In this document: positions 1 through 64,000 of the stretch, one piece after another
Numbering within the stretch: position 1 is the first letter of the stretch
Layout of the letters: each line of letters starts with the position of its first letter
Virus record (IMG/VR): IMGVR_UViG_3300023171_000011
Coordinates: 1 to 64,000 of that record
Strand: one strand, 5' to 3'
DNA from: a virus
DNA length: 64,000 nucleotides
Notes under the pieces: generated by a model
The model's input: the letters and a program-made list of their open reading frames with translations, nothing else
What the model was told of the DNA's origin: nothing
Database searches by the model: none
Translations under genes and position numbers: made by a program

Positions 1-246
1 TTTTTCTGCACCCCTGTCTCCGTCGTTAATATGAGTTAAATCGGGATCGTTATCTTTTTTAAGTTCCCTAAAAATTGTAGATAATGATCTGGCTTCGTCA
101 GTTTCTTCCCTACCTGCGTAAGCACCACAATGACCGAATGCACAACAGTGACCATTATCGTCATTATAAACGCCCGTACCCCATTTATCTTCTGGAATAT
201 TATTGAACTTGTCAATATAATAATCCAATGTGTATTTAGTTTCCAT
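1..246 (-). CDS. hypothetical phage protein (partial, runs off window start)
   Basis: ATG at 246 reads METKYTLDYFIDKFNNIPEDKW..., open to position 1; not in ORF track. Confidence 0.6.
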   Translation of the reverse strand, partial: METKYTLDYYIDKFNNIPEDKWGTGVYNDDNGHCCAFGHCGAYAGREETDEARSLSTIFRELKKDNDPDLTHINDGDRGAEK

Positions 247-332
247 TTCTTTGCTATTATAAGCCCTTCTCAGGCATTTTAATTGTTTTGTTGATTAATT
301 ACTTGTCTTTGGTTTTTGTGCTCGTACACAGG

Positions 333-518
333 CTAATTATTGTCTATCTGATCACTTACATCTCTTAAACCAAACATTACCCCAATAGCCATTGCAAGAG
401 ATAAAGAATACCCAATAAAACACCTGATGTAAACAAAGTAAACGAACGAGATCCCTAAAATAACCAGAGCTATTAAAAGCCAGGTTAATTGCTGTTTTTG
501 TTTTCGTGTTGGTTTCAT
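333..518 (-). CDS. small 2-TM membrane protein
   Basis: Basic N-terminus then two hydrophobic segments; overlaps stop of upstream ORF. Confidence 0.6.
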   Translation of the reverse strand: MKPTRKQKQQLTWLLIALVILGISFVYFVYIRCFIGYSLSLAMAIGVMFGLRDVSDQIDNN

Positions 519-763
519 AACGGTATGCTTGTTATTAGTTTGCTCAATGAAGCTAATGTTGTCTTTGGCTTATCCTGTTTAGTGTTGTCAAATGGATTAC
601 ATTCTCCTTGGTCTTCAAGAAATTCAAGCACATCTTGAAAATCATGTAATTTAGGGCCATTCCAATTATGTAGGATTAAATCTACTAAGTGAGCACGATA
701 TTTATCGGCATTGTCAATGATAATGTTTGCTATTATCAATTGATTTTTGTTGTTGTTAGTCAT
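515..763 (-). CDS. hypothetical protein
   Basis: Tightly packed early cluster, A-rich leader. Confidence 0.6.
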   Translation of the reverse strand: MTNNNKNQLIIANIIIDNADKYRAHLVDLILHNWNGPKLHDFQDVLEFLEDQGECNPFDNTKQDKPKTTLASLSKLITSIPL

Positions 764-802
764 GGTTTTTGTGTTTATGTCGGCTAGTCGCCCTTGTTAG
801 AT

Positions 803-1036
803 TTATAAGTCATCCGCAGTATAAGCGAAGTCGCCCCATTCGTCTTGCTCTTCATATCGACCTCTGTATCTTTTTGGTAACTTGCCGTTATTGTATCCTA
901 ATGTTTTTGCGCTTATTACTTTACCTTCTGCTCGTTCGTTTGTATTACCGATGTATAAGGCATCACCTTCTTTTGTAACTCTTATTTTCTGACCTTCTTT
1001 TGTGATGTGTCGTAGGTTTGTTTTTTCTCTTTGCAT
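803..1036 (-). CDS. hypothetical basic protein (likely start MQREKT at 1036)
   Basis: A-rich leader precedes ATG at 1036; the upstream extension lies in a structured RNA region. Confidence 0.55.
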   Translation of the reverse strand: MQREKTNLRHITKEGQKIRVTKEGDALYIGNTNERAEGKVISAKTLGYNNGKLPKRYRGRYEEQDEWGDFAYTADDL

Positions 1037-1198
1037 GGTATGTTGTTTTGTTCTGTGACTGTTTTTAAGCCGATCTAATAAAGCGGAGGAGATCATCCGA
1101 CCGAGTGCCTCCGCTATCTAAATTAACGCTCTCAACGCCCTATATCCGCCCCGTAAATTAATACAGTCAGCGGATTAGGGTTTCAACTTGCGATTGAA

Positions 1199-1477
1199 TT
1201 ATTTTGAAGATGCCTTATTGAGCTTCTCTTTAAATTTACCGTTGTGGAAACATTCGCTATCCCATTTTAACGTTTTGTCAGGGTTTCTAATGAAAATCGT
1301 AAAAATACCCTTTGAACTAGTACAGTATTTGTCTTTATGGGTAATGTACATTAAATGGATAGCGTAAAGTTTACGCATCCACATTGTTCTGTCAATACTT
1401 ACATAAAATGGGAAGTAAGGCTTAATCAAGTAAGATATTATACAGATATTCAAAATTAGATTTATGTATTGAATCAT
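1199..1477 (-). CDS. hypothetical protein with N-terminal hydrophobic segment
   Basis: ORF track; overlaps neighbour by 4 nt. Confidence 0.55.
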   Translation of the reverse strand: MIQYINLILNICIISYLIKPYFPFYVSIDRTMWMRKLYAIHLMYITHKDKYCTSSKGIFTIFIRNPDKTLKWDSECFHNGKFKEKLNKASSK

Positions 1478-1779
1478 GATTTTCTATTAAGTTTCTCAAA
1501 GAACTGATTAACTCTATTTAGATGCTCAGGTTTAAAGGGAATAGAGAACACTTGATATTTTCCATGCCTGTCAGATTTAATAGACATTGAGTATTTGGTT
1601 ATGATCTCTTTCAACTCTGTCTGCATCCGGTTAAAGATTTCCAGGTTCGAGGTTTCAATTTTAAACGAGGTCTTGAGCGTGACCAAATTGGTTTCATCCG
1701 CTACAAGTTTCGTCTGTTTTTGCGCTTGTGTAGTCAGTACTATAAAAGCTAATAGGGTGGTAAGAAGTAATGTTTTCAT
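1474..1779 (-). CDS. secreted protein with Sec signal peptide
   Basis: MKTLLLTTLLAFIVLTTQA|Q, Bacteroidetes-style signal peptide followed by Gln. Confidence 0.65.
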   Translation of the reverse strand: MKTLLLTTLLAFIVLTTQAQKQTKLVADETNLVTLKTSFKIETSNLEIFNRMQTELKEIITKYSMSIKSDRHGKYQVFSIPFKPEHLNRVNQFFEKLNRKS

Positions 1780-1989
1780 GTGATTGTTATTTAAGTCCGT
1801 TTTTTATTTCTTCAATAGTCGCAGGTCTTTGTGTCCCGCTTGGTTTTGAAGTTTCGATTAATACAGTTATTGGATTCATGTTCTAAAATGTTTCGTCTGT
1901 TGAATCAATTGTTTTTGTATTGAAAATTGCATCATAGATAAGCCAAGCCCATCCAATGATAAATAAAAATGCTAGTGTGTACATAGGCT

Positions 1990-2304
1990 TTAAGAGTTAA
2001 TTAGGTTATACCATTTAATAAAATCAACAGTATCATCGTACGTGCATTCTATGTATCTTGGATTTAGATAAATACCTCCATCGCTAACAATACTAGCTGT
2101 TTCACTTATGTATCTGGGATATTCCGGCATATCGGTTATTTTGTCAATAACAGGCATTAGCCAATCCCAAGATGTTTTATAGTCATACCCACCGTATTTT
2201 AATGTATCAAAATCATACTTACTAAATGCCCAATCAGGAATTTGTCTTTTGGTATAATCAGGCCCCATAAACTCAGCTATCAATTTATTATTTTCTTCTT
2301 CCAT
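1990..2304 (-). CDS. conserved Bacteroidetes-phage hypothetical protein
   Basis: NKLIAEFMG...YKTSWDWLMPVIDKI...VDFIKWYN pattern recalled from Bacteroidetes phages. Confidence 0.7.
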   Translation of the reverse strand: MEEENNKLIAEFMGPDYTKRQIPDWAFSKYDFDTLKYGGYDYKTSWDWLMPVIDKITDMPEYPRYISETASIVSDGGIYLNPRYIECTYDDTVDFIKWYNLINS

Positions 2305-2306
2305 GA

Positions 2307-2585
2307 TTAATAATTTCCATTAATTGATTCAAAAATACATTCTGCAATTATCCAGCGCCCTTCATCTGTTTTTAAAAACTCTTCAAAGTCTGCGTAACCA
2401 TAATAAGCGCAAACATGATGATACATTGAATCATTATCATACTCGCTAAGATCAATTGTCATTTGAACAAAATCACCTTCAAAGTCTTTTTCTTTAAACT
2501 CGTAAACATCAGTAGATATTTGTCTGCCGTATTGTTCGGTGCTTGAATCGGTTAAAGTCCAAGTTATTTCTGTTTCTGTATTCAT
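2307..2585 (-). CDS. hypothetical acidic protein
   Basis: ORF track; packed cluster. Confidence 0.65.
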   Translation of the reverse strand: MNTETEITWTLTDSSTEQYGRQISTDVYEFKEKDFEGDFVQMTIDLSEYDNDSMYHHVCAYYGYADFEEFLKTDEGRWIIAECIFESINGNY

Positions 2586-2590
2586 TGTCG

Positions 2591-2776
2591 TTAAGGTTGT
2601 ACGGTTAAGAAGTTAAAAGCTGTAGACGTTTCCTCTATCGCCCTCCCATTAATCACTACAAAGAAGTTTTCGTTCGTGTCGTAATAAAACCGGTAAAGTG
2701 TTTCATGCTTACACTCGCCATTGTCTGCGTCCTCTTCGGGTCTTAAAATGGCGTAGATTTTAATCTTCTTACTCAT
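2591..2776 (-). CDS. hypothetical protein
   Basis: ORF track; ATGA overlap. Confidence 0.55.
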   Translation of the reverse strand: MSKKIKIYAILRPEEDADNGECKHETLYRFYYDTNENFFVVINGRAIEETSTAFNFLTVQP

Positions 2777-3069
2777 GATGGATAGTTGCCAAGTTCAAAT
2801 AATAGGGTTTCTTCAAGTTGAATTATTTCTCCGTCTCTAGGGTCTTTCATTTCATTAACATAGTATAGTCGGATGTTTCTTTTGCCCTCCTTGAATAACT
2901 TATCCGTACAATTATATGCTTCAAAACTAGCTTTATTGTAACTTTCTGTAACTGGAAAATGAAAGTCGTTTCCATCTGTAAATACATGAAAGTGAGCGAA
3001 CTCTTCGCCCTTAATCATTTGCGGAATTACATTGCTAGTTGTCATTGTTGTACTGGTTAAGGTTATCAA
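2773..3069 (-). CDS. hypothetical protein (start uncertain)
   Basis: ORF track. Confidence 0.6.
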   Translation of the reverse strand: MITLTSTTMTTSNVIPQMIKGEEFAHFHVFTDGNDFHFPVTESYNKASFEAYNCTDKLFKEGKRNIRLYYVNEMKDPRDGEIIQLEETLLFELGNYPS

Positions 3070-3334
3070 TAAATTCTTTCAGTTTACTAAGCGTTATAAA
3101 GGCTTCTCCGCCTGTATCTACGCTATCAATGATATATCCGCTACCATAATAACTATCGTTCCTTACAAACGACCAATCATAACCCTGATAAGTACTTATA
3201 TCTTCGTTAATAGACGCTTTGATAAATTCAATTGATCTACCGTAATTGTCGGCAATTGCTTCTATATTACCGTTAAATTCAGTTTCTAATTCTGTCTTTA
3301 ACTCTTGTGCTGTTTTTTGTGAGTAAGTTTTCAT
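3035..3334 (-). CDS. hypothetical protein (start MKTYSQK)
   Basis: ATG at 3334 immediately follows stop of upstream gene. Confidence 0.6.
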   Translation of the reverse strand: MKTYSQKTAQELKTELETEFNGNIEAIADNYGRSIEFIKASINEDISTYQGYDWSFVRNDSYYGSGYIIDSVDTGGEAFITLSKLKEFIDNLNQYNNDN

Positions 3335-3335
3335 A

Positions 3336-3818
3336 TTAATAAAGTCTGCCGTCAGATAAAAATTCATATTCATTATTCTCAATCATATCCAAAATACCTT
3401 TTTCGCTTATCTCATAGGCGTATTGATTTTGAAGCATATCTAAATAACACGAAGATAAACCTCTTTTGTATGATTGCATAAGTTCGTAGTCGTCGCCCTC
3501 ATATCTGTCTAAAATATCTAAGCTGTTTAATGTGTCTAATCTTTTTTTAAATTCAAATGCTACTTTGTACGTTTCGCATTCTTGACCATGATTAACTAAA
3601 ACCGCCTCGATACTGTCCGATAATGTTTTAGATAAAGTAGTTTTTAATATGTGATTATCTAAATCTATCTCATTTAACTCTAACCCTATTTGCTCGGCAT
3701 CCTCATTGAATTGCCAGTAGTTAAACTCTAGAGTATCTCTAAACATTTCAATTATTCTGTCCTGATAAACTTTTGATAACTCTTCAAATTTGTAAACTTT
3801 AGTTCTTACTGTTCTCAT
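3336..3818 (-). CDS. conserved phage early protein
   Basis: MRTVRTKVYKFEELS...NEYEFLSDG pattern typical of phage early-region families. Confidence 0.7.
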   Translation of the reverse strand: MRTVRTKVYKFEELSKVYQDRIIEMFRDTLEFNYWQFNEDAEQIGLELNEIDLDNHILKTTLSKTLSDSIEAVLVNHGQECETYKVAFEFKKRLDTLNSLDILDRYEGDDYELMQSYKRGLSSCYLDMLQNQYAYEISEKGILDMIENNEYEFLSDGRLY

Positions 3819-3860
3819 GTTGTTTTTGCGCCTGTTATGGTCTGCGCCTGACTTTAAGTA

Positions 3861-4115
3861 TTAGTAAATTGAAATATAAATTGCTAAATTATCGATGAAG
3901 TAAAATTCAAGTGTGTACATATTTCTAGCGATTGTTTCGCTGTTATCTCTATAGTCCTCTAAAACATCCTCTTTATCTAAAGATACGTACCATTGATTTA
4001 CGCCATTTTCTTCCATATTATCGCAGGCTTCGCTAAAATCCATATCTTTTGTTAATTCAGTGCCAAAAGAAGTATTAAAGCCCTCTATGCTTATAGTTGT
4101 AAATTCTGTGTTCAT
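3861..4115 (-). CDS. hypothetical acidic protein
   Basis: ORF track. Confidence 0.6.
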   Translation of the reverse strand: MNTEFTTISIEGFNTSFGTELTKDMDFSEACDNMEENGVNQWYVSLDKEDVLEDYRDNSETIARNMYTLEFYFIDNLAIYISIY

Positions 4116-4227
4116 GTTAATATGATTTATTTAGCCCTTAAAGCATTTTTAATCACTTCTAAGCGACTTTCTGTTAATTGATAGGTATTGTGTTGGTTAA
4201 TTAGTTTGAGAGCGTTAGAAGGGTTAA

Positions 4228-4629
4228 TTATGGATGTGCGCTAACGATAGTATAAGTGCTTAAACCCTGTAACTCTGCTATTTTTGTAATAGCCTCATTT
4301 GTTTGTCCTGTGCCTGATAAACCATCTACTTCAAACCCTGCGCTTGTCAATGCCTCTGAAAGTGCTGCGCTTTCTCTGTGATAACCGTATCCGCTTGCTT
4401 TACCGCTACCGTTAAAATGAGTGCCCTTAAGACTTCCCCATACGCAGCAATAAGTAGTACTTTGAGTAGAATAGAACCTAACTGATAATGGTTCGCTAAA
4501 GCCCTTCGCAAAGTCGTTTATTTTGTCAGCATCAAAAGACACGATAGTTTGTGAACCTGTAAAGTGATTTTCTTTTCTGTAAGAAGATTTGATGTTGTTG
4601 TCTGATAATTTGTTGATAGTAATTTTCAT
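4228..4629 (-). CDS. conserved phage early protein
   Basis: GSGKASGYGYHRESAALSEAL glycine motif recalled from phage early proteins. Confidence 0.7.
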   Translation of the reverse strand: MKITINKLSDNNIKSSYRKENHFTGSQTIVSFDADKINDFAKGFSEPLSVRFYSTQSTTYCCVWGSLKGTHFNGSGKASGYGYHRESAALSEALTSAGFEVDGLSGTGQTNEAITKIAELQGLSTYTIVSAHP

Positions 4630-4647
4630 AATCGCAAGTATTTATAG

Positions 4648-5085
4648 TTAATTGTTTTTGTAGTTATTGATTGCTTGAATAGTTTGTGTTAATGTTAACC
4701 GTTCGCTCCCGATTTCATTACTCATATAACGCCAATCGGTGTCGTCTGCATCCATGTAACCAACGGTAAAGTGATTTAACTCTTTAGTCGGGAACCAAAC
4801 ACGAAGCGTAACCCCATATTCAAATTCATGAGAGATAGATAAACCTTCGTCGTTTCTTTCTGTACTCGTATAAAACTCTAGTCCTGTGCTCTCAAACAAC
4901 TTGTAAGCGATTGTAACGAGTCCGAACGGCTCAGCGTCTAAATAGTATTCAAACGTATATCCGAGGGCTTCACAACGCTTTAAAACGTCCTGTAATTGTT
5001 TGTAGTCTGCGCCCTCATTTAAGTCAGCTAAAACCGCCTGTACATTTGCAGGGATTAAATCGGGTGTTTCGAATAGGTCTTTCAT
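4648..5085 (-). CDS. hypothetical protein
   Basis: MKDLFETPDLIP...GYTFEYYLDAEPFGL pattern; TAATG coupling. Confidence 0.7.
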   Translation of the reverse strand: MKDLFETPDLIPANVQAVLADLNEGADYKQLQDVLKRCEALGYTFEYYLDAEPFGLVTIAYKLFESTGLEFYTSTERNDEGLSISHEFEYGVTLRVWFPTKELNHFTVGYMDADDTDWRYMSNEIGSERLTLTQTIQAINNYKNN

Positions 5086-5291
5086 TAGTTCTCAATTAAA
5101 TCAAGGTTATCACAATATTCATTTAGGTATTCTTTAGCTTGCTGAATAGTTTCAGGCGACCAATGTAATTCACTAGGGTATGGCTGACCATCTTCATTTT
5201 CGCTGTAGATAAGCTTTGTGTAAGTAAGCAATTCGGCATCTGTACTAAATTGCTTCTCAATTCCATCAATGTTTGTTACTGTGTATTTCAT
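5085..5291 (-). CDS. hypothetical protein
   Basis: ORF track; translationally coupled. Confidence 0.6.
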   Translation of the reverse strand: MKYTVTNIDGIEKQFSTDAELLTYTKLIYSENEDGQPYPSELHWSPETIQQAKEYLNEYCDNLDLIEN

Positions 5292-5381
5292 GATTGTAAG
5301 TTTTGAATATTATTATGAGTAATGATTAATAAAACAACGAACAAAACGAATGCTGTTAATAAGACGAGGTTAAACCGTTTG

Positions 5382-5582
5382 CTAGTCATGGTTAGTTGAT
5401 TTTATATTATTGTTTAAAGTTTCGAATAAGGCTTCCCGTATGTTTTCTTCACTTGCATGCTGATTGTAAGCTAAGCTAATTGCACTAGCGATAACATTAA
5501 AATCATCTTGAAGCTGACCCTCATCACCATACAATATTTGAGATATAATCTGTTCTTTGGTTGTTAATTCGTAGTTTTTCAT
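5382..5582 (-). CDS. hypothetical protein, first gene of the early operon
   Basis: ATG about 20 nt downstream of the twister ribozyme. Confidence 0.6.
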   Translation of the reverse strand: MKNYELTTKEQIISQILYGDEGQLQDDFNVIASAISLAYNQHASEENIREALFETLNNNIKSTNHD

Positions 5583-5602
5583 AATGATTTAAGTTTACAA
5601 TT

Positions 5603-5666
5603 TAAGCTACTCTCTATTTATACTGGCTTGTAACAGTTCACCACAATGGTAAGCTAGATTGGCTTA
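5603..5666 (-). ncRNA. type-P1 twister self-cleaving ribozyme
   Basis: Minus strand UAAGC-CAA-UCUA-GC-[UUACCA UUG UGGUGA]-ACUG-UUACAAGC-CAGU-AUAAA-UAGA-GAG-UA-GCUUA gives P1, L1, P2, P3, P4, L4 and both pseudoknots (UAC/GUA, GC/GC). Confidence 0.9.
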
Positions 5667-5906
5667 TATAATGCACATTTAGACTGTCGGAATGCATTTC
5701 CTTATCGGGTATTAATACCGCCCGTTGCGGAATGACCTTTATACAGTTGCCTATCTGTTTTGTTGAATCAAATATCAATCTAATAACAACACCAACCAAA
5801 TAAAAGACACGACTTTTTTAATTTCGCGTATAAATACCTGTAAGTGATTTAGGACACTTTTATGCTCACATACGTGTTATGTTAAATAAAGCCGTATATT
5901 AGCAAA

Positions 5907-6410
5907 ATGGAAGATTTAATATTATATAAAGAAAAGCTAGATAAAAAGTCTATTTTAAATGAAAATACGAAATGTATTGAATGGACTGGCAGCAAAAGAA
6001 GAGGTTACGGAGCATTAAATTTTAGAGGCAAAAACAACTTTGCTCATAGAGTATCTTATATCGTTCATAAAGGAGAAATCCCAACAGGACTATTTATTTG
6101 TCATACTTGCGATAATAAAATTTGCGTGAACCCTGAACACTTATATGCTGGAACACCAAAACAAAACATGGAGGATAAAATGGAACGAGGCAGATTCTTT
6201 AACGGTCACTCCGCTAAAACACATTGCACTAATGGTCACGAATACACAGAAGAAAATACCCATTGGAGAAAGTCTGGTTCTAAAACATCAACACCATGGA
6301 GAGCGTGCAAAATATGCGCAGCAGAAAGAGGCAAGAAATGGAGAGATACACATGAGTATGTTAGACCAATTAAATCATGGTATATCAAAAAGAAAGATAG
6401 ACCACAATAG
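5907..6410 (+). CDS. HNH endonuclease (HNH_3 type) with C-terminal Zn-binding domain
   Basis: CIEWTG...GYG...AHRVSY...ICHTCDNKICVNPEHL...N; THCTNGHEY...CKIC. Confidence 0.9.
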   Translation: MEDLILYKEKLDKKSILNENTKCIEWTGSKRRGYGALNFRGKNNFAHRVSYIVHKGEIPTGLFICHTCDNKICVNPEHLYAGTPKQNMEDKMERGRFFNGHSAKTHCTNGHEYTEENTHWRKSGSKTSTPWRACKICAAERGKKWRDTHEYVRPIKSWYIKKKDRPQ

Positions 6411-6420
6411 CACTTAACGC

Positions 6421-7260
6421 ATTTTAACCCCAAATCAAACAAGTATAAATCAACCCAAATAACAACAATAACTATACTATTAAAAAAAATCGAGCACTAA
6501 CTCACATAGAAAGAACAGAACCCCTCTATCAGCGATTCCTTAGTGAACAAAACCACATTATAACTATAACACACCATATAACCCACACAACACACCAAAA
6601 CAATAACCAATACATTATACGTAACAAAACCAAACAATACAACCAAAACAACTTGTATATACAACCACCTAAATAACCAAACTTGTATACACAACTTAAT
6701 ACATGTCAAGCAAGTTTACATAAAAGAGATTCGGTAAGAGAGGATAACCCTCATCTCATTCCCTTGAATACGTGTTGTTTGCTGTTTAAACGGTGTTTCT
6801 TTGGTGTTAGGTTGATTGCTTGTTAGGTAGCCTTTAATGTATGTTCATTTGTCTAGTTAAACTTGTCTCCATACGGTGGGCGTAGTGTATTCACGATACT
6901 TTAAATGCCGTTTTGCTACGAGGTCACACCATGAGTTGTAAGGCAGTTTAACTGTGTGCCTTGACTACTAGACTATATTAATGAGATAACTCCTTATAAG
7001 CTATGTAATCGCTTCACTTGACAGGCAGCAGCACACATCACTATAACTAAGCGTCAGTACACACCAACCCATCAAACCAAACTGAACTACATTGCATTTA
7101 CTTTAGAACGACAAGCAAGGCACAGCACCCAACACAAACCAATATCATTTGGCAAATCAAGCCACCCCCATCAAAAGCAAACGATTCTCTTTGACCAGGG
7201 CACAGGCTTATTCGGGAGGGGTAATCCTGCTTCCAAGTGTGTGTAAAATTTTTTTATAAT
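6421..7260. other. strand-biased low-complexity non-coding region near the transcription divergence point
   Basis: Alternating A/C-rich and G/T-rich tracts; repeat AACTTGTATA(T/C)ACAAC at 6650 and 6680. Confidence 0.6.
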
Positions 7261-7373
7261 TTTTATTGGTGTAAAGGTTTCTGTAAGCTCATTGGATTCT
7301 AAGGGAAGCTAAAAAATGATAAATTGGGTTTAAATAGTATGTGCGCAATAGTTGATAATATTTTAGAAAAGTT

Positions 7374-7415
7374 GACCATCAGGGTGATGATTACGTGATA
7401 ACCGCCCTGATGGTT
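7374..7415. repeat. inverted repeat upstream of RepL-like gene
   Basis: GACCATCAGGGTG ... CGCCCTGATGGTT. Confidence 0.7.
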
Positions 7416-7506
7416 ACGGAAATTAGTTTTATTATTATTGGTAATATTAAAAATAAGCGTATCTTCGTTTTATAAAATGATTAACAATAACGGAATATTG
7501 ATTATT

Positions 7507-8013
7507 ATGGATAAAAAAGTAAAGAAGGTGAGTTATATTGATGGTCACCATTTGGATGGGGAGACGTTGATGCCTACGGTTAAGGATGTTGAGATAATGA
7601 TGTCTGGAACGAAGAGGTTTCATAACTGCTTGTATTTGATTTTGGGGTTAAGTAAATTGCAACGAGTTCTTATGGATTGGGTTAGTGAAGAAATGGACGA
7701 GAAGAATATTATCCGTAATGACAAATACGTTCGTGGGATGTTCATTAAGTTTATCGAGGATTTGATAATTGATGGTGAGAAGAAGACTTACAAGGATGAT
7801 AGCGTGAATAATGCGTTTCATGGGTTAAAGGTTGCTAATCTTTTGTTGCCTGTGGCTAAAGGTACATACCAGGTTAATCCTAATTATTACTGGAGTGGTA
7901 CGGATAAAGAGCGTATGGATGAAATAATGCTTAATATTCAATTTTCTAGTAAGGAGACTAATTTCAAGGTGTTGCCAGGAAGCAAGTATGAAGTAACAAG
8001 AAAAAAGAAATAA
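7507..8013 (+). CDS. RepL-like winged-helix replication/maintenance protein
   Basis: SVNNAFHGLKVANLL...KGTYQVNPNYYWSG motif typical of RepL family; start chosen at MDKK. Confidence 0.65.
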   Translation: MDKKVKKVSYIDGHHLDGETLMPTVKDVEIMMSGTKRFHNCLYLILGLSKLQRVLMDWVSEEMDEKNIIRNDKYVRGMFIKFIEDLIIDGEKKTYKDDSVNNAFHGLKVANLLLPVAKGTYQVNPNYYWSGTDKERMDEIMLNIQFSSKETNFKVLPGSKYEVTRKKK

Positions 8014-8014
8014 T

Positions 8015-8380
8015 ATGGAAAAAAGACTATTTGAAAAAGCATTTGAATTGCCGTTACAATTAGATGTTTGGGGTAAATTTGTGTTTGATAACAGTTTCAA
8101 TATGACGCTACAGTTTCCGGGGTCGGACCCAGATAATGTTAAAATTCAAAGAAAAATTATTGATTTGATCAACGGATATGCAATTGTAGGGAATGATCTT
8201 GGGTTTAACAATTTATCCTACATAAATGGAGATATTTTGAATGATGGAAAGCTTATTATGTTGATGAGGGGGTGGGGATATCTAACTGGTACTGGCGGTA
8301 TGAATCTTCAAGAATCAGAGGCTGCAGCTATTCAAGATGACCTGGCTGAGTTTATAATAGAAAAATTAAAAACAATATAG
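8015..8380 (+). CDS. conserved phage protein
   Basis: MRGWGYLTGTGGMNL...AAAIQD motif. Confidence 0.7.
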   Translation: MEKRLFEKAFELPLQLDVWGKFVFDNSFNMTLQFPGSDPDNVKIQRKIIDLINGYAIVGNDLGFNNLSYINGDILNDGKLIMLMRGWGYLTGTGGMNLQESEAAAIQDDLAEFIIEKLKTI

Positions 8381-8382
8381 AA

Positions 8383-8655
8383 ATGGAAAAATTAATAAGT
8401 TTAGCTAAAACATTATCTCATTTAAAAATCAGTACAGCCCAATTGGTTGCTGACCGTGAAACGATTAACGAGTATAGGGATGATATTGAAGCCTATAATG
8501 AAGAAACGAGTTTGGTTGTGTGTTGCAAGTACACTGCAGCTATATGGGAAGAAAACAAACCTCTAAAGCCAGTTCCGGTAACTTTATTTATCCAATTATA
8601 TGGAGTAAGTATTCTATTCACAGAAACAAAACAATTATGGGAAGTGGGAGAATAA
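8383..8655 (+). CDS. hypothetical protein
   Basis: ORF track; coupled to upstream gene. Confidence 0.6.
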   Translation: MEKLISLAKTLSHLKISTAQLVADRETINEYRDDIEAYNEETSLVVCCKYTAAIWEENKPLKPVPVTLFIQLYGVSILFTETKQLWEVGE

Positions 8656-9194
8656 TTGTTGAAATACCAAAAAACCAACAGATTAATCTTCATTTCCTAG
8701 ACTTTGATGGAAATCTTGAAGAGGGAACAATTCTTATGGGATATCACCTTAAGGATGCAGTTGAGCAATATTACGCTAACAACTTTAAAAATGGAGTAAC
8801 GATTACTTATAATGACTTAAACAACAATATGGAAAATCAAGAAACGCCTGAACAGGCACACGAAAACAAGTATCCGAAGACAGGTCAAGAATATTATGAT
8901 TACTTCGTTGAGCATGGGAGTCTTCCTCTTGAAGCGTTTAAAGAGGAAATGAAAACCATTTCGATAAGCGACAAAATTAGCCTCATAGACAGCTTATCTT
9001 TTATGGCTGGACAAGAGTTCACTGATGAGGTAAGTGGTGTCAGGAGAGGCTTGTTAAGCGTTGCTGAGCGTAAGAAACTGGCTGGTGTGGTAATCAAGTT
9101 GTCGGACCAGGTATTGGATGAGGTTTGTCCTGATGTTAATGCGCCTAAATATTCATCTGAGGACATTGCTAAAATCTTTAATGATGTTCAATAA
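8637..9194 (+). CDS. hypothetical protein (start uncertain)
   Basis: ORF 8520..9194; internal ATG chosen to limit overlap. Confidence 0.55.
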   Translation: MGSGRIIVEIPKNQQINLHFLDFDGNLEEGTILMGYHLKDAVEQYYANNFKNGVTITYNDLNNNMENQETPEQAHENKYPKTGQEYYDYFVEHGSLPLEAFKEEMKTISISDKISLIDSLSFMAGQEFTDEVSGVRRGLLSVAERKKLAGVVIKLSDQVLDEVCPDVNAPKYSSEDIAKIFNDVQ

Positions 9195-9558
9195 ACAGAC
9201 AAAGCGTTACAGTCCTAAGTCCAAGAAAACAAATCGGGATATTTTGTTCAAAAAAGTATGCAGCAAGACGGGTTATCCTTTGAGTGATGTGAGGGCTATT
9301 GGATTAGAGATTTTCAATACGATGCAGCAGGAGTTGTTGAATGGTAAGGCTATTTTGATTCCGAAGTTCTTTTATTTCTACCCATTTTATTATGTGGGGA
9401 GGACTTTAGTGAACATCAAGACAAAGGTGAACTTTGATATACCTTCCAGGTTTATACCTAAAGTGGTGTTTCATAAAGCTTTTTCGGGCAAGATGATCAC
9501 TTCATTAAAGCCCGTAGATCCGTTGGACTTAGATATGGAGGAGAATTATGGGAAGTAA
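9181..9558 (+). CDS. IHF/HU-family DNA-binding protein
   Basis: Helix-helix then L.NGKAILIPKFFYF...GRTLVNIKTKVNFDIPSRFIPKVVF beta-arm pattern. Confidence 0.75.
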   Translation: MMFNKQTKRYSPKSKKTNRDILFKKVCSKTGYPLSDVRAIGLEIFNTMQQELLNGKAILIPKFFYFYPFYYVGRTLVNIKTKVNFDIPSRFIPKVVFHKAFSGKMITSLKPVDPLDLDMEENYGK

Positions 9559-9943
9559 TTTTATTGTACCAATGGTTGTGTATCCGTTTGATATTATGTT
9601 CTCTATAAATGAGACTGATAAACAGTTTAAAAAGTCTATTGAATCAAAACTACATCCGGAGCATTTTGATCAATTTATGACCGACACATCGATACCTAAA
9701 ATGGAGAATAGTATTCCTGGGACTGCAAGAACGGTTAGATTAAGCTCAGGTCAAACAATAGTCAGGATCAATCACTTTGAAAATACACCTCAAATGCATG
9801 GTGTGTTGGCTCATGAAATTTTTCATGCTATTGAATTTTTGTTCAGACGTATAGAAATAGTCCTTTGCAACAAAAGTGATGAGGCGTATGCATATGCGAT
9901 TGGGTATTTAACAGAACAATTTTATAAAAACTATAAATTTTAA
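9548..9943 (+). CDS. zincin-like HExxH metalloprotein
   Basis: LAHEIFHA ... DEAYAYAIGYL. Confidence 0.7.
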   Translation: MGSNFIVPMVVYPFDIMFSINETDKQFKKSIESKLHPEHFDQFMTDTSIPKMENSIPGTARTVRLSSGQTIVRINHFENTPQMHGVLAHEIFHAIEFLFRRIEIVLCNKSDEAYAYAIGYLTEQFYKNYKF

Positions 9944-9946
9944 AAA

Positions 9947-10240
9947 ATGAGTGAACTAAATTTTATTCCTGTTGATGACAGGGTGGTAATCAAGCCGGAG
10001 GAGGGCGTAAACAAGACGGAGAGTGGGTTATATATCCCTGATACTTCTGTTCAGAGGCCTTTAAGGGGAGAAGTGGTAGCGATAGGCCCAGGTAGACAGA
10101 ATAGTGAGGGAGAAAGGCTTAAAATGCAGCTATCGATTGGCGACAGGGTATTGTATCCTAAGCATGGGTTTACTGCGGTTACTTTTGAAGATCAGGAGTA
10201 CTTGATCATTAAAGAGGGAGATGTTTTAAGTAAGTATTAA
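9947..10240 (+). CDS. groES: co-chaperonin GroES
   Basis: PVDDRVVIK..KTESGLYIPD...GEVVAIGPG...GDRVLY...YLIIKEGDVL. Confidence 0.95.
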   Translation: MSELNFIPVDDRVVIKPEEGVNKTESGLYIPDTSVQRPLRGEVVAIGPGRQNSEGERLKMQLSIGDRVLYPKHGFTAVTFEDQEYLIIKEGDVLSKY

Positions 10241-10285
10241 CCATTGGACCGGAGTGTAGTGCTTCGGTCTTTAAAATTGAAAACT

Positions 10286-10564
10286 ATGAGTAAGATTCAA
10301 AACAGGATTTTCAAGTATGAACTTAAAATCACAGACAGCCAAAAAATAGACATGCCTATTGGGGCTAGGTTATTGTCGGCCAAAGAACAGGATGGTAAAT
10401 TGATGGTGTGGGCCCTTGTTGATTTAAGGTGTGCAAACAAACCAAAAGAAATCATGATAGTAGGCACAGGTCATCCTATAGAATTTGCTGTAGGTGAATA
10501 CAGTCTGAATTTCGTGGATACTGTTGTTATGTCTAATGGTTTTGTTTGGCATATTTTCGCTTAA
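10286..10564 (+). CDS. conserved phage protein (DUF7352-like)
   Basis: RIFKYEL...MPIGARLLS...VWALVD...VGTGHP...FVWHIF. Confidence 0.7.
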   Translation: MSKIQNRIFKYELKITDSQKIDMPIGARLLSAKEQDGKLMVWALVDLRCANKPKEIMIVGTGHPIEFAVGEYSLNFVDTVVMSNGFVWHIFA

Positions 10565-10573
10565 AATTGAAAT

Positions 10574-10765
10574 ATGAAAACAGCAATAGAAATACTATTC
10601 GAAAAAACCAATGGAGACGCAGATTACATATCTGTAAACAATTGTCTTGAGGCCATGCAAGCCTACGCTCATCAGGCTTTGGATCTGGCGGCAGAGAGGC
10701 AGGTTAACCAATTTACGTTAGAGGCCACAAAAGATTCTATTTTAAAGCTAAAGGAGGAGATATAA
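10574..10765 (+). CDS. hypothetical protein
   Basis: ORF track; AMQAYA...ALDLAAE pattern. Confidence 0.6.
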   Translation: MKTAIEILFEKTNGDADYISVNNCLEAMQAYAHQALDLAAERQVNQFTLEATKDSILKLKEEI

Positions 10766-10974
10766 TGACTATTTGGTTTAGCAGAAGATTTAATGGCAAA
10801 AAGAAGTATTGCAGCAAATCTATATCATTAAGATTTGTTCCTAGACATTGGGATAAATTCAGCTTAAGAAACAATGGGGCTCAGAAGGGAAATTTAAAGG
10901 ATACCTGTTTTGATTTTAACCTTCAATTCTTTGGTATTTGGTTCTCATACACTAATTGGGACTACAACAGATGA
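10765..10974 (+). CDS. hypothetical protein
   Basis: TAATG coupling. Confidence 0.55.
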   Translation: MTIWFSRRFNGKKKYCSKSISLRFVPRHWDKFSLRNNGAQKGNLKDTCFDFNLQFFGIWFSYTNWDYNR

Positions 10975-11444
10975 AAAAGCAAACAATCGCCTTCGTTCGT
11001 GACGACTTGACTGGCTTGAGGATGTTGGATAAGCCATCATTCTTATCCTTTATAAGCGACTTTGGTGCAGGAACCAAGCTAAGACTAACAATTGAGAACT
11101 ATAGTCCTCAGAGAAGCCTTGAATTGAATGGTGTCATCCACTGGTATTGCCATGATCTTGCAGAAGAATGTGGTATGGATATGGAAGATTTCAAGATGAT
11201 GATGAAGATTAAATTCTTGAAGAGGGATGCGCTGGATAAACAGGGTAACATCATGTACGATCAGGACACAGGCGAAGTGTTAACTTACATTGAAAAGACT
11301 AGCAAGTTATCTGATGCGGAAGGGGCCAAGTTTGTTGAACAGATCAGGGACTTCGGAATTAATTTCCTTGGGTATACCTTACCTCTTCCAGATAAAAACT
11401 ACAAAATACATTTTTTAGAAGAACACAAAAAGACAATGAAATAA
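10971..11444 (+). CDS. NinB/Orf-like recombination protein
   Basis: RSLELNGVIHWYC...TSKLS...FVEQIRDFG...LPLP. Confidence 0.7.
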   Translation: MKKQTIAFVRDDLTGLRMLDKPSFLSFISDFGAGTKLRLTIENYSPQRSLELNGVIHWYCHDLAEECGMDMEDFKMMMKIKFLKRDALDKQGNIMYDQDTGEVLTYIEKTSKLSDAEGAKFVEQIRDFGINFLGYTLPLPDKNYKIHFLEEHKKTMK

Positions 11445-11752
11445 TGGAAGACCCTAAAAAAGAAGCAAGAACCTGGCATTATATTCAAAAGCCTAATCAC
11501 TTCGAGATTGTCTGTCCAAAATGTGGTAGCAATGAATGTGATTGGAGTGAATACGCTGGACATATCTGGTGTTATAAATGCAAGTTAGATATTTGGGATT
11601 ACGAATCTCCTATGAGCGGTCCCGTTCCTATTGGCATATCAAAAATACTAGGGATTGACTTGAGAATTTATAATATGGTCACAAAAGAAATTGAAGACCT
11701 TGAGGAGCATAAAGAAACACTTAAAAATGAAAGTAATAATAGCAGGAGGTAG
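11444..11752 (+). CDS. Zn-ribbon protein
   Basis: CPKC...WSEY..HIWCYKC. Confidence 0.7.
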   Translation: MEDPKKEARTWHYIQKPNHFEIVCPKCGSNECDWSEYAGHIWCYKCKLDIWDYESPMSGPVPIGISKILGIDLRIYNMVTKEIEDLEEHKETLKNESNNSRR

Positions 11753-12110
11753 AGATTTTAAGGACATTGATTTACTAATGGAGAGCTTAGATAAAATATT
11801 GTTCAATCAAGGTGAAGAAGTAGAGATAGTTTCAGGAGGACAAGTTACTGTAGATAAAGAAACAGGACAAAAGTATGGCGCTGACTATTTAGGTGAATGG
11901 TATGCAGCTACTGTCAGGCACTGCAAATTGACTATATTCCCTGCTGACTGGAATACGCATGGTAAATCAGCAGGTCCCAAGCGGAATAAACAAATGGCAG
12001 AATACTCAGATGCTTTAATAGCATTTTGGGATGGTAAAAGTAAAGGAACAGCTAACATGATTGAAGAAGCGAAAAAACAAAACTTAAAAATCAGAATAAT
12101 TTATTATTAA
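11727..12110 (+). CDS. SLOG-superfamily protein (YspA/DUF2493-like)
   Basis: KVIIAGGRDF...GAD...ADWNTHGKSAGPKRN.QMA...FWDGKSKGT. Confidence 0.9.
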   Translation: MKVIIAGGRDFKDIDLLMESLDKILFNQGEEVEIVSGGQVTVDKETGQKYGADYLGEWYAATVRHCKLTIFPADWNTHGKSAGPKRNKQMAEYSDALIAFWDGKSKGTANMIEEAKKQNLKIRIIYY

Positions 12111-12140
12111 TTTTACATTTCACATTTAAACACTAACATT

Positions 12141-12671
12141 TTGAAAACAAAATTCAACAAAGTAAAGCTCGACAAGAGCGGACAGGCGGTAGTATTTGGA
12201 ATCACCCAAACAAGCCCATTAGGTAGCTCAGATGTATTGACTTCCAAAGCTCCGGCATTGACCATGGATAAGCCACCACATAAAGACTTATCAGACGCAT
12301 TTGTAGACCTTATACCGCACTTACTCTTTAGTTCCGAGTTATTCCCTATCATGACGACAAATAAGGACTGGTACGAAAGCAGAGAGTTCCTGGAAGAGAA
12401 AATCTTCACCGGCATTACGGTTCATGAGCTGCAGATTCTAAACCAAGAAGAGACGAAGATCAAGTTGATCGGCAGCAAGACGACTACGCTTGGAGAGGTT
12501 GTTCCTTTGCAGTCGGTGATCATTGACATGGAAGCGGATGGACCAGACAAGTATCTTTTGATTACAGTACTGTCAGAGGTCGTAGAAAGAGTGATCTCTG
12601 AGGCGGGGCTATATTACTCCAATCAGAAGTATGGATCGTTTGTAGAGCAGCAAGCATTAGATTTGGTTTAA
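12141..12671 (+). CDS. conserved Bacteroidetes-phage protein (TTG start)
   Basis: PHKDLSDAF.DLIPHL motif. Confidence 0.65.
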   Translation: MKTKFNKVKLDKSGQAVVFGITQTSPLGSSDVLTSKAPALTMDKPPHKDLSDAFVDLIPHLLFSSELFPIMTTNKDWYESREFLEEKIFTGITVHELQILNQEETKIKLIGSKTTTLGEVVPLQSVIIDMEADGPDKYLLITVLSEVVERVISEAGLYYSNQKYGSFVEQQALDLV

Positions 12672-12672
12672 G

Positions 12673-12951
12673 ATGCCTAAATACAGAAGAATACCAAAAG
12701 AGTTTGACGCAGTTCAGTTTAGAGGAGGAGACTTTTCTACTGCTGTCATAGAAAAGTTTATGGGCGTTCAAGAATTAATGTGCAACAAAAATGGAACTAG
12801 TGAATGTCAGGAGTTAATTATTCCAACAGAAGAAGGGGAGTTAACAGCATCAGCCGGAGATTTCATAGTGAAAGGATACACAGAAGCTCTTGGATGGCAT
12901 TATTGGCCCGTAAAGGAAGACTTCTTTAACGAGAACTACGAAAAAGTATAA
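12673..12951 (+). CDS. PGDYG-like phage protein
   Basis: KYRR..EFDAVQF...TEEGE..AS.GDFIVKG...WPVK.DFFNENYE. Confidence 0.75.
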   Translation: MPKYRRIPKEFDAVQFRGGDFSTAVIEKFMGVQELMCNKNGTSECQELIIPTEEGELTASAGDFIVKGYTEALGWHYWPVKEDFFNENYEKV

Positions 12952-13026
12952 CCCTGTCGAAATCGACACCTTTGGAAGCCCTGAGAGAAATCTTGGGGCT
13001 TTTGCTTTTAAAAACTATATTTGAGT

Positions 13027-13404
13027 ATGAAATACATTTTACTAACCGCAGTGCTTTTATTCTGCCACTACCTAGCTGACTACACACACTTAAGCCGACC
13101 ATACATGCTTGCTGCAAAAAGATTTGGTAAACCACTATGGCCTATCTTTATCCACGCCTGTACTCATGGGACTTTAATGGGATGTGCTCTACTGCTTTTC
13201 AATGTCAAAACTGAAACAACGCTATGGTTAGTCTGCATGCAGGTCTTATCTCACTTCATTATAGACGTTTTAAAGGGCCGAATTAATATTTGGATACCAA
13301 TGGTCCAACAGCCGGCTAAAGTCTGGCATTGGGTCGTATTTGGTGCCGATCAGTACTTCCATCAGGTGATAATCCTTTGGATGGTTTTAATTGCTTTAAA
13401 TTAA
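13027..13404 (+). CDS. DUF3307-family membrane protein
   Basis: CHYLADY...HACTH...SHFIID..K...DQYFH. Confidence 0.8.
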   Translation: MKYILLTAVLLFCHYLADYTHLSRPYMLAAKRFGKPLWPIFIHACTHGTLMGCALLLFNVKTETTLWLVCMQVLSHFIIDVLKGRINIWIPMVQQPAKVWHWVVFGADQYFHQVIILWMVLIALN

Positions 13405-13432
13405 CGCTTGTTCGCAAATTAAAAACTTTTCG

Positions 13433-13440
13433 TATGTTTG
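13433..13440 (+). promoter_or_regulatory. Bacteroidetes -7 promoter element for putative sRNA
   Basis: TATGTTTG matches TAnnTTTG. Confidence 0.6.
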
Positions 13441-13445
13441 CGAGG

Positions 13446-13530
13446 TAAATGTTTCGGACGTTCTGTCTGAGCTATTTCGTTAGTTTTGTTTTCATAGAAA
13501 GTCTGGACTGGTACTCCGGACTTTCACATT
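13446..13530 (+). ncRNA. putative small RNA (hairpin, U-rich anti-start-codon tract, terminator-like hairpin)
   Basis: Bounded by promoter and GAAAGTCTGGA/TCCGGACTTTC hairpin; no convincing plus-strand ORF. Confidence 0.45.
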
Positions 13531-13540
13531 TAAAAATAAA

Positions 13541-13573
13541 TTTGGCTGGATTAAAATAATTGTCTTATACTTG
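13541..13573 (+). promoter_or_regulatory. promoter of the tRNA array, nearly leaderless leader-peptide mRNA
   Basis: TTTG-N21-TATACTTG, 4 nt before ATG. Confidence 0.65.
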
Positions 13574-13577
13574 CATC

Positions 13578-13646
13578 ATGAAATTACTAAACATACATCA
13601 GTGGCCCAATCAATTTGACATTATTGTCGAGCGGTTTACTGTGTAG
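13578..13646 (+). CDS. 22-aa attenuator leader peptide MKLLNIHQWPNQFDIIVERFTV
   Basis: Directly after promoter; overlaps antiterminator segment; codons match downstream tRNAs. Confidence 0.75.
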   Translation: MKLLNIHQWPNQFDIIVERFTV

Positions 13647-13666
13647 TTTTAATTATAAAATTATTT

Positions 13667-13699
13667 AGGCCTCTTGACAAAAATCAAGGGGCTTTTTTT
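13667..13699 (+). terminator. attenuator terminator upstream of tRNA array
   Basis: AGGCCTCTTGA/TCAAGGGGCTT 11-bp stem followed by U tract. Confidence 0.85.
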
Positions 13700-13705
13700 A
13701 TGCAC

Positions 13706-13776
13706 AAGGGTTTACGATAATGGTAGTCTACGGGTCTCCAAAACCTAGAGTAATGGTTCGAATCCATTAACCTTTG
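13706..13776 (+). tRNA. tRNA-Trp(CCA)
   Basis: Cloverleaf; loop CT-CCA-AA; T arm AATGG TTCGAAT CCATT. Confidence 0.8.
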
Positions 13777-13781
13777 CAAAT

Positions 13782-13855
13782 AGTGCAATATATCAATTGG
13801 TTAGATTACCGCATTTGGGATGCGGAGGTTCCGAGTTCGAGTCTCGGTTGCGCTA
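13782..13855 (+). tRNA. tRNA-Pro(TGG)
   Basis: AGTGCAA/TTGCGCT acceptor; CCGCA-TTTGGGA-TGCGG. Confidence 0.85.
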
Positions 13856-13926
13856 CGTAGTAGGAAGAGCGGTTCGAGTCCGCAGGATCTTTGATCTGAT
13901 AGTGTATCTGGCTAGCACACCTGCGT
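13856..13926 (+). ncRNA. circularly permuted tRNA-like element (YrlA/Y-RNA-like)
   Basis: Order: GTAGG, T arm, loop-closed acceptor hairpin GGATC-TTT-GATCT, D arm, CCTGC. Confidence 0.6.
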
Positions 13927-13931
13927 TATTT

Positions 13932-14003
13932 TACTGCCTAGTGTAATGGTAAGCACAACAGACTTTGATTCTGTTAGTCGGAGTTCGAATCTCTGGGTGG
14001 TAA
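13932..14003 (+). tRNA. tRNA-Gln(TTG)
   Basis: TACTGCC/GGTGGTA; ACAGA-CTTTGAT-TCTGT. Confidence 0.85.
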
Positions 14004-14004
14004 C

Positions 14005-14077
14005 GGTGATTCTGTCCGTAATGTAACGGAGCCGGTCTGTGAAATCGGTTATCAGGGTTCAAGTCCCTGGTTTCACA
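14005..14077 (+). tRNA. tRNA-His(GTG)
   Basis: CCGGT-CTGTGAA-ATCGG; encoded G-1; mismatches in acceptor stem. Confidence 0.75.
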
Positions 14078-14083
14078 CTAAAT

Positions 14084-14155
14084 ATTTCTGTACGTCAACG
14101 GATAGACTACGAAGCTACGAACTTCGGAATAAGGTTTCGAATCCTTTCAGAAATA
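14084..14155 (+). tRNA. tRNA-Arg(ACG)
   Basis: ATTTCTG/CAGAAAT; CGAAG-CTACGAA-CTTCG. Confidence 0.8.
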
Positions 14156-14160
14156 CAAAT

Positions 14161-14240
14161 GCCCTGCTGACTTATGCAAACTGGTACAGCTACAAGTCTT
14201 AGAAACTTGGTTTTTCTCGGTTCGAGTCCGAGGTGGGGTA
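14161..14240 (+). tRNA. tRNA-Leu(TAG), short variable loop
   Basis: GCCCTGC/GTGGGGT; CAAGT-CTTAGAA-ACTTG; enlarged D region. Confidence 0.75.
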
Positions 14241-14246
14241 CTAAAT

Positions 14247-14320
14247 ATGCTGTTAGCTCAGTCGGTTAGAGCGCCACTCTTATAAGGTGGAAGTCAAAGG
14301 TTCAAATCCTTTACGGCATA
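14247..14320 (+). tRNA. tRNA-Ile(TAT)
   Basis: ATGCTGT/ACGGCAT; CCACT-CTTATAA-GGTGG; canonical D arm. Confidence 0.85.
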
Positions 14321-14335
14321 CTTGTTAAATAGTCT

Positions 14336-14370
14336 GAGGCAGCAGTCGTGATGATAGCTGCCTTTTTATT
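14336..14370 (+). terminator. terminator closing the tRNA array
   Basis: GAGGCAGC...GCTGCCTT followed by T tract. Confidence 0.8.
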
Positions 14371-14582
14371 GTCGAAATAGATCGTAAATTATCCAAGAAA
14401 TCCCTTATTCCTACCAAAACGTCAAAATAAGCCTGTTTTCAAAAGCTTAATTCGACGAAATCTTATTTGATGGTCATTTGATAGACCTAAGTATTAAAGT
14501 GTCTTATATCGCTTTAAAATCACTTAAATGGGTAATTTTTATTTGATTGGCATTCGGAAAGAAAAGAAAGTGAAAATAAATG

Positions 14583-14612
14583 TTGACAGTATGAAAATTA
14601 AATTTACATTTG
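14583..14612 (+). promoter_or_regulatory. Bacteroidetes sigma70-type promoter of replication operon
   Basis: TTG-N19-TACATTTG. Confidence 0.8.
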
Positions 14613-14626
14613 TGATGTAATGGCAA

Positions 14627-14718
14627 GATATTTGGAAGTAGTGAGCTGAATATCGTAAAGTCAATAAAGGCATTAAGAAACTGCCCCTGGAGAAACTCAC
14701 TACCTTCAGGGGTTTTTT
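14627..14718 (+). promoter_or_regulatory. two-hairpin leader with complementary loops ending in a terminator
   Basis: Loop GTAGTGAG (14638-45) complementary to CTCACTAC (14696-703) in the CCCCTGGAG/CTTCAGGGG-T6 hairpin. Confidence 0.65.
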
Positions 14719-14724
14719 ATTTTT

Positions 14725-15012
14725 ATGGAAAATTTACAAGTAATCTGTCCAAAATGTAGTTCCTCTAATTATAGAGTTGAGCAAAGAGGTATTCACAAAA
14801 CAGCATTCTGCCAGGAATGTGATGCTTACATCAAGAATCTCCCACAAGGCGTACCGACAACACTTTTCTTTGGCAAGTACAAAGGCCGTACAATCGAATC
14901 TATGATGGAGAAGGATGAAGTGGGTTATCTTGTATGGTTGCTTACTAAGCCGGACTTAAAACCAAACTCCCTGCGTACAGCAATTGAGAAACATTTAATT
15001 AGCGGTAAGTAG
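14725..15012 (+). CDS. Zn-ribbon plus DUF3820-like (FGKYKG) protein
   Basis: CPKC...CQEC; FGKYKGRTI...GYLVWL. Confidence 0.75.
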   Translation: MENLQVICPKCSSSNYRVEQRGIHKTAFCQECDAYIKNLPQGVPTTLFFGKYKGRTIESMMEKDEVGYLVWLLTKPDLKPNSLRTAIEKHLISGK

Positions 15013-15014
15013 TT

Positions 15015-15350
15015 ATGGCGGGTATACAAAAAAATAACGGATACATTTTCCCAAAATGGCTACCGCAAAAAATAAGTGCAAGCAGGATAAGATCAAGCAT
15101 GGATAAAAAAGATGCACTAAAGTGCTTTAGAAATTCATCAAGCGGTTTTATTAAAAAAAATGATCTTCGGGTTTATTTATTTGAAAAGTTTAAAAATAAA
15201 TGTGTTAAGTGCTCTTCAATGGATAAAATACAAATTGATCATATAATTTCGGTCAAGCGGTGTTTTGATAATCAATTATTCGATTTCTGCAATACTGAAG
15301 AAAATCTACAAGTTTTATGCATGAAGTGTAATACTACTAAATTACCCTGA
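15015..15350 (+). CDS. HNH endonuclease
   Basis: CVKC...IDHIIS...NLQVLCMKCN. Confidence 0.85.
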   Translation: MAGIQKNNGYIFPKWLPQKISASRIRSSMDKKDALKCFRNSSSGFIKKNDLRVYLFEKFKNKCVKCSSMDKIQIDHIISVKRCFDNQLFDFCNTEENLQVLCMKCNTTKLP

Positions 15351-15351
15351 T

Positions 15352-16086
15352 ATGGCTAGGCAAGAAAGAAATAGCGTAGATTATTTTCCGCACACAGTTA
15401 CTCACGGAAGAAAGATGTTTTATCTTAGGTCAAAGTATAAGAATGATGGTTATGCTGTATGGTTTATGCTGATTGAACAATTAGGTAGAACAGAGTATCA
15501 CTATCTTGATTTATCTGATGATATTCAACTTATGTATTTGTCAAGCGAATTTATGGTAAGCGAACAAGTGCTGAAAGATATTATTGATATACTTGTAAAA
15601 TTTGGTGATTTTGATGATGATTTATGGAATAATCATAAGGTTATTTTTAACGAAAAATTCAATCAAAGTATATCTGATGCTTACAAGAAAAGAAATAATG
15701 ACTGCATTTCAAAAGAGAACCTTTATAAGCTATTAGGGTTCCCTAATGAAAGTAAAAAAACCCCTAATAAGCCATTAAGTACAAGTGAAGTATCCGGTAG
15801 TACACAAAGAAAAGAAAAGGATATAAAAGAAGATAATATATATAGATTTTTTGATCATTTAAGTATAACTGTTGAGGAGGTTGAATCTCTGAAAAGTAAA
15901 GGTTATACTCAGATACAAATTGACGATATACTTGACGCAATCGAAAATAGTAAAAAAAATAAAAATTATAAGTCACTTCCTAAAACTGCTTTGATTTGGC
16001 TAAAGCGAAACGGAGAGCCGGCACAACAAAATGATAAACCCTTAAATCCACACGATGCAATTCTTAAAACCTTTAACCAACGATAG
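15352..16086 (+). CDS. replication initiator (DUF4373/Lin1244-like)
   Basis: DYFPH...KM..L...Y...GYAVWFMLIEQL N-terminal motif; directly upstream of helicase. Confidence 0.75.
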   Translation: MARQERNSVDYFPHTVTHGRKMFYLRSKYKNDGYAVWFMLIEQLGRTEYHYLDLSDDIQLMYLSSEFMVSEQVLKDIIDILVKFGDFDDDLWNNHKVIFNEKFNQSISDAYKKRNNDCISKENLYKLLGFPNESKKTPNKPLSTSEVSGSTQRKEKDIKEDNIYRFFDHLSITVEEVESLKSKGYTQIQIDDILDAIENSKKNKNYKSLPKTALIWLKRNGEPAQQNDKPLNPHDAILKTFNQR

Positions 16087-18148
16087 CTCCTTACAGTTCA
16101 TGCCAGTAATGGCTGACAAGAAACCAATTCATCTTGAGTGGCAACACACAAAGAAAAACTATGATTTTTCTAGGGCCGAAGCTATCGGTTTAGTTTGTGG
16201 AAGCATCAGTGGTAACCTTGAGGCTATTGATTTGGATTTAAAATACGATCTAACCAAAACACTTTACGAAGAATACAAAAGAGCTATTCATGAGATAAAT
16301 CCAAAAATCCTTAAGAAGATAGTTGTTCAATCTACAGTAAGCGGAGGATATCATTTTATTTACCGATGTGAATATATTGAGGGGAACAAGAAGCTAGCTG
16401 AAAGACATACCACTAAGAACGAGAGACAACAAACTTATGATAAAACTTATGCAAAGTTAATCAGTGGTGATAAGCCGGAAAATTTAACTCAAGATCAGTT
16501 TATTTCTTTTTGTGAAGAGAAAGCTGCCAGAAGTAGAGATAACGACAGGACAAGAGTTTTACTAGAAACACGAGGTGAAAAAGGTTATATAGCTTGTGCT
16601 CCAACGAAAGGATACGAACTTAAACATCTTGACTTTGATAAAATAGAAACCATCACTAAAGATGAGAGGGAAGTTTTAATTAATGTTGCCTATAGTTTCA
16701 ACCAAGTTTTAAAGGAACCTCACCATGATCGCAAGATTGAAAGAAAAATTGTTAAAGGACTCACATCTATTGAAGACTATAACAATCGAGGAGACGTAGT
16801 TTCCTTGCTTGAGAACCATGGTTGGGAGCGAGTTGGTAAAAAGGGTAGCAAAATATTAATGAAGCGTCCTGGTGACACCAAAGCATCTCATTCAGGTAAT
16901 TTTGACGAGGAAAAGAATTGGTTTAGTGTTTTCAGTACCTCAACAGAATTTGAATCACAGACTCCTTATCAGCCTTATGCGGTTTACGCTATCCTTGAGT
17001 GTAACGGAAATTGGTCCGAGGTTCCTATAAAACTTTACGATCTAGGTTTTGGAGACAGAAGGGATGTTCTTGAGGCGAACACGATTGACGTTCCAACAAA
17101 TATTGATGCTACCGCAGATGCTACAGATTTTCTTGCTTCAAATATTGATTATGACGCTTACCTTGAGAAATGGAGAAACGGAACCTGGGAGAAAGGATTA
17201 ACAACCGGATCAAAATTATTGGATAATTATTTTTTGTTTAAAGAAGCGGATCTTGTTATTATAAATGGGATTGACAACGTTGGTAAATCTACTGTGATAT
17301 GGTATAAAGCAGTATTATCAGCAATGTATCACGATTGGAAATGGTTAATTTTTAGTTCTGAAAATAAGATTGGTGGTATTATCCGGAAGCTAATTGAATT
17401 TTATTGGTGCGAACCAATTGATAAAATGAGCTTAGAAAAATTCAAATATGCTAAGCAATGGGTAAGGGAACATTTTGATATTATAAAATCAAATGAAAAA
17501 CTATTCAATTACGAAGATATTTTGACAATTACTACTTTAGCAAAGACTAAAAAAGAATATAATGGTCTTTTGATAGACCCCTATAACTCTCTGAAAGTAG
17601 ATAGCCCATCAAAAAATAAAGGTGCTGGAAATTACGATTATCACTATGAGGCGGCAAGTAAGATTAAGCTTTATGGATCTTTAAATAATTTGAGTATCTA
17701 TATCAATACTCACGTAGGTACGGCTGCAGCAAAAAACAAAGACACGAAAACAGGATATACGAAAGCGCCTCAGAAAGAGGATAGTGAAATGGGAGTTATA
17801 TTCGCAAATAAGGCTGATGAATTTATCACAATACACAGGGTAACTCAACATGAAACCGAGTCTATTTTCACAGAGATACATATCCGCAAAGTTAAAGAAA
17901 CAGAGACAGGAGGAAATGTTACTAGGGCTAATGCGCCAATTATTATGCGGCCTAACGCTTTAGTTACCGGATTTGAAATATTACCTTATAAGTCTCATGC
18001 GGAGGTAGGAGAGAATCCTGTATTGATTTGGCATAACAAAATGCTAACAGAAAGTCAACAGTCGATATTCTCAGAACAAGTTTACGACAAACCGTCCCCT
18101 GTTGTACCTGAATATTCTAACCAACCTACAGCAGACTTACCTTTCTAA
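16055..18148 (+). CDS. bifunctional primase-polymerase / SF4 helicase
   Basis: Prim-Pol: IGLVCG..SGNLEAIDLD, STVSGGYH, LETRGEKGY; helicase: NGIDNVGKS, LIDPYN, IRKVK. Confidence 0.85.
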   Translation: MQFLKPLTNDSSLQFMPVMADKKPIHLEWQHTKKNYDFSRAEAIGLVCGSISGNLEAIDLDLKYDLTKTLYEEYKRAIHEINPKILKKIVVQSTVSGGYHFIYRCEYIEGNKKLAERHTTKNERQQTYDKTYAKLISGDKPENLTQDQFISFCEEKAARSRDNDRTRVLLETRGEKGYIACAPTKGYELKHLDFDKIETITKDEREVLINVAYSFNQVLKEPHHDRKIERKIVKGLTSIEDYNNRGDVVSLLENHGWERVGKKGSKILMKRPGDTKASHSGNFDEEKNWFSVFSTSTEFESQTPYQPYAVYAILECNGNWSEVPIKLYDLGFGDRRDVLEANTIDVPTNIDATADATDFLASNIDYDAYLEKWRNGTWEKGLTTGSKLLDNYFLFKEADLVIINGIDNVGKSTVIWYKAVLSAMYHDWKWLIFSSENKIGGIIRKLIEFYWCEPIDKMSLEKFKYAKQWVREHFDIIKSNEKLFNYEDILTITTLAKTKKEYNGLLIDPYNSLKVDSPSKNKGAGNYDYHYEAASKIKLYGSLNNLSIYINTHVGTAAAKNKDTKTGYTKAPQKEDSEMGVIFANKADEFITIHRVTQHETESIFTEIHIRKVKETETGGNVTRANAPIIMRPNALVTGFEILPYKSHAEVGENPVLIWHNKMLTESQQSIFSEQVYDKPSPVVPEYSNQPTADLPF

Positions 18149-18150
18149 CC

Positions 18151-18498
18151 ATGGACGAGACATACGCAATAAAAGTTTTAAGAAGCCTGGATACGCTACC
18201 AATTGATCAGTGGTATCCTTTTAAAAGCAACAACCATGCAGCCGACAAGCTGATGGAGGTGATTAAACTCAGAATAGACCTGTCAGGCGATTATCTCATC
18301 TCAAACGACTATACACACTTCAAAAGGATTGAACTACCTGAGAAGGTACCAAAATCAGTCGAAATGACTTATAAAATCGAATGGAAGCCGAACTCATACG
18401 AATTAAACGAATTTGAAAGAAACCTTCCTGATTTTGCTCCTAAAAAACTAACCAAAGAACAAGACAAAGCCTACCAAGCACGGAGGACAGATAAATAA
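18151..18498 (+). CDS. hypothetical protein
   Basis: ORF track. Confidence 0.6.
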   Translation: MDETYAIKVLRSLDTLPIDQWYPFKSNNHAADKLMEVIKLRIDLSGDYLISNDYTHFKRIELPEKVPKSVEMTYKIEWKPNSYELNEFERNLPDFAPKKLTKEQDKAYQARRTDK

Positions 18499-18516
18499 AC
18501 TTAAAAACAAAACAAG

Positions 18517-18795
18517 ATGAAGAACACAATTTACCAATTACACGACACAGATAGTGTATTGGAACCAAACCCACACAAGATTGAATTTTATTGTTGCCAG
18601 ACAAATGAAATAGAACCATTGAGAGATGTTATGGAACTAGGGATAGTAATAACAGGAAAGGATTCGACAGGAGAGCATCTTCAAATTGATTTTAGTGCCG
18701 ACGAAGAGGAATTAGAAGAGTTGATGGAGTATCTTCGAAATTTACAACGTTACATTTCAAAATTTAATAAAGAAAGCAAACCTAAAGAACAATAA
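18517..18795 (+). CDS. hypothetical protein
   Basis: ORF track; A-rich leader. Confidence 0.6.
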   Translation: MKNTIYQLHDTDSVLEPNPHKIEFYCCQTNEIEPLRDVMELGIVITGKDSTGEHLQIDFSADEEELEELMEYLRNLQRYISKFNKESKPKEQ

Positions 18796-18796
18796 C

Positions 18797-19132
18797 ATGA
18801 GAGATCAAAAATTTACAAAAGGACCATGGGAAATTAAACACTCTGAATCCAAAAATGCATTTAACATCGTAGGCACAATTCCGGGCGGTAAATACAAAAT
18901 AGCCCGACTGCCATATGAATCAGAGGAAAGATACAGCAAAATGATTAACGACATCTTCAAGAATGAATCGGAAGCCAATGCCAATCTTATATCTGCATCC
19001 CCTGAGCTTTTAGAAGCTCTACAAGGCATGATATTGGTCTGGGATAACCTAAGCGCCACATTCCCATTATTAATCGATGAGAAGGCTTATATTCAAGCAA
19101 AAGAAGTTGTATCTAAAGCATTAGGAGAATAG
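18797..19132 (+). CDS. conserved phage protein
   Basis: FTKGPW...ANANLISASPELLEAL. Confidence 0.75.
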   Translation: MRDQKFTKGPWEIKHSESKNAFNIVGTIPGGKYKIARLPYESEERYSKMINDIFKNESEANANLISASPELLEALQGMILVWDNLSATFPLLIDEKAYIQAKEVVSKALGE

Positions 19133-19135
19133 GAC

Positions 19136-19573
19136 ATGGAACAAAGACAATTAATGTTCAGGGGCAAAAGCCTAGATACAGGAGAATGGGTTTATGGATA
19201 TGGAATTGTACAATGTACAGAATATAGCGAAGCTAGGATATTCAATCAGACAGGAGGTAATATGATGCACTCTTGGGCTGTTGATATAAACACAATTGGA
19301 CAATGGACGGGACTAGATGATAAAAATGGAACCAAAATATTTGAAGGTGATGTGGTTAAGTGGTCCACGACAAGATACCAAAGCTGCTATGAAGGTCACG
19401 ATCCTGATAAAAAGAATGAACTGATAACAATTGAATGGAAGTCTCCGGTAGAGTGGGATATGTGTTCTTTCTGTATTACAGAGTCATTTGATCTGTCTCA
19501 GAAAAACAACTCTTGTTTAACTGGTTCAGAAGACGGGTTATTAGTAATTGGCGATATTCACGAAGATAAATAG
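19136..19573 (+). CDS. YopX-family protein
   Basis: FRGK..DTGEWVYG...TIGQWTGLDDKNG.KIFEGD...VIGDIHE. Confidence 0.9.
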   Translation: MEQRQLMFRGKSLDTGEWVYGYGIVQCTEYSEARIFNQTGGNMMHSWAVDINTIGQWTGLDDKNGTKIFEGDVVKWSTTRYQSCYEGHDPDKKNELITIEWKSPVEWDMCSFCITESFDLSQKNNSCLTGSEDGLLVIGDIHEDK

Positions 19574-19576
19574 GAG

Positions 19577-19747
19577 ATGACCTCTTTTGAAAAACATCTA
19601 GGTAGACCAATGAAACCAAACGAAGGAATACTTGAGAGAGAATACTATGTCTCCCTGGTTCTTAGTCCGGAGAAATTAAAAGCCAGATGGAAGTCCATGG
19701 GCCACCAACCAAAGCCCAAGCAGCTTGTTCTTTTTGAATCGGAATAA
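19577..19747 (+). CDS. small hypothetical protein (56 aa)
   Basis: Fills gap; MTSFEKHLGRPMKPNEG...; below ORF-track cutoff. Confidence 0.45.
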   Translation: MTSFEKHLGRPMKPNEGILEREYYVSLVLSPEKLKARWKSMGHQPKPKQLVLFESE

Positions 19748-19788
19748 TATTTGTTAGATTTGAATAGTTTAAACTAAAATTAAAAGTC

Positions 19789-20190
19789 ATGACAGCAACA
19801 AAAAAAGAAACAACTCCCCTAAAGGATGAAGCGGTATTGGATGCAAAAGCAGAAGCCTCTACTCAAGAAACTGAAAATCCAGAAGTAACTCCTTCAACAC
19901 CGGAAGATTACAAGAATGAAGTCGATGTTGCGGTAGAGTCTGCAAAAGGCCAAGACAGCCACATTGAAGCGAAAGACTTTGACGACAGCAAAGAGTCTAA
20001 GAAAATCATCAAAGACGATAAAGCTTTCCGTGAAGACTTAGAATCTGGTGATGCGAATACTTCGGGTTTGTCAGCTACACAATTGAGTGAGGTAAACAAA
20101 CCATTGGTTCCGGCACAAATTGGAGGTAAACCAGTATATGAGACTCAATCTCAATACCTATCTGCAATGGCAGCTCAAGGCAAGTTGTAA
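19789..20190 (+). CDS. acidic, probably disordered protein with own promoter
   Basis: TAGATTTG at 19755-62; low-complexity E/D/K/A sequence. Confidence 0.7.
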   Translation: MTATKKETTPLKDEAVLDAKAEASTQETENPEVTPSTPEDYKNEVDVAVESAKGQDSHIEAKDFDDSKESKKIIKDDKAFREDLESGDANTSGLSATQLSEVNKPLVPAQIGGKPVYETQSQYLSAMAAQGKL

Positions 20191-20205
20191 AAAGTTAACT
20201 GCATT

Positions 20206-20246
20206 AAAAAAGCCCTGTATCAATCGACGCAGGGCTTTTCTTGTTT
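20206..20246. terminator. bidirectional terminator
   Basis: A5-AGCCCTGT...GCAGGGCT-TTT between convergent genes. Confidence 0.8.
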
Positions 20247-20519
20247 TTAGGCTAGCGGTGCATTACCGAGAGCAAGTATAGCCGCCTGAGTCTCGGTACA
20301 AACCAGCGTGACCTGCAGGGTGGCCTCGTTTATGGGGTAGTTATAAGTCACATCTGTGATCCCTGTCGTTCTGTAGGCAGTAGGCCTTGTTTGAACAGCG
20401 ATAATTCGACTGGTACTGATAACTAATGTTTTTGCTGCTGTTGGAGCAGCAGAGTCCGCTAGGCCTGTTTCTGCTTTAGCTGGATTTGTGAAGGTTGTAA
20501 CTTGAATAAGGTTTCCCAT
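20247..20519 (-). CDS. small Ala/Thr-rich protein, possibly a virion decoration protein
   Basis: MGNLIQVTTF...ETQAAILALGNA; minus-strand promoter TAGATTTG at 20592-99. Confidence 0.65.
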   Translation of the reverse strand: MGNLIQVTTFTNPAKAETGLADSAAPTAAKTLVISTSRIIAVQTRPTAYRTTGITDVTYNYPINEATLQVTLVCTETQAAILALGNAPLA

Positions 20520-20748
20520 TTCATAAAATTTTAAAGTATGGATTCTGTTAATTAACGGGAGTAAAAATAGGGAATAAAAAACCAACATTTGCAAATCTAC
20601 TTTTTTCACCATAGCTTTGATACAGCTTATACCCTTAGATGCAACATCAAAAAACAAGTAGAAACGTCATTTAAAATAATCTGAGGGGAGAAGTTTCTCT
20701 GGCTTTTGCTAGGGTATAAGCCACTTCAAACCTCAGTACTTTTTGGAT

Positions 20749-20889
20749 ATGAACGCAAAAAACGCAAGGAAGTTAAGGAAACACGCAGCCGAAGTAGCTG
20801 GGCCAAAAGATAGGGACCGGTGCTTAAAGGATTTAAAAATGTTGTGCAATAAGGGCCTGATTAAATTTAGCAATGGAAGCAATAAATAG
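20749..20889 (+). CDS. small basic protein (46 aa)
   Basis: MNAKNARKLRK...; below ORF-track cutoff. Confidence 0.45.
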   Translation: MNAKNARKLRKHAAEVAGPKDRDRCLKDLKMLCNKGLIKFSNGSNK

Positions 20890-21481
20890 TAACATAGGCG
20901 TTGTCTTCGATGAAGAAGATAAAAGGTTCTTTGATCTTGGTAACGGGGTCACATTAGAGAGAGCCGAAGCTTGGCGCTTCAATGAGGGATCGGAAGAAAA
21001 AAACACAAGGGTAGAAACAAACGTGAATCATTTGGAGGTAAACCCTCAATTCGCACGAGTAGTCGTAGCCAATCCCAATTTACCTTACGAGGTTGGGGAT
21101 ATTTTATTTCTTCACTACCTGGCTTATGAAACATTTGAAGAGTTATTCGAATTGCAGGGAGAGGATAAGGTTTGCTTTATTGAAGAGTCGTACGTGCTAT
21201 TTAAAATTAAGGATGGTCAATTTATTTTACCCAAAGGAGTTTACCTGGCAGAAGAAGTCTTAGAGGATGCTCCTAAAACAGCAAGCGGCATCTTTCTAAC
21301 GCCTTTCACCCATACGAAGGATGATTTGGTCATCAGAATAAAACACTGCCCTGTAGAGGCCCCTATCTACGCTGAGGGAGACTTGGTAATAAGCCTTGAT
21401 GTTCACAATTACCCTATAGAGGTTTATGATCAAAAATACTTTGTGATTAAAGAAGATGAGATTGTAGGAAAAAGAAAGTAA
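20873..21481 (+). CDS. divergent tandem GroES-like protein
   Basis: KTASGIFL..., GDLVI...Y.I...KYFVIKEDEIVG; first half also has VGDILFLHY. Confidence 0.65.
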   Translation: MEAINSNIGVVFDEEDKRFFDLGNGVTLERAEAWRFNEGSEEKNTRVETNVNHLEVNPQFARVVVANPNLPYEVGDILFLHYLAYETFEELFELQGEDKVCFIEESYVLFKIKDGQFILPKGVYLAEEVLEDAPKTASGIFLTPFTHTKDDLVIRIKHCPVEAPIYAEGDLVISLDVHNYPIEVYDQKYFVIKEDEIVGKRK

Positions 21482-21482
21482 T

Positions 21483-22280
21483 ATGTTACCTAAGCGACAA
21501 TTCTATGTTCCGGTTCCGGTTGTCAAAGAAGAACCGATTGTAAGGGCTAAACGGATAACAGTGAAAGCTCCCGTTATCGTAAAAACTATTGCTTTAGAAA
21601 AAGCAGAAGAGATTAAAGAAACATCCCAAGAGTTAAGAAAGACGATCACCAAATTAAAAGTTGAACTTAAAAAAGCAAACCTAAAATTAGAAAAGCTCAA
21701 AGAGAAACCTTCTTACGTACAAGAAAACAGAACTAGGTTAGCTAACTTCAAAAAAAGGTTAGAAGCTCAGTTAAGAGCAGAGTGGTACATAAGGATAAAG
21801 TGGGCAATGTTTGACGATAGGAATTTTGGAAAAGCAAGTCTCATGGCAGCTTTTATGGTCACTTACACAAGGATGAAAAAAATGGACTTGATTGACTATG
21901 CGGTATTTCATATTTGTGATAGGTTTACTTATATGAATTATACTGATCTTCGGGTTTACGGAATCTTAAAACTACAGGCAGAGAAATCCCTTAGAAACTT
22001 AGTTAAGAAAGGTTGGGTAACAAAAATAATGACAACCAATAAGGGCAAACAAAACAAAGCCGCTTTCTATGTTAGTGAGGAAGGAAAGAGTCAATACTTA
22101 TTATTTCTTCGTGCTTACAAAAAACACCTTAAGGATAAGCACGAAGACATAGAGCCCGAAGTAATTAAAACTGGACTAGATGTCATTATTGGACAAAGAG
22201 CTGCAATAACAAGAGTTAAACGACAAATCATAAGACCTTATGTTAATTATAGACCAAAAAAAGAGAAGTGGGAACAGTGA
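21483..22280 (+). CDS. coiled-coil plus winged-helix DNA-binding protein
   Basis: SLRNLVKKGWV...FYVSEEGK MarR-like wing. Confidence 0.55.
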   Translation: MLPKRQFYVPVPVVKEEPIVRAKRITVKAPVIVKTIALEKAEEIKETSQELRKTITKLKVELKKANLKLEKLKEKPSYVQENRTRLANFKKRLEAQLRAEWYIRIKWAMFDDRNFGKASLMAAFMVTYTRMKKMDLIDYAVFHICDRFTYMNYTDLRVYGILKLQAEKSLRNLVKKGWVTKIMTTNKGKQNKAAFYVSEEGKSQYLLFLRAYKKHLKDKHEDIEPEVIKTGLDVIIGQRAAITRVKRQIIRPYVNYRPKKEKWEQ

Positions 22281-22665
22281 GGTAGATGAATACATCACAG
22301 AGTTAGAAAATTCATGGCTGACCTTTGAGGCAAGTAATATCAAAAAGTTGATTATATCTTGCGATCATGTAGCCGGCATATTGGCTGATGACATATTGTT
22401 GCTTCCAAAACTTGGCGACGATGAAGATGAAACAAAGTTACAGATGCTTGGTAGCAGAAAGAATAAACATTTCATAGCATTCAAGAATGTAATTGCCGAT
22501 ATAAAGCATTTTAAGACGATATCAGACCTCTTGGAAGAGATGAAGCCTAAATTGCATGTACCAGAGGCCAAAGTCCCTGAGAAAGCCTTAAAACAAGAAA
22601 TAATTGAAGAGAAAACTACAATTAGAAAAAATATATCTGATATTGCATTAGGTAAAAAACAATGA
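22240..22665 (+). CDS. putative terminase small subunit
   Basis: Helical protein directly upstream of and overlapping TerL; positional inference. Confidence 0.45.
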   Translation: MLIIDQKKRSGNSEVDEYITELENSWLTFEASNIKKLIISCDHVAGILADDILLLPKLGDDEDETKLQMLGSRKNKHFIAFKNVIADIKHFKTISDLLEEMKPKLHVPEAKVPEKALKQEIIEEKTTIRKNISDIALGKKQ

Positions 22666-24653
22666 GAGAAAGGGATGCACTTCATTTAGCGATTAAGAAC
22701 TTTGAACGGGAGCGTATCATTGGCGAAATCATGGTGTATTTACCTAAGCCGCCAAACTTCACTAAAATAGCAAATTTCAATTTACGTATTGCTGACCAGA
22801 AGTTCCAGTATACTAAACAGCCCGACAAAGGAAAAGAACCAAGTGATGAGTTCTTGGCCCAAGAGTTTGATCGCTTCGAAAATGGTTATTGGTTTTTCAA
22901 CAATGGAAATGTAGAATGGATTTCTCCCAATCATTATTTCTTTCTGAACTACTGGAAGGATAAAGGGAAAAACATGAAGTTCATTGACTCACAAAGAGAA
23001 GCATTCCTTTGGTGGTGGCAAATAGAGCGGATGGAGTACATGGCCGGTGGTAATTTAATATCGAACCGGAGGTTTGGAAAAACTGTTTTTGGTACTTGTG
23101 TACTTTATTGGAGAAGTTCAACCAATGCTAATTTCAGGGGTGGTATCCAATCTAAGACTAATCCAGATAGTAAACTGGTATTCAATAAACTGATTAAGTC
23201 CTGGCAGAAACTACCAGATTGGTTGAAGCCGGTGGATAGTGGAGAGACAAGGCCGGCAACAGTACTCGACTTTACCGAACCACGTAGCTCAACTAAAAAG
23301 GGTAAAAAAGTTTACGAAGAGGTTCTTGACAGTTCGATAGATTTTCGATCATCTTCTGCAGATGCTTATGATGGTGATGAGCTTCATACGTACTACGAGG
23401 ATGAGTTTGGTAAGTCGGTCGAGGTAAATACTGACGAAAGATGGGGTGTGGTCCAGTTCTGTTTATTGATAGGATCTGATTTAGTTGGTAAGGCGCTACG
23501 GACCACTACCGTCGAGGAAATGGAGAAGAAGGGTGGTAAACATGCTAAGAAGACTTGGGACGACAGCGCCATTAAAACGCTAAATCCTGAGACGGGTATG
23601 ACCACTTCAATGCTAACTAATTTATTCATTCCTGCGGACTTTGGTTTTAAAGGTAGGCACCCTGTAACTAAACAACCTTTTGTTGACGAATATGGTATTT
23701 CTAATAGAAAGCTCGCCACAGAATACATTGAGTCTTTATGGACCAATCTTGAGGGTACAAAACTAGCAGCAGCACAGCGTAAAAACCCGTTAAAAATTAA
23801 ACACGCATTTCAGCTTCAAAATTTTGACTCTGTATTTGATAATGAGCTTTTGGAAGAGCAGAAAGAATATCTGGAAAACGAGGCGCCAAAAACATTAAGA
23901 CGTAGAGTAACTTTCGCTAAAGATGACGATGGACTTGTAAAATGGAGAGATGACCCAAGAGGTTATCATGAAATGGTTTGGGACTTTGAAAAACCTTCCG
24001 AATCAAACCGGAGGGTAGTGAATAGAGAAACCCAACTCTATATGCCAAATAACGTAGGTGGCTTTGCTGCTGGTGTCGATCCATTTGCCGCCACTATAAC
24101 AACAGGACCTGGTTCAATGGGTGTTTGTTACATCTACAAAAAAGGAGACCCCTTAGACCCTGAAAATAGCGGATTTTGCGTATTGAGGTATGCACAAAGA
24201 ACAAGGTACAAAGCTGACTTCCATAAGAACGTGATGCTTCTTTGCCAGTATTACGGATGTAAAGCCAATTACGAGAGTGATGTAGATGATTACTACGAGA
24301 AGTTCATTGAGAGTGGATTTAAGCATTACATCATGTGGAGGCCTAAATCTACGGTAGATCCTCAGAGAAGAAACGTCAAGACAAAATACGGCACTCCTTC
24401 TAAAGATCCTTTCGCTTTACAAAAACACACTGAGGTAATTGATGAGTATATCAAACTTCACCACCATAAGATTTACTTCCCTGAGCTCATTGATCAGCTT
24501 ATTGACTACGATGTAAATGACCGGACTAAGTTCGATGATGTGATCGCTTTTGGTATGTCTTTAATCGGAGGAATGGATGGTGCAGGTAAATCAAACGAAC
24601 CAGTAAAAGTGAAGAAATTCTTAGAGTTAAGGAGGACTAAAAGATATGCGTAA
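22662..24653 (+). CDS. terL: terminase large subunit
   Basis: NRRFGKT Walker A, YYEDEFGK Walker B, AAGVDP nuclease motif, FDDVIAFG. Confidence 0.92.
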   Translation: MRERDALHLAIKNFERERIIGEIMVYLPKPPNFTKIANFNLRIADQKFQYTKQPDKGKEPSDEFLAQEFDRFENGYWFFNNGNVEWISPNHYFFLNYWKDKGKNMKFIDSQREAFLWWWQIERMEYMAGGNLISNRRFGKTVFGTCVLYWRSSTNANFRGGIQSKTNPDSKLVFNKLIKSWQKLPDWLKPVDSGETRPATVLDFTEPRSSTKKGKKVYEEVLDSSIDFRSSSADAYDGDELHTYYEDEFGKSVEVNTDERWGVVQFCLLIGSDLVGKALRTTTVEEMEKKGGKHAKKTWDDSAIKTLNPETGMTTSMLTNLFIPADFGFKGRHPVTKQPFVDEYGISNRKLATEYIESLWTNLEGTKLAAAQRKNPLKIKHAFQLQNFDSVFDNELLEEQKEYLENEAPKTLRRRVTFAKDDDGLVKWRDDPRGYHEMVWDFEKPSESNRRVVNRETQLYMPNNVGGFAAGVDPFAATITTGPGSMGVCYIYKKGDPLDPENSGFCVLRYAQRTRYKADFHKNVMLLCQYYGCKANYESDVDDYYEKFIESGFKHYIMWRPKSTVDPQRRNVKTKYGTPSKDPFALQKHTEVIDEYIKLHHHKIYFPELIDQLIDYDVNDRTKFDDVIAFGMSLIGGMDGAGKSNEPVKVKKFLELRRTKRYA

Positions 24654-24663
24654 AAAATATCTA

Positions 24664-24671
24664 TATATTTG
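24664..24671 (+). promoter_or_regulatory. Bacteroidetes -7 promoter element (portal)
   Basis: TATATTTG. Confidence 0.6.
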
Positions 24672-24688
24672 TTTAAAATTCTTATAAC

Positions 24689-27160
24689 ATGACTAACGAC
24701 AGTACGTATCCAAACCCACTAGCTTTAGATAGCGAAAAGAACTCTCCTGAATACGGATTAAGGGTTATGAAAGCAGCTTACGACCATTGGAACGGGGGGA
24801 ACGGGAAGGAATCTGCCAGTCAACGTAAACGTAGATTTGACTACAATAGAACGTATGCTTCTGGTCAACAGGATATGCAGGAGTTTAAAGATATTTTGGA
24901 TTTGGACGGTGATATGTCAGTTGTTAACCTTGACTATTCTCCAATTCCTATTGCTCCGGCATTTCTCGAAAGAATGGACGACAGGTTCATGCAAAGGATT
25001 GAAAAAATACAGTGCAATACTATAGATCCGCTAAGTCAAACTAAAAGAGAGAAAGCCAAAGCTGATCAGAAATTCAAGCTTAAGGAAAAAGAAAGAATCA
25101 TGGCGCTGCAGAATGAGTCAGGTGTCCAAGTAGAAGAGTTCAAAGAAGATGACCCTGCGGATGAAACGGAATTAGACCTTCGGTTTGGATTCACTTATAA
25201 GCAGCGTGAAGAGGTTATTATGGAACAGGGTATTGATCTTATCTTCTATGATAATAATTGGCCCATGGTCATTAAAAAGCGTATATTCAAAGATTTAAAG
25301 GAATGTGGTGTAGCTCAAGTTAAGCCTTTCATTGATCAGAACGGAAGAATTAAAATCAGGTTCTCTAAACCAGAAAATATCATTGCTTCTTATACGGATT
25401 GGGATGACTTTAGGGATTGTCAAATACAAGGCGAAATCTATGATATGAGCATCATGGCGATCCGGATGCTTTATCCTAAAAAGATCACTGAGGAAAAGCT
25501 TTTCGAGCTTGCTAAGTCTAAACGGGGAATCAACGGGAACCCCAATTCAGAGTTTGGTGATTGGAACCCCAATTTTAATACAGCGATTGCAAGGCCTTAT
25601 GATAACTTTAAAGTTCCTTGTGTAGAGTTAGACCTCAAAACAATTGCGAACCTCACCTACGAGAGCAAAGAGGACTCTTTTGGTAAAGAGATATTAAAGA
25701 AAGTCCAAGTTAAAAAAGAAGGAAAGAAATATATTGACAAACCATACGAAGTAGATTACACTGGTGTGTGGATTGTAGATACCGAATACTTGTTAGATTG
25801 GGGACTGTCAAAAAACATGATCAAGCCTAAAAATAATTTGACTGAGGTTAAGCTGCCATGGGTTACGTATATGTACAACAACGAGAAGATGTCTAATAAG
25901 CCTCTTGTTGAAACCATGATACCTTCGATCAAAATGATGCAGTTGATTTCTTTGCAAGAGCAAAAGATTATTGCAGCAGCAGCACCAGATGGGTTTAAGG
26001 TTGATATTTCTTCAATGAGCGATATCAATTTAGGAGACGGTATGGAAGATGTTTCTCCTTTTGATCTTTACAAGATTTACAAACAGACTGGTGTCCAGTA
26101 CTATAAAGGCATAGCTGACTCTGACGAACAAGGTATGAGTAGGCAAGAACCCATTCAGCCAATGAATGTTCCTTTCTCAGGAAAGCTTGAGCAATTGATG
26201 TCTAAATGGAACCAGGAGTATGATAAGTTGATGCGCATTATCGGGACTAACAATTTAGATTCCGGAAACATCCAGAACCAAGCGGTAGGAAAAGGAGTAT
26301 TACAAGAAGCCAGACAAACAGGAGAAAGTTCTACCAATTACCTTTACTTAGGGTACTTAAACATGATGGAGCGTACGGCTAAAATCTGCAAAGAGTTACT
26401 TTCTATTATTTTGTTCCATGGTAAGAAATATGGAATTGAATATTACGATGGATATCGCCATGCTTTAGATTCCGACAAAGTAGAGTACGTAAGAATTGAG
26501 GGTGATGAAGAATTAGAGAGAGCCGACTTTGATGTTAAAATTCAAGCAGTTGTTGACGACAAAGAGGCTGAGTTCCTGGAAAGAAACATTGAAATTGCTT
26601 TAGACAGAGAAACAATAGATTTGGATGATGCAATCAGAGTGAGACAATTGGCCCGTACAAATATCAAGTATGCGCTTTACGAGTTATCTTATGCTAAACG
26701 TAAAAGAAAACGTGACCGTATGGAAGAAGCTCAGGCTGCGAGTCAATCCAATACTGAGGCGGCAGTTGCGGCAGCTAACGCTAAAGCTGATGGAGATGCT
26801 AAATTGGAAGATCAGAAATTCCAGAATGCCATGGCGCTAATGAAAGAAGAAACTGAGGCCTTGAAAACAGAAGAGATAATAAAGTTTAACTCTATATTAA
26901 AAACAAAAGTTATCGAGGGTATGCTAACTCAAGGAGCAAACATACAGCAAATTCAAACTTCTGCGCCATGGGTATTCGCTGGAATAGGCCTAGTTACGCA
27001 AACGACAGAAGAAATAATGCAAGAACAATTACAAGATATGCAAGAACAAGGACGGATTGAACAACAACAAGCACTCCAACAGCAGCAATTACAAGCCCAA
27101 CAAGAAGAGCAAATGATGCAGCAGGGTAACTTACCCCAAGAACAAGAGATGGTCGCTTAA
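24689..27160 (+). CDS. portal protein (podovirus/crAss-like)
   Basis: Follows TerL; R.YA.G.Q...LDYSPIPI.P, APDG..D, YKQTG; Gln-rich helical C-terminus. Confidence 0.88.
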   Translation: MTNDSTYPNPLALDSEKNSPEYGLRVMKAAYDHWNGGNGKESASQRKRRFDYNRTYASGQQDMQEFKDILDLDGDMSVVNLDYSPIPIAPAFLERMDDRFMQRIEKIQCNTIDPLSQTKREKAKADQKFKLKEKERIMALQNESGVQVEEFKEDDPADETELDLRFGFTYKQREEVIMEQGIDLIFYDNNWPMVIKKRIFKDLKECGVAQVKPFIDQNGRIKIRFSKPENIIASYTDWDDFRDCQIQGEIYDMSIMAIRMLYPKKITEEKLFELAKSKRGINGNPNSEFGDWNPNFNTAIARPYDNFKVPCVELDLKTIANLTYESKEDSFGKEILKKVQVKKEGKKYIDKPYEVDYTGVWIVDTEYLLDWGLSKNMIKPKNNLTEVKLPWVTYMYNNEKMSNKPLVETMIPSIKMMQLISLQEQKIIAAAAPDGFKVDISSMSDINLGDGMEDVSPFDLYKIYKQTGVQYYKGIADSDEQGMSRQEPIQPMNVPFSGKLEQLMSKWNQEYDKLMRIIGTNNLDSGNIQNQAVGKGVLQEARQTGESSTNYLYLGYLNMMERTAKICKELLSIILFHGKKYGIEYYDGYRHALDSDKVEYVRIEGDEELERADFDVKIQAVVDDKEAEFLERNIEIALDRETIDLDDAIRVRQLARTNIKYALYELSYAKRKRKRDRMEEAQAASQSNTEAAVAAANAKADGDAKLEDQKFQNAMALMKEETEALKTEEIIKFNSILKTKVIEGMLTQGANIQQIQTSAPWVFAGIGLVTQTTEEIMQEQLQDMQEQGRIEQQQALQQQQLQAQQEEQMMQQGNLPQEQEMVA

Positions 27161-27171
27161 AACGGCTTATT

Positions 27172-27202
27172 TTGCATTTAATTAAAAATTGATATACATT
27201 TG
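27172..27202 (+). promoter_or_regulatory. promoter of scaffold/capsid operon
   Basis: TTG-N20-TACATTTG. Confidence 0.75.
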
Positions 27203-27231
27203 ATTAACAAATAGAAAAAAGAAAAAACAAT

Positions 27232-28296
27232 ATGAGTACAGAAACTGAAACACCCGTTGCTAATGAGGCTCCTGTCTCAGACAACAATGCTGTAAATCCA
27301 TGGGATAGTTCACCAGCACCAATAGAGACTCCTTCGCATGAACCGGAAGTAAACGGTGTGCCGATAAAAGATGTGACCGTAGAACCCGTTAAAACTACTG
27401 AGGTTAAAACATTTGAGTCTACTCCTGAGCCTGTAATCCAAGAAAAAGTAATTGAAAAAATTGTAGAGAAATACCCTGAGTTTAAAGACGAGTATTCTAA
27501 ACAATTGTTCGATGCTATTCAAAACGGTAAAGAGAACGAGCTGTATGATTACCTGTCTCGCAAAAACAAAGACTACAATACAATGTCTGATGTTGATGTG
27601 GTTAAGGAAAATCTAAAAATCACTAACCCAAGCTGGACAGATAAAGATATTGCCAACGAAATTAAATTCAAATACGGCAACATTCCAGAAAAAAAAGACT
27701 TGAGTCTTATTGATCGAGAAGAAGACCCGGAAGGTTACGAAAAAGCAGAGCGGTTCAATGATGACGTTGATCACAAAGAATTACTGTTAAGCAGAGATGC
27801 CAGGGATTCACGTATCGCTTTAGAGCAAACTAAAAAAACAATAGAGTTCCCCAAAATAGAAAATGTAAGCAATCAACCAGAAGGTCCTACGCAAGAACAG
27901 CTTGACGAAGAACAAAGGCAATGGGAGTTACAGGTTGATGCCGAGATGCCAAAACTATCAGATTTTAAATTCAAAATAGGTGATGAGGAAATCACTTACA
28001 GGATTACAAACGAAGATAAGGCTGATCAAACTGCTTACATGAAAAGCTTTACTCCGCAGAAACTGGCGAGTGAGTTAGGTTGGGTTAATGAAGATGGAAG
28101 TTACAATATTTCAAAACTTGCCGAGGATGTGCTTAAGTTAAAAAATATTGATAAAATCATTGCTTCATCAGCCACGCAAATGAAAACCTCAGCAACTAAA
28201 GAGGTAATTGCTGAGATTAAAAATGTAGACCTTACTCAAAAATCGACTTCACCTGAGTTAGCGCAAAAATCAATTGGGGAATTGCTTTGGACTTAA
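27232..28296 (+). CDS. putative scaffolding protein
   Basis: Acidic, helical; between portal and capsid; KDYNTMSD motif. Confidence 0.7.
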   Translation: MSTETETPVANEAPVSDNNAVNPWDSSPAPIETPSHEPEVNGVPIKDVTVEPVKTTEVKTFESTPEPVIQEKVIEKIVEKYPEFKDEYSKQLFDAIQNGKENELYDYLSRKNKDYNTMSDVDVVKENLKITNPSWTDKDIANEIKFKYGNIPEKKDLSLIDREEDPEGYEKAERFNDDVDHKELLLSRDARDSRIALEQTKKTIEFPKIENVSNQPEGPTQEQLDEEQRQWELQVDAEMPKLSDFKFKIGDEEITYRITNEDKADQTAYMKSFTPQKLASELGWVNEDGSYNISKLAEDVLKLKNIDKIIASSATQMKTSATKEVIAEIKNVDLTQKSTSPELAQKSIGELLWT

Positions 28297-28325
28297 TCCT
28301 TAACCCAAATTAAAAACTTAAAATT

Positions 28326-29681
28326 ATGGCTATCACTATTCCAAATAGTACACCTGCAAATTATTCAGATCCATCGGTAACCCGTTACGGACTTATTTCA
28401 GGCCTAAACATCGTTAACATTCATGCTGCTAATACCTTCTATGACACTTACGGTTGGACTCCTTACACTTCGCTATCTGAATTGATGGGTGACGATGAGA
28501 AGGCTGACAACAAAGAGTTCAGATGGTATCAATCACATGGACGTGTTATGGGCTTTGTTACTGCTTCGGCTGATGTTACTGTAGCGAACAACGCTGCTGC
28601 AACGATCACTGTAGGAACAGGTTCTTACTCACAAGCAGGAACAAAATCTTTACCGGCTTTAGGTCTTGTATTCCACAATGCTCGTACTGGCGTAGATTCA
28701 AGAGTATCTGCTGTTCCAAACAAAGCTACACCTAATGCGCACACGTTTGCAATGACTCCGGTTGTTACTGGACAAAATGCTTCGGTATTGGCAGGAGATG
28801 AGTTGTTGTCTCGTGGTTTCATTTATCTTGGTGAGCAATCTGATAAAACAGATACGATCATCAGAAACATTGACCGTTACTCTAACTTCTGTACTGAGAT
28901 TCGTGCGGATGATACCATTGGAGATTTGTCTGATGCAGAAAGAATCGAGTTTCAAATCAATGGAAACTATTCTTACACTTACAAGCAAACAAGGGACACC
29001 AACTTACGTTTAATGCGTGAGAAAGATTTCTTGATCTTTGAGGGTACTCAAACCACCAACCTACCTTACGATGAGTCAGGTTCAAACGGTGTAATCAAAC
29101 AAGTTCAGGCGAATGGTATCAATATGGACTATGCAACCTGGAACATTGCTGCTTGGGCTACTTTAAACAGAGGCTTAAACTCGGTGGGTGCTCCAAAAGA
29201 GTACGATGTGTTGTCTGACGATACTGCTGCTGTAGAGATGCAAAACTCTCTTTCAACAGAGTTCAACAACGGTGCAATCGTTTATTCGGCTGCTGCTGGT
29301 ACAAGAGGTGGTATTGATCTTGAGCGTGACTTCCAGTCATTCAAAATCTACAAACGTAAATACAACTTCACCACTTACGGATTGTTCAATGAGCAAGAAG
29401 TATATGGTTCAAGCGGTTTAGGTACTCGTAACAGGTTCAGTTTGTTTATGCCTACAGGTAAAACATCTTCTGCTAAATCAAACGGTAGCACGATCACCAT
29501 GCCTCGTTTCTCAGTGATGTACCAAACTCCATTCGGAGGTAACAAATGGCATGCAGCTCAGAACGGTTTGTTTGCTGACACTCCTACTTCGACTAAAGCT
29601 GAAAAAATCTTCACAACCATTGGTTACTTCGGTTCTAGGGTTATTGGAGCTCAACAATACGCAATCGTTAAAGGAAACTAA
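28326..29681 (+). CDS. major capsid protein
   Basis: 451 aa, strongly biased codons, after scaffold; EFRWYQ, GSNGVIKQV; followed by strong hairpin. Confidence 0.85.
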   Translation: MAITIPNSTPANYSDPSVTRYGLISGLNIVNIHAANTFYDTYGWTPYTSLSELMGDDEKADNKEFRWYQSHGRVMGFVTASADVTVANNAAATITVGTGSYSQAGTKSLPALGLVFHNARTGVDSRVSAVPNKATPNAHTFAMTPVVTGQNASVLAGDELLSRGFIYLGEQSDKTDTIIRNIDRYSNFCTEIRADDTIGDLSDAERIEFQINGNYSYTYKQTRDTNLRLMREKDFLIFEGTQTTNLPYDESGSNGVIKQVQANGINMDYATWNIAAWATLNRGLNSVGAPKEYDVLSDDTAAVEMQNSLSTEFNNGAIVYSAAAGTRGGIDLERDFQSFKIYKRKYNFTTYGLFNEQEVYGSSGLGTRNRFSLFMPTGKTSSAKSNGSTITMPRFSVMYQTPFGGNKWHAAQNGLFADTPTSTKAEKIFTTIGYFGSRVIGAQQYAIVKGN

Positions 29682-29685
29682 TACC

Positions 29686-29717
29686 AAAGCCCCTGTAGAA
29701 ATATGGGGGCTTTATTT
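29686..29717 (+). terminator. terminator after capsid gene
   Basis: AAAGCCCCTGTA/TATGGGGGCTTT. Confidence 0.75.
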
Positions 29718-29740
29718 ACTTAACATATAGAAAAGAAAAA

Positions 29741-30640
29741 ATGACAGAAACAGTAGAAAAACCCAAAAGAAGGGGCAACCCCAATTTAGGAAAAAGAAAA
29801 GAAACAGTAAGCACTACGGGCCCAAAAAGAGGAATATATGTGTTTAAATTACTAAAGTCTCACGAGTCTCTTAAGCCAGTGAATAACATCACTCAGGAGA
29901 TCGACGACAACCCGTATCCACATATGTATATCGCTGCCAATTCTGGTGTTGCATGGGACGAAGAGCGGGGTGAGGAGCGCAGATGGAGATACCTTTACGG
30001 ATACTCAAGCATTTGGGAAGAAGATCAGGTTAATCCTAAGCCGGATGTTAACCGGTTAACGAATTCTGATGGTAAAAACGATATTGTGTTTTTGAAAGGA
30101 TTCTTAAAAGTTAGAGCTGGTGATACTGCTAAACTTAAAGCGCTTCAAGTAAACGATGGTTTTGAAGGAAACACCAATAAAGTAAACAATATTCCAGACG
30201 TGTTCGAATTGGTAGATGCAGATAAAGCTAAAATGGCTATCCGTAACGCTGCCGACAGATCGTTTGCTGCTGAGTCTGCTGCTCGTAAATTAGAGGGCGC
30301 TGAATTGCTTGGTGTTGCTTTGGCATTAGGTATTGATGTGAATGATCCTGATCTAATTGACGATGTAAGATCAGATGTTATCGCCAGGGCTAAGGCCGAA
30401 GCTGATAATTTCATGAAGATTGTCAACGACCCAAGACACAAAATTAAATACATGGCATTAAGAGGCCTTAACGAAGGGCTTATCACTACGGTTGGCACTA
30501 CGCTTTCCTACCAAGGAACGCCATGGTTGCAAATCAATCCTAACGTAGATGTTGCTCATCAAATATCAAGTCAGGTGCTTGGTGGAGATAAAAAGGCAAA
30601 GGAATTGTACGACTCCTTATTGGAGTACTATAACGTATAG
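29741..30640 (+). CDS. conserved post-capsid protein of Bacteroidetes podoviruses
   Basis: RRWRY..G.SSIWEEDQ...IVF.KGFLKV pattern and position. Confidence 0.7.
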   Translation: MTETVEKPKRRGNPNLGKRKETVSTTGPKRGIYVFKLLKSHESLKPVNNITQEIDDNPYPHMYIAANSGVAWDEERGEERRWRYLYGYSSIWEEDQVNPKPDVNRLTNSDGKNDIVFLKGFLKVRAGDTAKLKALQVNDGFEGNTNKVNNIPDVFELVDADKAKMAIRNAADRSFAAESAARKLEGAELLGVALALGIDVNDPDLIDDVRSDVIARAKAEADNFMKIVNDPRHKIKYMALRGLNEGLITTVGTTLSYQGTPWLQINPNVDVAHQISSQVLGGDKKAKELYDSLLEYYNV

Positions 30641-30659
30641 TTCTTTTTTCTATATTGTT

Positions 30660-30692
30660 AGTCCCTGTATCAGAAATGGTCAGGGATTTTTT
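30660..30692 (+). terminator. terminator
   Basis: AGTCCCTG...CAGGGATT followed by T tract. Confidence 0.75.
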
Positions 30693-30730
30693 AATTTAAT
30701 TTTTAATACATTTGACTAAATAATAAGCGA

Positions 30731-31372
30731 ATGGCAACTATTGATGAATGTTACAGGTTATTAAAGTACAGGGCTACTAAGAGTGGATTCAACGGCAATT
30801 TAAGTCCGGAAGATTTCAATTTGATTTGGAACAGAGCAGAACAGCGACACTTTAATAACGAATATAAAAGGTACTTGATCAATCAGGAAAGTGCAGATAG
30901 CCTTATACCCTTCAAAACAGACCCTCTAGCGATATCAATTACTTCTGATGGCAAATACACCAAGCCGGCAGGAGTTCTTCATGTAGACGCTGTTAGAGCG
31001 CCTTATTTGACAACAGAGGTAGAAGTGGTCAGGGTGGAAGACGACAGACTTGCTAACCACTTAAATTCGACTTATGATGCTCCAAACGCTGAGTTTCCGA
31101 TATACACCGAATACAAGGCCTACATTCAATTTAATCCCAAGAACCTGGCAAATGCCTTGCTAGTTTATTTAAAGGCGCTGACACCTGCTAAATGGGCTTA
31201 TACGCTTGTTAACAACAGACCTTTCTATGATAGCGATAATTCAGTTCAACCTTTATGGAGAGAGAATGATATTGATGAAATTATTTATATTGCAGGTTTG
31301 GACTTAGGCCTTAATTTAAGAGATCAGCAAACAATTCAGATGAGTGATAAACTAGCTAAAGAAAACGCATAA
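30731..31372 (+). CDS. tail ring / head-tail adaptor protein
   Basis: G.LSPEDFN...A, YLK..P..WAY crAss-like ring pattern; promoter TACATTTG at 30707. Confidence 0.75.
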   Translation: MATIDECYRLLKYRATKSGFNGNLSPEDFNLIWNRAEQRHFNNEYKRYLINQESADSLIPFKTDPLAISITSDGKYTKPAGVLHVDAVRAPYLTTEVEVVRVEDDRLANHLNSTYDAPNAEFPIYTEYKAYIQFNPKNLANALLVYLKALTPAKWAYTLVNNRPFYDSDNSVQPLWRENDIDEIIYIAGLDLGLNLRDQQTIQMSDKLAKENA

Positions 31373-32007
31373 TGGCAACAACGTATAAAAAATTAGCTGA
31401 GCTTACTAGAAACTCATATTTCAAAGTAATTCCATCAGATGACGCTTCGTTATCACTCCGATTTTTCGCTGAACTAATCGCACAAGAAGTAGCTGAAATG
31501 GCTACAATGAATGCGTTTGAGAATTCCAATCAGGGTGAAAGTACCTATAGTAATGATGCTTTCATTTCGGTGTTTAGAAACCTTGCTCTTTTAGTCAGGT
31601 CCAATGGAGAAAAATACATTAAGTTACCAAGTACACCAACGGCACTCCCTAATAATCAGGAAATTTCGGAAGTAGAGATAAACGGCACTAAATGTTTGCC
31701 GGCTATTCCTGTTACCGGAAGACAGATGTTTGCTTTGAAGCTGATTAACAAGACACAAACAGGCAGTTTATTGATGTTTAAGCGAGAAGGGAACGAAATT
31801 ATATTTCAGGGGCCAACTACTTTGCTTGAGGGAACTGCAGATATTAAAATGATTGGTGCTGTAAGTGGAGACGATTTACTGACTGCAGATTTGAATATTC
31901 CTAAAAACTTTGAGAGTCGGATCATGAATAAAATATTAGGTAAGCTGTTGCCTTTGAAAAATCAGCCAATAGATTACGTTAACGATTCAATATCTAACCC
32001 TGGGTAA
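31372..32007 (+). CDS. tail ring protein
   Basis: Position, size, P.D..ND C-terminus. Confidence 0.65.
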   Translation: MATTYKKLAELTRNSYFKVIPSDDASLSLRFFAELIAQEVAEMATMNAFENSNQGESTYSNDAFISVFRNLALLVRSNGEKYIKLPSTPTALPNNQEISEVEINGTKCLPAIPVTGRQMFALKLINKTQTGSLLMFKREGNEIIFQGPTTLLEGTADIKMIGAVSGDDLLTADLNIPKNFESRIMNKILGKLLPLKNQPIDYVNDSISNPG

Positions 32008-32009
32008 TT

Positions 32010-32759
32010 ATGGACATGACACTTAGAAAAATAGTTGGTCAGTTTTTAATGAGTGCAGACCAATCTTCTCACCAATTCGTTAGGTTGTTTGAGATTGGTA
32101 AGTTCGGCTTAGAGACAGAGTTCAACCTAGATATTACTGGTACGTTTAAAACAGTCATTTTAGACGTTATGGCTAATAAAAACGTAAAGCTGCCATGTGA
32201 CTACATCTCTTATAAAAAGATTGGCCTACTGAACGCTAAAGGCGAGGTAGTGACACTGAAAAGGAACGATCAATTGAGTAAGTTACAAACCAACAACACA
32301 AGCGGAGTTAAAGTTACCGGAACAACTGAAGGGCTTTATTCGTACAATGACCTTTACTACAATAACTATTTTTTGAATGGAACTTCTTGGAAACTATTTG
32401 GGGCCAATAGCGGTACACCAAACAGGGGCGAATATACTGTAGATAAAAGAAACGGGGTTATTCGGTTAGATGCTAATTTCCATGGTACACAATTAGTGTT
32501 AGAATATTTGTGTGATGGATATGAAGAGGGTGAAGATGATTACTTTGTAGACGTAAGGGCCGCTAAATGTATGATGGCTTATTTAAGATGGCAAGATGCA
32601 ATTGATCAGAGAAAGAAATTCAGTGGTGGACAGGTAAATGCTTTCATGAAAGATTTCTACAGAGAGAAACGTCTGGCTAAAGTAAGGTTAAATCCTTTTG
32701 TATTGAACGAAATGGCAATCGCTACGAGAATCGGGACAAAATTAGTGGCTAAAGCATAA
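32010..32759 (+). CDS. tail ring/tubular protein
   Basis: LPCDYISY.KI...LVLEYLCDG...AKVRL. Confidence 0.75.
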   Translation: MDMTLRKIVGQFLMSADQSSHQFVRLFEIGKFGLETEFNLDITGTFKTVILDVMANKNVKLPCDYISYKKIGLLNAKGEVVTLKRNDQLSKLQTNNTSGVKVTGTTEGLYSYNDLYYNNYFLNGTSWKLFGANSGTPNRGEYTVDKRNGVIRLDANFHGTQLVLEYLCDGYEEGEDDYFVDVRAAKCMMAYLRWQDAIDQRKKFSGGQVNAFMKDFYREKRLAKVRLNPFVLNEMAIATRIGTKLVAKA

Positions 32760-35700
32760 TGGAAGAACTAAAGAAATTTATCGGTGGAGGTATGGATTTT
32801 GAAACATCCTACTCAAAGATGGCTAGTAATGACTTTCCAGAGTCATTCAATTTAATTCTTAGTGGCGTAGAATTTAGCGAATTTGGTGACGGAACTAATC
32901 TCCCATCGAATCGTGAAATAACCGGCTACGCTTTACCTGCCGGAATAAATAAGTGTATAGGGGCTGAGAAGTTCGAGAATGAAAGAATTATTCTGGCGTT
33001 CATTTATAACTCATTTGGGTTTCATCAGTTCTTTGAGTACAACTACGATACTGATGTAAAAACACTTTTATTCACCAATAAAACCGATTCAGGTGGAGTA
33101 GACATTTTACCCCTTACAGTAAACAACTACATTTCTGATATTAAACTAGCTAACAGTACTGAGGTGATCTTCACTGACTCCAATATGGAGATCGGCTATA
33201 TCAATAAAGAACGACTTAAATCTGGCGCTTTAGGGGTTGTTACTCAGGATGACGTTAGATTGATTAAGGCTCAACCTTTAAAGCTCCCACAAGTGAGATA
33301 TGGAGACGACGCAGGGCGTGTGGTGAACTTAATGAAGAACAAGTTATTCCAGTACCGTTATCAGTATGGGTATTTGGATAATGAACCAAGTGCTTACTCT
33401 TCTATTTCTAAACGACAAGTTCCAACTAAAGAAAGTACAACTGCTATTGGGGAGGATGTAACCAAAAACAACAACCAAATTATTTCGGTAGATGCCGGCA
33501 CCAATAGGGTACTTGACATTAATATTGCAGCCCGTTATGACAACTTGGATTGGGAGACGATTAAGAGCGTTAAGAGGGCTTATGTGATTGCTTTACCAAA
33601 TACTGCCATAGATATACCCAACGAGGTATATGAGGCTTATAACCCCACTACAAACCAATATTCATTTGTTCACTACAACGATGGACTTTATGTAAACATT
33701 GACCCAAGAGAAACTGATTCAGTATTTGATAACGTTCCAAGAAAAGCAGAGACTTTAGAATTATTGGAGTCTAACATTTTAGCTGTAGCTGGACTGACTG
33801 AGGGATATGAAAGACCGGCGATCGACGTAAGAATGACTGTTAATGACTACGACCCAAAATTAGAAACAGCACCTTTAGACCCTAATCAGTTAAAGGTTAC
33901 GAATATGTACAATAGTGACCCTCCTGGAAAAGTTCACAAAAGAAGGATTCATGTAAACTTTTCTGGTATTGCAAAGACGGGTGATAAGATTACGATTGTG
34001 CTTAAGGACGTAAGGGAGGTTACAACTACCAAGACTTATTACTATGAGGTTGAGTCAACTTACAACAATAACACTTTAGGAGCCCTACAGAAGTTCGCTA
34101 CGAACATGGGTAACAGTGGAGGACCAGGTGGAGTAGGCGCTAGTGTGACTGCTATATCCGGAGGTTATCAACTTACCTGGATTGACTTTGAATACTATTG
34201 GGATGGTTACTCAGATGTAGAGAACTCTTCGGTTGGTTCTGGTCAACTAAGCTCTATTCATGCATTAAAATCAAATTCAGCTTATCAGGCTTGTATTATT
34301 CCTTTTGATCATTATGGAAGGCCACTTCCGGTGATTACAGGTAAAGACTTTATTTTCAAAACCAATTCCTACGCTCAAAGCAAGGGGCTTACTCCGAGGT
34401 TAAGTTGGCAGTTACTGAGTAATTTTCCGAAAGAAGTGGAGAGTTTTCAGTGGGGTCTATCGTTAAACACCACCCACCAAGCTACACTTTATATCAACGG
34501 GGCTTACATGCGTACCGATGGACAGTATATTGTTTTAAACATCAATCCGCTAAAAACCTTCAACGAGAGAAATGCAAGCTCGATTTTAAATTACGAGTAC
34601 TCTGAGGGAGATCGGGCGACATTTATGTACTACGACAATTCTGGGACTAAGGTTTACTTTGATAATCCGTTTATTGATGTCCAGGTTGCAGGATTTGATA
34701 TCGTAGTAGACACTACACCTGATCCTGATACGACTACTTACGAATTAAAAGTTAAACTAAACAGCTCAATTGATACTGCGGCTATTTCTGGTAAAAACAT
34801 TTACATTGAATTATACACCCCTAAGAAAAGAGTAACGGTAAGCGGTGGACAAACTACCTACTTAGAGAATTTATTCTTTGAGATTGGAGAGCAGTTTGAT
34901 GTGGTTGATGGAGTCCCTCAAGTAACAAGCGGAACGATTACCGATGGAGACGTTTATTTTCAGACCAGAGATTATGTAAGTGCGGTAAACGACACCGACT
35001 ATACTACTTACTTGGCTGAGGACTTCAACTTCTCTCCACTTTACAAATCGAACTACACTTCTTACGGTAGGGGATTTCAATACAACGAGAGGGATGGGAT
35101 TAAAATCAGAAAAGCTGGCATTAGGTACTCGGACAAATATGTGATCGACTCCAAACTTAATCTTTTGAATAGGTTTTATGCTGAAAGACTATATGGGGAC
35201 AACGACGGAGAAAGTTCAAGTAACTTCGGATGGATTAGAAAGATCCGTCAACGAGACAATTACTTAATCTGTATTCAGGAAGTAAAAGAAGGTCACATTC
35301 CTTTATTCCAATCTATCGTCGAGGATCAAGAGGCCCAAGCTCAGGCTTACCTTTCTGATAAGTTGTTTAATAAAATCCGCTATTCTAATACTGGTTCTTA
35401 TGGGATGGGTAATGCTCCGGAGAGTTATTCTGAGAGTCCAAATGGTTCAGTAGGTTTTGCAGATCCAAACAACTCTGTTCCGATGAGGGATGGGGCCAAT
35501 GGGTTAACAGACATATCTGGTAAGATGAGTAAGTTTTTCAAACAGACTTTTCAAGCTGCTAAACAAGCCGGCAAATCGATTATCTCTTATTGGGACAACT
35601 ACACACTTCAAAGGGTATTCAGTATCCAGGAAGACGAAGATACCGTATTTCAGGTTCCGGTAAATGAGAACAGTTTGGTTTACGAAGACCCGTACACTGT

Positions 35701-37156
35701 GAACCCAAGCGATATCACAATCACACAACAGCCTAGCAACGGTACAGTGACGTTTTCAGGGGGAAATTGGGTAGTTACCCCAAACACAGGCTTCACGGGC
35801 TCACAGACGTTTAAATTTAGTTTTACGGTAGCGGGTAATTTGATTGTGAAGAACGAATGCTTTACGGTAATTGCAGGAGACTCGACACCTATTCCTTTCT
35901 TGTTTCAAGATTTGGTTGGTCAGGAATTAAATGTAGAGGTGACTTCAAATGTGATCGGGGTAGACGGAATAAATATCCCTTCACCAATCAGCATTACAGG
36001 AGGTACTTTCGCTAAGAACGGTGGTTCATTTGGTTCAGCACCATCTACGGTAGTTCAAGACGATACGGTAGTAGTAAAGTTGATTACTTCTAACGTGGCA
36101 AATACGACTACAAGTGCAACTTTGACTATTGGAGGGTACTCCGATACATTTAGTGCAACGACTAAGACTGACGACACTCCTGATGCATTTACTTTTGAAA
36201 CTTTAAATGGTGTTGATTTAGATACTGATTACGTTTCTGAGGTTATTTATATATCAGGGCTGAATGTGGTAGTTTCTATTTCGGTTGTTGGAGGGGAATA
36301 CGCTAAAAATGGAGGTTTGTTTACTAATGTCGCAGGGACAGTGACTAACGGAGATGCGATAGAATTACAATTACATAGCTCAGATATGGAACAAACATCT
36401 ACTGACATGAGTGTGACTGTAGGAACATATACTACTACATTTACAGTCATAACAAAAGAATCGATTGGTAACGAAGAGAAACAAAGCACTTTTCAAAGAA
36501 ATAATTGTGCTGCTGGCAGTAGTGGAACTTTTTATACCTATATCGTTCCTGCGGACACTTACTTTGCAGGAACTTTAACTGAGGCTAATAACATGGCATT
36601 GGTAGATATAGCCGCCAATGGACAAACAGCAGCTAATACGAATGCTTCGTGTATACTTAATACAACTGTTTCTACTTTAGTTATCGACATAGACAACAAT
36701 GCCGCTTTAAGTTCATTCTTATACATTGATACCCCTGGTATTTCAGAGTCAGGAACCATAGTTAGAAGTGGACAGAATTTCTTCCCTTTTACCGAGCCAC
36801 CTGAAAACAATTATATGTTGGCTTCTGATGTTATTTCAGGAACTACCAACTGGAGGTATGAAACTAATATTGGAAAACTAATCAGTCTTTATCCTGACGC
36901 TACAGCTATACCAGAGTTTATTTATAGATTGAAAGGTAACTCAAGCATAGCCGGCACACTAAATGGTAACTACGCTTTGAAATTCCCTAATCAGAAAATG
37001 ATAATGAACGGAGATGAGGGAACATACGTACCGAGTGTTGACCCTCCTGGTGGACCTGCGGTAACTCCTTGGAGTGGAGTAGTAGCTACGGGCCCTGATG
37101 CGGTGATAGCTACCTTCACTTACAATAGGGCTTTAAATACAATAACAGTTTCTTAA
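32759..37156 (+). CDS. tail stabilisation (muzzle/nozzle) protein with appended Ig-like and DUF5977-like domains
   Basis: FQYRYQY.Y.D.E.SA.S, NVPRKA, Y..GI.PFD.YGR, YGMG..PES; repeated D.TPD.F.F Ig-like units; FQRNNC...ANG Q..AN..C. Confidence 0.8.
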   Translation: MEELKKFIGGGMDFETSYSKMASNDFPESFNLILSGVEFSEFGDGTNLPSNREITGYALPAGINKCIGAEKFENERIILAFIYNSFGFHQFFEYNYDTDVKTLLFTNKTDSGGVDILPLTVNNYISDIKLANSTEVIFTDSNMEIGYINKERLKSGALGVVTQDDVRLIKAQPLKLPQVRYGDDAGRVVNLMKNKLFQYRYQYGYLDNEPSAYSSISKRQVPTKESTTAIGEDVTKNNNQIISVDAGTNRVLDINIAARYDNLDWETIKSVKRAYVIALPNTAIDIPNEVYEAYNPTTNQYSFVHYNDGLYVNIDPRETDSVFDNVPRKAETLELLESNILAVAGLTEGYERPAIDVRMTVNDYDPKLETAPLDPNQLKVTNMYNSDPPGKVHKRRIHVNFSGIAKTGDKITIVLKDVREVTTTKTYYYEVESTYNNNTLGALQKFATNMGNSGGPGGVGASVTAISGGYQLTWIDFEYYWDGYSDVENSSVGSGQLSSIHALKSNSAYQACIIPFDHYGRPLPVITGKDFIFKTNSYAQSKGLTPRLSWQLLSNFPKEVESFQWGLSLNTTHQATLYINGAYMRTDGQYIVLNINPLKTFNERNASSILNYEYSEGDRATFMYYDNSGTKVYFDNPFIDVQVAGFDIVVDTTPDPDTTTYELKVKLNSSIDTAAISGKNIYIELYTPKKRVTVSGGQTTYLENLFFEIGEQFDVVDGVPQVTSGTITDGDVYFQTRDYVSAVNDTDYTTYLAEDFNFSPLYKSNYTSYGRGFQYNERDGIKIRKAGIRYSDKYVIDSKLNLLNRFYAERLYGDNDGESSSNFGWIRKIRQRDNYLICIQEVKEGHIPLFQSIVEDQEAQAQAYLSDKLFNKIRYSNTGSYGMGNAPESYSESPNGSVGFADPNNSVPMRDGANGLTDISGKMSKFFKQTFQAAKQAGKSIISYWDNYTLQRVFSIQEDEDTVFQVPVNENSLVYEDPYTVNPSDITITQQPSNGTVTFSGGNWVVTPNTGFTGSQTFKFSFTVAGNLIVKNECFTVIAGDSTPIPFLFQDLVGQELNVEVTSNVIGVDGINIPSPISITGGTFAKNGGSFGSAPSTVVQDDTVVVKLITSNVANTTTSATLTIGGYSDTFSATTKTDDTPDAFTFETLNGVDLDTDYVSEVIYISGLNVVVSISVVGGEYAKNGGLFTNVAGTVTNGDAIELQLHSSDMEQTSTDMSVTVGTYTTTFTVITKESIGNEEKQSTFQRNNCAAGSSGTFYTYIVPADTYFAGTLTEANNMALVDIAANGQTAANTNASCILNTTVSTLVIDIDNNAALSSFLYIDTPGISESGTIVRSGQNFFPFTEPPENNYMLASDVISGTTNWRYETNIGKLISLYPDATAIPEFIYRLKGNSSIAGTLNGNYALKFPNQKMIMNGDEGTYVPSVDPPGGPAVTPWSGVVATGPDAVIATFTYNRALNTITVS

Positions 37157-37165
37157 ATTAAACTT

Positions 37166-38098
37166 ATGAGCTTCACTATATTACAAAACACACCGACAAT
37201 AATCCCACTGGCAGACTACGCTAAGACTACTGGATGGACACTGGAAGACGGGGTTGCCAAGCACGAAGCCTGTAACGATGGCGAAATCAACGTGAAGGGC
37301 TCTACGATCTCTCCTGTGAGTGGACAAAGCTATACGGTGGCATATGAGATCACCAACTTGTCCGGAGGCTCTATAAGGCTTAGAATTGGTACTACACAAG
37401 GAGTATTGAGAACAACCAATGGTCAGTACGTGGAGACGCTTGTAGCCGGAGGTTCAAACCCTTTAGTGAGCTTCTTTGCTACAGGGGCCTTATGGCTAAG
37501 AACGATTGATGTAAAGTCTTCGGTTCCCAATGTAGCGACTAAAAAAAGAAACACGATTGTGTTCAGTGAGCAAACAGCCAAGTGGTCCACGTTCTTTTCA
37601 TTCACCAGTGATTACGGTTTGTCGCTTTTCAAGGACTTATTTACTTTCAAGGCAGGGAAGATGTATAGGCATGATCCGAGTCTACCGACAAGGAATAATA
37701 TTTATGGAGTTCAATATAAAACCATATTTAAGTTTGTTGCCAACGGTGGAGAAGGGATACCTAAAAGTTATATGGGGCTTTCGTATGAAGGGAATCAATT
37801 AATGGTGACAACAGCCAATGGGGTGGAGACTTCTTTAGGTCAGGTAAGCGAATTGATTGATCAGGACTTCTTAAAAGCATCACTAGATGATGGTATGGTA
37901 CAAATTGACGTTTATTCCGTTGAAGGGATTTATAGCAGTTCTTTCTTAAGAGATATTTCAAATGGAGGCGATATAAATAACGGAGATGTATTGAAAGGCT
38001 CTTACATAACAGTTGAACTCATTCAGGTAAACAACGCTACTTTAAGGTTAAGTAATATTAAAGTTCATTCAGAAAGCAGTCCAATTGGAAGTCGTTGA
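37166..38098 (+). CDS. C-terminal part of tail stabiliser with N-terminal beta-sandwich
   Basis: TIVFSE...WSTFFSF...FTFK.G.MYRH...NNIYGVQY, EG.Y, LKG.Y. Confidence 0.7.
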   Translation: MSFTILQNTPTIIPLADYAKTTGWTLEDGVAKHEACNDGEINVKGSTISPVSGQSYTVAYEITNLSGGSIRLRIGTTQGVLRTTNGQYVETLVAGGSNPLVSFFATGALWLRTIDVKSSVPNVATKKRNTIVFSEQTAKWSTFFSFTSDYGLSLFKDLFTFKAGKMYRHDPSLPTRNNIYGVQYKTIFKFVANGGEGIPKSYMGLSYEGNQLMVTTANGVETSLGQVSELIDQDFLKASLDDGMVQIDVYSVEGIYSSSFLRDISNGGDINNGDVLKGSYITVELIQVNNATLRLSNIKVHSESSPIGSR

Positions 38099-38131
38099 TT
38101 TAATTGATACATTTGAATAAAATAAAACATA

Positions 38132-38596
38132 ATGGAACTCGCCGACAACCACAATACATACCATGATTTAGTAGATCAGATTGAGGCTGTTATTGTGAAT
38201 GAAGGTACACCTGTTGAGTGTCGGATTAAACACTTATTTACGAAGGGTGTTTATTGTAGGGAGATGTTTGTTCCCAAAGGGACGATACTTACCAGCAAAC
38301 TGCATAATATGCAGCACCCGTTTGTTTTGTCTATGGGTGCAGTAGGTGTGTTGGAGAACAATAAAGTGACAGAGGTGATGGAAGCCCCATATTTAGGAGT
38401 TACGGAACCTGGAACCAGAAGAGTGATTTATGCTTATGAGGATTCTATTTGGACCACATTTCATCCAGTATCTATTTATCCGGAGTCCGATAGCGAAGAG
38501 GATCTGCTTATTGCAGTTCAAAAAGTAGAAGACTTGGTGATTGACAATTACGATAATAATTTAATAACAGTTAAGAAAAAGGAGGAGTTAACATGA
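38132..38596 (+). CDS. cupin-like phage protein
   Basis: HLFTKGVYCREMFVPKG..LTSKLH...H...PGTRR.IYA.ED..W.T.H; promoter TACATTTG at 38108. Confidence 0.75.
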   Translation: MELADNHNTYHDLVDQIEAVIVNEGTPVECRIKHLFTKGVYCREMFVPKGTILTSKLHNMQHPFVLSMGAVGVLENNKVTEVMEAPYLGVTEPGTRRVIYAYEDSIWTTFHPVSIYPESDSEEDLLIAVQKVEDLVIDNYDNNLITVKKKEELT

Positions 38597-39279
38597 GTTT
38601 TGTATTAGCAGCCGCAGCAGCCCCAAGTGTGATCAAAGGAATCGCTGGTGTCGTCGACATCTTTGGTGGCAAACGAAGAGCAAGAAATAACGTAAGACCT
38701 GTAGCCCAGGTAAACGAGAACTATCTAAAGAATGTTGCTTTGGCTGAAAGTATGGGCCGTACAGGGCTTCCTCAAGAGCAGTACAATCGCTCCTTTCAAA
38801 ATATAGGCAGAAATCAGTCTGTGGCGCTTAATTCTCTTTCAAGGAGTGCAAACCCTGCGGCTGGACTTCAAGGTCTGCTACGGGCTTCTAATGACGCTAC
38901 AATGGGACTTGATGCACAAGATGCTAATGCCCGTATGCAGAATCAAAGGTTTTCTTTTGGACAACGTGCAAACTTAGCTCAAGATCAGCAACGGGTATGG
39001 AATTGGAATAAAAGAGACAAGTATAATGAAGAAGCAAGTGCAGCAGCTCAACAGATTGGTAGCGGAAAATCCAATGCTTTCGGGGCATTAAGTGATTTGA
39101 GTCAATTGGGGCAAGTGGCGGCAGGTGCTGGTGTTTTTGGTAGTGGTGGAGGTCAGGGAGGGTTTAATCAACCTGGGTCTAATGGTTATATTAACAATTA
39201 TCTTCCTAACGCTACAATGAATGCTCCTTCTCAATACGGTGTTCCTGCAAATAGGTTTTACAATAAATTTAAATTTTAG
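38593..39279 (+). CDS. internal virion / ejection protein
   Basis: Ala/Gly/Gln-rich with hydrophobic N-terminus, typical of pilot proteins. Confidence 0.7.
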   Translation: MSFVLAAAAAPSVIKGIAGVVDIFGGKRRARNNVRPVAQVNENYLKNVALAESMGRTGLPQEQYNRSFQNIGRNQSVALNSLSRSANPAAGLQGLLRASNDATMGLDAQDANARMQNQRFSFGQRANLAQDQQRVWNWNKRDKYNEEASAAAQQIGSGKSNAFGALSDLSQLGQVAAGAGVFGSGGGQGGFNQPGSNGYINNYLPNATMNAPSQYGVPANRFYNKFKF

Positions 39280-39281
39280 GT

Positions 39282-40673
39282 ATGGCTATTTCGGGCGCAA
39301 ATCTTAATGGAGCTTTCCCAATATACGATACCTCAAGGTCGGTTAATACCTATACTTCGAATTTAGCAAAGCAAGCGGCCCAACGTGCAGCAGAACAAAA
39401 AGCTTTGCAGGATGATCTTGGTAAGATTAAAATTGATGGATTAAGGGATGCTGATAAAGAAGATTATTTCAAAGGCTTTGAGGATTGGAGAAGTACAGCT
39501 CAGGCAGCAGCAAAAGAAAGAGACTTTAGAACCAAGGCTCAATTGCAGTCTGACTCTGATCGAAAGTATTTGGAGTTACAATCCTTGGTTAATAAGTCGA
39601 AGGAATATGGCAAGATGCATCAAGATGTTTCCGGACGTTTCCTTGATAATAAATTCAGGGACCAATTTACTGATGATGCCGTAGAGGTTTGGCGAAAGTC
39701 AGGTCAATTGCCAATTTCAAGTAAGGATATTGTTTTAGACCCTACGGCTTTGAGTCGTCAATTGGATTTAAGTGGTATTCAAAAAAAGATCACTGATATT
39801 GATGAAGATTTACTAAAACAAGCCAAATATGCTAACCCTGTTACGAGAAGGGTAACTTCGAACAATAGGACAGGTACTGAGAGTATTTACAGCCGTTCTG
39901 TAGACCCCAAACAGCAAGCATTGGCTTATGGTATGGCTTACGACACAGACAGGGATTTGAGGGCTTATATGCATAAGCAATACGAGAATGAATTTGCTTC
40001 AATGCCAGAAGACCAAGCTAAAGCATTTGCTATTCAGGATATGGTTAAGCAACGTCCTGTAGCTAGACAAGATGCACCTAAAATGGATTGGGATCTAAAA
40101 GAGGATAACTGGAAAGAGAAAGCTTTATTTAATGATGCGCTTGCTAGGAAAAGAAAAGCTGATGGTTTGTCTGATGACGACATAGTTACTTATGACAGAA
40201 AAGATTGGGTAAAAGCAATCCTGAATAAAAAAGCAGGTAGCGGAGAGAGGTTAGGTGCTGTAGCTAAGGCTCGTGGTTATGACCACAACCTAAAGGTTAA
40301 ATGGGAAGGGGATATTTTAACAATAGATGTACCGCCAATTACTAATGAAAAAACTACCGTAAATGGCGATAAAGTAAATGCAACAGCAAGCACTACTCCT
40401 ACTAAGCGAATTAGAATAAACGCTAATGATCCAAATGCCGGCTCTCAGTTAAACACAATTATTAACGAGATTACCGGAGATAAAATATCTGAGACTAAAT
40501 TTAAGACCGGTAATGCTGCTGGTAAAATGAAAATAGGATCAACAGCACCTCAAACTAGGAAACAAGTACCACTGTCTAAAGTAAAAGGTCTTGTTGGTAA
40601 AAAAGGGTATGAGGGTTATACTGAAAAAGAACTAATTGACTATTACAAATCACAAGGATACGACGTAAAATAA
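39282..40673 (+). CDS. internal virion / ejection protein
   Basis: Helical; position in ejection cluster. Confidence 0.65.
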   Translation: MAISGANLNGAFPIYDTSRSVNTYTSNLAKQAAQRAAEQKALQDDLGKIKIDGLRDADKEDYFKGFEDWRSTAQAAAKERDFRTKAQLQSDSDRKYLELQSLVNKSKEYGKMHQDVSGRFLDNKFRDQFTDDAVEVWRKSGQLPISSKDIVLDPTALSRQLDLSGIQKKITDIDEDLLKQAKYANPVTRRVTSNNRTGTESIYSRSVDPKQQALAYGMAYDTDRDLRAYMHKQYENEFASMPEDQAKAFAIQDMVKQRPVARQDAPKMDWDLKEDNWKEKALFNDALARKRKADGLSDDDIVTYDRKDWVKAILNKKAGSGERLGAVAKARGYDHNLKVKWEGDILTIDVPPITNEKTTVNGDKVNATASTTPTKRIRINANDPNAGSQLNTIINEITGDKISETKFKTGNAAGKMKIGSTAPQTRKQVPLSKVKGLVGKKGYEGYTEKELIDYYKSQGYDVK

Positions 40674-40675
40674 CT

Positions 40676-40840
40676 ATGGCAGAATATCAAGATTTAGAGG
40701 ATGACTTATTGCCTCCTCCACCAAAGAAAAACACTTCAAAAAAACAAAGTTTAGGAGATGATGGCTTACTGCCGCCACCTCCTTTAAAAAAATATACCCC
40801 TCTCTACATCTGGCACAAATTCCTCAACTGGTTTAGATAA
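40676..40840 (+). CDS. 54-aa Pro-rich ORF; probable true N-terminus of the giant protein via +1 frameshift
   Basis: MAEYQDLEDDLLPPPPKK...LLPPPPLKK; starts 2 nt after upstream stop; contains TTA AAA AAA T. Confidence 0.65.
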   Translation: MAEYQDLEDDLLPPPPKKNTSKKQSLGDDGLLPPPPLKKYTPLYIWHKFLNWFR

Positions 40841-40937
40841 AGAACCAACTTACGAAACAGGCCAACTTGAAGAAGTAAATATAACTGCAAGAAGAAATCC
40901 ATTAGACCCTAATAGACCACAAGATCAGCCGTTTAAT

Positions 40938-43900
40938 ATGGCTGATAACCAGCCTAAGACACGTTCTGGTTTTGATGAATGGAAAGCCTCGTTACCAAAA
41001 AGACTTCGTTACGAAGGGGATTATGACCTTAAAGGTTACTACAATAAATATGGTGCTTCCAAAGTAAAAGGTGAGGCGCATTTAACGGATGAGTTTAAGT
41101 TACCAAACCATCCTACGTTTTCTACGGAAAGTAAATACTTCAATGAAAATACTAAAATGCAGGGTGGAGAATGGGATGGAGATAGCTATGTGCCTTTTGA
41201 TCCATCTAAACCTATTTTTGATGAAAAGAATAATAAGTACCTTCCTAACACTAGAAGAGCGCCACAAGGTCAGGATTACGCTCAAAATGAAAATCCATTA
41301 GGTATGATGGTGCCTGAGCAGACTCCTTTTAACTTTGCTCAATCAAGTAATCCTGAACTATATAATGCTACGGTATCAAAACAACCTAACGTTCCAGAAG
41401 TAGAAACATCCAGGTTAAATAATTTAGGTAAAGGATTAAGTTCTTTATACGAGGGTCTTCTTAAAATACCTAGATATGCTTATGATGTAGCTGCAGCTCC
41501 GCAAAATGCTTTATCTAAACTTTTGGACAATCCCAATATAGCAACCGACTACGATTCATTCCTTAAACAAACAAGTATTGATGGATTACCTTCGAGTCCA
41601 CTTACTATGTTAGATCAGTTGGGTGACTACTATAAAGGTGAGGCTAAAAACTACGAGGCTAAAACCAAGAAGTACGATGACAATATCGTTGGTAGTATAG
41701 GTAAGGGTAAATGGGGTGAAGCAGGTAGTCAGGTTTTAGATCAGATTACAGAGAGCGCACCAAGTATCGCTACGATGGCTATGACTGCAGGTGCCGGACA
41801 GATTGCTAATGCAGGACAAGTAACTTCTACTCTGGCGAACGCTTTGCCTTTTATGAGTCAGAAGAACGCTCAACTACAAGATAGAACTGATGTACCGGAA
41901 TGGTTAAAGCCTGTCAACGCTACATTAAACGGATTGAGTGAAGTAATATTTGACCAAAAGTTTGGTACACAGGCGGCTATTCAGGGTATTGTTAACCGGT
42001 TCACCAATGAGGGAAGGGAAGTCGCTGTAGATGCTGCTAAAGAGTTTGCTAAGTCCTTTGTGAATAAAGCTATGAATGGCGCTAAAGTGATTAAGCCTTT
42101 CGCTACCGGAGCTATTGAAGAGGGTACAACACAATTGGCACAGAACATTGTAGACAAGTATACGACTGATCCGGACAAAGACTTGATGGAGGGTGTAGCA
42201 GACGCTATGATCGTGGGTAGTGCAATGACTGGTCCTATTGAGACTCTTGGGAAGATAGTTCAACCTAAAGCCCGTAAACAAGTCACAGAACTTCAAACTC
42301 AACAACAAAGTTTACTTAATGAATTAGGAAATCCTAACATCACTGAGGATGCAAGGAAAGGCGTTGAACAGTTATTGGAGAACAATCAAAATTCAATTGA
42401 GAGTATTGCTAAGGAAACCCAGGATGCAATTGCTAAGTTAAACCCTACACAGAAGAAAGAGGTAGAAGCGATAGGTGAAAAGATCACCACAGCCGAATCT
42501 ATTGTCAATGACCCTAATGCAAGTGAAGAAGTCAAGAAAGTTGCAGAAGCCCAAATAGATCAATTGGGTAAAGAGATTGACGCAATCAAACCTGAACCAG
42601 TTAGTGCAAAAAATGCACAGACTGATAAGTCGGAGATTATACCTGTTAAAAAAGGAACTGATGTGGCTGTGGACGACACAGTTGAATTGGTCAACGGGAA
42701 GACAGGTAAGGTAACTAATATTGAAGGTGACCAAATCACCATGACGATGGAAGATGGCGCTACGTTTATGGCTACACCTGACTTGGTGGAGATGAGCGTT
42801 GTGAAGCCAAAAGAAGCCGTACAAGAGACTCAAACTCCTGTAGAGGTAAAAGAGCCAGTCAAAGAAAAAGAAGTGATTGTAGAACCTAAAATAGAGTCTA
42901 ATGAAACTAAACTACCTGTACCTGAGAAAGAGAATGTGGTTACGGAGACTGTACCACAAGAAAAACCTAAAGAAGTAATTGAACCTACTCCTATTGAGGT
43001 AGTGAATGAAGCGGTTAAGGAGCCCACTGAACTACCTAAAAAGGAAACCACTACGTTCGATGACCTTGCTAACAAAAGACTACCCAATAAAGAAGTTCGA
43101 GATACCAAGAGTAATGTTGAGCGAGAAACAGGAGACACCCTTACTTCGGACATTAAAGAGTTTGACTCTGTAGATTTCAAACAAAGTATGCTCCATGGTG
43201 AAGATGTGGTAGAAGCGGCCAAAAAAGAGTTTGGCGACAATTATGTTACTGGAACTTTGGATTACGTAAAAGAGTCTAAGATGCCGTTCGAGAATAAGGC
43301 GGTGATCTTAGTTTCCCTGGAAAACAACTTACGTAAACAACTGCTTGAAGATCCGAAGAACAAGCAATTAAGAAAACAGATTGCGGCTGCTACTGCGGCT
43401 TCGGTTGCTCACTTGAGAAGTGGGGCCACGGCTGCGGCTACTGGTATATTCAGACAAGCGGCAAGAACAGCCTACGATACTAAGTTGGCTTTAGAGGCTA
43501 TTTTCAGCCCTAAACAACTGGAAGAGAGGGCGAAGGTCGAGGGTGCTGTTGCCGCTACCTCAGAGGACATACAAGAGTCTTATGAAGCAAGTCAGGCTGA
43601 TATTCAGGATGCAATAGATAAAGGTGTAGAGGAGCGTGTAAACGAGATTTACGAGAGTATGCCTACTGCCAGAAGACAACGTGCAGACAAAGCTATTGCG
43701 GCCCTTGACAGGATTCAAAAGAAACTTAGGGGTAAAACCTACGATGCTTCCATTGGAGTTCCTATTGCGATCATTGACGCTGGTATCACAACGATTAAAG
43801 CGGCTATTCGTGCAGGGGTGGATATTGCTGATGCAATTGAATTGGGGATTAAAAAAATCAGGGAACAGCATGGTAAGAATTGGGAGGAAGATGCTTTCCG

Positions 43901-46205
43901 TCAAGACATGCTTAATGGTTTTAGTGAGGAAGGAGTTAAAACCACAACTGTAGAGGCTTCATTAAAACAGGAACTGATTGACGCAGGGTATGGCAAAGAA
44001 ATCAATGTAAAAACCAAAAACGGTAAGGAGAAAAGAAATGTACTGGATTGGAGGAAGCTAACAGGTATTGAGGGAAGTTTTGATACGATGAAGGAAAACC
44101 TGAACCGTTCATTCAAAGGCAAGGGGTATTCTCAGGCAGAGATTGATGGGTTTGAAAAACAACTCCAAGAAGATTACAACGATATCCACGCTGGTATAAT
44201 TGAGAAGTCAATTAACGAGTTGAACCGAAGAAATACGATCAGGGGTAACCAAACTAAACCTTTGGCGAGAAGACTTGCTGAGCTTTATAATTTGGGATTG
44301 TACGACAGTGACCCTGCTACGTATGAGAATATCCTGAACAACGCTTTAGGTATCAACCAAATCAGTCAGGATGCGTTCAACGAGATTAAAGCCTTAAACA
44401 AGTCTTTAGCGCAACTGATGGATACGAGGAAGCCTGATGGCACCCGACTGTCTGATGTAGCTTTAGCTGCTCTTGAAACCGATATTAAAAACAGGATATC
44501 CGGAGTGATCAGAAAGGTTCAGTTTGCAGAGGGTAATATGTTCTTTAAAACCTCTGATGTACTTAAGAATCTGTTTAGTGCCATGCAGCGAATGATGTTG
44601 GTTAAAATGAGTCAACTTATAGAGAACCCGTTTTCCGGGAAGGTCAATGACCTTCAAGTTCAGTTGCAGGACGCTTTCAAAAAAGGCAAGTGGGATACGA
44701 AAGAATTGGCCCAAAGAAGATCACAAATATCTAAGATTATTTATCAGGACATTACTTTGAGAGGTGGTGATGAATATGGTGGTGTTGGTAATCCGTTCAC
44801 CAGTAAGAACACCGTTGAAGATTTTGTAAATGGTCTTTCTAAGAAACCTTTATACACTTTAGCTACAGCCGTACTGAGCGGTAGGATTTACCTGGATGCA
44901 GCCGATTCATTCTTTAAGATCAAAAGGACTGAAAAAGAGTTCACTCACAACCTTCTCAGGATACTTACTGACCCAAGCAACCCTAATGGTTCAATGACTC
45001 AAGAGAATGCCTTACAGTACGTGTCAGAAGCCTTGACAGGGCAGTCGTTTGAAGAGAGTAAAAAGGTAGCCAGACAAATCATAGAAGACGTGAATAAAGC
45101 AGGTGGCAAAGAGTTAATCCGTTCTACGGAGTCAAACGTTTTAAGGGTGGCTAATGACATTGTGAAAGACAATTTGGTAAATGGTGGTGCTATGGATGCA
45201 AAGACCATGGAGGCTGCTTTTAAAGCCGGCTACCACACCGCAGGTAAAAGTATCGGTCACGAGTCTAACAACATCATTACAGACGGTGTGGGTAAGATCA
45301 ATGAGCTCATTCAAGTCAGGCTTCAAGAGGCACTTAAACGCAAAGACTACAGCACTGCAGCTATCCTTAATTTAACAAGTATTCTTTCTAAAAACATTGT
45401 CAATCCTTTTGTTGGAGGGGGAACGAATTGGACTATCCTTGGACTTCAAAAAATCGGATTACCTACAGAATTTTTAAGAAGTGATGTTGGGGTATCTAAG
45501 AAACCAATCGACCTATCTACCAAAGAGGGGTTGAAAGATTTACAAAAGAACCTGGCTGCGAATGCAGAAAGAAGCAGGATGTATGGAAGGATGGCTATAG
45601 GGACGTTTGCAGGACTTTCAGCGTTACTAGCATTAAAAGCTATAGATGATGACGATGATTACCTTAAATGGCTTAAAAAGCATCCAGAAGCCCGTAAATT
45701 GATCAACAAACTACAACCTGTTCCGATCACGCTTGCTTTGGCTGCTGATGAAAGTGGAAAGGACTTGGTTAAAGCGGTGTTTGAGGTATTTGGTAGCAGA
45801 CAGAACTTTGACGCTTTAAAAGTGAAGACTGCAGCACAGAACTTCTACGAAGGATATGCGGAGGACAATGAGGCTGACAAAAAGAAGGCTTGGGGTGCTA
45901 TGGGAGAATTGATTGGTAGAAGAACAAACGTTCCTTACATATCTGCGCTATCAAACTTTGGTCAACAAGAACAGAAGCTAAAGAACGACTTTATTCAGAA
46001 CCCAAGCAAAGCAGACTTCAAGGCTTCCAAAGGATTTATTAATGGTTACTATAAAGGTGGCTTTGCTGATTGGTTGCTAGGTGCTACAGGGGTTAAAGAA
46101 GAAGGGACTCCTTTTATTGGTGATGAGAACCTTTCTCCGGCCGACATTAAAAAGGCGATCAAAAAAGCACAAGAAGATTTGAGGAAAAAAAGAAATTCAA
46201 AATAA
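40938..46205 (+). CDS. giant internal virion / DNA-ejection protein (frame open from 40788)
   Basis: 1755 aa, helical; N-terminal HLTDEFKLPNHPTFS.ES.Y domain; no RNAP DxDGD motif seen. Confidence 0.75.
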   Translation: MADNQPKTRSGFDEWKASLPKRLRYEGDYDLKGYYNKYGASKVKGEAHLTDEFKLPNHPTFSTESKYFNENTKMQGGEWDGDSYVPFDPSKPIFDEKNNKYLPNTRRAPQGQDYAQNENPLGMMVPEQTPFNFAQSSNPELYNATVSKQPNVPEVETSRLNNLGKGLSSLYEGLLKIPRYAYDVAAAPQNALSKLLDNPNIATDYDSFLKQTSIDGLPSSPLTMLDQLGDYYKGEAKNYEAKTKKYDDNIVGSIGKGKWGEAGSQVLDQITESAPSIATMAMTAGAGQIANAGQVTSTLANALPFMSQKNAQLQDRTDVPEWLKPVNATLNGLSEVIFDQKFGTQAAIQGIVNRFTNEGREVAVDAAKEFAKSFVNKAMNGAKVIKPFATGAIEEGTTQLAQNIVDKYTTDPDKDLMEGVADAMIVGSAMTGPIETLGKIVQPKARKQVTELQTQQQSLLNELGNPNITEDARKGVEQLLENNQNSIESIAKETQDAIAKLNPTQKKEVEAIGEKITTAESIVNDPNASEEVKKVAEAQIDQLGKEIDAIKPEPVSAKNAQTDKSEIIPVKKGTDVAVDDTVELVNGKTGKVTNIEGDQITMTMEDGATFMATPDLVEMSVVKPKEAVQETQTPVEVKEPVKEKEVIVEPKIESNETKLPVPEKENVVTETVPQEKPKEVIEPTPIEVVNEAVKEPTELPKKETTTFDDLANKRLPNKEVRDTKSNVERETGDTLTSDIKEFDSVDFKQSMLHGEDVVEAAKKEFGDNYVTGTLDYVKESKMPFENKAVILVSLENNLRKQLLEDPKNKQLRKQIAAATAASVAHLRSGATAAATGIFRQAARTAYDTKLALEAIFSPKQLEERAKVEGAVAATSEDIQESYEASQADIQDAIDKGVEERVNEIYESMPTARRQRADKAIAALDRIQKKLRGKTYDASIGVPIAIIDAGITTIKAAIRAGVDIADAIELGIKKIREQHGKNWEEDAFRQDMLNGFSEEGVKTTTVEASLKQELIDAGYGKEINVKTKNGKEKRNVLDWRKLTGIEGSFDTMKENLNRSFKGKGYSQAEIDGFEKQLQEDYNDIHAGIIEKSINELNRRNTIRGNQTKPLARRLAELYNLGLYDSDPATYENILNNALGINQISQDAFNEIKALNKSLAQLMDTRKPDGTRLSDVALAALETDIKNRISGVIRKVQFAEGNMFFKTSDVLKNLFSAMQRMMLVKMSQLIENPFSGKVNDLQVQLQDAFKKGKWDTKELAQRRSQISKIIYQDITLRGGDEYGGVGNPFTSKNTVEDFVNGLSKKPLYTLATAVLSGRIYLDAADSFFKIKRTEKEFTHNLLRILTDPSNPNGSMTQENALQYVSEALTGQSFEESKKVARQIIEDVNKAGGKELIRSTESNVLRVANDIVKDNLVNGGAMDAKTMEAAFKAGYHTAGKSIGHESNNIITDGVGKINELIQVRLQEALKRKDYSTAAILNLTSILSKNIVNPFVGGGTNWTILGLQKIGLPTEFLRSDVGVSKKPIDLSTKEGLKDLQKNLAANAERSRMYGRMAIGTFAGLSALLALKAIDDDDDYLKWLKKHPEARKLINKLQPVPITLALAADESGKDLVKAVFEVFGSRQNFDALKVKTAAQNFYEGYAEDNEADKKKAWGAMGELIGRRTNVPYISALSNFGQQEQKLKNDFIQNPSKADFKASKGFINGYYKGGFADWLLGATGVKEEGTPFIGDENLSPADIKKAIKKAQEDLRKKRNSK

Positions 46206-46231
46206 AGTAGTGGGAATTTAAAAATAGTTCC

Positions 46232-46339
46232 TATGTTTGAAGTGTAAGTAAAACATTGTGGGGTGAGAGACACAATTAAAAACATTAATAGGGCTTACTC
46301 GGCATCTGGACTCTCACCTCCTTTTGTCGGGTAAGCCTT
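46232..46339 (+). promoter_or_regulatory. promoter plus two-hairpin leader with complementary loops
   Basis: TATGTTTG; GGGGTGAGAG (46260-69) complementary to CTCTCACCTC (46311-20) in the loop of a 15-bp stem. Confidence 0.65.
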
Positions 46340-46349
46340 AATCATTTTT

Positions 46350-46961
46350 ATGAAAAAATTCATTTTATCTACATTATTGCATTATGCCAATAGGTCTGTG
46401 CCGTATCCAAAGGATGACTTTTATGCTTTAAAAAGCATGTTATTAGAAAGGTATGGTGATCGTGTAGATGACGACTATCAACACATAACAAAAAGCTGTT
46501 ATACTTGTGATGGTACGGGTAAGTATTATGGATATAGAGGGATAGATATTTGTTGGCATTGCTGTGGAACTGGAATATATTCTAATTTCTATGTGATACT
46601 TAAAAAGTACCAATTCGGCAAATATCAGTTTCATACTCCCAGTGAAAGAAAATACATTTATTCAGATAAAGATTTACCTAAAGTAAATTTTATACAAGGA
46701 TATATCACCCATAAAACGCCTAAATATTACTTAGCCACTGAATGTGGTTTGTGGTTGATGTTATTTTATAATCGAAGGGTTTTTATGAAGATGATGAGAT
46801 CATCGTGTGCTTGTGGGCCAATAATGACACCACTAGTTTTTATCCAAAAAATAGTCTGGTTTTTTAAATGGAAAGAGTACAGAAAATGGTTTATTAAAAA
46901 GCCAACTAAAACTATATACAAAAATCAAGATCACCAAGATATACATGAATTACCATTTTAA
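46350..46961 (+). CDS. protein with DnaJ-type CxxCxGxG zinc finger
   Basis: CYTCDGTG, CWHCCGTG; ends DIHELPF. Confidence 0.7.
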   Translation: MKKFILSTLLHYANRSVPYPKDDFYALKSMLLERYGDRVDDDYQHITKSCYTCDGTGKYYGYRGIDICWHCCGTGIYSNFYVILKKYQFGKYQFHTPSERKYIYSDKDLPKVNFIQGYITHKTPKYYLATECGLWLMLFYNRRVFMKMMRSSCACGPIMTPLVFIQKIVWFFKWKEYRKWFIKKPTKTIYKNQDHQDIHELPF

Positions 46962-46975
46962 ACAAAACTAGTACC

Positions 46976-47218
46976 ATGACAAAAGAAGAAAAATTAAAAT
47001 TAGAAGCCGAAAAATGCTTGGAATATTTTGTTGATAGTCTACCTGCTTGGACTGAGAAAAGAAAAGAAGCCGTATTAAAAGCAATACTCTCCTTCGGTGA
47101 GAATTACAAAACTATATTGGCTACTATACCTTGTGAGTGTAAATATTCAATTAAAGATAAAAATTATAATCGTTGCTCTTCTTGCGGTGGTAATTGGAAA
47201 AACAGAATAAATAAATAG
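46976..47218 (+). CDS. hypothetical protein with Zn ribbon
   Basis: CEC...CSSC. Confidence 0.55.
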   Translation: MTKEEKLKLEAEKCLEYFVDSLPAWTEKRKEAVLKAILSFGENYKTILATIPCECKYSIKDKNYNRCSSCGGNWKNRINK

Positions 47219-47219
47219 C

Positions 47220-50200
47220 ATGAGCTTATACGACAAATTACTCCAAAAAACATCCAAGTCAATTTACCTCAATCAAAAAAGAACAAGCGATCAGGCTTAT
47301 GTGGTGGATAAAGAAACAGGTAATTGGATTCCGATAGAAAAGACTTATGAAGCGGACTTGGGACTCAAAGGCGACTTCTACGTACACTTAGCTTTAAAAG
47401 GCAATGGATGGGTTGTAAGCGAGGGAATGAGCGGGAGCAGTCTTAGTACCGGAACAACGATGGAAGTGGCTGTAATGGCTGCAAAATCGAAAGTACAGGG
47501 CTATATCAAGAAGCATAGCGAAGAATTATTTTATGACCTCTTGTTAAAGGCTAAAGAAAAGCTAACCAAAAAGAACCCAAGATACATTCCTACGCTTGAG
47601 AAGTTGGAAGAGGTGGTGCCTGAACCTGTAATCGAACCTATACCTGGTGTCGGTAATCACGACGTTAGCCCCGAACCAATCACTTTAAAGTCAGTCGTCC
47701 GAGATTGCTTGAATTACAAGAACACCATTGATGTTGACTACATATCAGAAGCTTTAGGATTAGATTCAGAGGAAGTGGAGAACCAATTGCTTGCTGAGGA
47801 GTTAGTCTTCTACAACCCTGAAAACAACGTGTTAGAAGCACCTGATGAATACCTGTCAGGTAATGTAAGAGTCAAGTTGATTAAAGCCGAAGAAGCGGCT
47901 ATAAACAATCCTATGTTCCTTAGAAATGTAGAGAAGCTTAAAGAAGTTCAACCCGAACAGATACCCTCTGCTTTCATTCAATATTCACTTGGTGCAGCAT
48001 GGATTCCAAAAGAGGTGTTTGAGAAGTTCGCTACAGATATGTTCAAGACCAAAGTCAAGATTCAGTATTTGGAGTTGACAGGCAAATATTCAGCTACAGC
48101 TTACTTTAGTGGTGGACCACAAATTAAAATGACCTATGCAGCCGGAGGAAAGAACGGACTTGAAATTCTAAACGCTACTTTAAACAACCAGCAAATAACG
48201 ATCAGCGAGACTAAGAGCGGAAAGACAACCAAGAACCTCGATAAGACTGCAGCAGCTCAGGGAATGCAAGAGCAAATGCAAGATGAATTCCAGGCTTTTA
48301 TTCGAGCCAACAGGGATATTGAAGAGAGCACCGAGAAAGAGTACAACGAGATATTTAATTCCAGAGTCACCCGTAATTTTGTGATTCCAGATTTGGTTCA
48401 TTATCCAGGTGCTTCAACTCACATCTATTTACTCAAACATCAAAAGGCAGCAGTCATCAGAGGGTTAAATCACAGCACTTTATTTGCGCATGTTGTTGGT
48501 TCTGGAAAAACTCTAGTTATTATTACAACGGCAATGGAACTGCGTAGATTGGGCAAAGCGACCAAACCAATGATCGTAGTCCAAAACAAGACACGTGGAC
48601 AATTTATAGCCTCGTTCATGGATTTATACCCTGACGCAAATATCCTCGCTCCTACAGGCTTAGAATTGACTACAGCGTACAGGGCAGAGCTCTATTACAA
48701 GATACGTGATCAGGATTGGGATGCAATCATTTTACCTGCCTCTCAGTTTGATATGATACCTGATGACTTGGACAGACAAAAGAAAATACTTGCCGATCAG
48801 ATTAATGAAGTGCAGGAAGTTCTTTATAATATCGATAAGAGGGTAATGCCTCAAGAGTACGCTTCGGTCAACAGGCAGTTGCGTGGATTAAGAAAAGACT
48901 TAGGTGATATTGAGATAAATGAAGAACAGAGAAGAAATGCTAGAGAATTAGCTTCACAAGTTGACGGAAGCAAACCTTTATTGAACTTTGAAGACCTTGG
49001 TGTAGATGCTCTTTTAATTGACGAATTTCACCGTTATAAACGTTTAGGCGGAATTTATACCGCATTAGCAAACGTAAAGGGGATTGACGTACAGAAGAGT
49101 AATCGGAGTCAATCTACACTCCTAAAAATGCGTTGGGTACAGCAACATAATGAGGGAAGAAACACACTTGTCTATACAGGCACCCCAATCAGTAATACGA
49201 TGGCAGAGGCATGGACCATGATCAGATATGTTCGTCCTGATATTTTAAAGAAAATTGGTATTCAACACTTCGATCAATTCGCTAAGACATTCGGACAAGT
49301 GATACCTTCTTTAGAACAAACAGGTGGTGGTACGTTTAAAATTCAGAACAGGTTTGCTAAATTCCAGAACTTACCTGAGTTTATCGCAGCTTTTAGGGAA
49401 TGTACAGACGTAGTATTGAAAGAGGATATAGCTGAGTTCCATTTGAATGATATGATTCCTAAATTACATGGGGGCCAGATCAAACAAGAGATTATTAAAC
49501 AGTCAGAAGAGCTACGTTTACAAATTAAGGAGTTTAGAGAGCTTTTAGAGTGGTATGACGAACTGGAAGGTATGGATAGAAGAAAGTATAGCTACATTCC
49601 TTTGGTGGTCTTTGGAAGGGCTAAACAGGCCTCTATTGACTTACGGTTACTCAGTCCTGCAAACAAAGACGTTCCGAATAGTAAAGTCAACCAAGTAATC
49701 AGACACGCATTGAGGATTTACCATGAGACAGGACTTGTTCAAATGATATTCTCCGACCTTTACCAATCTCCGGAACCAAAAGAACCTTTTATAGACGAAG
49801 ATTGCCAAATACCCAACCCTGCGTATGGAATGCCAAGGTTCAACCTATTCAATGATATCAAACAAAAACTCATAGCACAGGGAGTAAAGCCTCACGAGAT
49901 CGCTATACTAACGGAACCTAAATACGACAAAGCCGAAAAAGCAGAACAATTATTTGCTGATGCCAACGCTGCCAGGATAAAGTTCTTACTTGGGAGCACA
50001 GAAAGAATGGGAGTGGGGGTGAATGCTCAAAAAAGATTGATTGGTCTTCACCATGTAGACGCACCGAACAGACCTATGGATTTCGAGCAACGTAACGGTC
50101 GTATAGAGCGTCAGGGAAACTTAAACAAAGAGATACACATATTTGCCTACGGAGTGGAGAAAACCCTTGACAGCGCAGCATTTCAACGTCTTGCAACCAA

Positions 50201-51038
50201 ACAAAGGTTCATTAACCAAATTATGAAAGGTGAGGGAGTAGATAGGGTTATGGAAGATGCTGCTGACGAAGCTCAAATGACTTTCGATGAGATGATGGCC
50301 CACTTATCTGATAGTCCTCATGCCATGACTAAATTGATGCTTGACAATCGCTTGAAATCTGAGCGCATGAAAAGAGACAACCACTTCGCAAAACAAGTTC
50401 AAACCCAAAGACAACTGAATTATGCTTTAGAAGACATTGGTAAATTAGAAATAGAACTTGCTGAACAACAAAAATATTCCTCAGTAGTGAAAGAGTTCTT
50501 CCCCAATAGGTTTGTCTTCATGCAAGCCGGCAAAGAAAAGTACGCAGAACAGTTTGGTACAGCTTGCGACACCTACGTTGACTCTTTGATGGAGCTTTAT
50601 ATCAACAGCCCAACAGGAGTCGTGATGGGTTCGTTTCTGATCAACGATGTGAAAGTAAACGTAAAGATCCACACAGCAGAAAAGTACAGCAAGAAAACAA
50701 AAGGCATGATTCCATATCCGGTATTGAGCTATACTTGTCCGGAGATCGGTATCTTTGAAAACATCCATGGTAGCGGAAGACAAGTGAACACCAATCAGGG
50801 AATGAGCATGATCAACGACATTCAATGGCAACTTGATTTGATTAAAGATGAACCCGATCAATTGAAAGACAAAATAAGACGCATTAGAGTCACTACAAGC
50901 GAACTTGAGCGCACAATGGATAAAGTATTCGATGAGACACGTTTGAATGGCTTAGAAGAAGAGATTGAGGTATTGAAAGGCAAGATGCTTGCGGAGAAGA
51001 ATAAAGTGGTAGAACAAGATGAATTAATAATAGAATGA
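47220..51038 (+). CDS. DarB-like SNF2-family helicase (no methyltransferase domain)
   Basis: DEYLSGNVR.K, LGAAWIP, AHVVGSGKT, IDEFH, TGTPISN, D.PNRP.D.EQR.GRI.RQGN. Confidence 0.88.
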   Translation: MSLYDKLLQKTSKSIYLNQKRTSDQAYVVDKETGNWIPIEKTYEADLGLKGDFYVHLALKGNGWVVSEGMSGSSLSTGTTMEVAVMAAKSKVQGYIKKHSEELFYDLLLKAKEKLTKKNPRYIPTLEKLEEVVPEPVIEPIPGVGNHDVSPEPITLKSVVRDCLNYKNTIDVDYISEALGLDSEEVENQLLAEELVFYNPENNVLEAPDEYLSGNVRVKLIKAEEAAINNPMFLRNVEKLKEVQPEQIPSAFIQYSLGAAWIPKEVFEKFATDMFKTKVKIQYLELTGKYSATAYFSGGPQIKMTYAAGGKNGLEILNATLNNQQITISETKSGKTTKNLDKTAAAQGMQEQMQDEFQAFIRANRDIEESTEKEYNEIFNSRVTRNFVIPDLVHYPGASTHIYLLKHQKAAVIRGLNHSTLFAHVVGSGKTLVIITTAMELRRLGKATKPMIVVQNKTRGQFIASFMDLYPDANILAPTGLELTTAYRAELYYKIRDQDWDAIILPASQFDMIPDDLDRQKKILADQINEVQEVLYNIDKRVMPQEYASVNRQLRGLRKDLGDIEINEEQRRNARELASQVDGSKPLLNFEDLGVDALLIDEFHRYKRLGGIYTALANVKGIDVQKSNRSQSTLLKMRWVQQHNEGRNTLVYTGTPISNTMAEAWTMIRYVRPDILKKIGIQHFDQFAKTFGQVIPSLEQTGGGTFKIQNRFAKFQNLPEFIAAFRECTDVVLKEDIAEFHLNDMIPKLHGGQIKQEIIKQSEELRLQIKEFRELLEWYDELEGMDRRKYSYIPLVVFGRAKQASIDLRLLSPANKDVPNSKVNQVIRHALRIYHETGLVQMIFSDLYQSPEPKEPFIDEDCQIPNPAYGMPRFNLFNDIKQKLIAQGVKPHEIAILTEPKYDKAEKAEQLFADANAARIKFLLGSTERMGVGVNAQKRLIGLHHVDAPNRPMDFEQRNGRIERQGNLNKEIHIFAYGVEKTLDSAAFQRLATKQRFINQIMKGEGVDRVMEDAADEAQMTFDEMMAHLSDSPHAMTKLMLDNRLKSERMKRDNHFAKQVQTQRQLNYALEDIGKLEIELAEQQKYSSVVKEFFPNRFVFMQAGKEKYAEQFGTACDTYVDSLMELYINSPTGVVMGSFLINDVKVNVKIHTAEKYSKKTKGMIPYPVLSYTCPEIGIFENIHGSGRQVNTNQGMSMINDIQWQLDLIKDEPDQLKDKIRRIRVTTSELERTMDKVFDETRLNGLEEEIEVLKGKMLAEKNKVVEQDELIIE

Positions 51039-51039
51039 T

Positions 51040-51423
51040 ATGAAAACTAACGAATTGAAAACCGGAAACCTTTTATTTAAAAATAACGAGGTAGTTACAG
51101 TGATGAATATATTTGGTCCAAGTGGGCTTGTTCAGTTTAAAGAAGAACCTTTTCAGCGTATCCCTTTATTGGTAGCTGAGATTGAAGGTATACCATTAAC
51201 CGAGGAATGGTTATTAAAATTTGATTTTGTACTCACAGATGTAACTTTAAAAAAACACTTAGATGTACCGACATATAATAACAGATGGCATGGTGTATTT
51301 TTAGAATACCACCTTTTAGGATGGTACATGGTAAAGCCGCATATAATAAACGAGATTCAGTGGGTACATCAACTACAAAACATTTATTTCGACGTAACAA
51401 GGGAGGAGTTAGTTTTGAAATAA
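51040..51423 (+). CDS. conserved Bacteroidetes-phage protein
   Basis: NELKTGN...IPLTEEWLLKF...VHQLQNIYF..T.EEL. Confidence 0.75.
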   Translation: MKTNELKTGNLLFKNNEVVTVMNIFGPSGLVQFKEEPFQRIPLLVAEIEGIPLTEEWLLKFDFVLTDVTLKKHLDVPTYNNRWHGVFLEYHLLGWYMVKPHIINEIQWVHQLQNIYFDVTREELVLK

Positions 51424-51462
51424 AATTTCTACATTTACTGAAACTTTAATAATTCAGCTAAT

Positions 51463-51714
51463 ATGGCAACATACCCATCCTACACCTTTGATTCGTCAAC
51501 TAACTACGCTCAGGTTCGTGAGACGGTAATGGTTATGCTAAGCGACTTGATCAATCAATACGGTTGTTGTAAACCTAAATACGTAGAAGAGGCTATTAAC
51601 GAAGCATTGCCTTTTATTCAGTGCTTTGATTACGATGAGGCGACAAACACCGAAAGGTACAAGTCAGATGTAGAAACGAGTTACAAACTTTTATTTAATA
51701 TAGCAAATGGCTGA
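51463..51714 (+). CDS. small virion-region protein
   Basis: ORF track; first gene of fibre operon. Confidence 0.6.
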   Translation: MATYPSYTFDSSTNYAQVRETVMVMLSDLINQYGCCKPKYVEEAINEALPFIQCFDYDEATNTERYKSDVETSYKLLFNIANG

Positions 51715-52576
51715 GTTTCCTAGTGACGTTTTGTTGCAGGTACAGGCCGGCAATGAATATTTCAGCAATCTAGCTGATGAAAAGCTGAATGACTTAAAGC
51801 GAGGTTGCATAGATTGTGAGCCTCGCTCTTATCGTTGTCTTCAAACACTTATGATAGCAATCAACCATAAAGTGTTTATTGATTCTTATGATGATGCTGC
51901 AAAAGGAAATGTAGAACAGATGTTAACGATTATTGGGGACTACACGGTTAAAATTCCCCCCACAGTTAGCGCAGGAGCAGACCAAGTCGTAGAAGTCGGA
52001 ACACCTGCAGTATTCACCGCAAACATCACCCTTGGTTCCGGAACACTTGTCTCCGTTCTTTGGGAAAAGATCAGTGGTGGTTCAGCCAACCTATCGGGAG
52101 CCAATACAGCCGTTCTAACGGTATCAAATTTCTCAGACGGACAAATTAACCTCAAAGTCACTGTAGTGGATTCTAATGGGCTTACAGCCTCTGATACGGT
52201 TATGCTAACAGGCACTCAAGATACAGCTAGAGTTGCTTACTGGTCAAGTGGCCCTGATTTTACTATTCCTTCTTACGCAACAATAACCGGAACCTGGAAT
52301 CAAGTTGCTTTTCTTCCTAATGGTCAAATTAATTTTCCTTTTTTGGTAAACTCTTTAGCTATTTTGAAAGTTGCCTATCCGAGTGATGAACCGATTAAAA
52401 ACAGGTGGAGTGATATTGCGGACTTGAGTTTGTTTGGGCCTATTGGAACAGATGAGGATACTTGGGGAGCAGGGACAGTAGTCAGTGGCGCTATTCCTTT
52501 AAGAGTGCATACGACTAATTTTCTTACAACCTATAATAAAGCACAACCATCAGGTATTAGATTTCAAACAGTTTAA
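51707..52576 (+). CDS. virion protein with PKD/Ig-like domain
   Basis: PPTVSAGADQ...WEKISG...KVTVVDSNG..ASDTV. Confidence 0.75.
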   Translation: MAEFPSDVLLQVQAGNEYFSNLADEKLNDLKRGCIDCEPRSYRCLQTLMIAINHKVFIDSYDDAAKGNVEQMLTIIGDYTVKIPPTVSAGADQVVEVGTPAVFTANITLGSGTLVSVLWEKISGGSANLSGANTAVLTVSNFSDGQINLKVTVVDSNGLTASDTVMLTGTQDTARVAYWSSGPDFTIPSYATITGTWNQVAFLPNGQINFPFLVNSLAILKVAYPSDEPIKNRWSDIADLSLFGPIGTDEDTWGAGTVVSGAIPLRVHTTNFLTTYNKAQPSGIRFQTV

Positions 52577-52602
52577 TTTATAACCCTTTAATACAGTGTA
52601 CC

Positions 52603-54213
52603 TTGGCCCTTTCACCTTACAATGACAATCTCCAAATAAATTCTCCGAAGCCTGTCGATAATCGATGGGGCCGCTTTGTAGTCGCTACTGGCGGTTGGCG
52701 ACCATACCTAGATATGTCAGAGTTTATGACTGTCCAGGCTTTTGGTGCTAGATATGAAACGATGGTAGTTTTTGTCCGAAGCACCACTAACGCTGATAGA
52801 TCAGATATTTTTATTTTAGATAAGAATAAAGACCCTTATTTGTTGGTGCCTGAAGTTGATCTATCAAACTATTACGATAAGGATGATATAAATGGATTCA
52901 ACGCTGACCTACTTACTTTGATAAACACAGCTCAGTCAAGTGCAAATTCAGCTTTAAGCCAAGTATTAGATGTTAATGAGGCCTTACAAGATTTAGATCA
53001 AAGCCTGGCTGTTGTGGCTAAGACAGGTAGTTACAATGACCTTTCAGATAAACCCACCATACCGCCTACAGCTCCCGTACAGAGTGTAAACGGAAGAGTT
53101 GGCGCAGTAACAGGGTTAGCAGAACAAAGTAGCTTAGATGCCACTAATACGGCTGTAAGTCAGAAAGCTAATACAAGTGGTCAGGCGTTTACAGGAAATA
53201 TATCAGCACCAAATCTTTCAGGAACAAACACAGGAGATCAAACAAAGTCTTCTTTAGGCTTAGGAAACGTTGACAACACATCTGACGCTGATAAGCCCAT
53301 AAGTACAGCCCAAAATACAGCATTAGGACTAAAAGCACCACTAGCATCTCCTAACTTTCAGGGTTCACCAACAGCGCCAACACCAGCAAGTGGAGATAAT
53401 AGTCAAAGGATAGCCACTACTGCATTTGTAATCGAAGCCACAAGTACGGACATTACGCCTGATGCATCCACTGTAGTAAAAGGTAAAGTAAAGTTAGCAG
53501 GAGATTTATCTGGTACAGCCGATTTACCCACAGTTCCAGGATTAGCGAACAAGTCCAACATTAACGGACAGGTATTCACAGGAAACATATCTGCTCCTAA
53601 TTTGAGTGGGGTGAATACCGGAGATCAGGACTTAAGTTCTTTAGCGACCAAACTTGAGCTTCAAACAGAAAGAGAGACTCGTTCCAACAGGGATGAGAAT
53701 TTAGACGATAAAATAGATTTAGAGATCACAAATCGTCAAGCAGACACCACTTACACTCAGAACCAAATCAACCTGAATGACAGTAAACTCACAAATCAAG
53801 TTATAACCGCATCCGGAAGCTTTACAGTCACTTTAACACAATTGATAGGTCAATACACCAAAACGTTTTTTAAAGACGGTGTAGCGTATAGAATTAGCGG
53901 AGTGGCTGATGAGGCAACAAGAAAGGTAAGTTTAGATACGATAACAGGAGTGGTCACTTCTTCTGTTCCTTTTTATGGAGAAACTGTTTGGGGAGAATAT
54001 CAGGGGATATCTGGTGGAGTAGCATTCAGTGACTCTCCAATAGTTCAAAATTATTCAGACATAGTTACTCATCCAACATGGGGTGGAAATAGGGTTATTA
54101 CCTATTACGTATTAACAGATAATCAGAATATGGGTGGTAAAAAAGGTGCATATAGATATGTTCCTACATTTACACCTACACCTGCACAATTAGCAATTAA
54201 CTTTAATGATTAA
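52603..54213 (+). CDS. tail fibre protein
   Basis: VAKTGSYNDL.DKP, VQSVNG, LGNVDNTSDADKP, APLASP.F.G.PTAPT, internal repeat FTGNISAPNLSG.NTGDQ. Confidence 0.85.
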   Translation: MALSPYNDNLQINSPKPVDNRWGRFVVATGGWRPYLDMSEFMTVQAFGARYETMVVFVRSTTNADRSDIFILDKNKDPYLLVPEVDLSNYYDKDDINGFNADLLTLINTAQSSANSALSQVLDVNEALQDLDQSLAVVAKTGSYNDLSDKPTIPPTAPVQSVNGRVGAVTGLAEQSSLDATNTAVSQKANTSGQAFTGNISAPNLSGTNTGDQTKSSLGLGNVDNTSDADKPISTAQNTALGLKAPLASPNFQGSPTAPTPASGDNSQRIATTAFVIEATSTDITPDASTVVKGKVKLAGDLSGTADLPTVPGLANKSNINGQVFTGNISAPNLSGVNTGDQDLSSLATKLELQTERETRSNRDENLDDKIDLEITNRQADTTYTQNQINLNDSKLTNQVITASGSFTVTLTQLIGQYTKTFFKDGVAYRISGVADEATRKVSLDTITGVVTSSVPFYGETVWGEYQGISGGVAFSDSPIVQNYSDIVTHPTWGGNRVITYYVLTDNQNMGGKKGAYRYVPTFTPTPAQLAINFND

Positions 54214-54216
54214 AAT

Positions 54217-55380
54217 ATGAGTTTTCCAGTAGACATAACAAAAACGGGTTTCACTGAAATCCAACTTTTAAAAGAATCAAATCCAGCGGCATTTGAACCT
54301 GCCACATATGATTTCGTTTATAATCCAGCCGGTACTCGTCCTACAATTACTAGGGGTACTATAATTTTTCAGTCGTTAAACGACCTAGGCACAGCAGGCG
54401 TTTCAAATCTAAGCCCATTTAAAACTTTATATAAAGGAAAAGTTATAGTTTCAGTTTCATCTGAGTGCATTATAACTGGTTTCTTTTCATCGTCATGGGG
54501 AGCTAATGCGGGTGCAACAACAGCTCAAAACGGGGGCTTATTTAAGTATTCTATGTTTTTAACAGCAGGTGAACATACTATCGATTTACCTGATTTTCTT
54601 TACGAAAGAGCTGCTTATCAATGGCAATTTACAGCAACAGTTGATGGTGTAGCGCCTATCTGTACTTTTAGAATCATAGGTGCCAATATTACTTCTGATT
54701 TTGATTTTGATGCCACCACTAATGTACTTTTGATGACCGACAGTACCGGTTGGTATGCAATGGGTACTGACCCTGATGGAAATCCATATACTAGTTGGTG
54801 GTTATGGGAGAGAGCTTTAAAGCGATTGTTAGAAAACAACGGAGTTAAAGCTAGAATGATAAATAAGGGCTTAGGTGGCACAAATACAAATTCATTATTA
54901 AGAAATATTCGTACAGGTTATTATGACACTAATAATGTTGATTGCATAATTGTTTCTTATGGGATGAATGATGCTGATACTGCTCAAGGGGCTATTCCGT
55001 TAGCTACTTTTACATCTAATCTTTTAGATGTAATAAGATATCGCAATTACAGATATAGGGGCGCCTCTTTAGTGTTTTTAGCTCCCTCTGTTTCTGATAC
55101 TCCAGGAAGAGTTTCAACACTTCAAAGTTATAGAGATGCGATTCAAGCTGTAGCAAATGATGCAACACTTGGCGGTACGAGTAGAAGAGTTTATTTTTAT
55201 GACCAATCTCAAGCCTTTTCATTAAGTGCTACCCCAACTACAGATATTAATTTTGCTAATACAGAAAGGTCAGCAGGCAATAGATTACATCCATCAGGTA
55301 GCGCAAGGACTAACCTTATTGCACCACAATTATTTTCAATTATTCAAACCACAAACTTCTACCAGACTAAAACTCCATAA
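54217..55380 (+). CDS. tail-associated SGNH/GDSL esterase
   Basis: TDS (block I), NKGLGG (II), YGMND (III), RLHP (V). Confidence 0.75.
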   Translation: MSFPVDITKTGFTEIQLLKESNPAAFEPATYDFVYNPAGTRPTITRGTIIFQSLNDLGTAGVSNLSPFKTLYKGKVIVSVSSECIITGFFSSSWGANAGATTAQNGGLFKYSMFLTAGEHTIDLPDFLYERAAYQWQFTATVDGVAPICTFRIIGANITSDFDFDATTNVLLMTDSTGWYAMGTDPDGNPYTSWWLWERALKRLLENNGVKARMINKGLGGTNTNSLLRNIRTGYYDTNNVDCIIVSYGMNDADTAQGAIPLATFTSNLLDVIRYRNYRYRGASLVFLAPSVSDTPGRVSTLQSYRDAIQAVANDATLGGTSRRVYFYDQSQAFSLSATPTTDINFANTERSAGNRLHPSGSARTNLIAPQLFSIIQTTNFYQTKTP

Positions 55381-55382
55381 TT

Positions 55383-55577
55383 ATGAAAAAATACAATGTA
55401 CAAGAGTTAAATCATGAAACTCTATTGGAATTAAAAAATGGCGATACTATTTTTAATAATGAAACAAAAGGGGGGCGTATTTCTGAACACATACAAGAGA
55501 GCGTTGATTTTGGAACTTGGGGTATTAGGCATGTTTTTATTTTGAATAATAATAAAAAAATAATAGTAGAAAGATGA
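55383..55577 (+). CDS. hypothetical protein
   Basis: Coupled on both sides. Confidence 0.5.
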   Translation: MKKYNVQELNHETLLELKNGDTIFNNETKGGRISEHIQESVDFGTWGIRHVFILNNNKKIIVER

Positions 55578-56620
55578 AAAATAAAACACTCATATTCCTT
55601 TTACTCTTTTCAATAGGAGTTCAAGCACAGACGCCTAATAATACGCCTACAGATTTTGTTAACGGCATAAGAGTTCCTCGTAAAGACGTTCCGGCTGCTG
55701 TACAGAATACTTCTGGTAATCTTGACTATTTCCCTACTACAAATAAGTTAGGGGTTCACAACGGTACAGCATACCAATTAATCGCAACTGAGCCTTGGGT
55801 TCTTGGTAACTACGCACCTTTGTCGAGAACATTAACTATAAATGGGGTTACATTTGATTTAAGTGCAAACAGAACTTGGACAATTGCTACAGGAGTCACT
55901 TCCTTTGGAAAGGTTGATGGCTATGGTATTACCTCTAGTGTTGCGAACCCAACGACGACTCCTGTTCATACGGTTGCTGTGGATACTACCCAAGTAAGAT
56001 CAGTGTTAAACAGCTATACAAAAGCCCAAGTAGATGCAAAAACAGTGGGTGCATTTGTAGACCTTACAAGTGCTCAATCGGTATCGGGTAATAAATCATG
56101 GAACGGAACGAGTCTATTCACTAATCTTGTTAACATAAACACGAGTTCTTCATCATCAGTTGCTTTTTCTAGTAATAACGGAACAGGGACCTCAATGGAG
56201 TTTAGTAATACCTCTAATACGAATACGAGTCCTGTTGTTGTTCTTTCTCATTCTAATGCTTCCGCCCCTTTCTTAAGGTATTTCGGAGGCGCTAATAGTC
56301 TAAGCTTTAAGGCAGCTACAATAACAACTCCAAGGATACAGACTTTTCAAGATAAAGACGGTATAGTCGCTCTCACATCAGATTTTTACTCTTTTGAAAA
56401 CTACGCTGCTTCTGGTAATGGCTCATCTACGACTATATCTATTGCTCATGGAAAAACAGGTATATCGTCGGTAAGTGCATGTATTGTTCAAGCGAGAAAT
56501 GCTGCAAGTGCGGGCATAAGCTATGTCACTACGGATGCTACAAATGTGAATATTTTCTACACTGTTGCACCTGCATCAGGATTAACAAATCTATTATACT
56601 CTATACAATTAAGACCATAA
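55574..56620 (+). CDS. fibre-like protein with Sec signal peptide
   Basis: MKNKTLIFLLLFSIGVQA|Q; RTLTINGVTFDLSANRTWT fibre repeat. Confidence 0.7.
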   Translation: MKNKTLIFLLLFSIGVQAQTPNNTPTDFVNGIRVPRKDVPAAVQNTSGNLDYFPTTNKLGVHNGTAYQLIATEPWVLGNYAPLSRTLTINGVTFDLSANRTWTIATGVTSFGKVDGYGITSSVANPTTTPVHTVAVDTTQVRSVLNSYTKAQVDAKTVGAFVDLTSAQSVSGNKSWNGTSLFTNLVNINTSSSSSVAFSSNNGTGTSMEFSNTSNTNTSPVVVLSHSNASAPFLRYFGGANSLSFKAATITTPRIQTFQDKDGIVALTSDFYSFENYAASGNGSSTTISIAHGKTGISSVSACIVQARNAASAGISYVTTDATNVNIFYTVAPASGLTNLLYSIQLRP

Positions 56621-56624
56621 AATC

Positions 56625-57140
56625 ATGAAAAAATTACTCTTCTCATTTTTATTATTCTTCCCTATTCTAGTAAATGCTCAAGTAACAGATGTTGCAAGCA
56701 AATCATTTGGTACACTAACTGATCTAAGGGCTATGGGTGGCAGTTCTAATGTCCAGGTACTACTCCAAGGCTTGACTGCTGTTGGAGATGGGAATGGTGG
56801 TTTATATTACTGGAACTCGACAAGTACTGATGCTGATGATTCGTTCATTACTATTAAGGTTACAAATATTACAACGGGGCGTTGGAAAAGGGCAGCTAAC
56901 AGCAATACTATTAAGGGTACAATCACGTTCAGCGCATTGACACTTACCACAGCATACAACATAAATCATGGGTTACCTTTTACTCCATCACAAGTTTACA
57001 TACAAGCTAGGTCTCCAAACGCTGCTGTGCCAAGTTGGGTATCTACGATTGATGGTACTAAATTTACAGTCAACTTTGCAAGCGTTCCATTGTTGGGTAC
57101 TTTGAACTTAACTATAGATTATCTGATTATAAAATTATAA
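56625..57140 (+). CDS. tail-spike-like domain protein with signal peptide
   Basis: MKKLLFSFLLFFPILVNA|Q; GDGNGGLYYW....DD...GRWKR; HGLPFTP. Confidence 0.7.
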   Translation: MKKLLFSFLLFFPILVNAQVTDVASKSFGTLTDLRAMGGSSNVQVLLQGLTAVGDGNGGLYYWNSTSTDADDSFITIKVTNITTGRWKRAANSNTIKGTITFSALTLTTAYNINHGLPFTPSQVYIQARSPNAAVPSWVSTIDGTKFTVNFASVPLLGTLNLTIDYLIIKL

Positions 57141-57158
57141 AATACTCCGTCAGATTGT

Positions 57159-57196
57159 GGAGGTTCTATGGCTTAGGTTGTAGAACCTCTTTTTAT
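57159..57196 (+). terminator. terminator after fibre operon
   Basis: GGAGGTTCTA/TAGAACCTCT followed by T tract. Confidence 0.75.
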
Positions 57197-57241
57197 TTAT
57201 ATCTTTATTTCTATATTTGGTAAACTTTAAAACAAATAGCT

Positions 57242-57376
57242 ATGTGTGTCACTAATAACGACTGCCCCCAAGGATTTAATTGTAATTCAGAGTCAGGACA
57301 ATGTGTCCCAAAGCCAGTGATCAAAGATCCAATCAAACCAGAACCCGTATCGGTAGTTAAATCTGAGGAAGACTAG
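57242..57376 (+). CDS. 44-aa cysteine-rich peptide
   Basis: MCVTNNDCPQGFNCNSESGQCVPKP...; promoter TATATTTG at 57212; stop overlaps next GTG. Confidence 0.7.
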   Translation: MCVTNNDCPQGFNCNSESGQCVPKPVIKDPIKPEPVSVVKSEED

Positions 57377-57732
57377 TGAGGACTGCGGCTTGCTTTGCCT
57401 ATGTTCTATTGACAATCTTGTATTGCCTTTATACAGGGGATATGAGCTTGTTTATGTATGGAGTTGGGCAAATGACTATCCTAGTGTTTATTGTCGCTCT
57501 ATGCCTCTTTATATTAGTTCCTAAGCCAATGACAGAGATAGAGAGGTTATTCCTTCAATATTGTTGTTTAATGACTGCAGGAAGAGCTGTATACACGCTG
57601 TATTGCGTCTGGATGGAAAAGCCATGGATTGTATATAATACTGATTTGTTTGGAGGAATTACAGCGATCACATTTTCGGTATTCTTATTGTACTCGGCAT
57701 ATCAATTAACTTTCTCACAACCTAACAAATGA
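57376..57732 (+). CDS. 4-TM membrane protein
   Basis: Hydrophobic throughout; coupled. Confidence 0.7.
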   Translation: MRTAACFAYVLLTILYCLYTGDMSLFMYGVGQMTILVFIVALCLFILVPKPMTEIERLFLQYCCLMTAGRAVYTLYCVWMEKPWIVYNTDLFGGITAITFSVFLLYSAYQLTFSQPNK

Positions 57733-58136
57733 ACATCGTGGTGAAATTATGCTATTCTATTGCGAACTTCTTAATCCTTAATGCACTATTTACTTTTTCT
57801 GACGCAAAGGATATTAGATTTTATATTGGTTCAGGTTTGGCTGTTTTAATGGGTTTGTTGCTACGAATAGCGATAGAGTGGAACAATGATACCCTTACAT
57901 GGAAAAGATCGATTGTAGGGGCCCTATTTAGCTTGGGTTTATGCTATTTAAGTGTGCTTGTTTGGAGAGACTACACACCTCATGTAAAGTTAGAGTACTA
58001 TTTATTTTTTTGTTCTTTGTTTAGTGTATTCATAGTTGGTTTGCTTGAGAAGGTATTTAAAATGGGGTTGAGTGGTTACGCACGATTGTTGATACAAAGG
58101 GTTATTGCCGAGGACACAAAACCAAAGGAGGACTAA
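57729..58136 (+). CDS. multi-TM protein, holin-like
   Basis: 3-4 TMs, charged C-terminus, lysis region. Confidence 0.6.
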   Translation: MNIVVKLCYSIANFLILNALFTFSDAKDIRFYIGSGLAVLMGLLLRIAIEWNNDTLTWKRSIVGALFSLGLCYLSVLVWRDYTPHVKLEYYLFFCSLFSVFIVGLLEKVFKMGLSGYARLLIQRVIAEDTKPKED

Positions 58137-58137
58137 T

Positions 58138-58488
58138 ATGACACTTTTAATCTGGCTACATATAATTAATATTACGGTTATCATGCTATTGATATTGCAT
58201 TTGATGATTAGAATTAAAAGAATGAAGTACGGAATTTATTGGAGTTTTGCCAGGTTAGCGTTCCATAAAGACTACAGGGGTATCAGGTGGTTAAAATCAA
58301 ATCCTGTTTATTTTCTTTACATACTTTTGGTTTTAGTTCTGTTTTTTATCAACATCACACTTATAGGACAGCTTATGCGAAATTCAATATTCAATAGGCC
58401 AATATTTCTTTTAATGTTGAGCCCTTTGGCTTGGAGTATGGTTCTTGCTTACTTCCGGTACACTGATAAAAAAATGAAAGAAGCTTAA
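58138..58488 (+). CDS. 3-TM membrane protein
   Basis: Hydrophobic segments; start MTLLIW. Confidence 0.6.
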   Translation: MTLLIWLHIINITVIMLLILHLMIRIKRMKYGIYWSFARLAFHKDYRGIRWLKSNPVYFLYILLVLVLFFINITLIGQLMRNSIFNRPIFLLMLSPLAWSMVLAYFRYTDKKMKEA

Positions 58489-58517
58489 TATGGAACTATA
58501 ATTTGTACTTTTATGGT

Positions 58518-58859
58518 ATGAAAATAAAACTTACCGTAACCGAAGTAAAACACAAGACACTACTTGCATCCTTTAAAAAGAGCAAAAGGAAAGTAAAATC
58601 TCCACCCGTAAAGAGAGAATATAAAGATTATAATGCATTTCTAAAAAGCAATTACTGGAAATCTGTTCGCAAATTGGTATTAATTAGAGATGGGTTTAGG
58701 TGTAGGGTTTGCTCTTCTATAGATAAACTCCATATACACCACGACACCTATATTCACCACACTAGGGAGCATGAACACTTAGGTGATTTACGGACGCTAT
58801 GTGAGTCCTGTCATAACAAATGGCATACAGGGAAGAAAAGAAACAAAAAACATAAATAA
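58518..58859 (+). CDS. HNH endonuclease
   Basis: YW...R..VL.RD..RCRVC...LHIHH.TY...L.TLC..CH. Confidence 0.85.
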   Translation: MKIKLTVTEVKHKTLLASFKKSKRKVKSPPVKREYKDYNAFLKSNYWKSVRKLVLIRDGFRCRVCSSIDKLHIHHDTYIHHTREHEHLGDLRTLCESCHNKWHTGKKRNKKHK

Positions 58860-58860
58860 T

Positions 58861-59310
58861 ATGGCAACACTAGGGCAAGCATCCTTAAAGAAACTTCAAG
58901 GCGTACATCCTGATCTGGTAAAAGTAATTAAGGAGGCGATCAAGGAGACTCCCGTGGACTTTTCAATAGTTTACGGAGTACGGACCACACAAGAACAAAA
59001 AGACCTATATGCATTGGGCAGGACGAAAGTTAATCCTGATGGTAAGAGTACAAATAAACCTCTTGGAAATATAGTTACTCAAAAAAACGGAACAACCAAC
59101 AAAAGTAATCACCAGGTTAAAGCAGATGGATACGGCCACGCAATAGACTTTGTACCGTATATTAATGGAAAGATAGACTGGAATGCCACCAATGAATTTA
59201 AAGTGATTGTAGCGCATATAATGGCTACTGCGAAGTGTTTAAACGTTCCGGTAGTTGCTGGCCTCTATTGGAAGACATTTCAGGACGCACCACACATCGA
59301 ATTAGCTTAA
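58861..59310 (+). CDS. endolysin, M15-family L-Ala-D-Glu peptidase
   Basis: LQGVHPDLV...GVRT..EQ..LY..GRT...SNH...GHAID...DAPHIEL. Confidence 0.92.
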   Translation: MATLGQASLKKLQGVHPDLVKVIKEAIKETPVDFSIVYGVRTTQEQKDLYALGRTKVNPDGKSTNKPLGNIVTQKNGTTNKSNHQVKADGYGHAIDFVPYINGKIDWNATNEFKVIVAHIMATAKCLNVPVVAGLYWKTFQDAPHIELA

Positions 59311-59322
59311 AAAATATATACC

Positions 59323-59631
59323 ATGAACTTTAACAACGAAAACCTAACACCTCGTGCTATACTAGCGTACTTTTGGAGTGTTGTGACTGCTTTTCTTATT
59401 TATTACATTCTACGGAATTGGGGTGCAGAGAAAGAAATACTTACTCTCATTATTGGTTTGATTGGCGGTACTATACTTGGCGGCATATTTGGAGTTTACT
59501 TTGCAGGATCTCACAAGCTGCCACTCAATGATCAAAAGACAACGACAGAGGTAAGTCCTGATGGTTCCGCTACTGTTACGACTGAGCCGGTTACTTCACC
59601 AACTAAACCCACAGAAGATGCAAGTAAATAG
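59323..59631 (+). CDS. putative holin (2 TM)
   Basis: Two TMs, YFAGS, polar tail; follows endolysin. Confidence 0.6.
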   Translation: MNFNNENLTPRAILAYFWSVVTAFLIYYILRNWGAEKEILTLIIGLIGGTILGGIFGVYFAGSHKLPLNDQKTTTEVSPDGSATVTTEPVTSPTKPTEDASK

Positions 59632-60163
59632 AAACGTCTACATTGTTTGGATACTTTTATCTGGACTTGCTTTAGCTACGGCTTTTAGCTCTTGTGGGAC
59701 ACGAAAATCTAATCTTGCGACCACTTACTCCAAAGAGAAAGAAAAGTCCTCTACAGAGGCTAATATTGCGTCAAATGAAGAGTATAAAGGCGGAGAGGAC
59801 AGTAAGGAAACTAGTGAGCAACACAATGACGTGACCACTACGGAGTCGGTGAAGAAATATGGGCCTGACGGGAAGCTATTTGAAGACCGGACAACGACTA
59901 CAGTTGACAAGAGCAAGAAGTCAAGCACATCGAATAAAAAGACTTGGTGGAGTTACAAGATCAAAACCCGGCTAGATATCCGGACGACTACTTATGAACT
60001 TAAAATTGTGAAGACCAAGAGTAAATTAGTGGATGCAGATAAGACGGTGGCTAAAAACCTTGGATCAAAATGGATTCTCGCAGGGCTTTTATGTTTAGCT
60101 ATTATCTTGGCTTATGTGTATTGGAGTCGAAAGAATATTCGATCAGCGGATAGTAAGTTTTAA
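59618..60163 (+). CDS. putative unimolecular spanin
   Basis: Lipobox AFSS|C, Ser/Thr/Lys-rich middle, C-terminal TM WILAGLLCLAIILAYVYW. Confidence 0.65.
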   Translation: MQVNRNVYIVWILLSGLALATAFSSCGTRKSNLATTYSKEKEKSSTEANIASNEEYKGGEDSKETSEQHNDVTTTESVKKYGPDGKLFEDRTTTTVDKSKKSSTSNKKTWWSYKIKTRLDIRTTTYELKIVKTKSKLVDADKTVAKNLGSKWILAGLLCLAIILAYVYWSRKNIRSADSKF

Positions 60164-60166
60164 ATT

Positions 60167-60193
60167 AGGGAGGTTTTAGGCCTCCTTTTTTAT
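60167..60193 (+). terminator. terminator ending the late plus-strand block
   Basis: GGGAGG..CCTCC followed by T run. Confidence 0.7.
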
Positions 60194-60582
60194 TTTACAG
60201 AGTAACCAAGCTTTTTGAGTATTGATAAGCTTTTCTTGTCATTTGGTTTTACTTCTAGCTTAAGGATTAACTTTTTGTACAGATCGATTGTGGCTCTTTC
60301 CTTGTCTATCTGCTTTAACAAACATCTGATGGTATTTAAGGAGTCATTTATTGTGGTATCATTCACGGCTTTACCGTTTCTTTCAACAGTAATAGTCATA
60401 TATGCTTTATTAAACCGGTATTCTGTACCACGAGGCGTTTTAAGTGTATCTATCTTTTGGTATGTGTGTTTATGGGTTTCTGTCCATGATCCAATTATTT
60501 TAAAGTTAGAACTAACTTGTGTTTGACTTTGGGCTTTAGCGCATAATACTAGGATTACGCATATAAGAATTATCTTTTTCAT
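60190..60582 (-). CDS. secreted protein with signal peptide
   Basis: MKKIILICVILVLCAKA|Q. Confidence 0.6.
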   Translation of the reverse strand: MKKIILICVILVLCAKAQSQTQVSSNFKIIGSWTETHKHTYQKIDTLKTPRGTEYRFNKAYMTITVERNGKAVNDTTINDSLNTIRCLLKQIDKERATIDLYKKLILKLEVKPNDKKSLSILKKLGYSVK

Positions 60583-60761
60583 GATTTGAATAAATTATAA
60601 ATAGTGATTATAGCTATGGTCATCATCAATGAAATGAATACTAGCGTTTCGTGTCCTCTCATTAGATTTACCATATCCTCAAGGAAGTAAATAAACAACA
60701 GCATAAAAATTGGATAGGATACAATTATGCCTTTATCTACTATGTCTTTACTTAGCTTCAT
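60579..60761 (-). CDS. small 2-TM protein
   Basis: Hydrophobic; overlap with next gene. Confidence 0.5.
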   Translation of the reverse strand: MKLSKDIVDKGIIVSYPIFMLLFIYFLEDMVNLMRGHETLVFISLMMTIAIITIYNLFKS

Positions 60762-60908
60762 ATGGCTTTAAATTGGTGGTAATAATATTCTATATATGAA
60801 TTTGAGGACTTGCCTATATAATTCATACGCAAGTGAAATAGATATTTTATTGACATATTCCTACTTAGCGACTTTGCTCTTTTTATGTTATTAAATTTCA
60901 TAGTAATA

Positions 60909-61148
60909 TTACTTATTATCTAGTGTATTTAAATGAATAAATCTTAGGTTCGCTATCTCTGAGTCTTTCATTTTACTGTGGGTTATAGCAAAGTTATAAG
61001 CAGCGTTAGAGGTGGCTATAAGATCGCATATCTGTTGATACTTGTTCCTGTCGTTTTCATCACTGTTCATAACTGCATATTGAGCGATATCCTCTGGCTG
61101 TACAGTTAACGGGTTGTCCATCATTTCTTGATAATCCCTATGCTTCAT
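60909..61148 (-). CDS. hypothetical protein
   Basis: ORF track. Confidence 0.55.
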   Translation of the reverse strand: MKHRDYQEMMDNPLTVQPEDIAQYAVMNSDENDRNKYQQICDLIATSNAAYNFAITHSKMKDSEIANLRFIHLNTLDNK

Positions 61149-61249
61149 TTCATTTTTCTTTTAAAGAGCCCCCACTATGGAGAGCTCTCTGGTTTATAGC
61201 CTATTTCGCAGTAGTCTATGATGATTAACTTATTTGCCTACTACTTTTG

Positions 61250-61423
61250 TTACTTTGAGTTCTTAGCCTCCGTTACCTGGGTTCTGATCAACTGAGCTAG
61301 AACCTTTACTTCTTGAAGGGACTTACGAATCCGGGTTCCTGCAGCTTTGTTTCCTTCTGAAAACTTTAATACATCCGCTTGCATAGAAGCTACTTTGTCT
61401 TTTAATTCCGTGAATTTTTCCAT
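61250..61423 (-). CDS. histone H1-like nucleoid protein (Hc1 family, Bacteroidetes type), 57 aa
   Basis: MEKFTELKDKVASMQADVLKFSEGNKAAGTRIRKSLQEVKVLAQLIRTQVTEAKNSK; GNKAAGTR.RK signature; missed by ORF track. Confidence 0.85.
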   Translation of the reverse strand: MEKFTELKDKVASMQADVLKFSEGNKAAGTRIRKSLQEVKVLAQLIRTQVTEAKNSK

Positions 61424-61455
61424 TGTTTTTGATTTAATTGTTATGATTGAATTGA

Positions 61456-61845
61456 TTAATACTTGTTACCACCGTCTTTATCACGGTTTTCTTTTTTGTG
61501 ATCGGCCCTTTGTTGATTGTATTTTAGTTTTTCAATCAAGGCACCACCTAAATCGTAACCTTCTATGCCGGCCAAGTCACACACCCGTATGATTACATCA
61601 GCAAGCTCTACTTCGGCCATTGGCCTGTTGGGTAGGTGATCGTCCATAAGTCCCTTACGGTGTCCTTCTAGGGCTTCTGATGCTTCGCTATGGATAAGTG
61701 CTATCCTTGTCCCGAACTCTACAGGCTTATCGTGCCAACCTGAGTCTTTTGATAGACCTGAGCAGAGTCTTACTAGGGTATTTAACTGATCGGCCATATA
61801 GGTCCCTAATACTCTTAACTCTTGCTGATTGTTTGTTTCTTCCAT
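61456..61845 (-). CDS. MazG-like NTP pyrophosphohydrolase
   Basis: LIHSEASEALEG.RK...EVELADVIIRVCDLA...K..YN..R. Confidence 0.85.
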   Translation of the reverse strand: MEETNNQQELRVLGTYMADQLNTLVRLCSGLSKDSGWHDKPVEFGTRIALIHSEASEALEGHRKGLMDDHLPNRPMAEVELADVIIRVCDLAGIEGYDLGGALIEKLKYNQQRADHKKENRDKDGGNKY

Positions 61846-61846
61846 G

Positions 61847-62122
61847 TTATTTGATTTTAAGTAAATTTTGATACTTGGCGACCGAATCAGAAAACCTCTT
61901 TCTATCTGATTTATGTCCATTCTGACTACTGTCTATATATACTTCCATAAAAGCCGTATAAGCGGCTAATTGTTCGTAAGTGAGGCAACGGCATGGTTCG
62001 GGTTGTTGGGTGGCTTGTGAGGGCTTAAAACGATGTGTTATATCCCACGCTGTACAGAATACAAAGTGACAAACCAATATTATGAGGACTGTATCCTTTA
62101 TTGGAGGTGAATAGTATTTCAT
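61847..62122 (-). CDS. hypothetical membrane-anchored protein
   Basis: N-terminal TM. Confidence 0.5.
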   Translation of the reverse strand: MKYYSPPIKDTVLIILVCHFVFCTAWDITHRFKPSQATQQPEPCRCLTYEQLAAYTAFMEVYIDSSQNGHKSDRKRFSDSVAKYQNLLKIK

Positions 62123-62331
62123 ATTTTGTTTTTAAGCATTAATGTAGAGGTAAGTGAATTTAAATATTCGACCAAAGATTTTGTGGACTTCACGAATGGT
62201 AAGCATCCCTTAAATCTGATCATAGCATATTTATCTTCTACAGCCATAACCGTAAGTATCACGTTATTTTCCGACTGACGCACCAAAAACTTCTGACCTT
62301 TTTTAAATTCAAAATCTTTAGTTATCATCAC
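62119..62331 (-). CDS. hypothetical protein
   Basis: ORF track. Confidence 0.55.
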   Translation of the reverse strand: MMITKDFEFKKGQKFLVRQSENNVILTVMAVEDKYAMIRFKGCLPFVKSTKSLVEYLNSLTSTLMLKNKI

Positions 62332-62551
62332 TCAATAGTTTAGTAATATCAGTCATCACCTCGGAGTCGTCTTCAATATAGTAGTCTCCGTGTTTCTCTA
62401 CATTCAGCTTGATCTCTCTGAGAATGTCGGTTGCTTGCTTGAGTTTGGATTCAAGTTGATTGTTTCGAAGACTCAGATCATTGTTCTGATTCTTTACGCT
62501 GTCGTAGCCTAATACCTTAAGCTGATCGGTTGAGTTGTTTTGGTCTTTCAT
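62318..62551 (-). CDS. hypothetical coiled-coil protein
   Basis: ORF track. Confidence 0.55.
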   Translation of the reverse strand: MKDQNNSTDQLKVLGYDSVKNQNNDLSLRNNQLESKLKQATDILREIKLNVEKHGDYYIEDDSEVMTDITKLLSDDN

Positions 62552-62716
62552 ATATAGATTATTTGCCCTGTTTTAATCATTGAATTAATATGCTTAGGAT
62601 TTTTGTGAGGATTAATTGATGTCGGGTAGTGTTTTGCTAAAATTACATATTGGTCAGACCTCATCAACTTTAGCTTACCACGTATAGATATTTTTCTAAT
62701 AATATTTTTCATTTTG

Positions 62717-62905
62717 CTATCTAAGTTTATGATCGATTTGATCGAGTTCAAAAAGTAGTGTGTCTAATTGCGATAAATAAAGAGTTGGCACGTTAGTCAT
62801 TCCCCTTATATCTTCCTCTGATTCTTTTACAACTTTTGATGCCATTTCTACTATCTGGTCTTTTTTTAGCTGATGCTCTGCTTGTAATAATAATTTTTCT
62901 TGCAT
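62717..62905 (-). CDS. hypothetical protein
   Basis: ORF track. Confidence 0.5.
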   Translation of the reverse strand: MQEKLLLQAEHQLKKDQIVEMASKVVKESEEDIRGMTNVPTLYLSQLDTLLFELDQIDHKLR

Positions 62906-62908
62906 GGT

Positions 62909-63412
62909 TTATAAGATTATGATTTTTGATTTCAATGTATCAGGCACAGTGGACCATCCAAGTTTACCATGCCACGCAAAAGGTTCTATAGCCTGTACCT
63001 CTCCATATTCATGGCACCACAATTGTTTTTTAGTAGTTCCTTTTGCTCCTTCTTTATACCATGGACTTACGTACTGTACAAAACAATTCTCAGAGTCATT
63101 ACTGTTCATTGGTTGGCTATTTATAAGCTTACCGATGGCTATAGCGACTCCGGTTGGTTGAGTTGACCAATTAGAAGTATCGCCTTGAAAGGTGTCATAT
63201 ATCCTCTTAAATTGAGCGTCACCTGATATTTCTCTTAATTGCTTACTTGAGTAAGGTGCTTTGCTTGCGCAGATAAGAACCCAACCTAAATATTTTGAGC
63301 CCCATACCCTTGTTTCTACTTTTCCATGCAACATAAGTGATGCAAATGGTTGTTTCCAACTCAAAGCCTTTAAGGTTTCGTTTGGATACTTGTCGGTAAA
63401 TGTTGTTTTCAT
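62909..63412 (-). CDS. ASCH-domain protein
   Basis: ALSWKQPFASL..HGK.ETR.W...LICAS...G.AIA...GKLG. Confidence 0.88.
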   Translation of the reverse strand: MKTTFTDKYPNETLKALSWKQPFASLMLHGKVETRVWGSKYLGWVLICASKAPYSSKQLREISGDAQFKRIYDTFQGDTSNWSTQPTGVAIAIGKLINSQPMNSNDSENCFVQYVSPWYKEGAKGTTKKQLWCHEYGEVQAIEPFAWHGKLGWSTVPDTLKSKIIIL

Positions 63413-63414
63413 AT

Positions 63415-63807
63415 TTATACTTTTGATTTTAATGTGATTACTTCTGTTGTTTCGCTTTGTTTCTTTGGGAGGATGTGTTTGGTTATCCATTGGGTAATTG
63501 TGTAGACTGAAACATTGTGTCTGTCTCCGATAACCGTCATAGGGTCAAATGTAGTGCAGTAGTCTTCCATGACCTCAGCAACCTTAGCGTTGGAGTGTTG
63601 GTTAGACTGAAACTTTCTTGGTGGACTGTAGGGCTTCATTCCGTAGTCCCTGAGCTTCATATAGATTAAGAAGATACTAAAACCCAATGCTTTTGCCATA
63701 TGGATTGTAGTACAGGTTTTATGGTGCATCACAAGATATTCTAGGTCCTGTTGAGAGAACATCTTTCTGGTGGTGTTTTTTACACGTGTTTCCTTTAAGG
63801 TTAGCAT
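63415..63807 (-). CDS. tandem HTH DNA-binding protein
   Basis: MAKALGFS.F.IY..LR and IGDRHNVS.YTITQW helix-turn-helix patterns. Confidence 0.6.
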   Translation of the reverse strand: MLTLKETRVKNTTRKMFSQQDLEYLVMHHKTCTTIHMAKALGFSIFLIYMKLRDYGMKPYSPPRKFQSNQHSNAKVAEVMEDYCTTFDPMTVIGDRHNVSVYTITQWITKHILPKKQSETTEVITLKSKV

Positions 63808-64000
63808 TGGTTGGTGGTAATTTTGTTTTCTTAATCAAATGTAAACGTCGTGTCTTTTAAAACCTAGAGAAAGTTGATATTTATTTTCTACTCCTTTCGG
63901 ACTTACTCTTTATTTTGTGGCAATCAACGCACATAAAGGTGAAATTAGATAGCCAACAAGCACCTCCACCTTGATGAACCGGAAGTGTGTGCTCTAAATG

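Follow-up and report, generated by a model that had tools for sequence, protein, structure and literature searches.

The locus and its phage

Does the minus strand at positions 5666-5603 encode a self-cleaving RNA, and if it does, what use would a phage have for one directly ahead of a run of small genes? The window, by which we mean the whole 64,000-nucleotide stretch analyzed here, consists of positions 1 to 64,000 of a 74,858-bp IMG/VR record judged complete. The element sits in a divergent gap, and past it 17 packed small minus-strand open reading frames (ORFs), mostly family-less, run from 5582 down to 36. The initial annotation had described it as a type-P1 twister ribozyme in the 5' leader of an early operon. 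The twister class was reportedly first described by Roth et al. in 2014. Ever since that description twisters have been known to occur near phage genes, and the window element taken alone is an ordinary instance of that. The type-P1 class (RF03160) is reviewed in PMC6765202 and PMC5408937, and the role of bacterial and phage twisters is described as still unknown (PMC6765202).

The phage is probably an uncultured podophage that infects Bacteroidota, and the probable source of its DNA is a leaf-litter metagenome. It is remote from any cultured phage, its terminase sharing 25-28% identity with the terminases of Flavobacterium, Cellulophaga, Tenacibaculum, and Maribacter podophages. A Bacteroidota host is suggested because a scarcity of Shine-Dalgarno-like motifs, present at 7 of 72 gene starts, and A-rich leaders both fit such a host.

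Identity of the element

The Rfam twister-P1 model RF03160 aligns to minus 5666-5603 with a score of 46.0 bits over model positions 1-68, which is the full length, at E = 5.4 × 10−7 when the whole window is searched against all 4227 families and 2.5 × 10−9 for the local stretch. The assignment to twister-P1 made in the initial annotation thus has a full-length match behind it, but one under the curated gathering score of 67.2, and Rfam run at the gathering threshold returns tRNAs only. A second covariance model, R1, was built from 56 other viral twisters with the window sequence left out; it scores the element at 59.6 bits, E of about 3 × 10−14 by a rough calibration, and in a search of the 64-kb window finds it as the sole match at E ≤ 10. 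The 74.9-kb genome has one twister only. In the RF03160 alignment there are zero non-standard pairs, the nested P1, P2, and P4 with the optional P3 are present in the P1-open permutation, and the unpaired upper-case consensus bases AA, GC, CAAGC, UAAA, and GAG are all retained, the sole exception being the base ahead of the cut, N-1.

Homology under these models argues that the element is a genuine type-P1 twister, as do two lines of evidence given below, covariation in a set of 57 viral members and the persistence of the element in two related phages. Together they show that it belongs to the fold family and that its fold is under selection. At the nucleotide level, positions 5300-6000 of the window had no match in the phage database, and an exact 27-nt search of viral contigs with the ribozyme 3' half found no relatives. 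A Pistol match overlapping that 3' half, at 13 bits and E = 5.2, was taken as chance.

Anatomy

Read 5666 to 5603, the minus strand is UAAGC-C/AA-UCUA-GC-UUACC-AUUGU-GGUGA-ACUG-UUACAAGC-CAGU-AUAAA-UAGA-GAG-UA-GCUUA, with the slash at the predicted cut. Coordinates of the parts are collected in Table 1. The order is the one found in RF03160, namely P1, a UAA-type cut, P2, GC, P3, P4 with a CAAGC loop, UAAA, P2', GAG, and P1', and the Rfam alignment together with the sequence places P1, P2, P3, P4, L4, and GAG where the initial annotation had drawn them. Both pseudoknots that it named can also form, and the adenine after the cut and the GAG guanine are at the expected places. Core bases that match the upper-case consensus are A5660, A5659, C5630-C5626, U5620-A5617, and G5612-G5610.

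Table 1. Features of the twister locus (window coordinates; elements of the ribozyme are given as RNA)
Feature	Positions	Strand	Remarks
Complete type-P1 twister ribozyme, 64 nt with 5-bp P1	5603..5666	-	RF03160 and subclass model R1
P1 5' strand UAAGC	5662..5666	-	Pairs with GCUUA 5607-5603; predicted to stay on the released upstream fragment
Predicted scissile step C5661/A5660, then A5659	5660..5661	-	Aligned to model positions 5-6, consensus U-A
A5660	5660	-	Counterpart of the general-acid adenine
P2 5' strand UCUA	5655..5658	-	Pairs with UAGA 5616-5613; identical P2 in L080
GC, 5' half of pseudoknot T2	5653..5654	-	Complementary to L4 G5627 and C5626
Optional P3 hairpin UUACC-AUUGU-GGUGA	5638..5652	-	UUACC 5652-5648 with GGUGA 5642-5638, loop AUUGU
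P4 ACUG/CAGU closing L4	5622..5637	-	ACUG 5637-5634 with CAGU 5625-5622
L4 UUACAAGC	5626..5633	-	RF03160 alignment
L4 bases U and A, 5' half of pseudoknot T1	5631..5632	-	U5632-A5608, A5631-U5609
AUAAA	5617..5621	-	RF03160 alignment
P2 3' strand UAGA	5613..5616	-	RF03160 alignment
GAG 5612-5610, then UA as 3' half of T1	5608..5612	-	G5612 is the counterpart of the general-base guanine
P1 3' strand GCUUA	5603..5607	-	RF03160 alignment and fold of the isolated 64 nt
A/U-rich spacer of 20 nt, ribozyme to start codon	5583..5602	-	ATG 5582
First ORF past the ribozyme, 66 aa, no family	5382..5582	-	Heads the 17-ORF array
Candidate Bacteroidota-type promoter: TTTG 5800-5797, 20 nt, GATATTTG 5776-5769	5769..5800	-	One mismatch to TAnnTTTG (-7 box)
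Divergent HNH endonuclease gene (context only)	5907..6410	+	PF13392, 1 × 10−9; phrog_826, 1.6 × 10−36

The covariance model does not score pseudoknots T1 and T2. T2 can form as G5627-C5653 and C5626-G5654. T1 has departed from the consensus on both sides, CC with GG there having become UA with UA in the window, so that the L4 of the window, UUACAAGC against the consensus UCCCAAGC, is compensated by its partners after GAG. The other differences from RF03160 are the lower score, 46 against 67.2 bits, the A/U-rich helices, and the C at N-1. The cut predicted in the initial annotation, C5661/A5660 with C in place of the usual U, aligns with the U-A step of the RF03160 consensus, and the 20-nt gap from the last P1 base to ATG 5582 is likewise as given there. 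C at N-1 is rare, with 3 of the 57 aligned members having it. Elsewhere, L031 and L086 likewise have C there and L025, L028, L042, and L058 have A, and published assays found broad tolerance of imperfections at −1 (PMC11662667). A U at this position is not essential, given these six other natural members and the published assays.

Folding of the isolated 64 nt to minimum free energy recovers P1, P3, and P4 at −10.9 kcal/mol, with z = −0.15, so the stability is no greater than that of shuffles. When a 150-nt context is folded, the minimum-free-energy structure joins the P1 5' strand (5662-5666) to a nearer, second GCUUA at 5654-5650, and pairs CAU-U-GUGGU at 5648-5640, comprising the P3 loop and 3' strand, with AUCAU-U-AUG at 5588-5580 in the start-codon region. 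These predicted pairings could be a competing fold that ties ribozyme folding to access to the start codon, or they could be chance or noise. Such competing folds, the A/U-rich P1 and P2, the sub-threshold Rfam score, and the C at N-1 are what one would cite for a decayed or chance look-alike that has lost cleavage, a reading that we find scarcely credible. Two models reach E = 5.4 × 10−7 and about 3 × 10−14, all core bases and both pseudoknots are intact, two diverged relatives show compensating changes, and in a large published assay about 94% of natural candidates proved active in vitro (PMC11662667).

A phage subclass below the Rfam cut-off

To put the window element among its kind, IMG/VR was searched with a pattern describing the 3' half only, G-UUNCAAGC-C-NG-NN-UAAA-NNNN-GAG, which gave 91 matches in 86 viral contigs. 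A matching 5' half, consisting of AA, a perfectly complementary 4-nt P2 strand, and GC, lies upstream in 85 of the 91. The variable base of L4 tracks the base after GAG, as UUA with GAG-UA, UUC with GAG-GA, and UUG with GAG-CA. For covariation we used an alignment of 57 distinct viral sequences with the window element included; its selection filter required P2 and T2, which therefore add no support, and P1, P3, P4, and T1 lie outside the filter.

Standard pairs fill 96.2% of cells in this alignment and 70.2% in shuffles. Its covariation score of 0.569 compares with 0.153 in shuffles and is reached by none of 500 of them, and slid controls with the partners moved by 1-3 columns are at most 44% paired. 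P1, P3, P4, and T1 all covary, including all four modelled P1 pairs and the P4 pairs 44-59 and 46-57. The second T1 pair takes three Watson-Crick types across the class (GC in 22, CG in 21, AU in 13, with 1 unpaired). The GC that forms the 5' half of T2 is invariant in 57 of 57 members, partly fixed by the selection filter, and T2 adds no covariation because its positions are invariant and were required by the filter. P3 is present in about half of the subclass, with covarying pairs.

All 17 of 17 other members of the subclass that were scored against RF03160 obtain 46-61 bits, under 67.2. Hence the cut-off excludes the whole subclass and not the window element alone, and an abundant phage subclass outside the Rfam twister-P1 cut-off means that routine annotation keeps missing such ribozymes.

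The window element shares with this UUNCAAGC/GAGN'A subclass of twister-P1 the loop, the T1 register, an optional P3 closed by U-A, and a start codon that follows within a few tens of bases. Among 61 distinct viral twisters the usual placement is intergenic and co-oriented with the neighbours, with an upstream stop codon 10-40 nt ahead and the next ATG at a median of about 35 nt; an ATG lies 9-41 nt past the ribozyme in 29 of the 56 distinct viral twisters that have a downstream same-strand ORF. Most members thus lie between co-directional genes, 10-40 nt after a stop, whereas the window element heads an array and has a divergent HNH endonuclease as its nearest upstream gene.

Some contigs carry more than one twister. 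Divergent or overlapping pairs on opposite strands are found at L025:290-364(-) with 528-600(+), L031:914-987(-) with 1061-1133(+), and L042:252-353(+) with 207-295(-), and three twisters follow one another within 1 kb at L063:919-969, 1211-1265, and 1891-1942. The members of the pairs are A/U-rich, with a long P3 and a base other than U before the cut, and are the ones most like the window ribozyme. At L009:2742-2805 (+) there is a type II hammerhead match, at 34.7 of 37 bits, about 30 nt upstream of a same-strand twister; co-location of these two ribozyme classes is known.

Two related phages

Two related phages, both IMG/VR contigs, are informative: G001, with a terminase 62% identical to that of the window phage, and G002, which shares three replication-side proteins with it at 24-36% identity. 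A single twister is present in each, at 55.8 and 56.4 bits. It is encoded on the opposite strand from the shared replication-side genes, and a series of small ORFs comes immediately after it, with the ATG 48 nt past the ribozyme in G001 and 21 nt in G002. Comparison of the three ribozymes shows compensating changes in P1, P2, P4, and T1; G001 lacks the P3 that the window element and G002 have. DNA flanking the window twister does not align to that of either relative, and the flank ORFs of the three phages, compared over about 1.5-3.9 kb upstream and 1.9-5.6 kb downstream, have no protein similarity at E < 1 × 10−3; the first two neighboring proteins of the window (66 aa and 133 aa) have no relatives among viral contigs. 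Within the stretches compared, the alignments indicate that the ribozyme fold is the one conserved element of a fast-changing region. Three diverged relatives that each keep one ribozyme at the head of a small-gene run testify clearly to selection on the fold.

The placement in the initial annotation, the 5' leader of an early operon, is supported in part. The window ribozyme does head the small-gene array, but the twisters of G001 and G002 follow a same-strand gene and a leader of about 240-370 nt, and so are not at the start of a transcription unit. Because of this, "leader or inter-cistronic processing site" is a safer description than "start of operon." The label "early" for the array is a reading of the gene layout.

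Directly upstream of the twister, G001 and G002 share about 55 nt of almost identical DNA, including the wobble positions of a possible small ORF. A leader block GGAGCGA..UCUAAAAAA..AUGCCUAUGGUAGUGUCAACUAUCUU is conserved at L062:6740-7000 and L003:1263-1500, once per genome, and a joint fold of the two sequences predicts a long-range helix ACACAUNCCA/UGGUAGUGU around three hairpins, with changes that compensate each other. The single copy per genome rules the upstream block out as a repeated phage promoter, and a wider search for it gave one unrelated coding-region match only. Going by the predicted fold, the block in these two phages may be an RNA missing from the catalogues, with its 3' end produced by the twister.

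From that, one could propose that the ribozyme chiefly serves to form the 3' terminus of the RNA ahead of it, freeing the leader as a separate non-coding RNA that ends in a cyclic phosphate, and that any effect on the downstream message is secondary. The near-identical single-copy block with its predicted multi-stem fold and the long leaders of the two relatives speak for this, but the joint fold comes from two sequences only, the window has no counterpart of the block, its own leader of about 100-240 nt folds no better than shuffles (z = −0.14), and the spacing of most class twisters, 10-40 nt past an upstream stop, leaves no room for a separate RNA. As the main job, this is distinctly unlikely.

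The DNA similarity between G001 and G002 ends at the 3' end of P1. That end point, and a twister that is the only conserved element found amid unalignable DNA in three phages, next to small ORFs with no detectable homology, would fit a ribozyme that is a fixed joint for cassette exchange between phages, that is, a recombination or module boundary, or else a selfish passenger, with cleavage of little value for expression. A 50-60-nt patch with differing helices offers little identical sequence for homologous exchange, however, compensating changes in four helices and T1 indicate selection on the RNA fold and not on the DNA sequence, and the downstream comparison spans 1.9-5.6 kb only. We regard either version, joint or passenger, as very improbable.

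The HNH gene next to the window ribozyme raises a related question of mobility. By tblastn it has no match at E < 1 × 10−5 to the ORFs of the fetched G001 and G002 loci, and for that reason it is probably a recent mobile insertion. HNH gene and ribozyme as one mobile unit, or HNH inside the ribozyme, are ruled out, since the gene is 240 nt away on the opposite strand and the fetched relative loci keep the ribozyme with no HNH match.

Proposed action

The explanation that we favor, and hold to be quite probable, is that the element is a genuine type-P1 twister serving as a processing site that uncouples the small-gene message from the RNA upstream of it; minus-strand transcription, cleavage of the window sequence, and a benefit to the message are what we infer in saying so. 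The leftward transcript would fold as P1-P2-(P3)-P4 with T1 and T2, and would cut itself between C5661 and A5660. By the established chemistry of the class, the products of a twister are a 2',3'-cyclic phosphate upstream and a 5'-OH downstream. The upstream leader would leave with the cyclic phosphate, carrying only five P1 bases of the ribozyme, and because the cut is at the 5' edge of the fold, the small-gene message would begin with its 5'-OH and keep nearly the whole compact ribozyme at its 5' end. Twenty unstructured A/U-rich bases would then separate the retained fold from the AUG, and a defined, structured 5' end without a triphosphate would fix both the stability of the message and a translation start independent of Shine-Dalgarno pairing. 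The initial annotation had raised an altered stability or sensing of the mRNA as a possible consequence. In some bacteria a 5'-OH end marks RNA for decay and not for protection (glmS, RNase J1, Bacillus), and the effect on the message may therefore go either way.

Several known systems bear comparison. RiboJ, an engineered ribozyme insulator upstream of a coding region, is a synthetic construct. The glmS ribozyme is likewise in a 5' leader and its cleavage leaves a 5'-OH on the message (PMC6765202), but its fold is unrelated, it depends on a metabolite cofactor, and it reduces expression, and nothing in the window element suggests a ligand. For bacterial twisters close to phage genes, a role in processing polycistronic messages has been suggested (PMC6765202). 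Ribozymes in the 5' UTRs of fungal and plant RNA viruses (PMC13725137) are also small self-cleaving ribozymes just upstream of a coding region, so that the translated RNA takes its 5' end from the cut; these are RNA viruses of eukaryotes, in contrast to the DNA phage of the window, and ribozyme-dependent translation is shown only for fungal RNA viruses (PMC13725137) and not for any DNA phage twister.

A stronger version of the processing-site explanation can also be formulated. There, in non-Shine-Dalgarno, Bacteroidota-type phages, the single twister would stay fixed at the head of an array of small takeover genes that itself changes fast, with cleavage required for expression, since it would remove the triphosphate leader and leave a cap-like 5' fold about 20-40 nt from the AUG. 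We think this unlikely as it stands. If true, it would be a DNA-phage counterpart of the ribozyme-dependent translation start recently reported in fungal RNA viruses. The recurrent 20-40-nt spacing to the start codon offers a concrete, testable handle on the purpose of bacterial and phage twisters.

A scan for sigma-70-type promoters and terminators found nothing on the minus strand, with counts no higher than in shuffles, and exact TAnnTTTG is absent from the minus strand between the ribozyme and 8972, its window-wide count being not above chance. The TTTG...GATATTTG arrangement of Table 1 is the best candidate promoter, judged by a consensus that belongs to Bacteroidota, the putative host group, and it would give a leader of about 100 nt. 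Repeated 11-mers taken from the intergenic region recur elsewhere in the window as scattered single matches only.

Other features of the region

Window 6411-7437, which separates the HNH gene from the first plus-strand gene, is about 1 kb with no convincing ORFs and is CA-rich on the plus strand. It contains several families of direct repeats 15-26 nt long, two AACTTGTATA(T/C)ACAAC boxes spaced by 30 nt at 6650-6695, and a 20-nt palindrome at 7375-7414. The region coincides with the cumulative GC-skew minimum and is likely a replication origin or control region. At the matching place G002 has three AAGATAGCCACACTATCC iterons (L062:5505-5655). Farther along the plus strand of the window, at 13706-14320, is a cluster of six Rfam-scored tRNA genes.

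Follow-up and report, generated by a model that had tools for sequence, protein, structure and literature searches.

The closest described systems are the leader-peptide attenuators of enterobacteria, among them trpL, hisL, leuL and pheL and the multivalent leaders of thr (Thr/Ile) and ilvGMEDA (Ile/Val/Leu). In these leaders, a promoter-proximal short ORF rich in regulatory codons is followed by 1:2, 2:3 and 3:4 hairpins that precede the first gene, and the stop codon lies at a point where a ribosome finishing the ORF blocks segment 2. The pheST operon of Escherichia coli, coding for an aminoacyl-tRNA synthetase, is likewise under leader-peptide attenuation, through pheM, with tandem codons for one sensor amino acid. 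All leader-peptide attenuators known to us control operons for amino-acid biosynthesis or for synthetases. Phage tRNA genes are usually viewed as constitutive codon-usage supplements and, lately, as decoys or replacements against tRNA-cleaving defenses; we know of essentially no work that addresses their regulation.

Two other systems offer partial parallels. Leaderless polycysteine short ORFs of mycobacteria are Cys-responsive attenuators (bioRxiv 10.1101/834739). The long tRNA array of Anabaena PCC 7120 (trn operon) is silent and is induced by translational stress (PMC8421152), and it is repressed by TrcR (PMC10272220); the stem "attenuat" does not occur in the former article. Our literature search found no published leader-peptide attenuation of tRNA genes.

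Here we describe a phage locus that, judged from its sequence and from modeled folds, is probably a ribosome-mediated attenuator of the trp/his type, gating a phage tRNA operon and providing feedback control of tRNA supply. It lies in a 64,000-nucleotide stretch of viral DNA (the window), of which positions 13541-14370 hold, in this order, a Bacteroidota-type promoter, a 22-codon ORF, a terminator and a tRNA array. All four are present where the original prediction had placed them, the promoter being called by consensus match. The features of the locus are the following.

13500-13530, + strand: upstream hairpin of 8 bp (13500-07/13515-22), then a T-rich stretch; read from the sequence; probably terminates the upstream operon
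13541-13573, + strand: predicted Bacteroidota-type promoter with -33 element TTTG (13541-44), 21-nt spacer and -7 box TATACTTG (13566-73); motif scan
13578-13646, + strand: predicted leader ORF, ATG plus 21 sense codons plus TAG, peptide MKLLNIHQWPNQFDIIVERFTV; read from the sequence
13587-13613, + strand: sensor zone, codons 4-12, CTA AAC ATA CAT CAG TGG CCC AAT CAA; codon match and mask folding
13589-13649, + strand: leader hairpin ("1:2"), with the sensor codons as 5′ strand and segment 2 to the stop codon as 3′ strand; folding
13624-13637, + strand: segment 2, the predicted antiterminator strand, containing GTCGAG; folding and duplex energy
13667-13701, + strand: intrinsic terminator, 11-bp stem (13667-77/13684-94), 6-nt loop (13678-83) and T7 run (13695-13701); folding
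13706-13777, + strand: tRNA-Trp (CCA); ARAGORN and Rfam
13782-13856, + strand: tRNA-Pro (UGG); ARAGORN and Rfam
13857-13931, + strand: non-tRNA element of 75 nt with a T-arm-like GCGGTTCGAGTCCGC; ARAGORN, Rfam and fold z = +0.4
13932-14004, + strand: tRNA-Gln (UUG); ARAGORN and Rfam
14006-14078, + strand: tRNA-His (GUG), with an identical copy in contig L013; ARAGORN and Rfam
14084-14156, + strand: tRNA-Arg (ACG); ARAGORN and Rfam
14161-14240, + strand: atypical tRNA-Leu-like gene, anticodon UAG, with a long D region; Rfam sub-threshold score and covariation
14247-14321, + strand: tRNA-Ile (UAU); ARAGORN and Rfam
14337-14370, + strand: closing hairpin GGCAGC (14338-43)/GCTGCC (14357-62), then a T run; read from the sequence; probably the terminator that ends the tRNA transcription unit

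The locus resembles the enterobacterial attenuators in its promoter-proximal ORF, its three alternative hairpins before the first gene and the placement of its stop codon and, like the multivalent ones, would sense more than one species with one leader. It differs from them in that the regulated genes are tRNAs rather than amino-acid biosynthesis genes, in that five to seven sensor species are represented mostly by one codon each instead of tandem runs, and in that the mRNA is probably leaderless and the element sits on a mobile cassette of Bacteroidota phages. With pheST it shares control over a component of the decoding machinery instead of a biosynthetic pathway; since the cargo here is the tRNAs themselves and not a synthetase, the product would feed back directly on the sensor codons. 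The mycobacterial ORFs are comparable in being leaderless and 5′-terminal and in that translation speed at specific codons sets downstream expression, but they belong to another phylum, respond to one amino acid, have cysteine-metabolism cargo and, as far as the accessible part of that preprint goes, do not form a classical 1:2/2:3/3:4 switch before tRNA genes. The Anabaena operon is also an accessory tRNA array that is off by default and on when translation is impaired; it differs in its transcriptional repressor and its location on a cellular megaplasmid, and no codon-matched leader ORF has been described for it.

With seven tRNA genes as cargo, the locus falls outside the biosynthesis and synthetase operons that known leader-peptide attenuators control, and it does not belong to an existing Rfam leader family either, if the gathering threshold of a family is taken as the bar for membership. 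None of Trp_leader (RF00513), Phe_leader (RF01859), Thr_leader (RF00506), the trpB motif (RF04312) and L10_leader (RF00557) reached that score, and the hits to Trp_leader, Phe_leader and Thr_leader lay far below it. The best leader-family match was the trpB motif, which scored 28.4 bits in this phage (threshold 59) and 31.4 bits in contig L015; Trp_leader scored 22.8 against a threshold of 41, and Phe_leader 27.9 against 55 in Gundel-A, one of the leaders described below.

Bacteroidota are unusual in their promoters and translation initiation. With 4 nt between the end of the -7 box TATACTTG and the ATG at 13578, the leader mRNA is predicted to be leaderless or nearly so. An alternative perfect -7-like box, TAAATTTG, is found at 13537-44 and would give a 5′UTR of about 28 nt. 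The full promoter motif also precedes structural genes in the motif scan, e.g., at 27171. The last gene of the upstream operon codes for a DUF3307 membrane protein (13021-13404) related to P0002 (73% identity, on a 76-kb NCBI contig) and P0003 (71%), and neither relative was found in the phage, IMG/VR or GTDB collections. None of the RNA sequencing runs searched contained this stretch, and the whole stretch was found only in the probable source sample.

Seven tRNA genes had been predicted in the array, and seven were recovered: six were called by both ARAGORN and Rfam, and the seventh, the Leu(UAG)-like gene, was not called by ARAGORN and scored 21.9 bits in Rfam against a cut-off of 29, but its consensus cloverleaf is supported by four compensatory pairs across three phages. 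Trp and His are each served by a single tRNA anticodon species. The array does not target the commonest codons of this phage, with CTA making up 11% of its Leu codons and CGT/CGC/CGA 26% of its Arg codons, a comparison made on the phage's own genes that fits supplementation and pool maintenance alike. A scan for the Gln-His-Arg anticodon-loop pattern gave no matches. Positions 13855-13901, which cover the start of the non-tRNA element, are kept with one difference in another contig from a leaf-litter metagenome, and a variant on a 178-nt contig of another leaf-litter sample has a similar terminator followed by 79 nt, with a single tRNA, in place of the Trp and Pro genes, the leader falling outside that contig.

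Codons 4-10 of the leader read CTA to CCC as first proposed, and the sensor zone that they open holds codons read by the array's tRNA-Leu(UAG), tRNA-Ile(UAU), tRNA-His, tRNA-Gln (twice) and tRNA-Trp, plus CCC for Pro. The earlier claim that six array tRNAs are covered holds for five of the seven by strict wobble (Leu, Ile, His, Gln and Trp) and for six at the amino-acid level, CCC matching tRNA-Pro(UGG) only in the latter sense. The zone has no codon for tRNA-Arg(ACG). The CGG within segment 2 had been set aside as a sensor, correctly, as an ICG anticodon does not read CGG and the homologues have CGA or CGC in the zone. Conversely, TTA, AAC and AAT occur in the leader without matching array tRNAs. 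A codon cluster of this kind is expected by chance at 8e-5 to 5e-4 per 7-codon window genome-wide, and at p = 0.008 for this phage when the zone is fixed to codons 2-13. As each tRNA is represented by one codon (two for Gln), in contrast to the tandem runs of classical attenuators, a single stall may be weak.

Folding of the full leader yielded the leader hairpin plus the terminator at -33.1 kcal/mol (z = -4.0). The leader hairpin alone, which includes an apical hairpin (13614-20/13625-31), folds at -16.1 kcal/mol with z = -1.9, against z = -2.0 to -3.3 in its homologues. The expected 11-bp terminator just upstream of the tRNA genes is there, with 11 pairs at 13667-13694, and tRNA-Trp starts at 13706, 11 nt after the stem. 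Its 5′ arm (13666-80) can alternatively pair with segment 2: the predicted match between 13624-37 and 13667-80 at 13 of 14 positions was confirmed from the sequence, with three G-U pairs included, and this duplex reaches -17.0 kcal/mol (p = 0.002-0.003 versus shuffled sequences). The 2:3 antiterminator forms in folding once the 3′ arm of the terminator is removed. In the nascent transcript of this phage, it is even thermodynamically preferred without a ribosome, so that default termination would rest on folding kinetics, or the switch would be leaky. A scan for the exact pattern of segment 2 gave no matches.

Homologous cassettes were found in three uncultured phage contigs (L013, L015/L017 and L016), in Cellulophaga phages phi38:1 and phi19:1, in Maribacter phage Panino and in Tenacibaculum phage Gundel_1, the contigs having been identified by tRNA anchors independently of the leader. 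In all, at least seven phages contribute ten pairs of leader and array. In phi38:1, the cassette lies in KC821614.1 37,950-38,800, with termination predicted at about 38,133-38,140. All homologues have an intrinsic terminator before the first tRNA gene, and the 1:2/2:3/3:4 architecture that had been proposed for this phage recurs in all ten pairs, in eight by folding and in the two of Gundel_1 by reading the sequence. The ORFs of the contig homologues are exactly 22 codons long, with terminators beginning 89-91 nt past the ATG and antiterminator duplexes of -10.5 to -13.9 kcal/mol (p = 0.02-0.06; 0.002-0.06 across eight leaders), and six further leaders have ORFs of 20-30 codons. RNAalifold on a MAFFT alignment returned 10 pairs of the leader hairpin only and missed the terminator because its arms were misaligned, and per-sequence folds were therefore used instead.

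Covariation between leader codons and array anticodons, put forward with the original prediction as a check, was found: codon content tracks array content over the ten pairs. The three contig arrays code for Pro, Gln, His, Arg and Leu tRNAs, and in each of their leaders the five cognate codons are all present in a run of 5-6 codons, the order being permuted between leaders (H Q L P Q R, L H R Q P Q and H Q Q P L R; p = 0.0016 each for the fixed zone, values that are not independent because the homologues are related). Within this leader family, tRNA-Trp and tRNA-Ile(UAU) occur only in the array of this phage, and TGG only in its leader. ATA, which goes with tRNA-Ile(UAU) here, is also present in the phi19:1 and Gundel-B leaders and in the unrelated Panino-2 leader; in phi19:1, tRNA-Ile(UAU) is lacking. 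Where the phi38:1 and Panino-1 arrays gain tRNA-Glu, each leader holds two Glu codons, and where the Gundel-B array gains tRNA-Asn, the leader holds four Asn codons. Two unrelated leaders also match their arrays: Panino-2 has A/G/I/K codons before Ala, Lys, Ile and Gly tRNAs, and Gundel-A reads YSYSCFSSWF before Trp, Phe and two Ser tRNAs and two odd tRNA-like genes. In total, codons 2-13 of the leader include a cognate codon for 43 of the 53 tRNAs encoded in the array behind it, versus 26 of 127 tRNAs absent from that array (odds ratio 17).

The phages compared are homologous in the cassette alone, its flanks showing no protein similarity. The nearest relatives by primase (~60% identical; L001-L009, one of them a complete genome of 73.9 kb) lack tRNA genes altogether. 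Together, these observations argue that leader and array travel as one unit.

A ribosome-mediated attenuator would operate as follows. Transcription would start at the ATG (13578) or at most a few nucleotides from it, with a ribosome translating the 22-codon leader as RNA polymerase advances. If codons 4-12 are decoded fast, the ribosome would reach about codon 14 and beyond and cover segment 2 (13624-37), so that the terminator (13667-94) forms and transcription ends 11 nt upstream of tRNA-Trp. Without translation, the leader hairpin between the sensor codons and segment 2 would form, and with it again the terminator. A stall at any sensor codon would instead leave the ribosome holding the 5′ strand of the leader hairpin; segment 2, thus free, would pair with the 5′ arm of the terminator, and the polymerase would read through into the tRNA genes. 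The stall codons would be those read by the array's own tRNAs, namely Leu-UAG, Ile-UAU, His, Gln, Trp and probably Pro, making the device a negative-feedback, OR-gated supply-and-demand controller of phage tRNA production. Computation shows the layout of the sequence, the conservation of this layout, the correspondence of leader codons to the array and the alternative pairings; from these observations we infer translation of the ORF, its coupling to transcription, stall-dependent read-through and the physiological trigger. With a leader spelled largely from codons that the array reads, followed by a switchable stop, the phage probably restricts the synthesis of its tRNAs to times when these are in short supply at the ribosome.

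Folding with a ribosome mask, which had been suggested as a check of this scheme, agrees with it: in this leader, a ribosome with its A site up to codon 12-13 still permits the antiterminator. Over eight leaders, the antiterminator was the minimum-energy fold only with the A site at about codon 13-17 or earlier, and in the four 22-codon leaders the stall-permissive boundary at codon 12-13 is where the cluster of cognate codons ends. In the same model, any slowing of elongation in the first ~13 codons yields the antiterminator, and single codons per tRNA make weak specific sensors. Both points would suit a translation-dependent switch that is not tRNA specific and reports general translation capacity or infection stage, be it through ribosome availability, host shut-off or global elongation rate, with codon content being secondary. 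We consider this unlikely, as it leaves unexplained why codon content follows the array where a tRNA for Trp, Glu or Asn has been gained, and also in the unrelated leaders. Nor does it account for the choice of rare synonymous codons in the leader of this phage and in those of the three contig homologues, an example being CTA, at 11% of the Leu codons in this phage's genes.

Part of the conservation could be structural, given that the invariant CAT, and the CCG of the three contig homologues, sit in conserved stems (TACAT/ATGTA and ACCGC/GGTGG). The leader hairpin and the terminator are indeed conserved RNA structures, and the sole Rfam matches are sub-threshold ones to families made of a hairpin plus a terminator, as might be expected of a constitutive leaky terminator or insulator, or of a small RNA with its own terminator, with fixed read-through, an untranslated ORF and conservation of RNA structure alone. 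This explanation appears a little less likely still. In 8 of the 10 homologous or analogous leaders, the ATG again lies 4 nt past a -7-like box, and the frames stay open for 20-30 codons at 25-45% nucleotide divergence. The cognate codons are permuted and yet form a complete set, the two unrelated leaders match their own arrays, and the complementarity between segment 2 and the terminator 5′ arm would have no role.

Some C-terminal motifs recur among the leader peptides, the three contigs sharing RGGTGM and the cultured phages Y-G-x-D-G, as they might if the ORF coded for a functional micropeptide under ordinary protein conservation and the terminator merely ended its transcript. This is very improbable: residues of the conserved block are in a different order from one homologue to another, and the leaders always lie directly upstream of tRNA arrays, move with them and track them in composition. 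GTCGAG in segment 2 is conserved at the nucleotide level but read in a different frame here than in L013, L015 and L016, which argues for selection on the RNA rather than on the peptide. Equally improbable is a switch made of RNA alone that binds tRNA or a protein directly, as in T-box and PyrR/TRAP-type systems, which have a comparable terminator/antiterminator alternative, since the region is too short, has no specifier loop or T-box motif, would have to sense several different tRNAs with ~90 nt of RNA, and gave no match to the T-box covariance model at E ≤ 1 in Rfam searches of the leader. On these grounds, we rejected a plain small RNA, a T-box and a function at the peptide level.

A ribosome-mediated attenuator, which any decoding shortage may trigger, might also serve as a mobile, self-regulating counter-defense module, whose OR gate senses when any of several host tRNAs is lost and switches on the phage's replacements. 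The loss could come from anticodon nucleases, from Cas13-type collateral cleavage of U-rich anticodons or from phage-induced decay of host RNA; tRNA induction would follow within one round of leader translation, and the sensor codons would be rewritten at each gain or loss of a tRNA. Taken jointly, these proposals are tentative, and we regard them as possible but doubtful.

If the attenuator operates as proposed, its sensor codons are read by the very tRNAs that it controls, which would create a direct feedback loop on the decoding pool. A textbook mechanism would thereby extend to a new gene class and to the Bacteroidota, which appear to use leaderless leaders. The hypothesis can be tested directly, since phages in culture whose hosts are cultured as well (phi38:1, phi19:1, Panino and Gundel_1) share this design. 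RNA-seq data have been published for a time series of phi38:1 infecting efficient and inefficient Cellulophaga baltica hosts, and the accompanying article mentions host tRNA genes only (PMC5335546). A rule for annotation would also follow, in that tiny "hypothetical proteins" upstream of phage tRNA arrays may be leaders.

As a separate observation, some annotated CDSs in these phage records overlap unannotated tRNA genes.

The tRNA genes of this phage lie behind a promoter, a short leader ORF and an intrinsic terminator, and the positions and sequences originally predicted for promoter, ORF, terminator and pairing segments all proved correct. The locus reads as follows.

13021-13404, + strand: DUF3307 membrane-protein gene, the nearest gene upstream of the cassette
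13500-13530, + strand: hairpin and T-rich sequence 3′ of the DUF3307 gene
13541-44, + strand: -33 element TTTG, followed by a 21-nt spacer
13566-73, + strand: -7 box TATACTTG, ending 4 nt upstream of the ATG at 13578
13578 (ATG) to 13644-46 (TAG), + strand: leader ORF of 22 codons, followed by an AT-rich spacer
13667-13701, + strand: intrinsic terminator with an 11-bp stem (ending at 13694) and a T7 run
From 11 nt past the end of that stem: array of tRNA-Trp, Pro, a 75-nt non-tRNA element, Gln, His, Arg(ACG), an atypical Leu(UAG)-like gene and Ile(UAU)
14337-70, + strand: closing hairpin with a T run, 3′ of the array

Six of the seven tRNAs claimed for the array were recognized by ARAGORN and Rfam; the seventh (14161-14240) fell below the Rfam threshold but forms a cloverleaf with four compensatory pairs kept in three phages. 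The array is not directed at the commonest codons of this phage. Phages about 60% identical in primase, one complete genome among them, have no tRNAs, which indicates that the array is an insertion specific to the lineage of this phage. Contigs from metagenome runs revealed related arrays elsewhere. Searching with exact anchors in tRNA-His and tRNA-Leu, and then in the leader, yielded three uncultured phage contigs, L013 (of which L014 is a duplicate), L015 (the same contig as L017, 56.7 kb) and L016. BLAST with their arrays led to the cultured phages phi38:1 and phi19:1 (Cellulophaga), Panino (Maribacter) and Gundel_1 (Tenacibaculum), the last two carrying two leader/array pairs each. No protein similarity to this phage was detectable in the three contigs outside the cassette, arguing that leader and array move jointly as one unit.

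We compared leader codons with array content. Codons of the leader of this phage had been proposed to cover six array tRNAs; five are matched strictly and the sixth, Pro, at the amino-acid level only, since standard wobble rules do not let anticodon UGG read CCC. Among all stop-free seven-codon windows of the six genomic frames, the fraction as rich in array-cognate codons as this one is 8e-5 to 5e-4, and for a zone set a priori at codons 2-13 the chance figure for the cluster was 0.008. In each of the three contig homologues the leader ORF has exactly 22 codons and the terminator starts 89-91 nt after the ATG. Their arrays consist of Pro(UGG), Gln(UUG), His(GUG), Arg(ACG) and Leu(UAG), all of them represented, in permuted order, within 5-6 consecutive leader codons (L013, CAT CAG CTA CCG CAA CGA; L015, CTA CAT CGC CAA CCG; L016, CAT CAA CAA CCG CTA CGC). 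Relative to these homologues this phage has additional tRNA-Trp and tRNA-Ile(UAU) genes, and its leader contains TGG and ATA, both absent from the other three leaders.

The same correspondence recurs in the cultured phages. The array of phi38:1 and array 1 of Panino have extra tRNA-Glu and tRNA-Leu(UAA), with two Glu codons and TTA codons in each leader; array B of Gundel_1 has an extra tRNA-Asn, with four Asn codons in leader B. Panino array 2 (Ala, Lys, Ile, Gly) follows an unrelated leader, MRAATGIAIIGRTKDK..., and Gundel_1 array A, which holds Trp, Phe, Ser(UGA) and Ser(GCU) together with a pair of odd tRNA-like genes whose loops are GUA-like and GCA-like, has a leader reading ...YSYSCFSSWF.... 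Over the ten leader/array pairs, a strictly cognate codon was present within codons 2-13 of the own leader for 43 of 53 array tRNAs, compared with 26 of 127 tRNAs absent from the given array (odds ratio 17; since many of the leaders are related, the Fisher p of 2e-14 serves only as a description). Exceptions were TTA and Asn codons without matching tRNAs in several leaders, an ATA codon in the phi19:1 leader, whose array has no tRNA-Ile(UAU), and the lack of a codon read by tRNA-Arg(ACG) in the sensor zone of this phage. This tracking of array anticodons by leader codons, the comparison that the original prediction had itself suggested as a test, supports the attenuator interpretation put forward there.

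In 8 of the 10 leaders, exactly 4 nt separate the end of a -7-like box (TAnnTTTG, with a single mismatch in some) from the ATG. By the published Bacteroides/Flavobacterium promoter consensus, transcription would begin on or immediately beside the A of such an ATG, so that the leader mRNA is predicted to be leaderless. This phage has a second perfect -7-type box at 13537-44, which, if used instead, would give an AU-rich 5′ untranslated region of about 28 nt.

Structure predictions were obtained for eight leaders, the two of Gundel_1 being read by eye only. The full leader of this phage is predicted to fold into the leader hairpin and the terminator (-33.1 kcal/mol, z = -4.0); when the terminator 3′ arm is removed, segment 2, the antiterminator strand (13624-37), pairs with the terminator 5′ arm. 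The proposed 1:2 and 2:3 pairings are thus borne out by the folds and by the energy of the segment 2/5′ arm duplex (-17.0 kcal/mol, compared with -7.6 ± 2.3 for shuffled sequences, p = 0.002). All eight folded leaders form a long imperfect hairpin, with the sensor codons on the 5′ strand and segment 2 to the stop codon on the 3′ strand (-15 to -18 kcal/mol and z = -1.9 to -3.3 in the four 22-codon leaders), and in all eight the 3′ strand is complementary to the terminator 5′ arm above chance (p = 0.002-0.06). The GTCGAG motif of segment 2 is kept at the nucleotide level in a reading frame that differs between this phage and the contig homologues, which argues for selection acting on the RNA.

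We modeled a ribosome with a footprint from -15 to +12 of the A site on a nascent transcript lacking the terminator 3′ arm. In the model the antiterminator remained the minimum-energy fold for A-site positions up to about codon 13 (codon 13-17 in longer leaders), and it was lost once the ribosome passed that boundary. For the four 22-codon leaders, the cluster of cognate codons ends at this same boundary. With no ribosome, the three contig homologues retained the leader hairpin in the model, and therefore the terminator forms. For this phage the antiterminator was slightly favored thermodynamically in that situation, so that default termination would rest on co-transcriptional folding order, or the switch would be leaky.

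Together these features are most simply explained by an attenuator of the trp/his type, supported at the sequence level, with the tRNA array as its cargo. The sensor codons would be read by tRNAs of the same array, and the attenuator would control tRNA supply by OR-gated negative feedback. The rival accounts, namely a non-specific sensor of translation capacity, an RNA-only switch, a micropeptide gene, and a leaky constitutive terminator or small RNA, each leave unexplained the codon/array covariation, the conserved complementarity of segment 2 and terminator arm, or both. The design of such an attenuator is compatible with the further suggestion in the original prediction that host tRNA cleavage may be the trigger, which would make the cassette an inducible counter-defence. 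Because the same design occurs in cultured phage-host pairs, the attenuator hypothesis is directly testable.

In mechanism the cassette would resemble multivalent leader-peptide attenuators (thr, ilvGMEDA), sharing all their defining sequence-level features except the cargo, which here is tRNA genes. Full-text literature searches turned up no account of tRNA genes, phage or cellular, being controlled by leader-peptide attenuation; the closest cases were a stress-induced, repressor-controlled tRNA array of Anabaena (PMC8421152, PMC10272220) and leaderless poly-Cys attenuator ORFs of mycobacteria (bioRxiv 10.1101/834739). No Rfam leader family scored above threshold, and the sub-threshold matches were to families of hairpin plus terminator. 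One of these, the 'trpB ncRNA motif' (RF04312; cut-off 59 bits), recurred at 13600-13704 of the window (28.4 bits) and 1087-1188 of L015 (31.4 bits), probably reflecting a mere common layout of hairpin, AU-rich spacer and terminator.

Several cassettes showed further peculiarities. The 75-nt element between tRNA-Pro and tRNA-Gln of this phage (13857-13931) was not called as a tRNA and contains a T-arm-like GCGGTTCGAGTCCGC; its fold is no better than that of shuffles (z = +0.4). Spacers of 57-95 nt, with no obvious sequence similarity, also follow tRNA-Pro in L013, L015, phi19:1 and Panino. A 178-nt contig from another leaf-litter metagenome, compared with 13651-13901 of the window, has a similar terminator (5 differences in 48 nt), then 79 nt replacing the 156 nt of tRNA-Trp and tRNA-Pro, then the counterpart of 13855-13901 with one difference; its leader is outside the contig. 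In phi38:1 (KC821614.1), unannotated tRNA-Pro(UGG) and tRNA-Glu(UUC) genes at 38141-38297 (L019 1210-1366) underlie CDS gp071 (38163-38294), which is therefore probably spurious, and annotated gp070 has the leader ORF as its in-frame terminal part (37987-38076). An unannotated 30-codon leader ORF, terminator and tRNA-Pro(UGG) stand upstream of the annotated Gln-His-Leu-Arg array of phi19:1 (KC821607.1, 30904-31131; L020 1366-1593). In Gundel_1 (MT732474.1; L021 1104-1876), an HNH endonuclease gene (1309-1815) that overlaps the start of tRNA-Pro separates the leader B attenuator terminator from its array, apparently as the result of a homing endonuclease inserting into the cassette. Gundel_1 array A includes three atypical tRNA-like genes (L021 578-646, 654-721 and 899-972), two barely below the Rfam cut-off (27.8 and 25.7 bits) and one with an 8-nt anticodon loop; their loops hold GUA, CCA and GCA, matching Tyr, Trp and Cys codons of leader A.

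The phage contig from which the window comes has 74,858 nt (38% G+C) and nearly all its genes on the + strand; the window's gene products include a terminase, a P22-like portal, a primase/polymerase and further phage proteins. The nearest cultured relatives of the portal are all phages of Flavobacteriia (about 26% amino-acid identity), Bacteroidota-type promoters (TTTG, 19-21 nt, TAnnTTTG) also precede structural genes, and the DUF3307 protein adjoining the cassette has its top genome match in a Hymenobacter MAG; a Bacteroidota host is therefore likely. Past the window end, an eighth, odd tRNA lies on the minus strand (contig 70535-70607; Rfam 49 bits, ARAGORN 'tRNA-???'); from its anticodon loop, GACTAAA, the anticodon may be CUA (amber-reading) or otherwise aberrant. 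TAG is the stop codon of the leader ORF and of 5 of 41 long ORFs in this phage.
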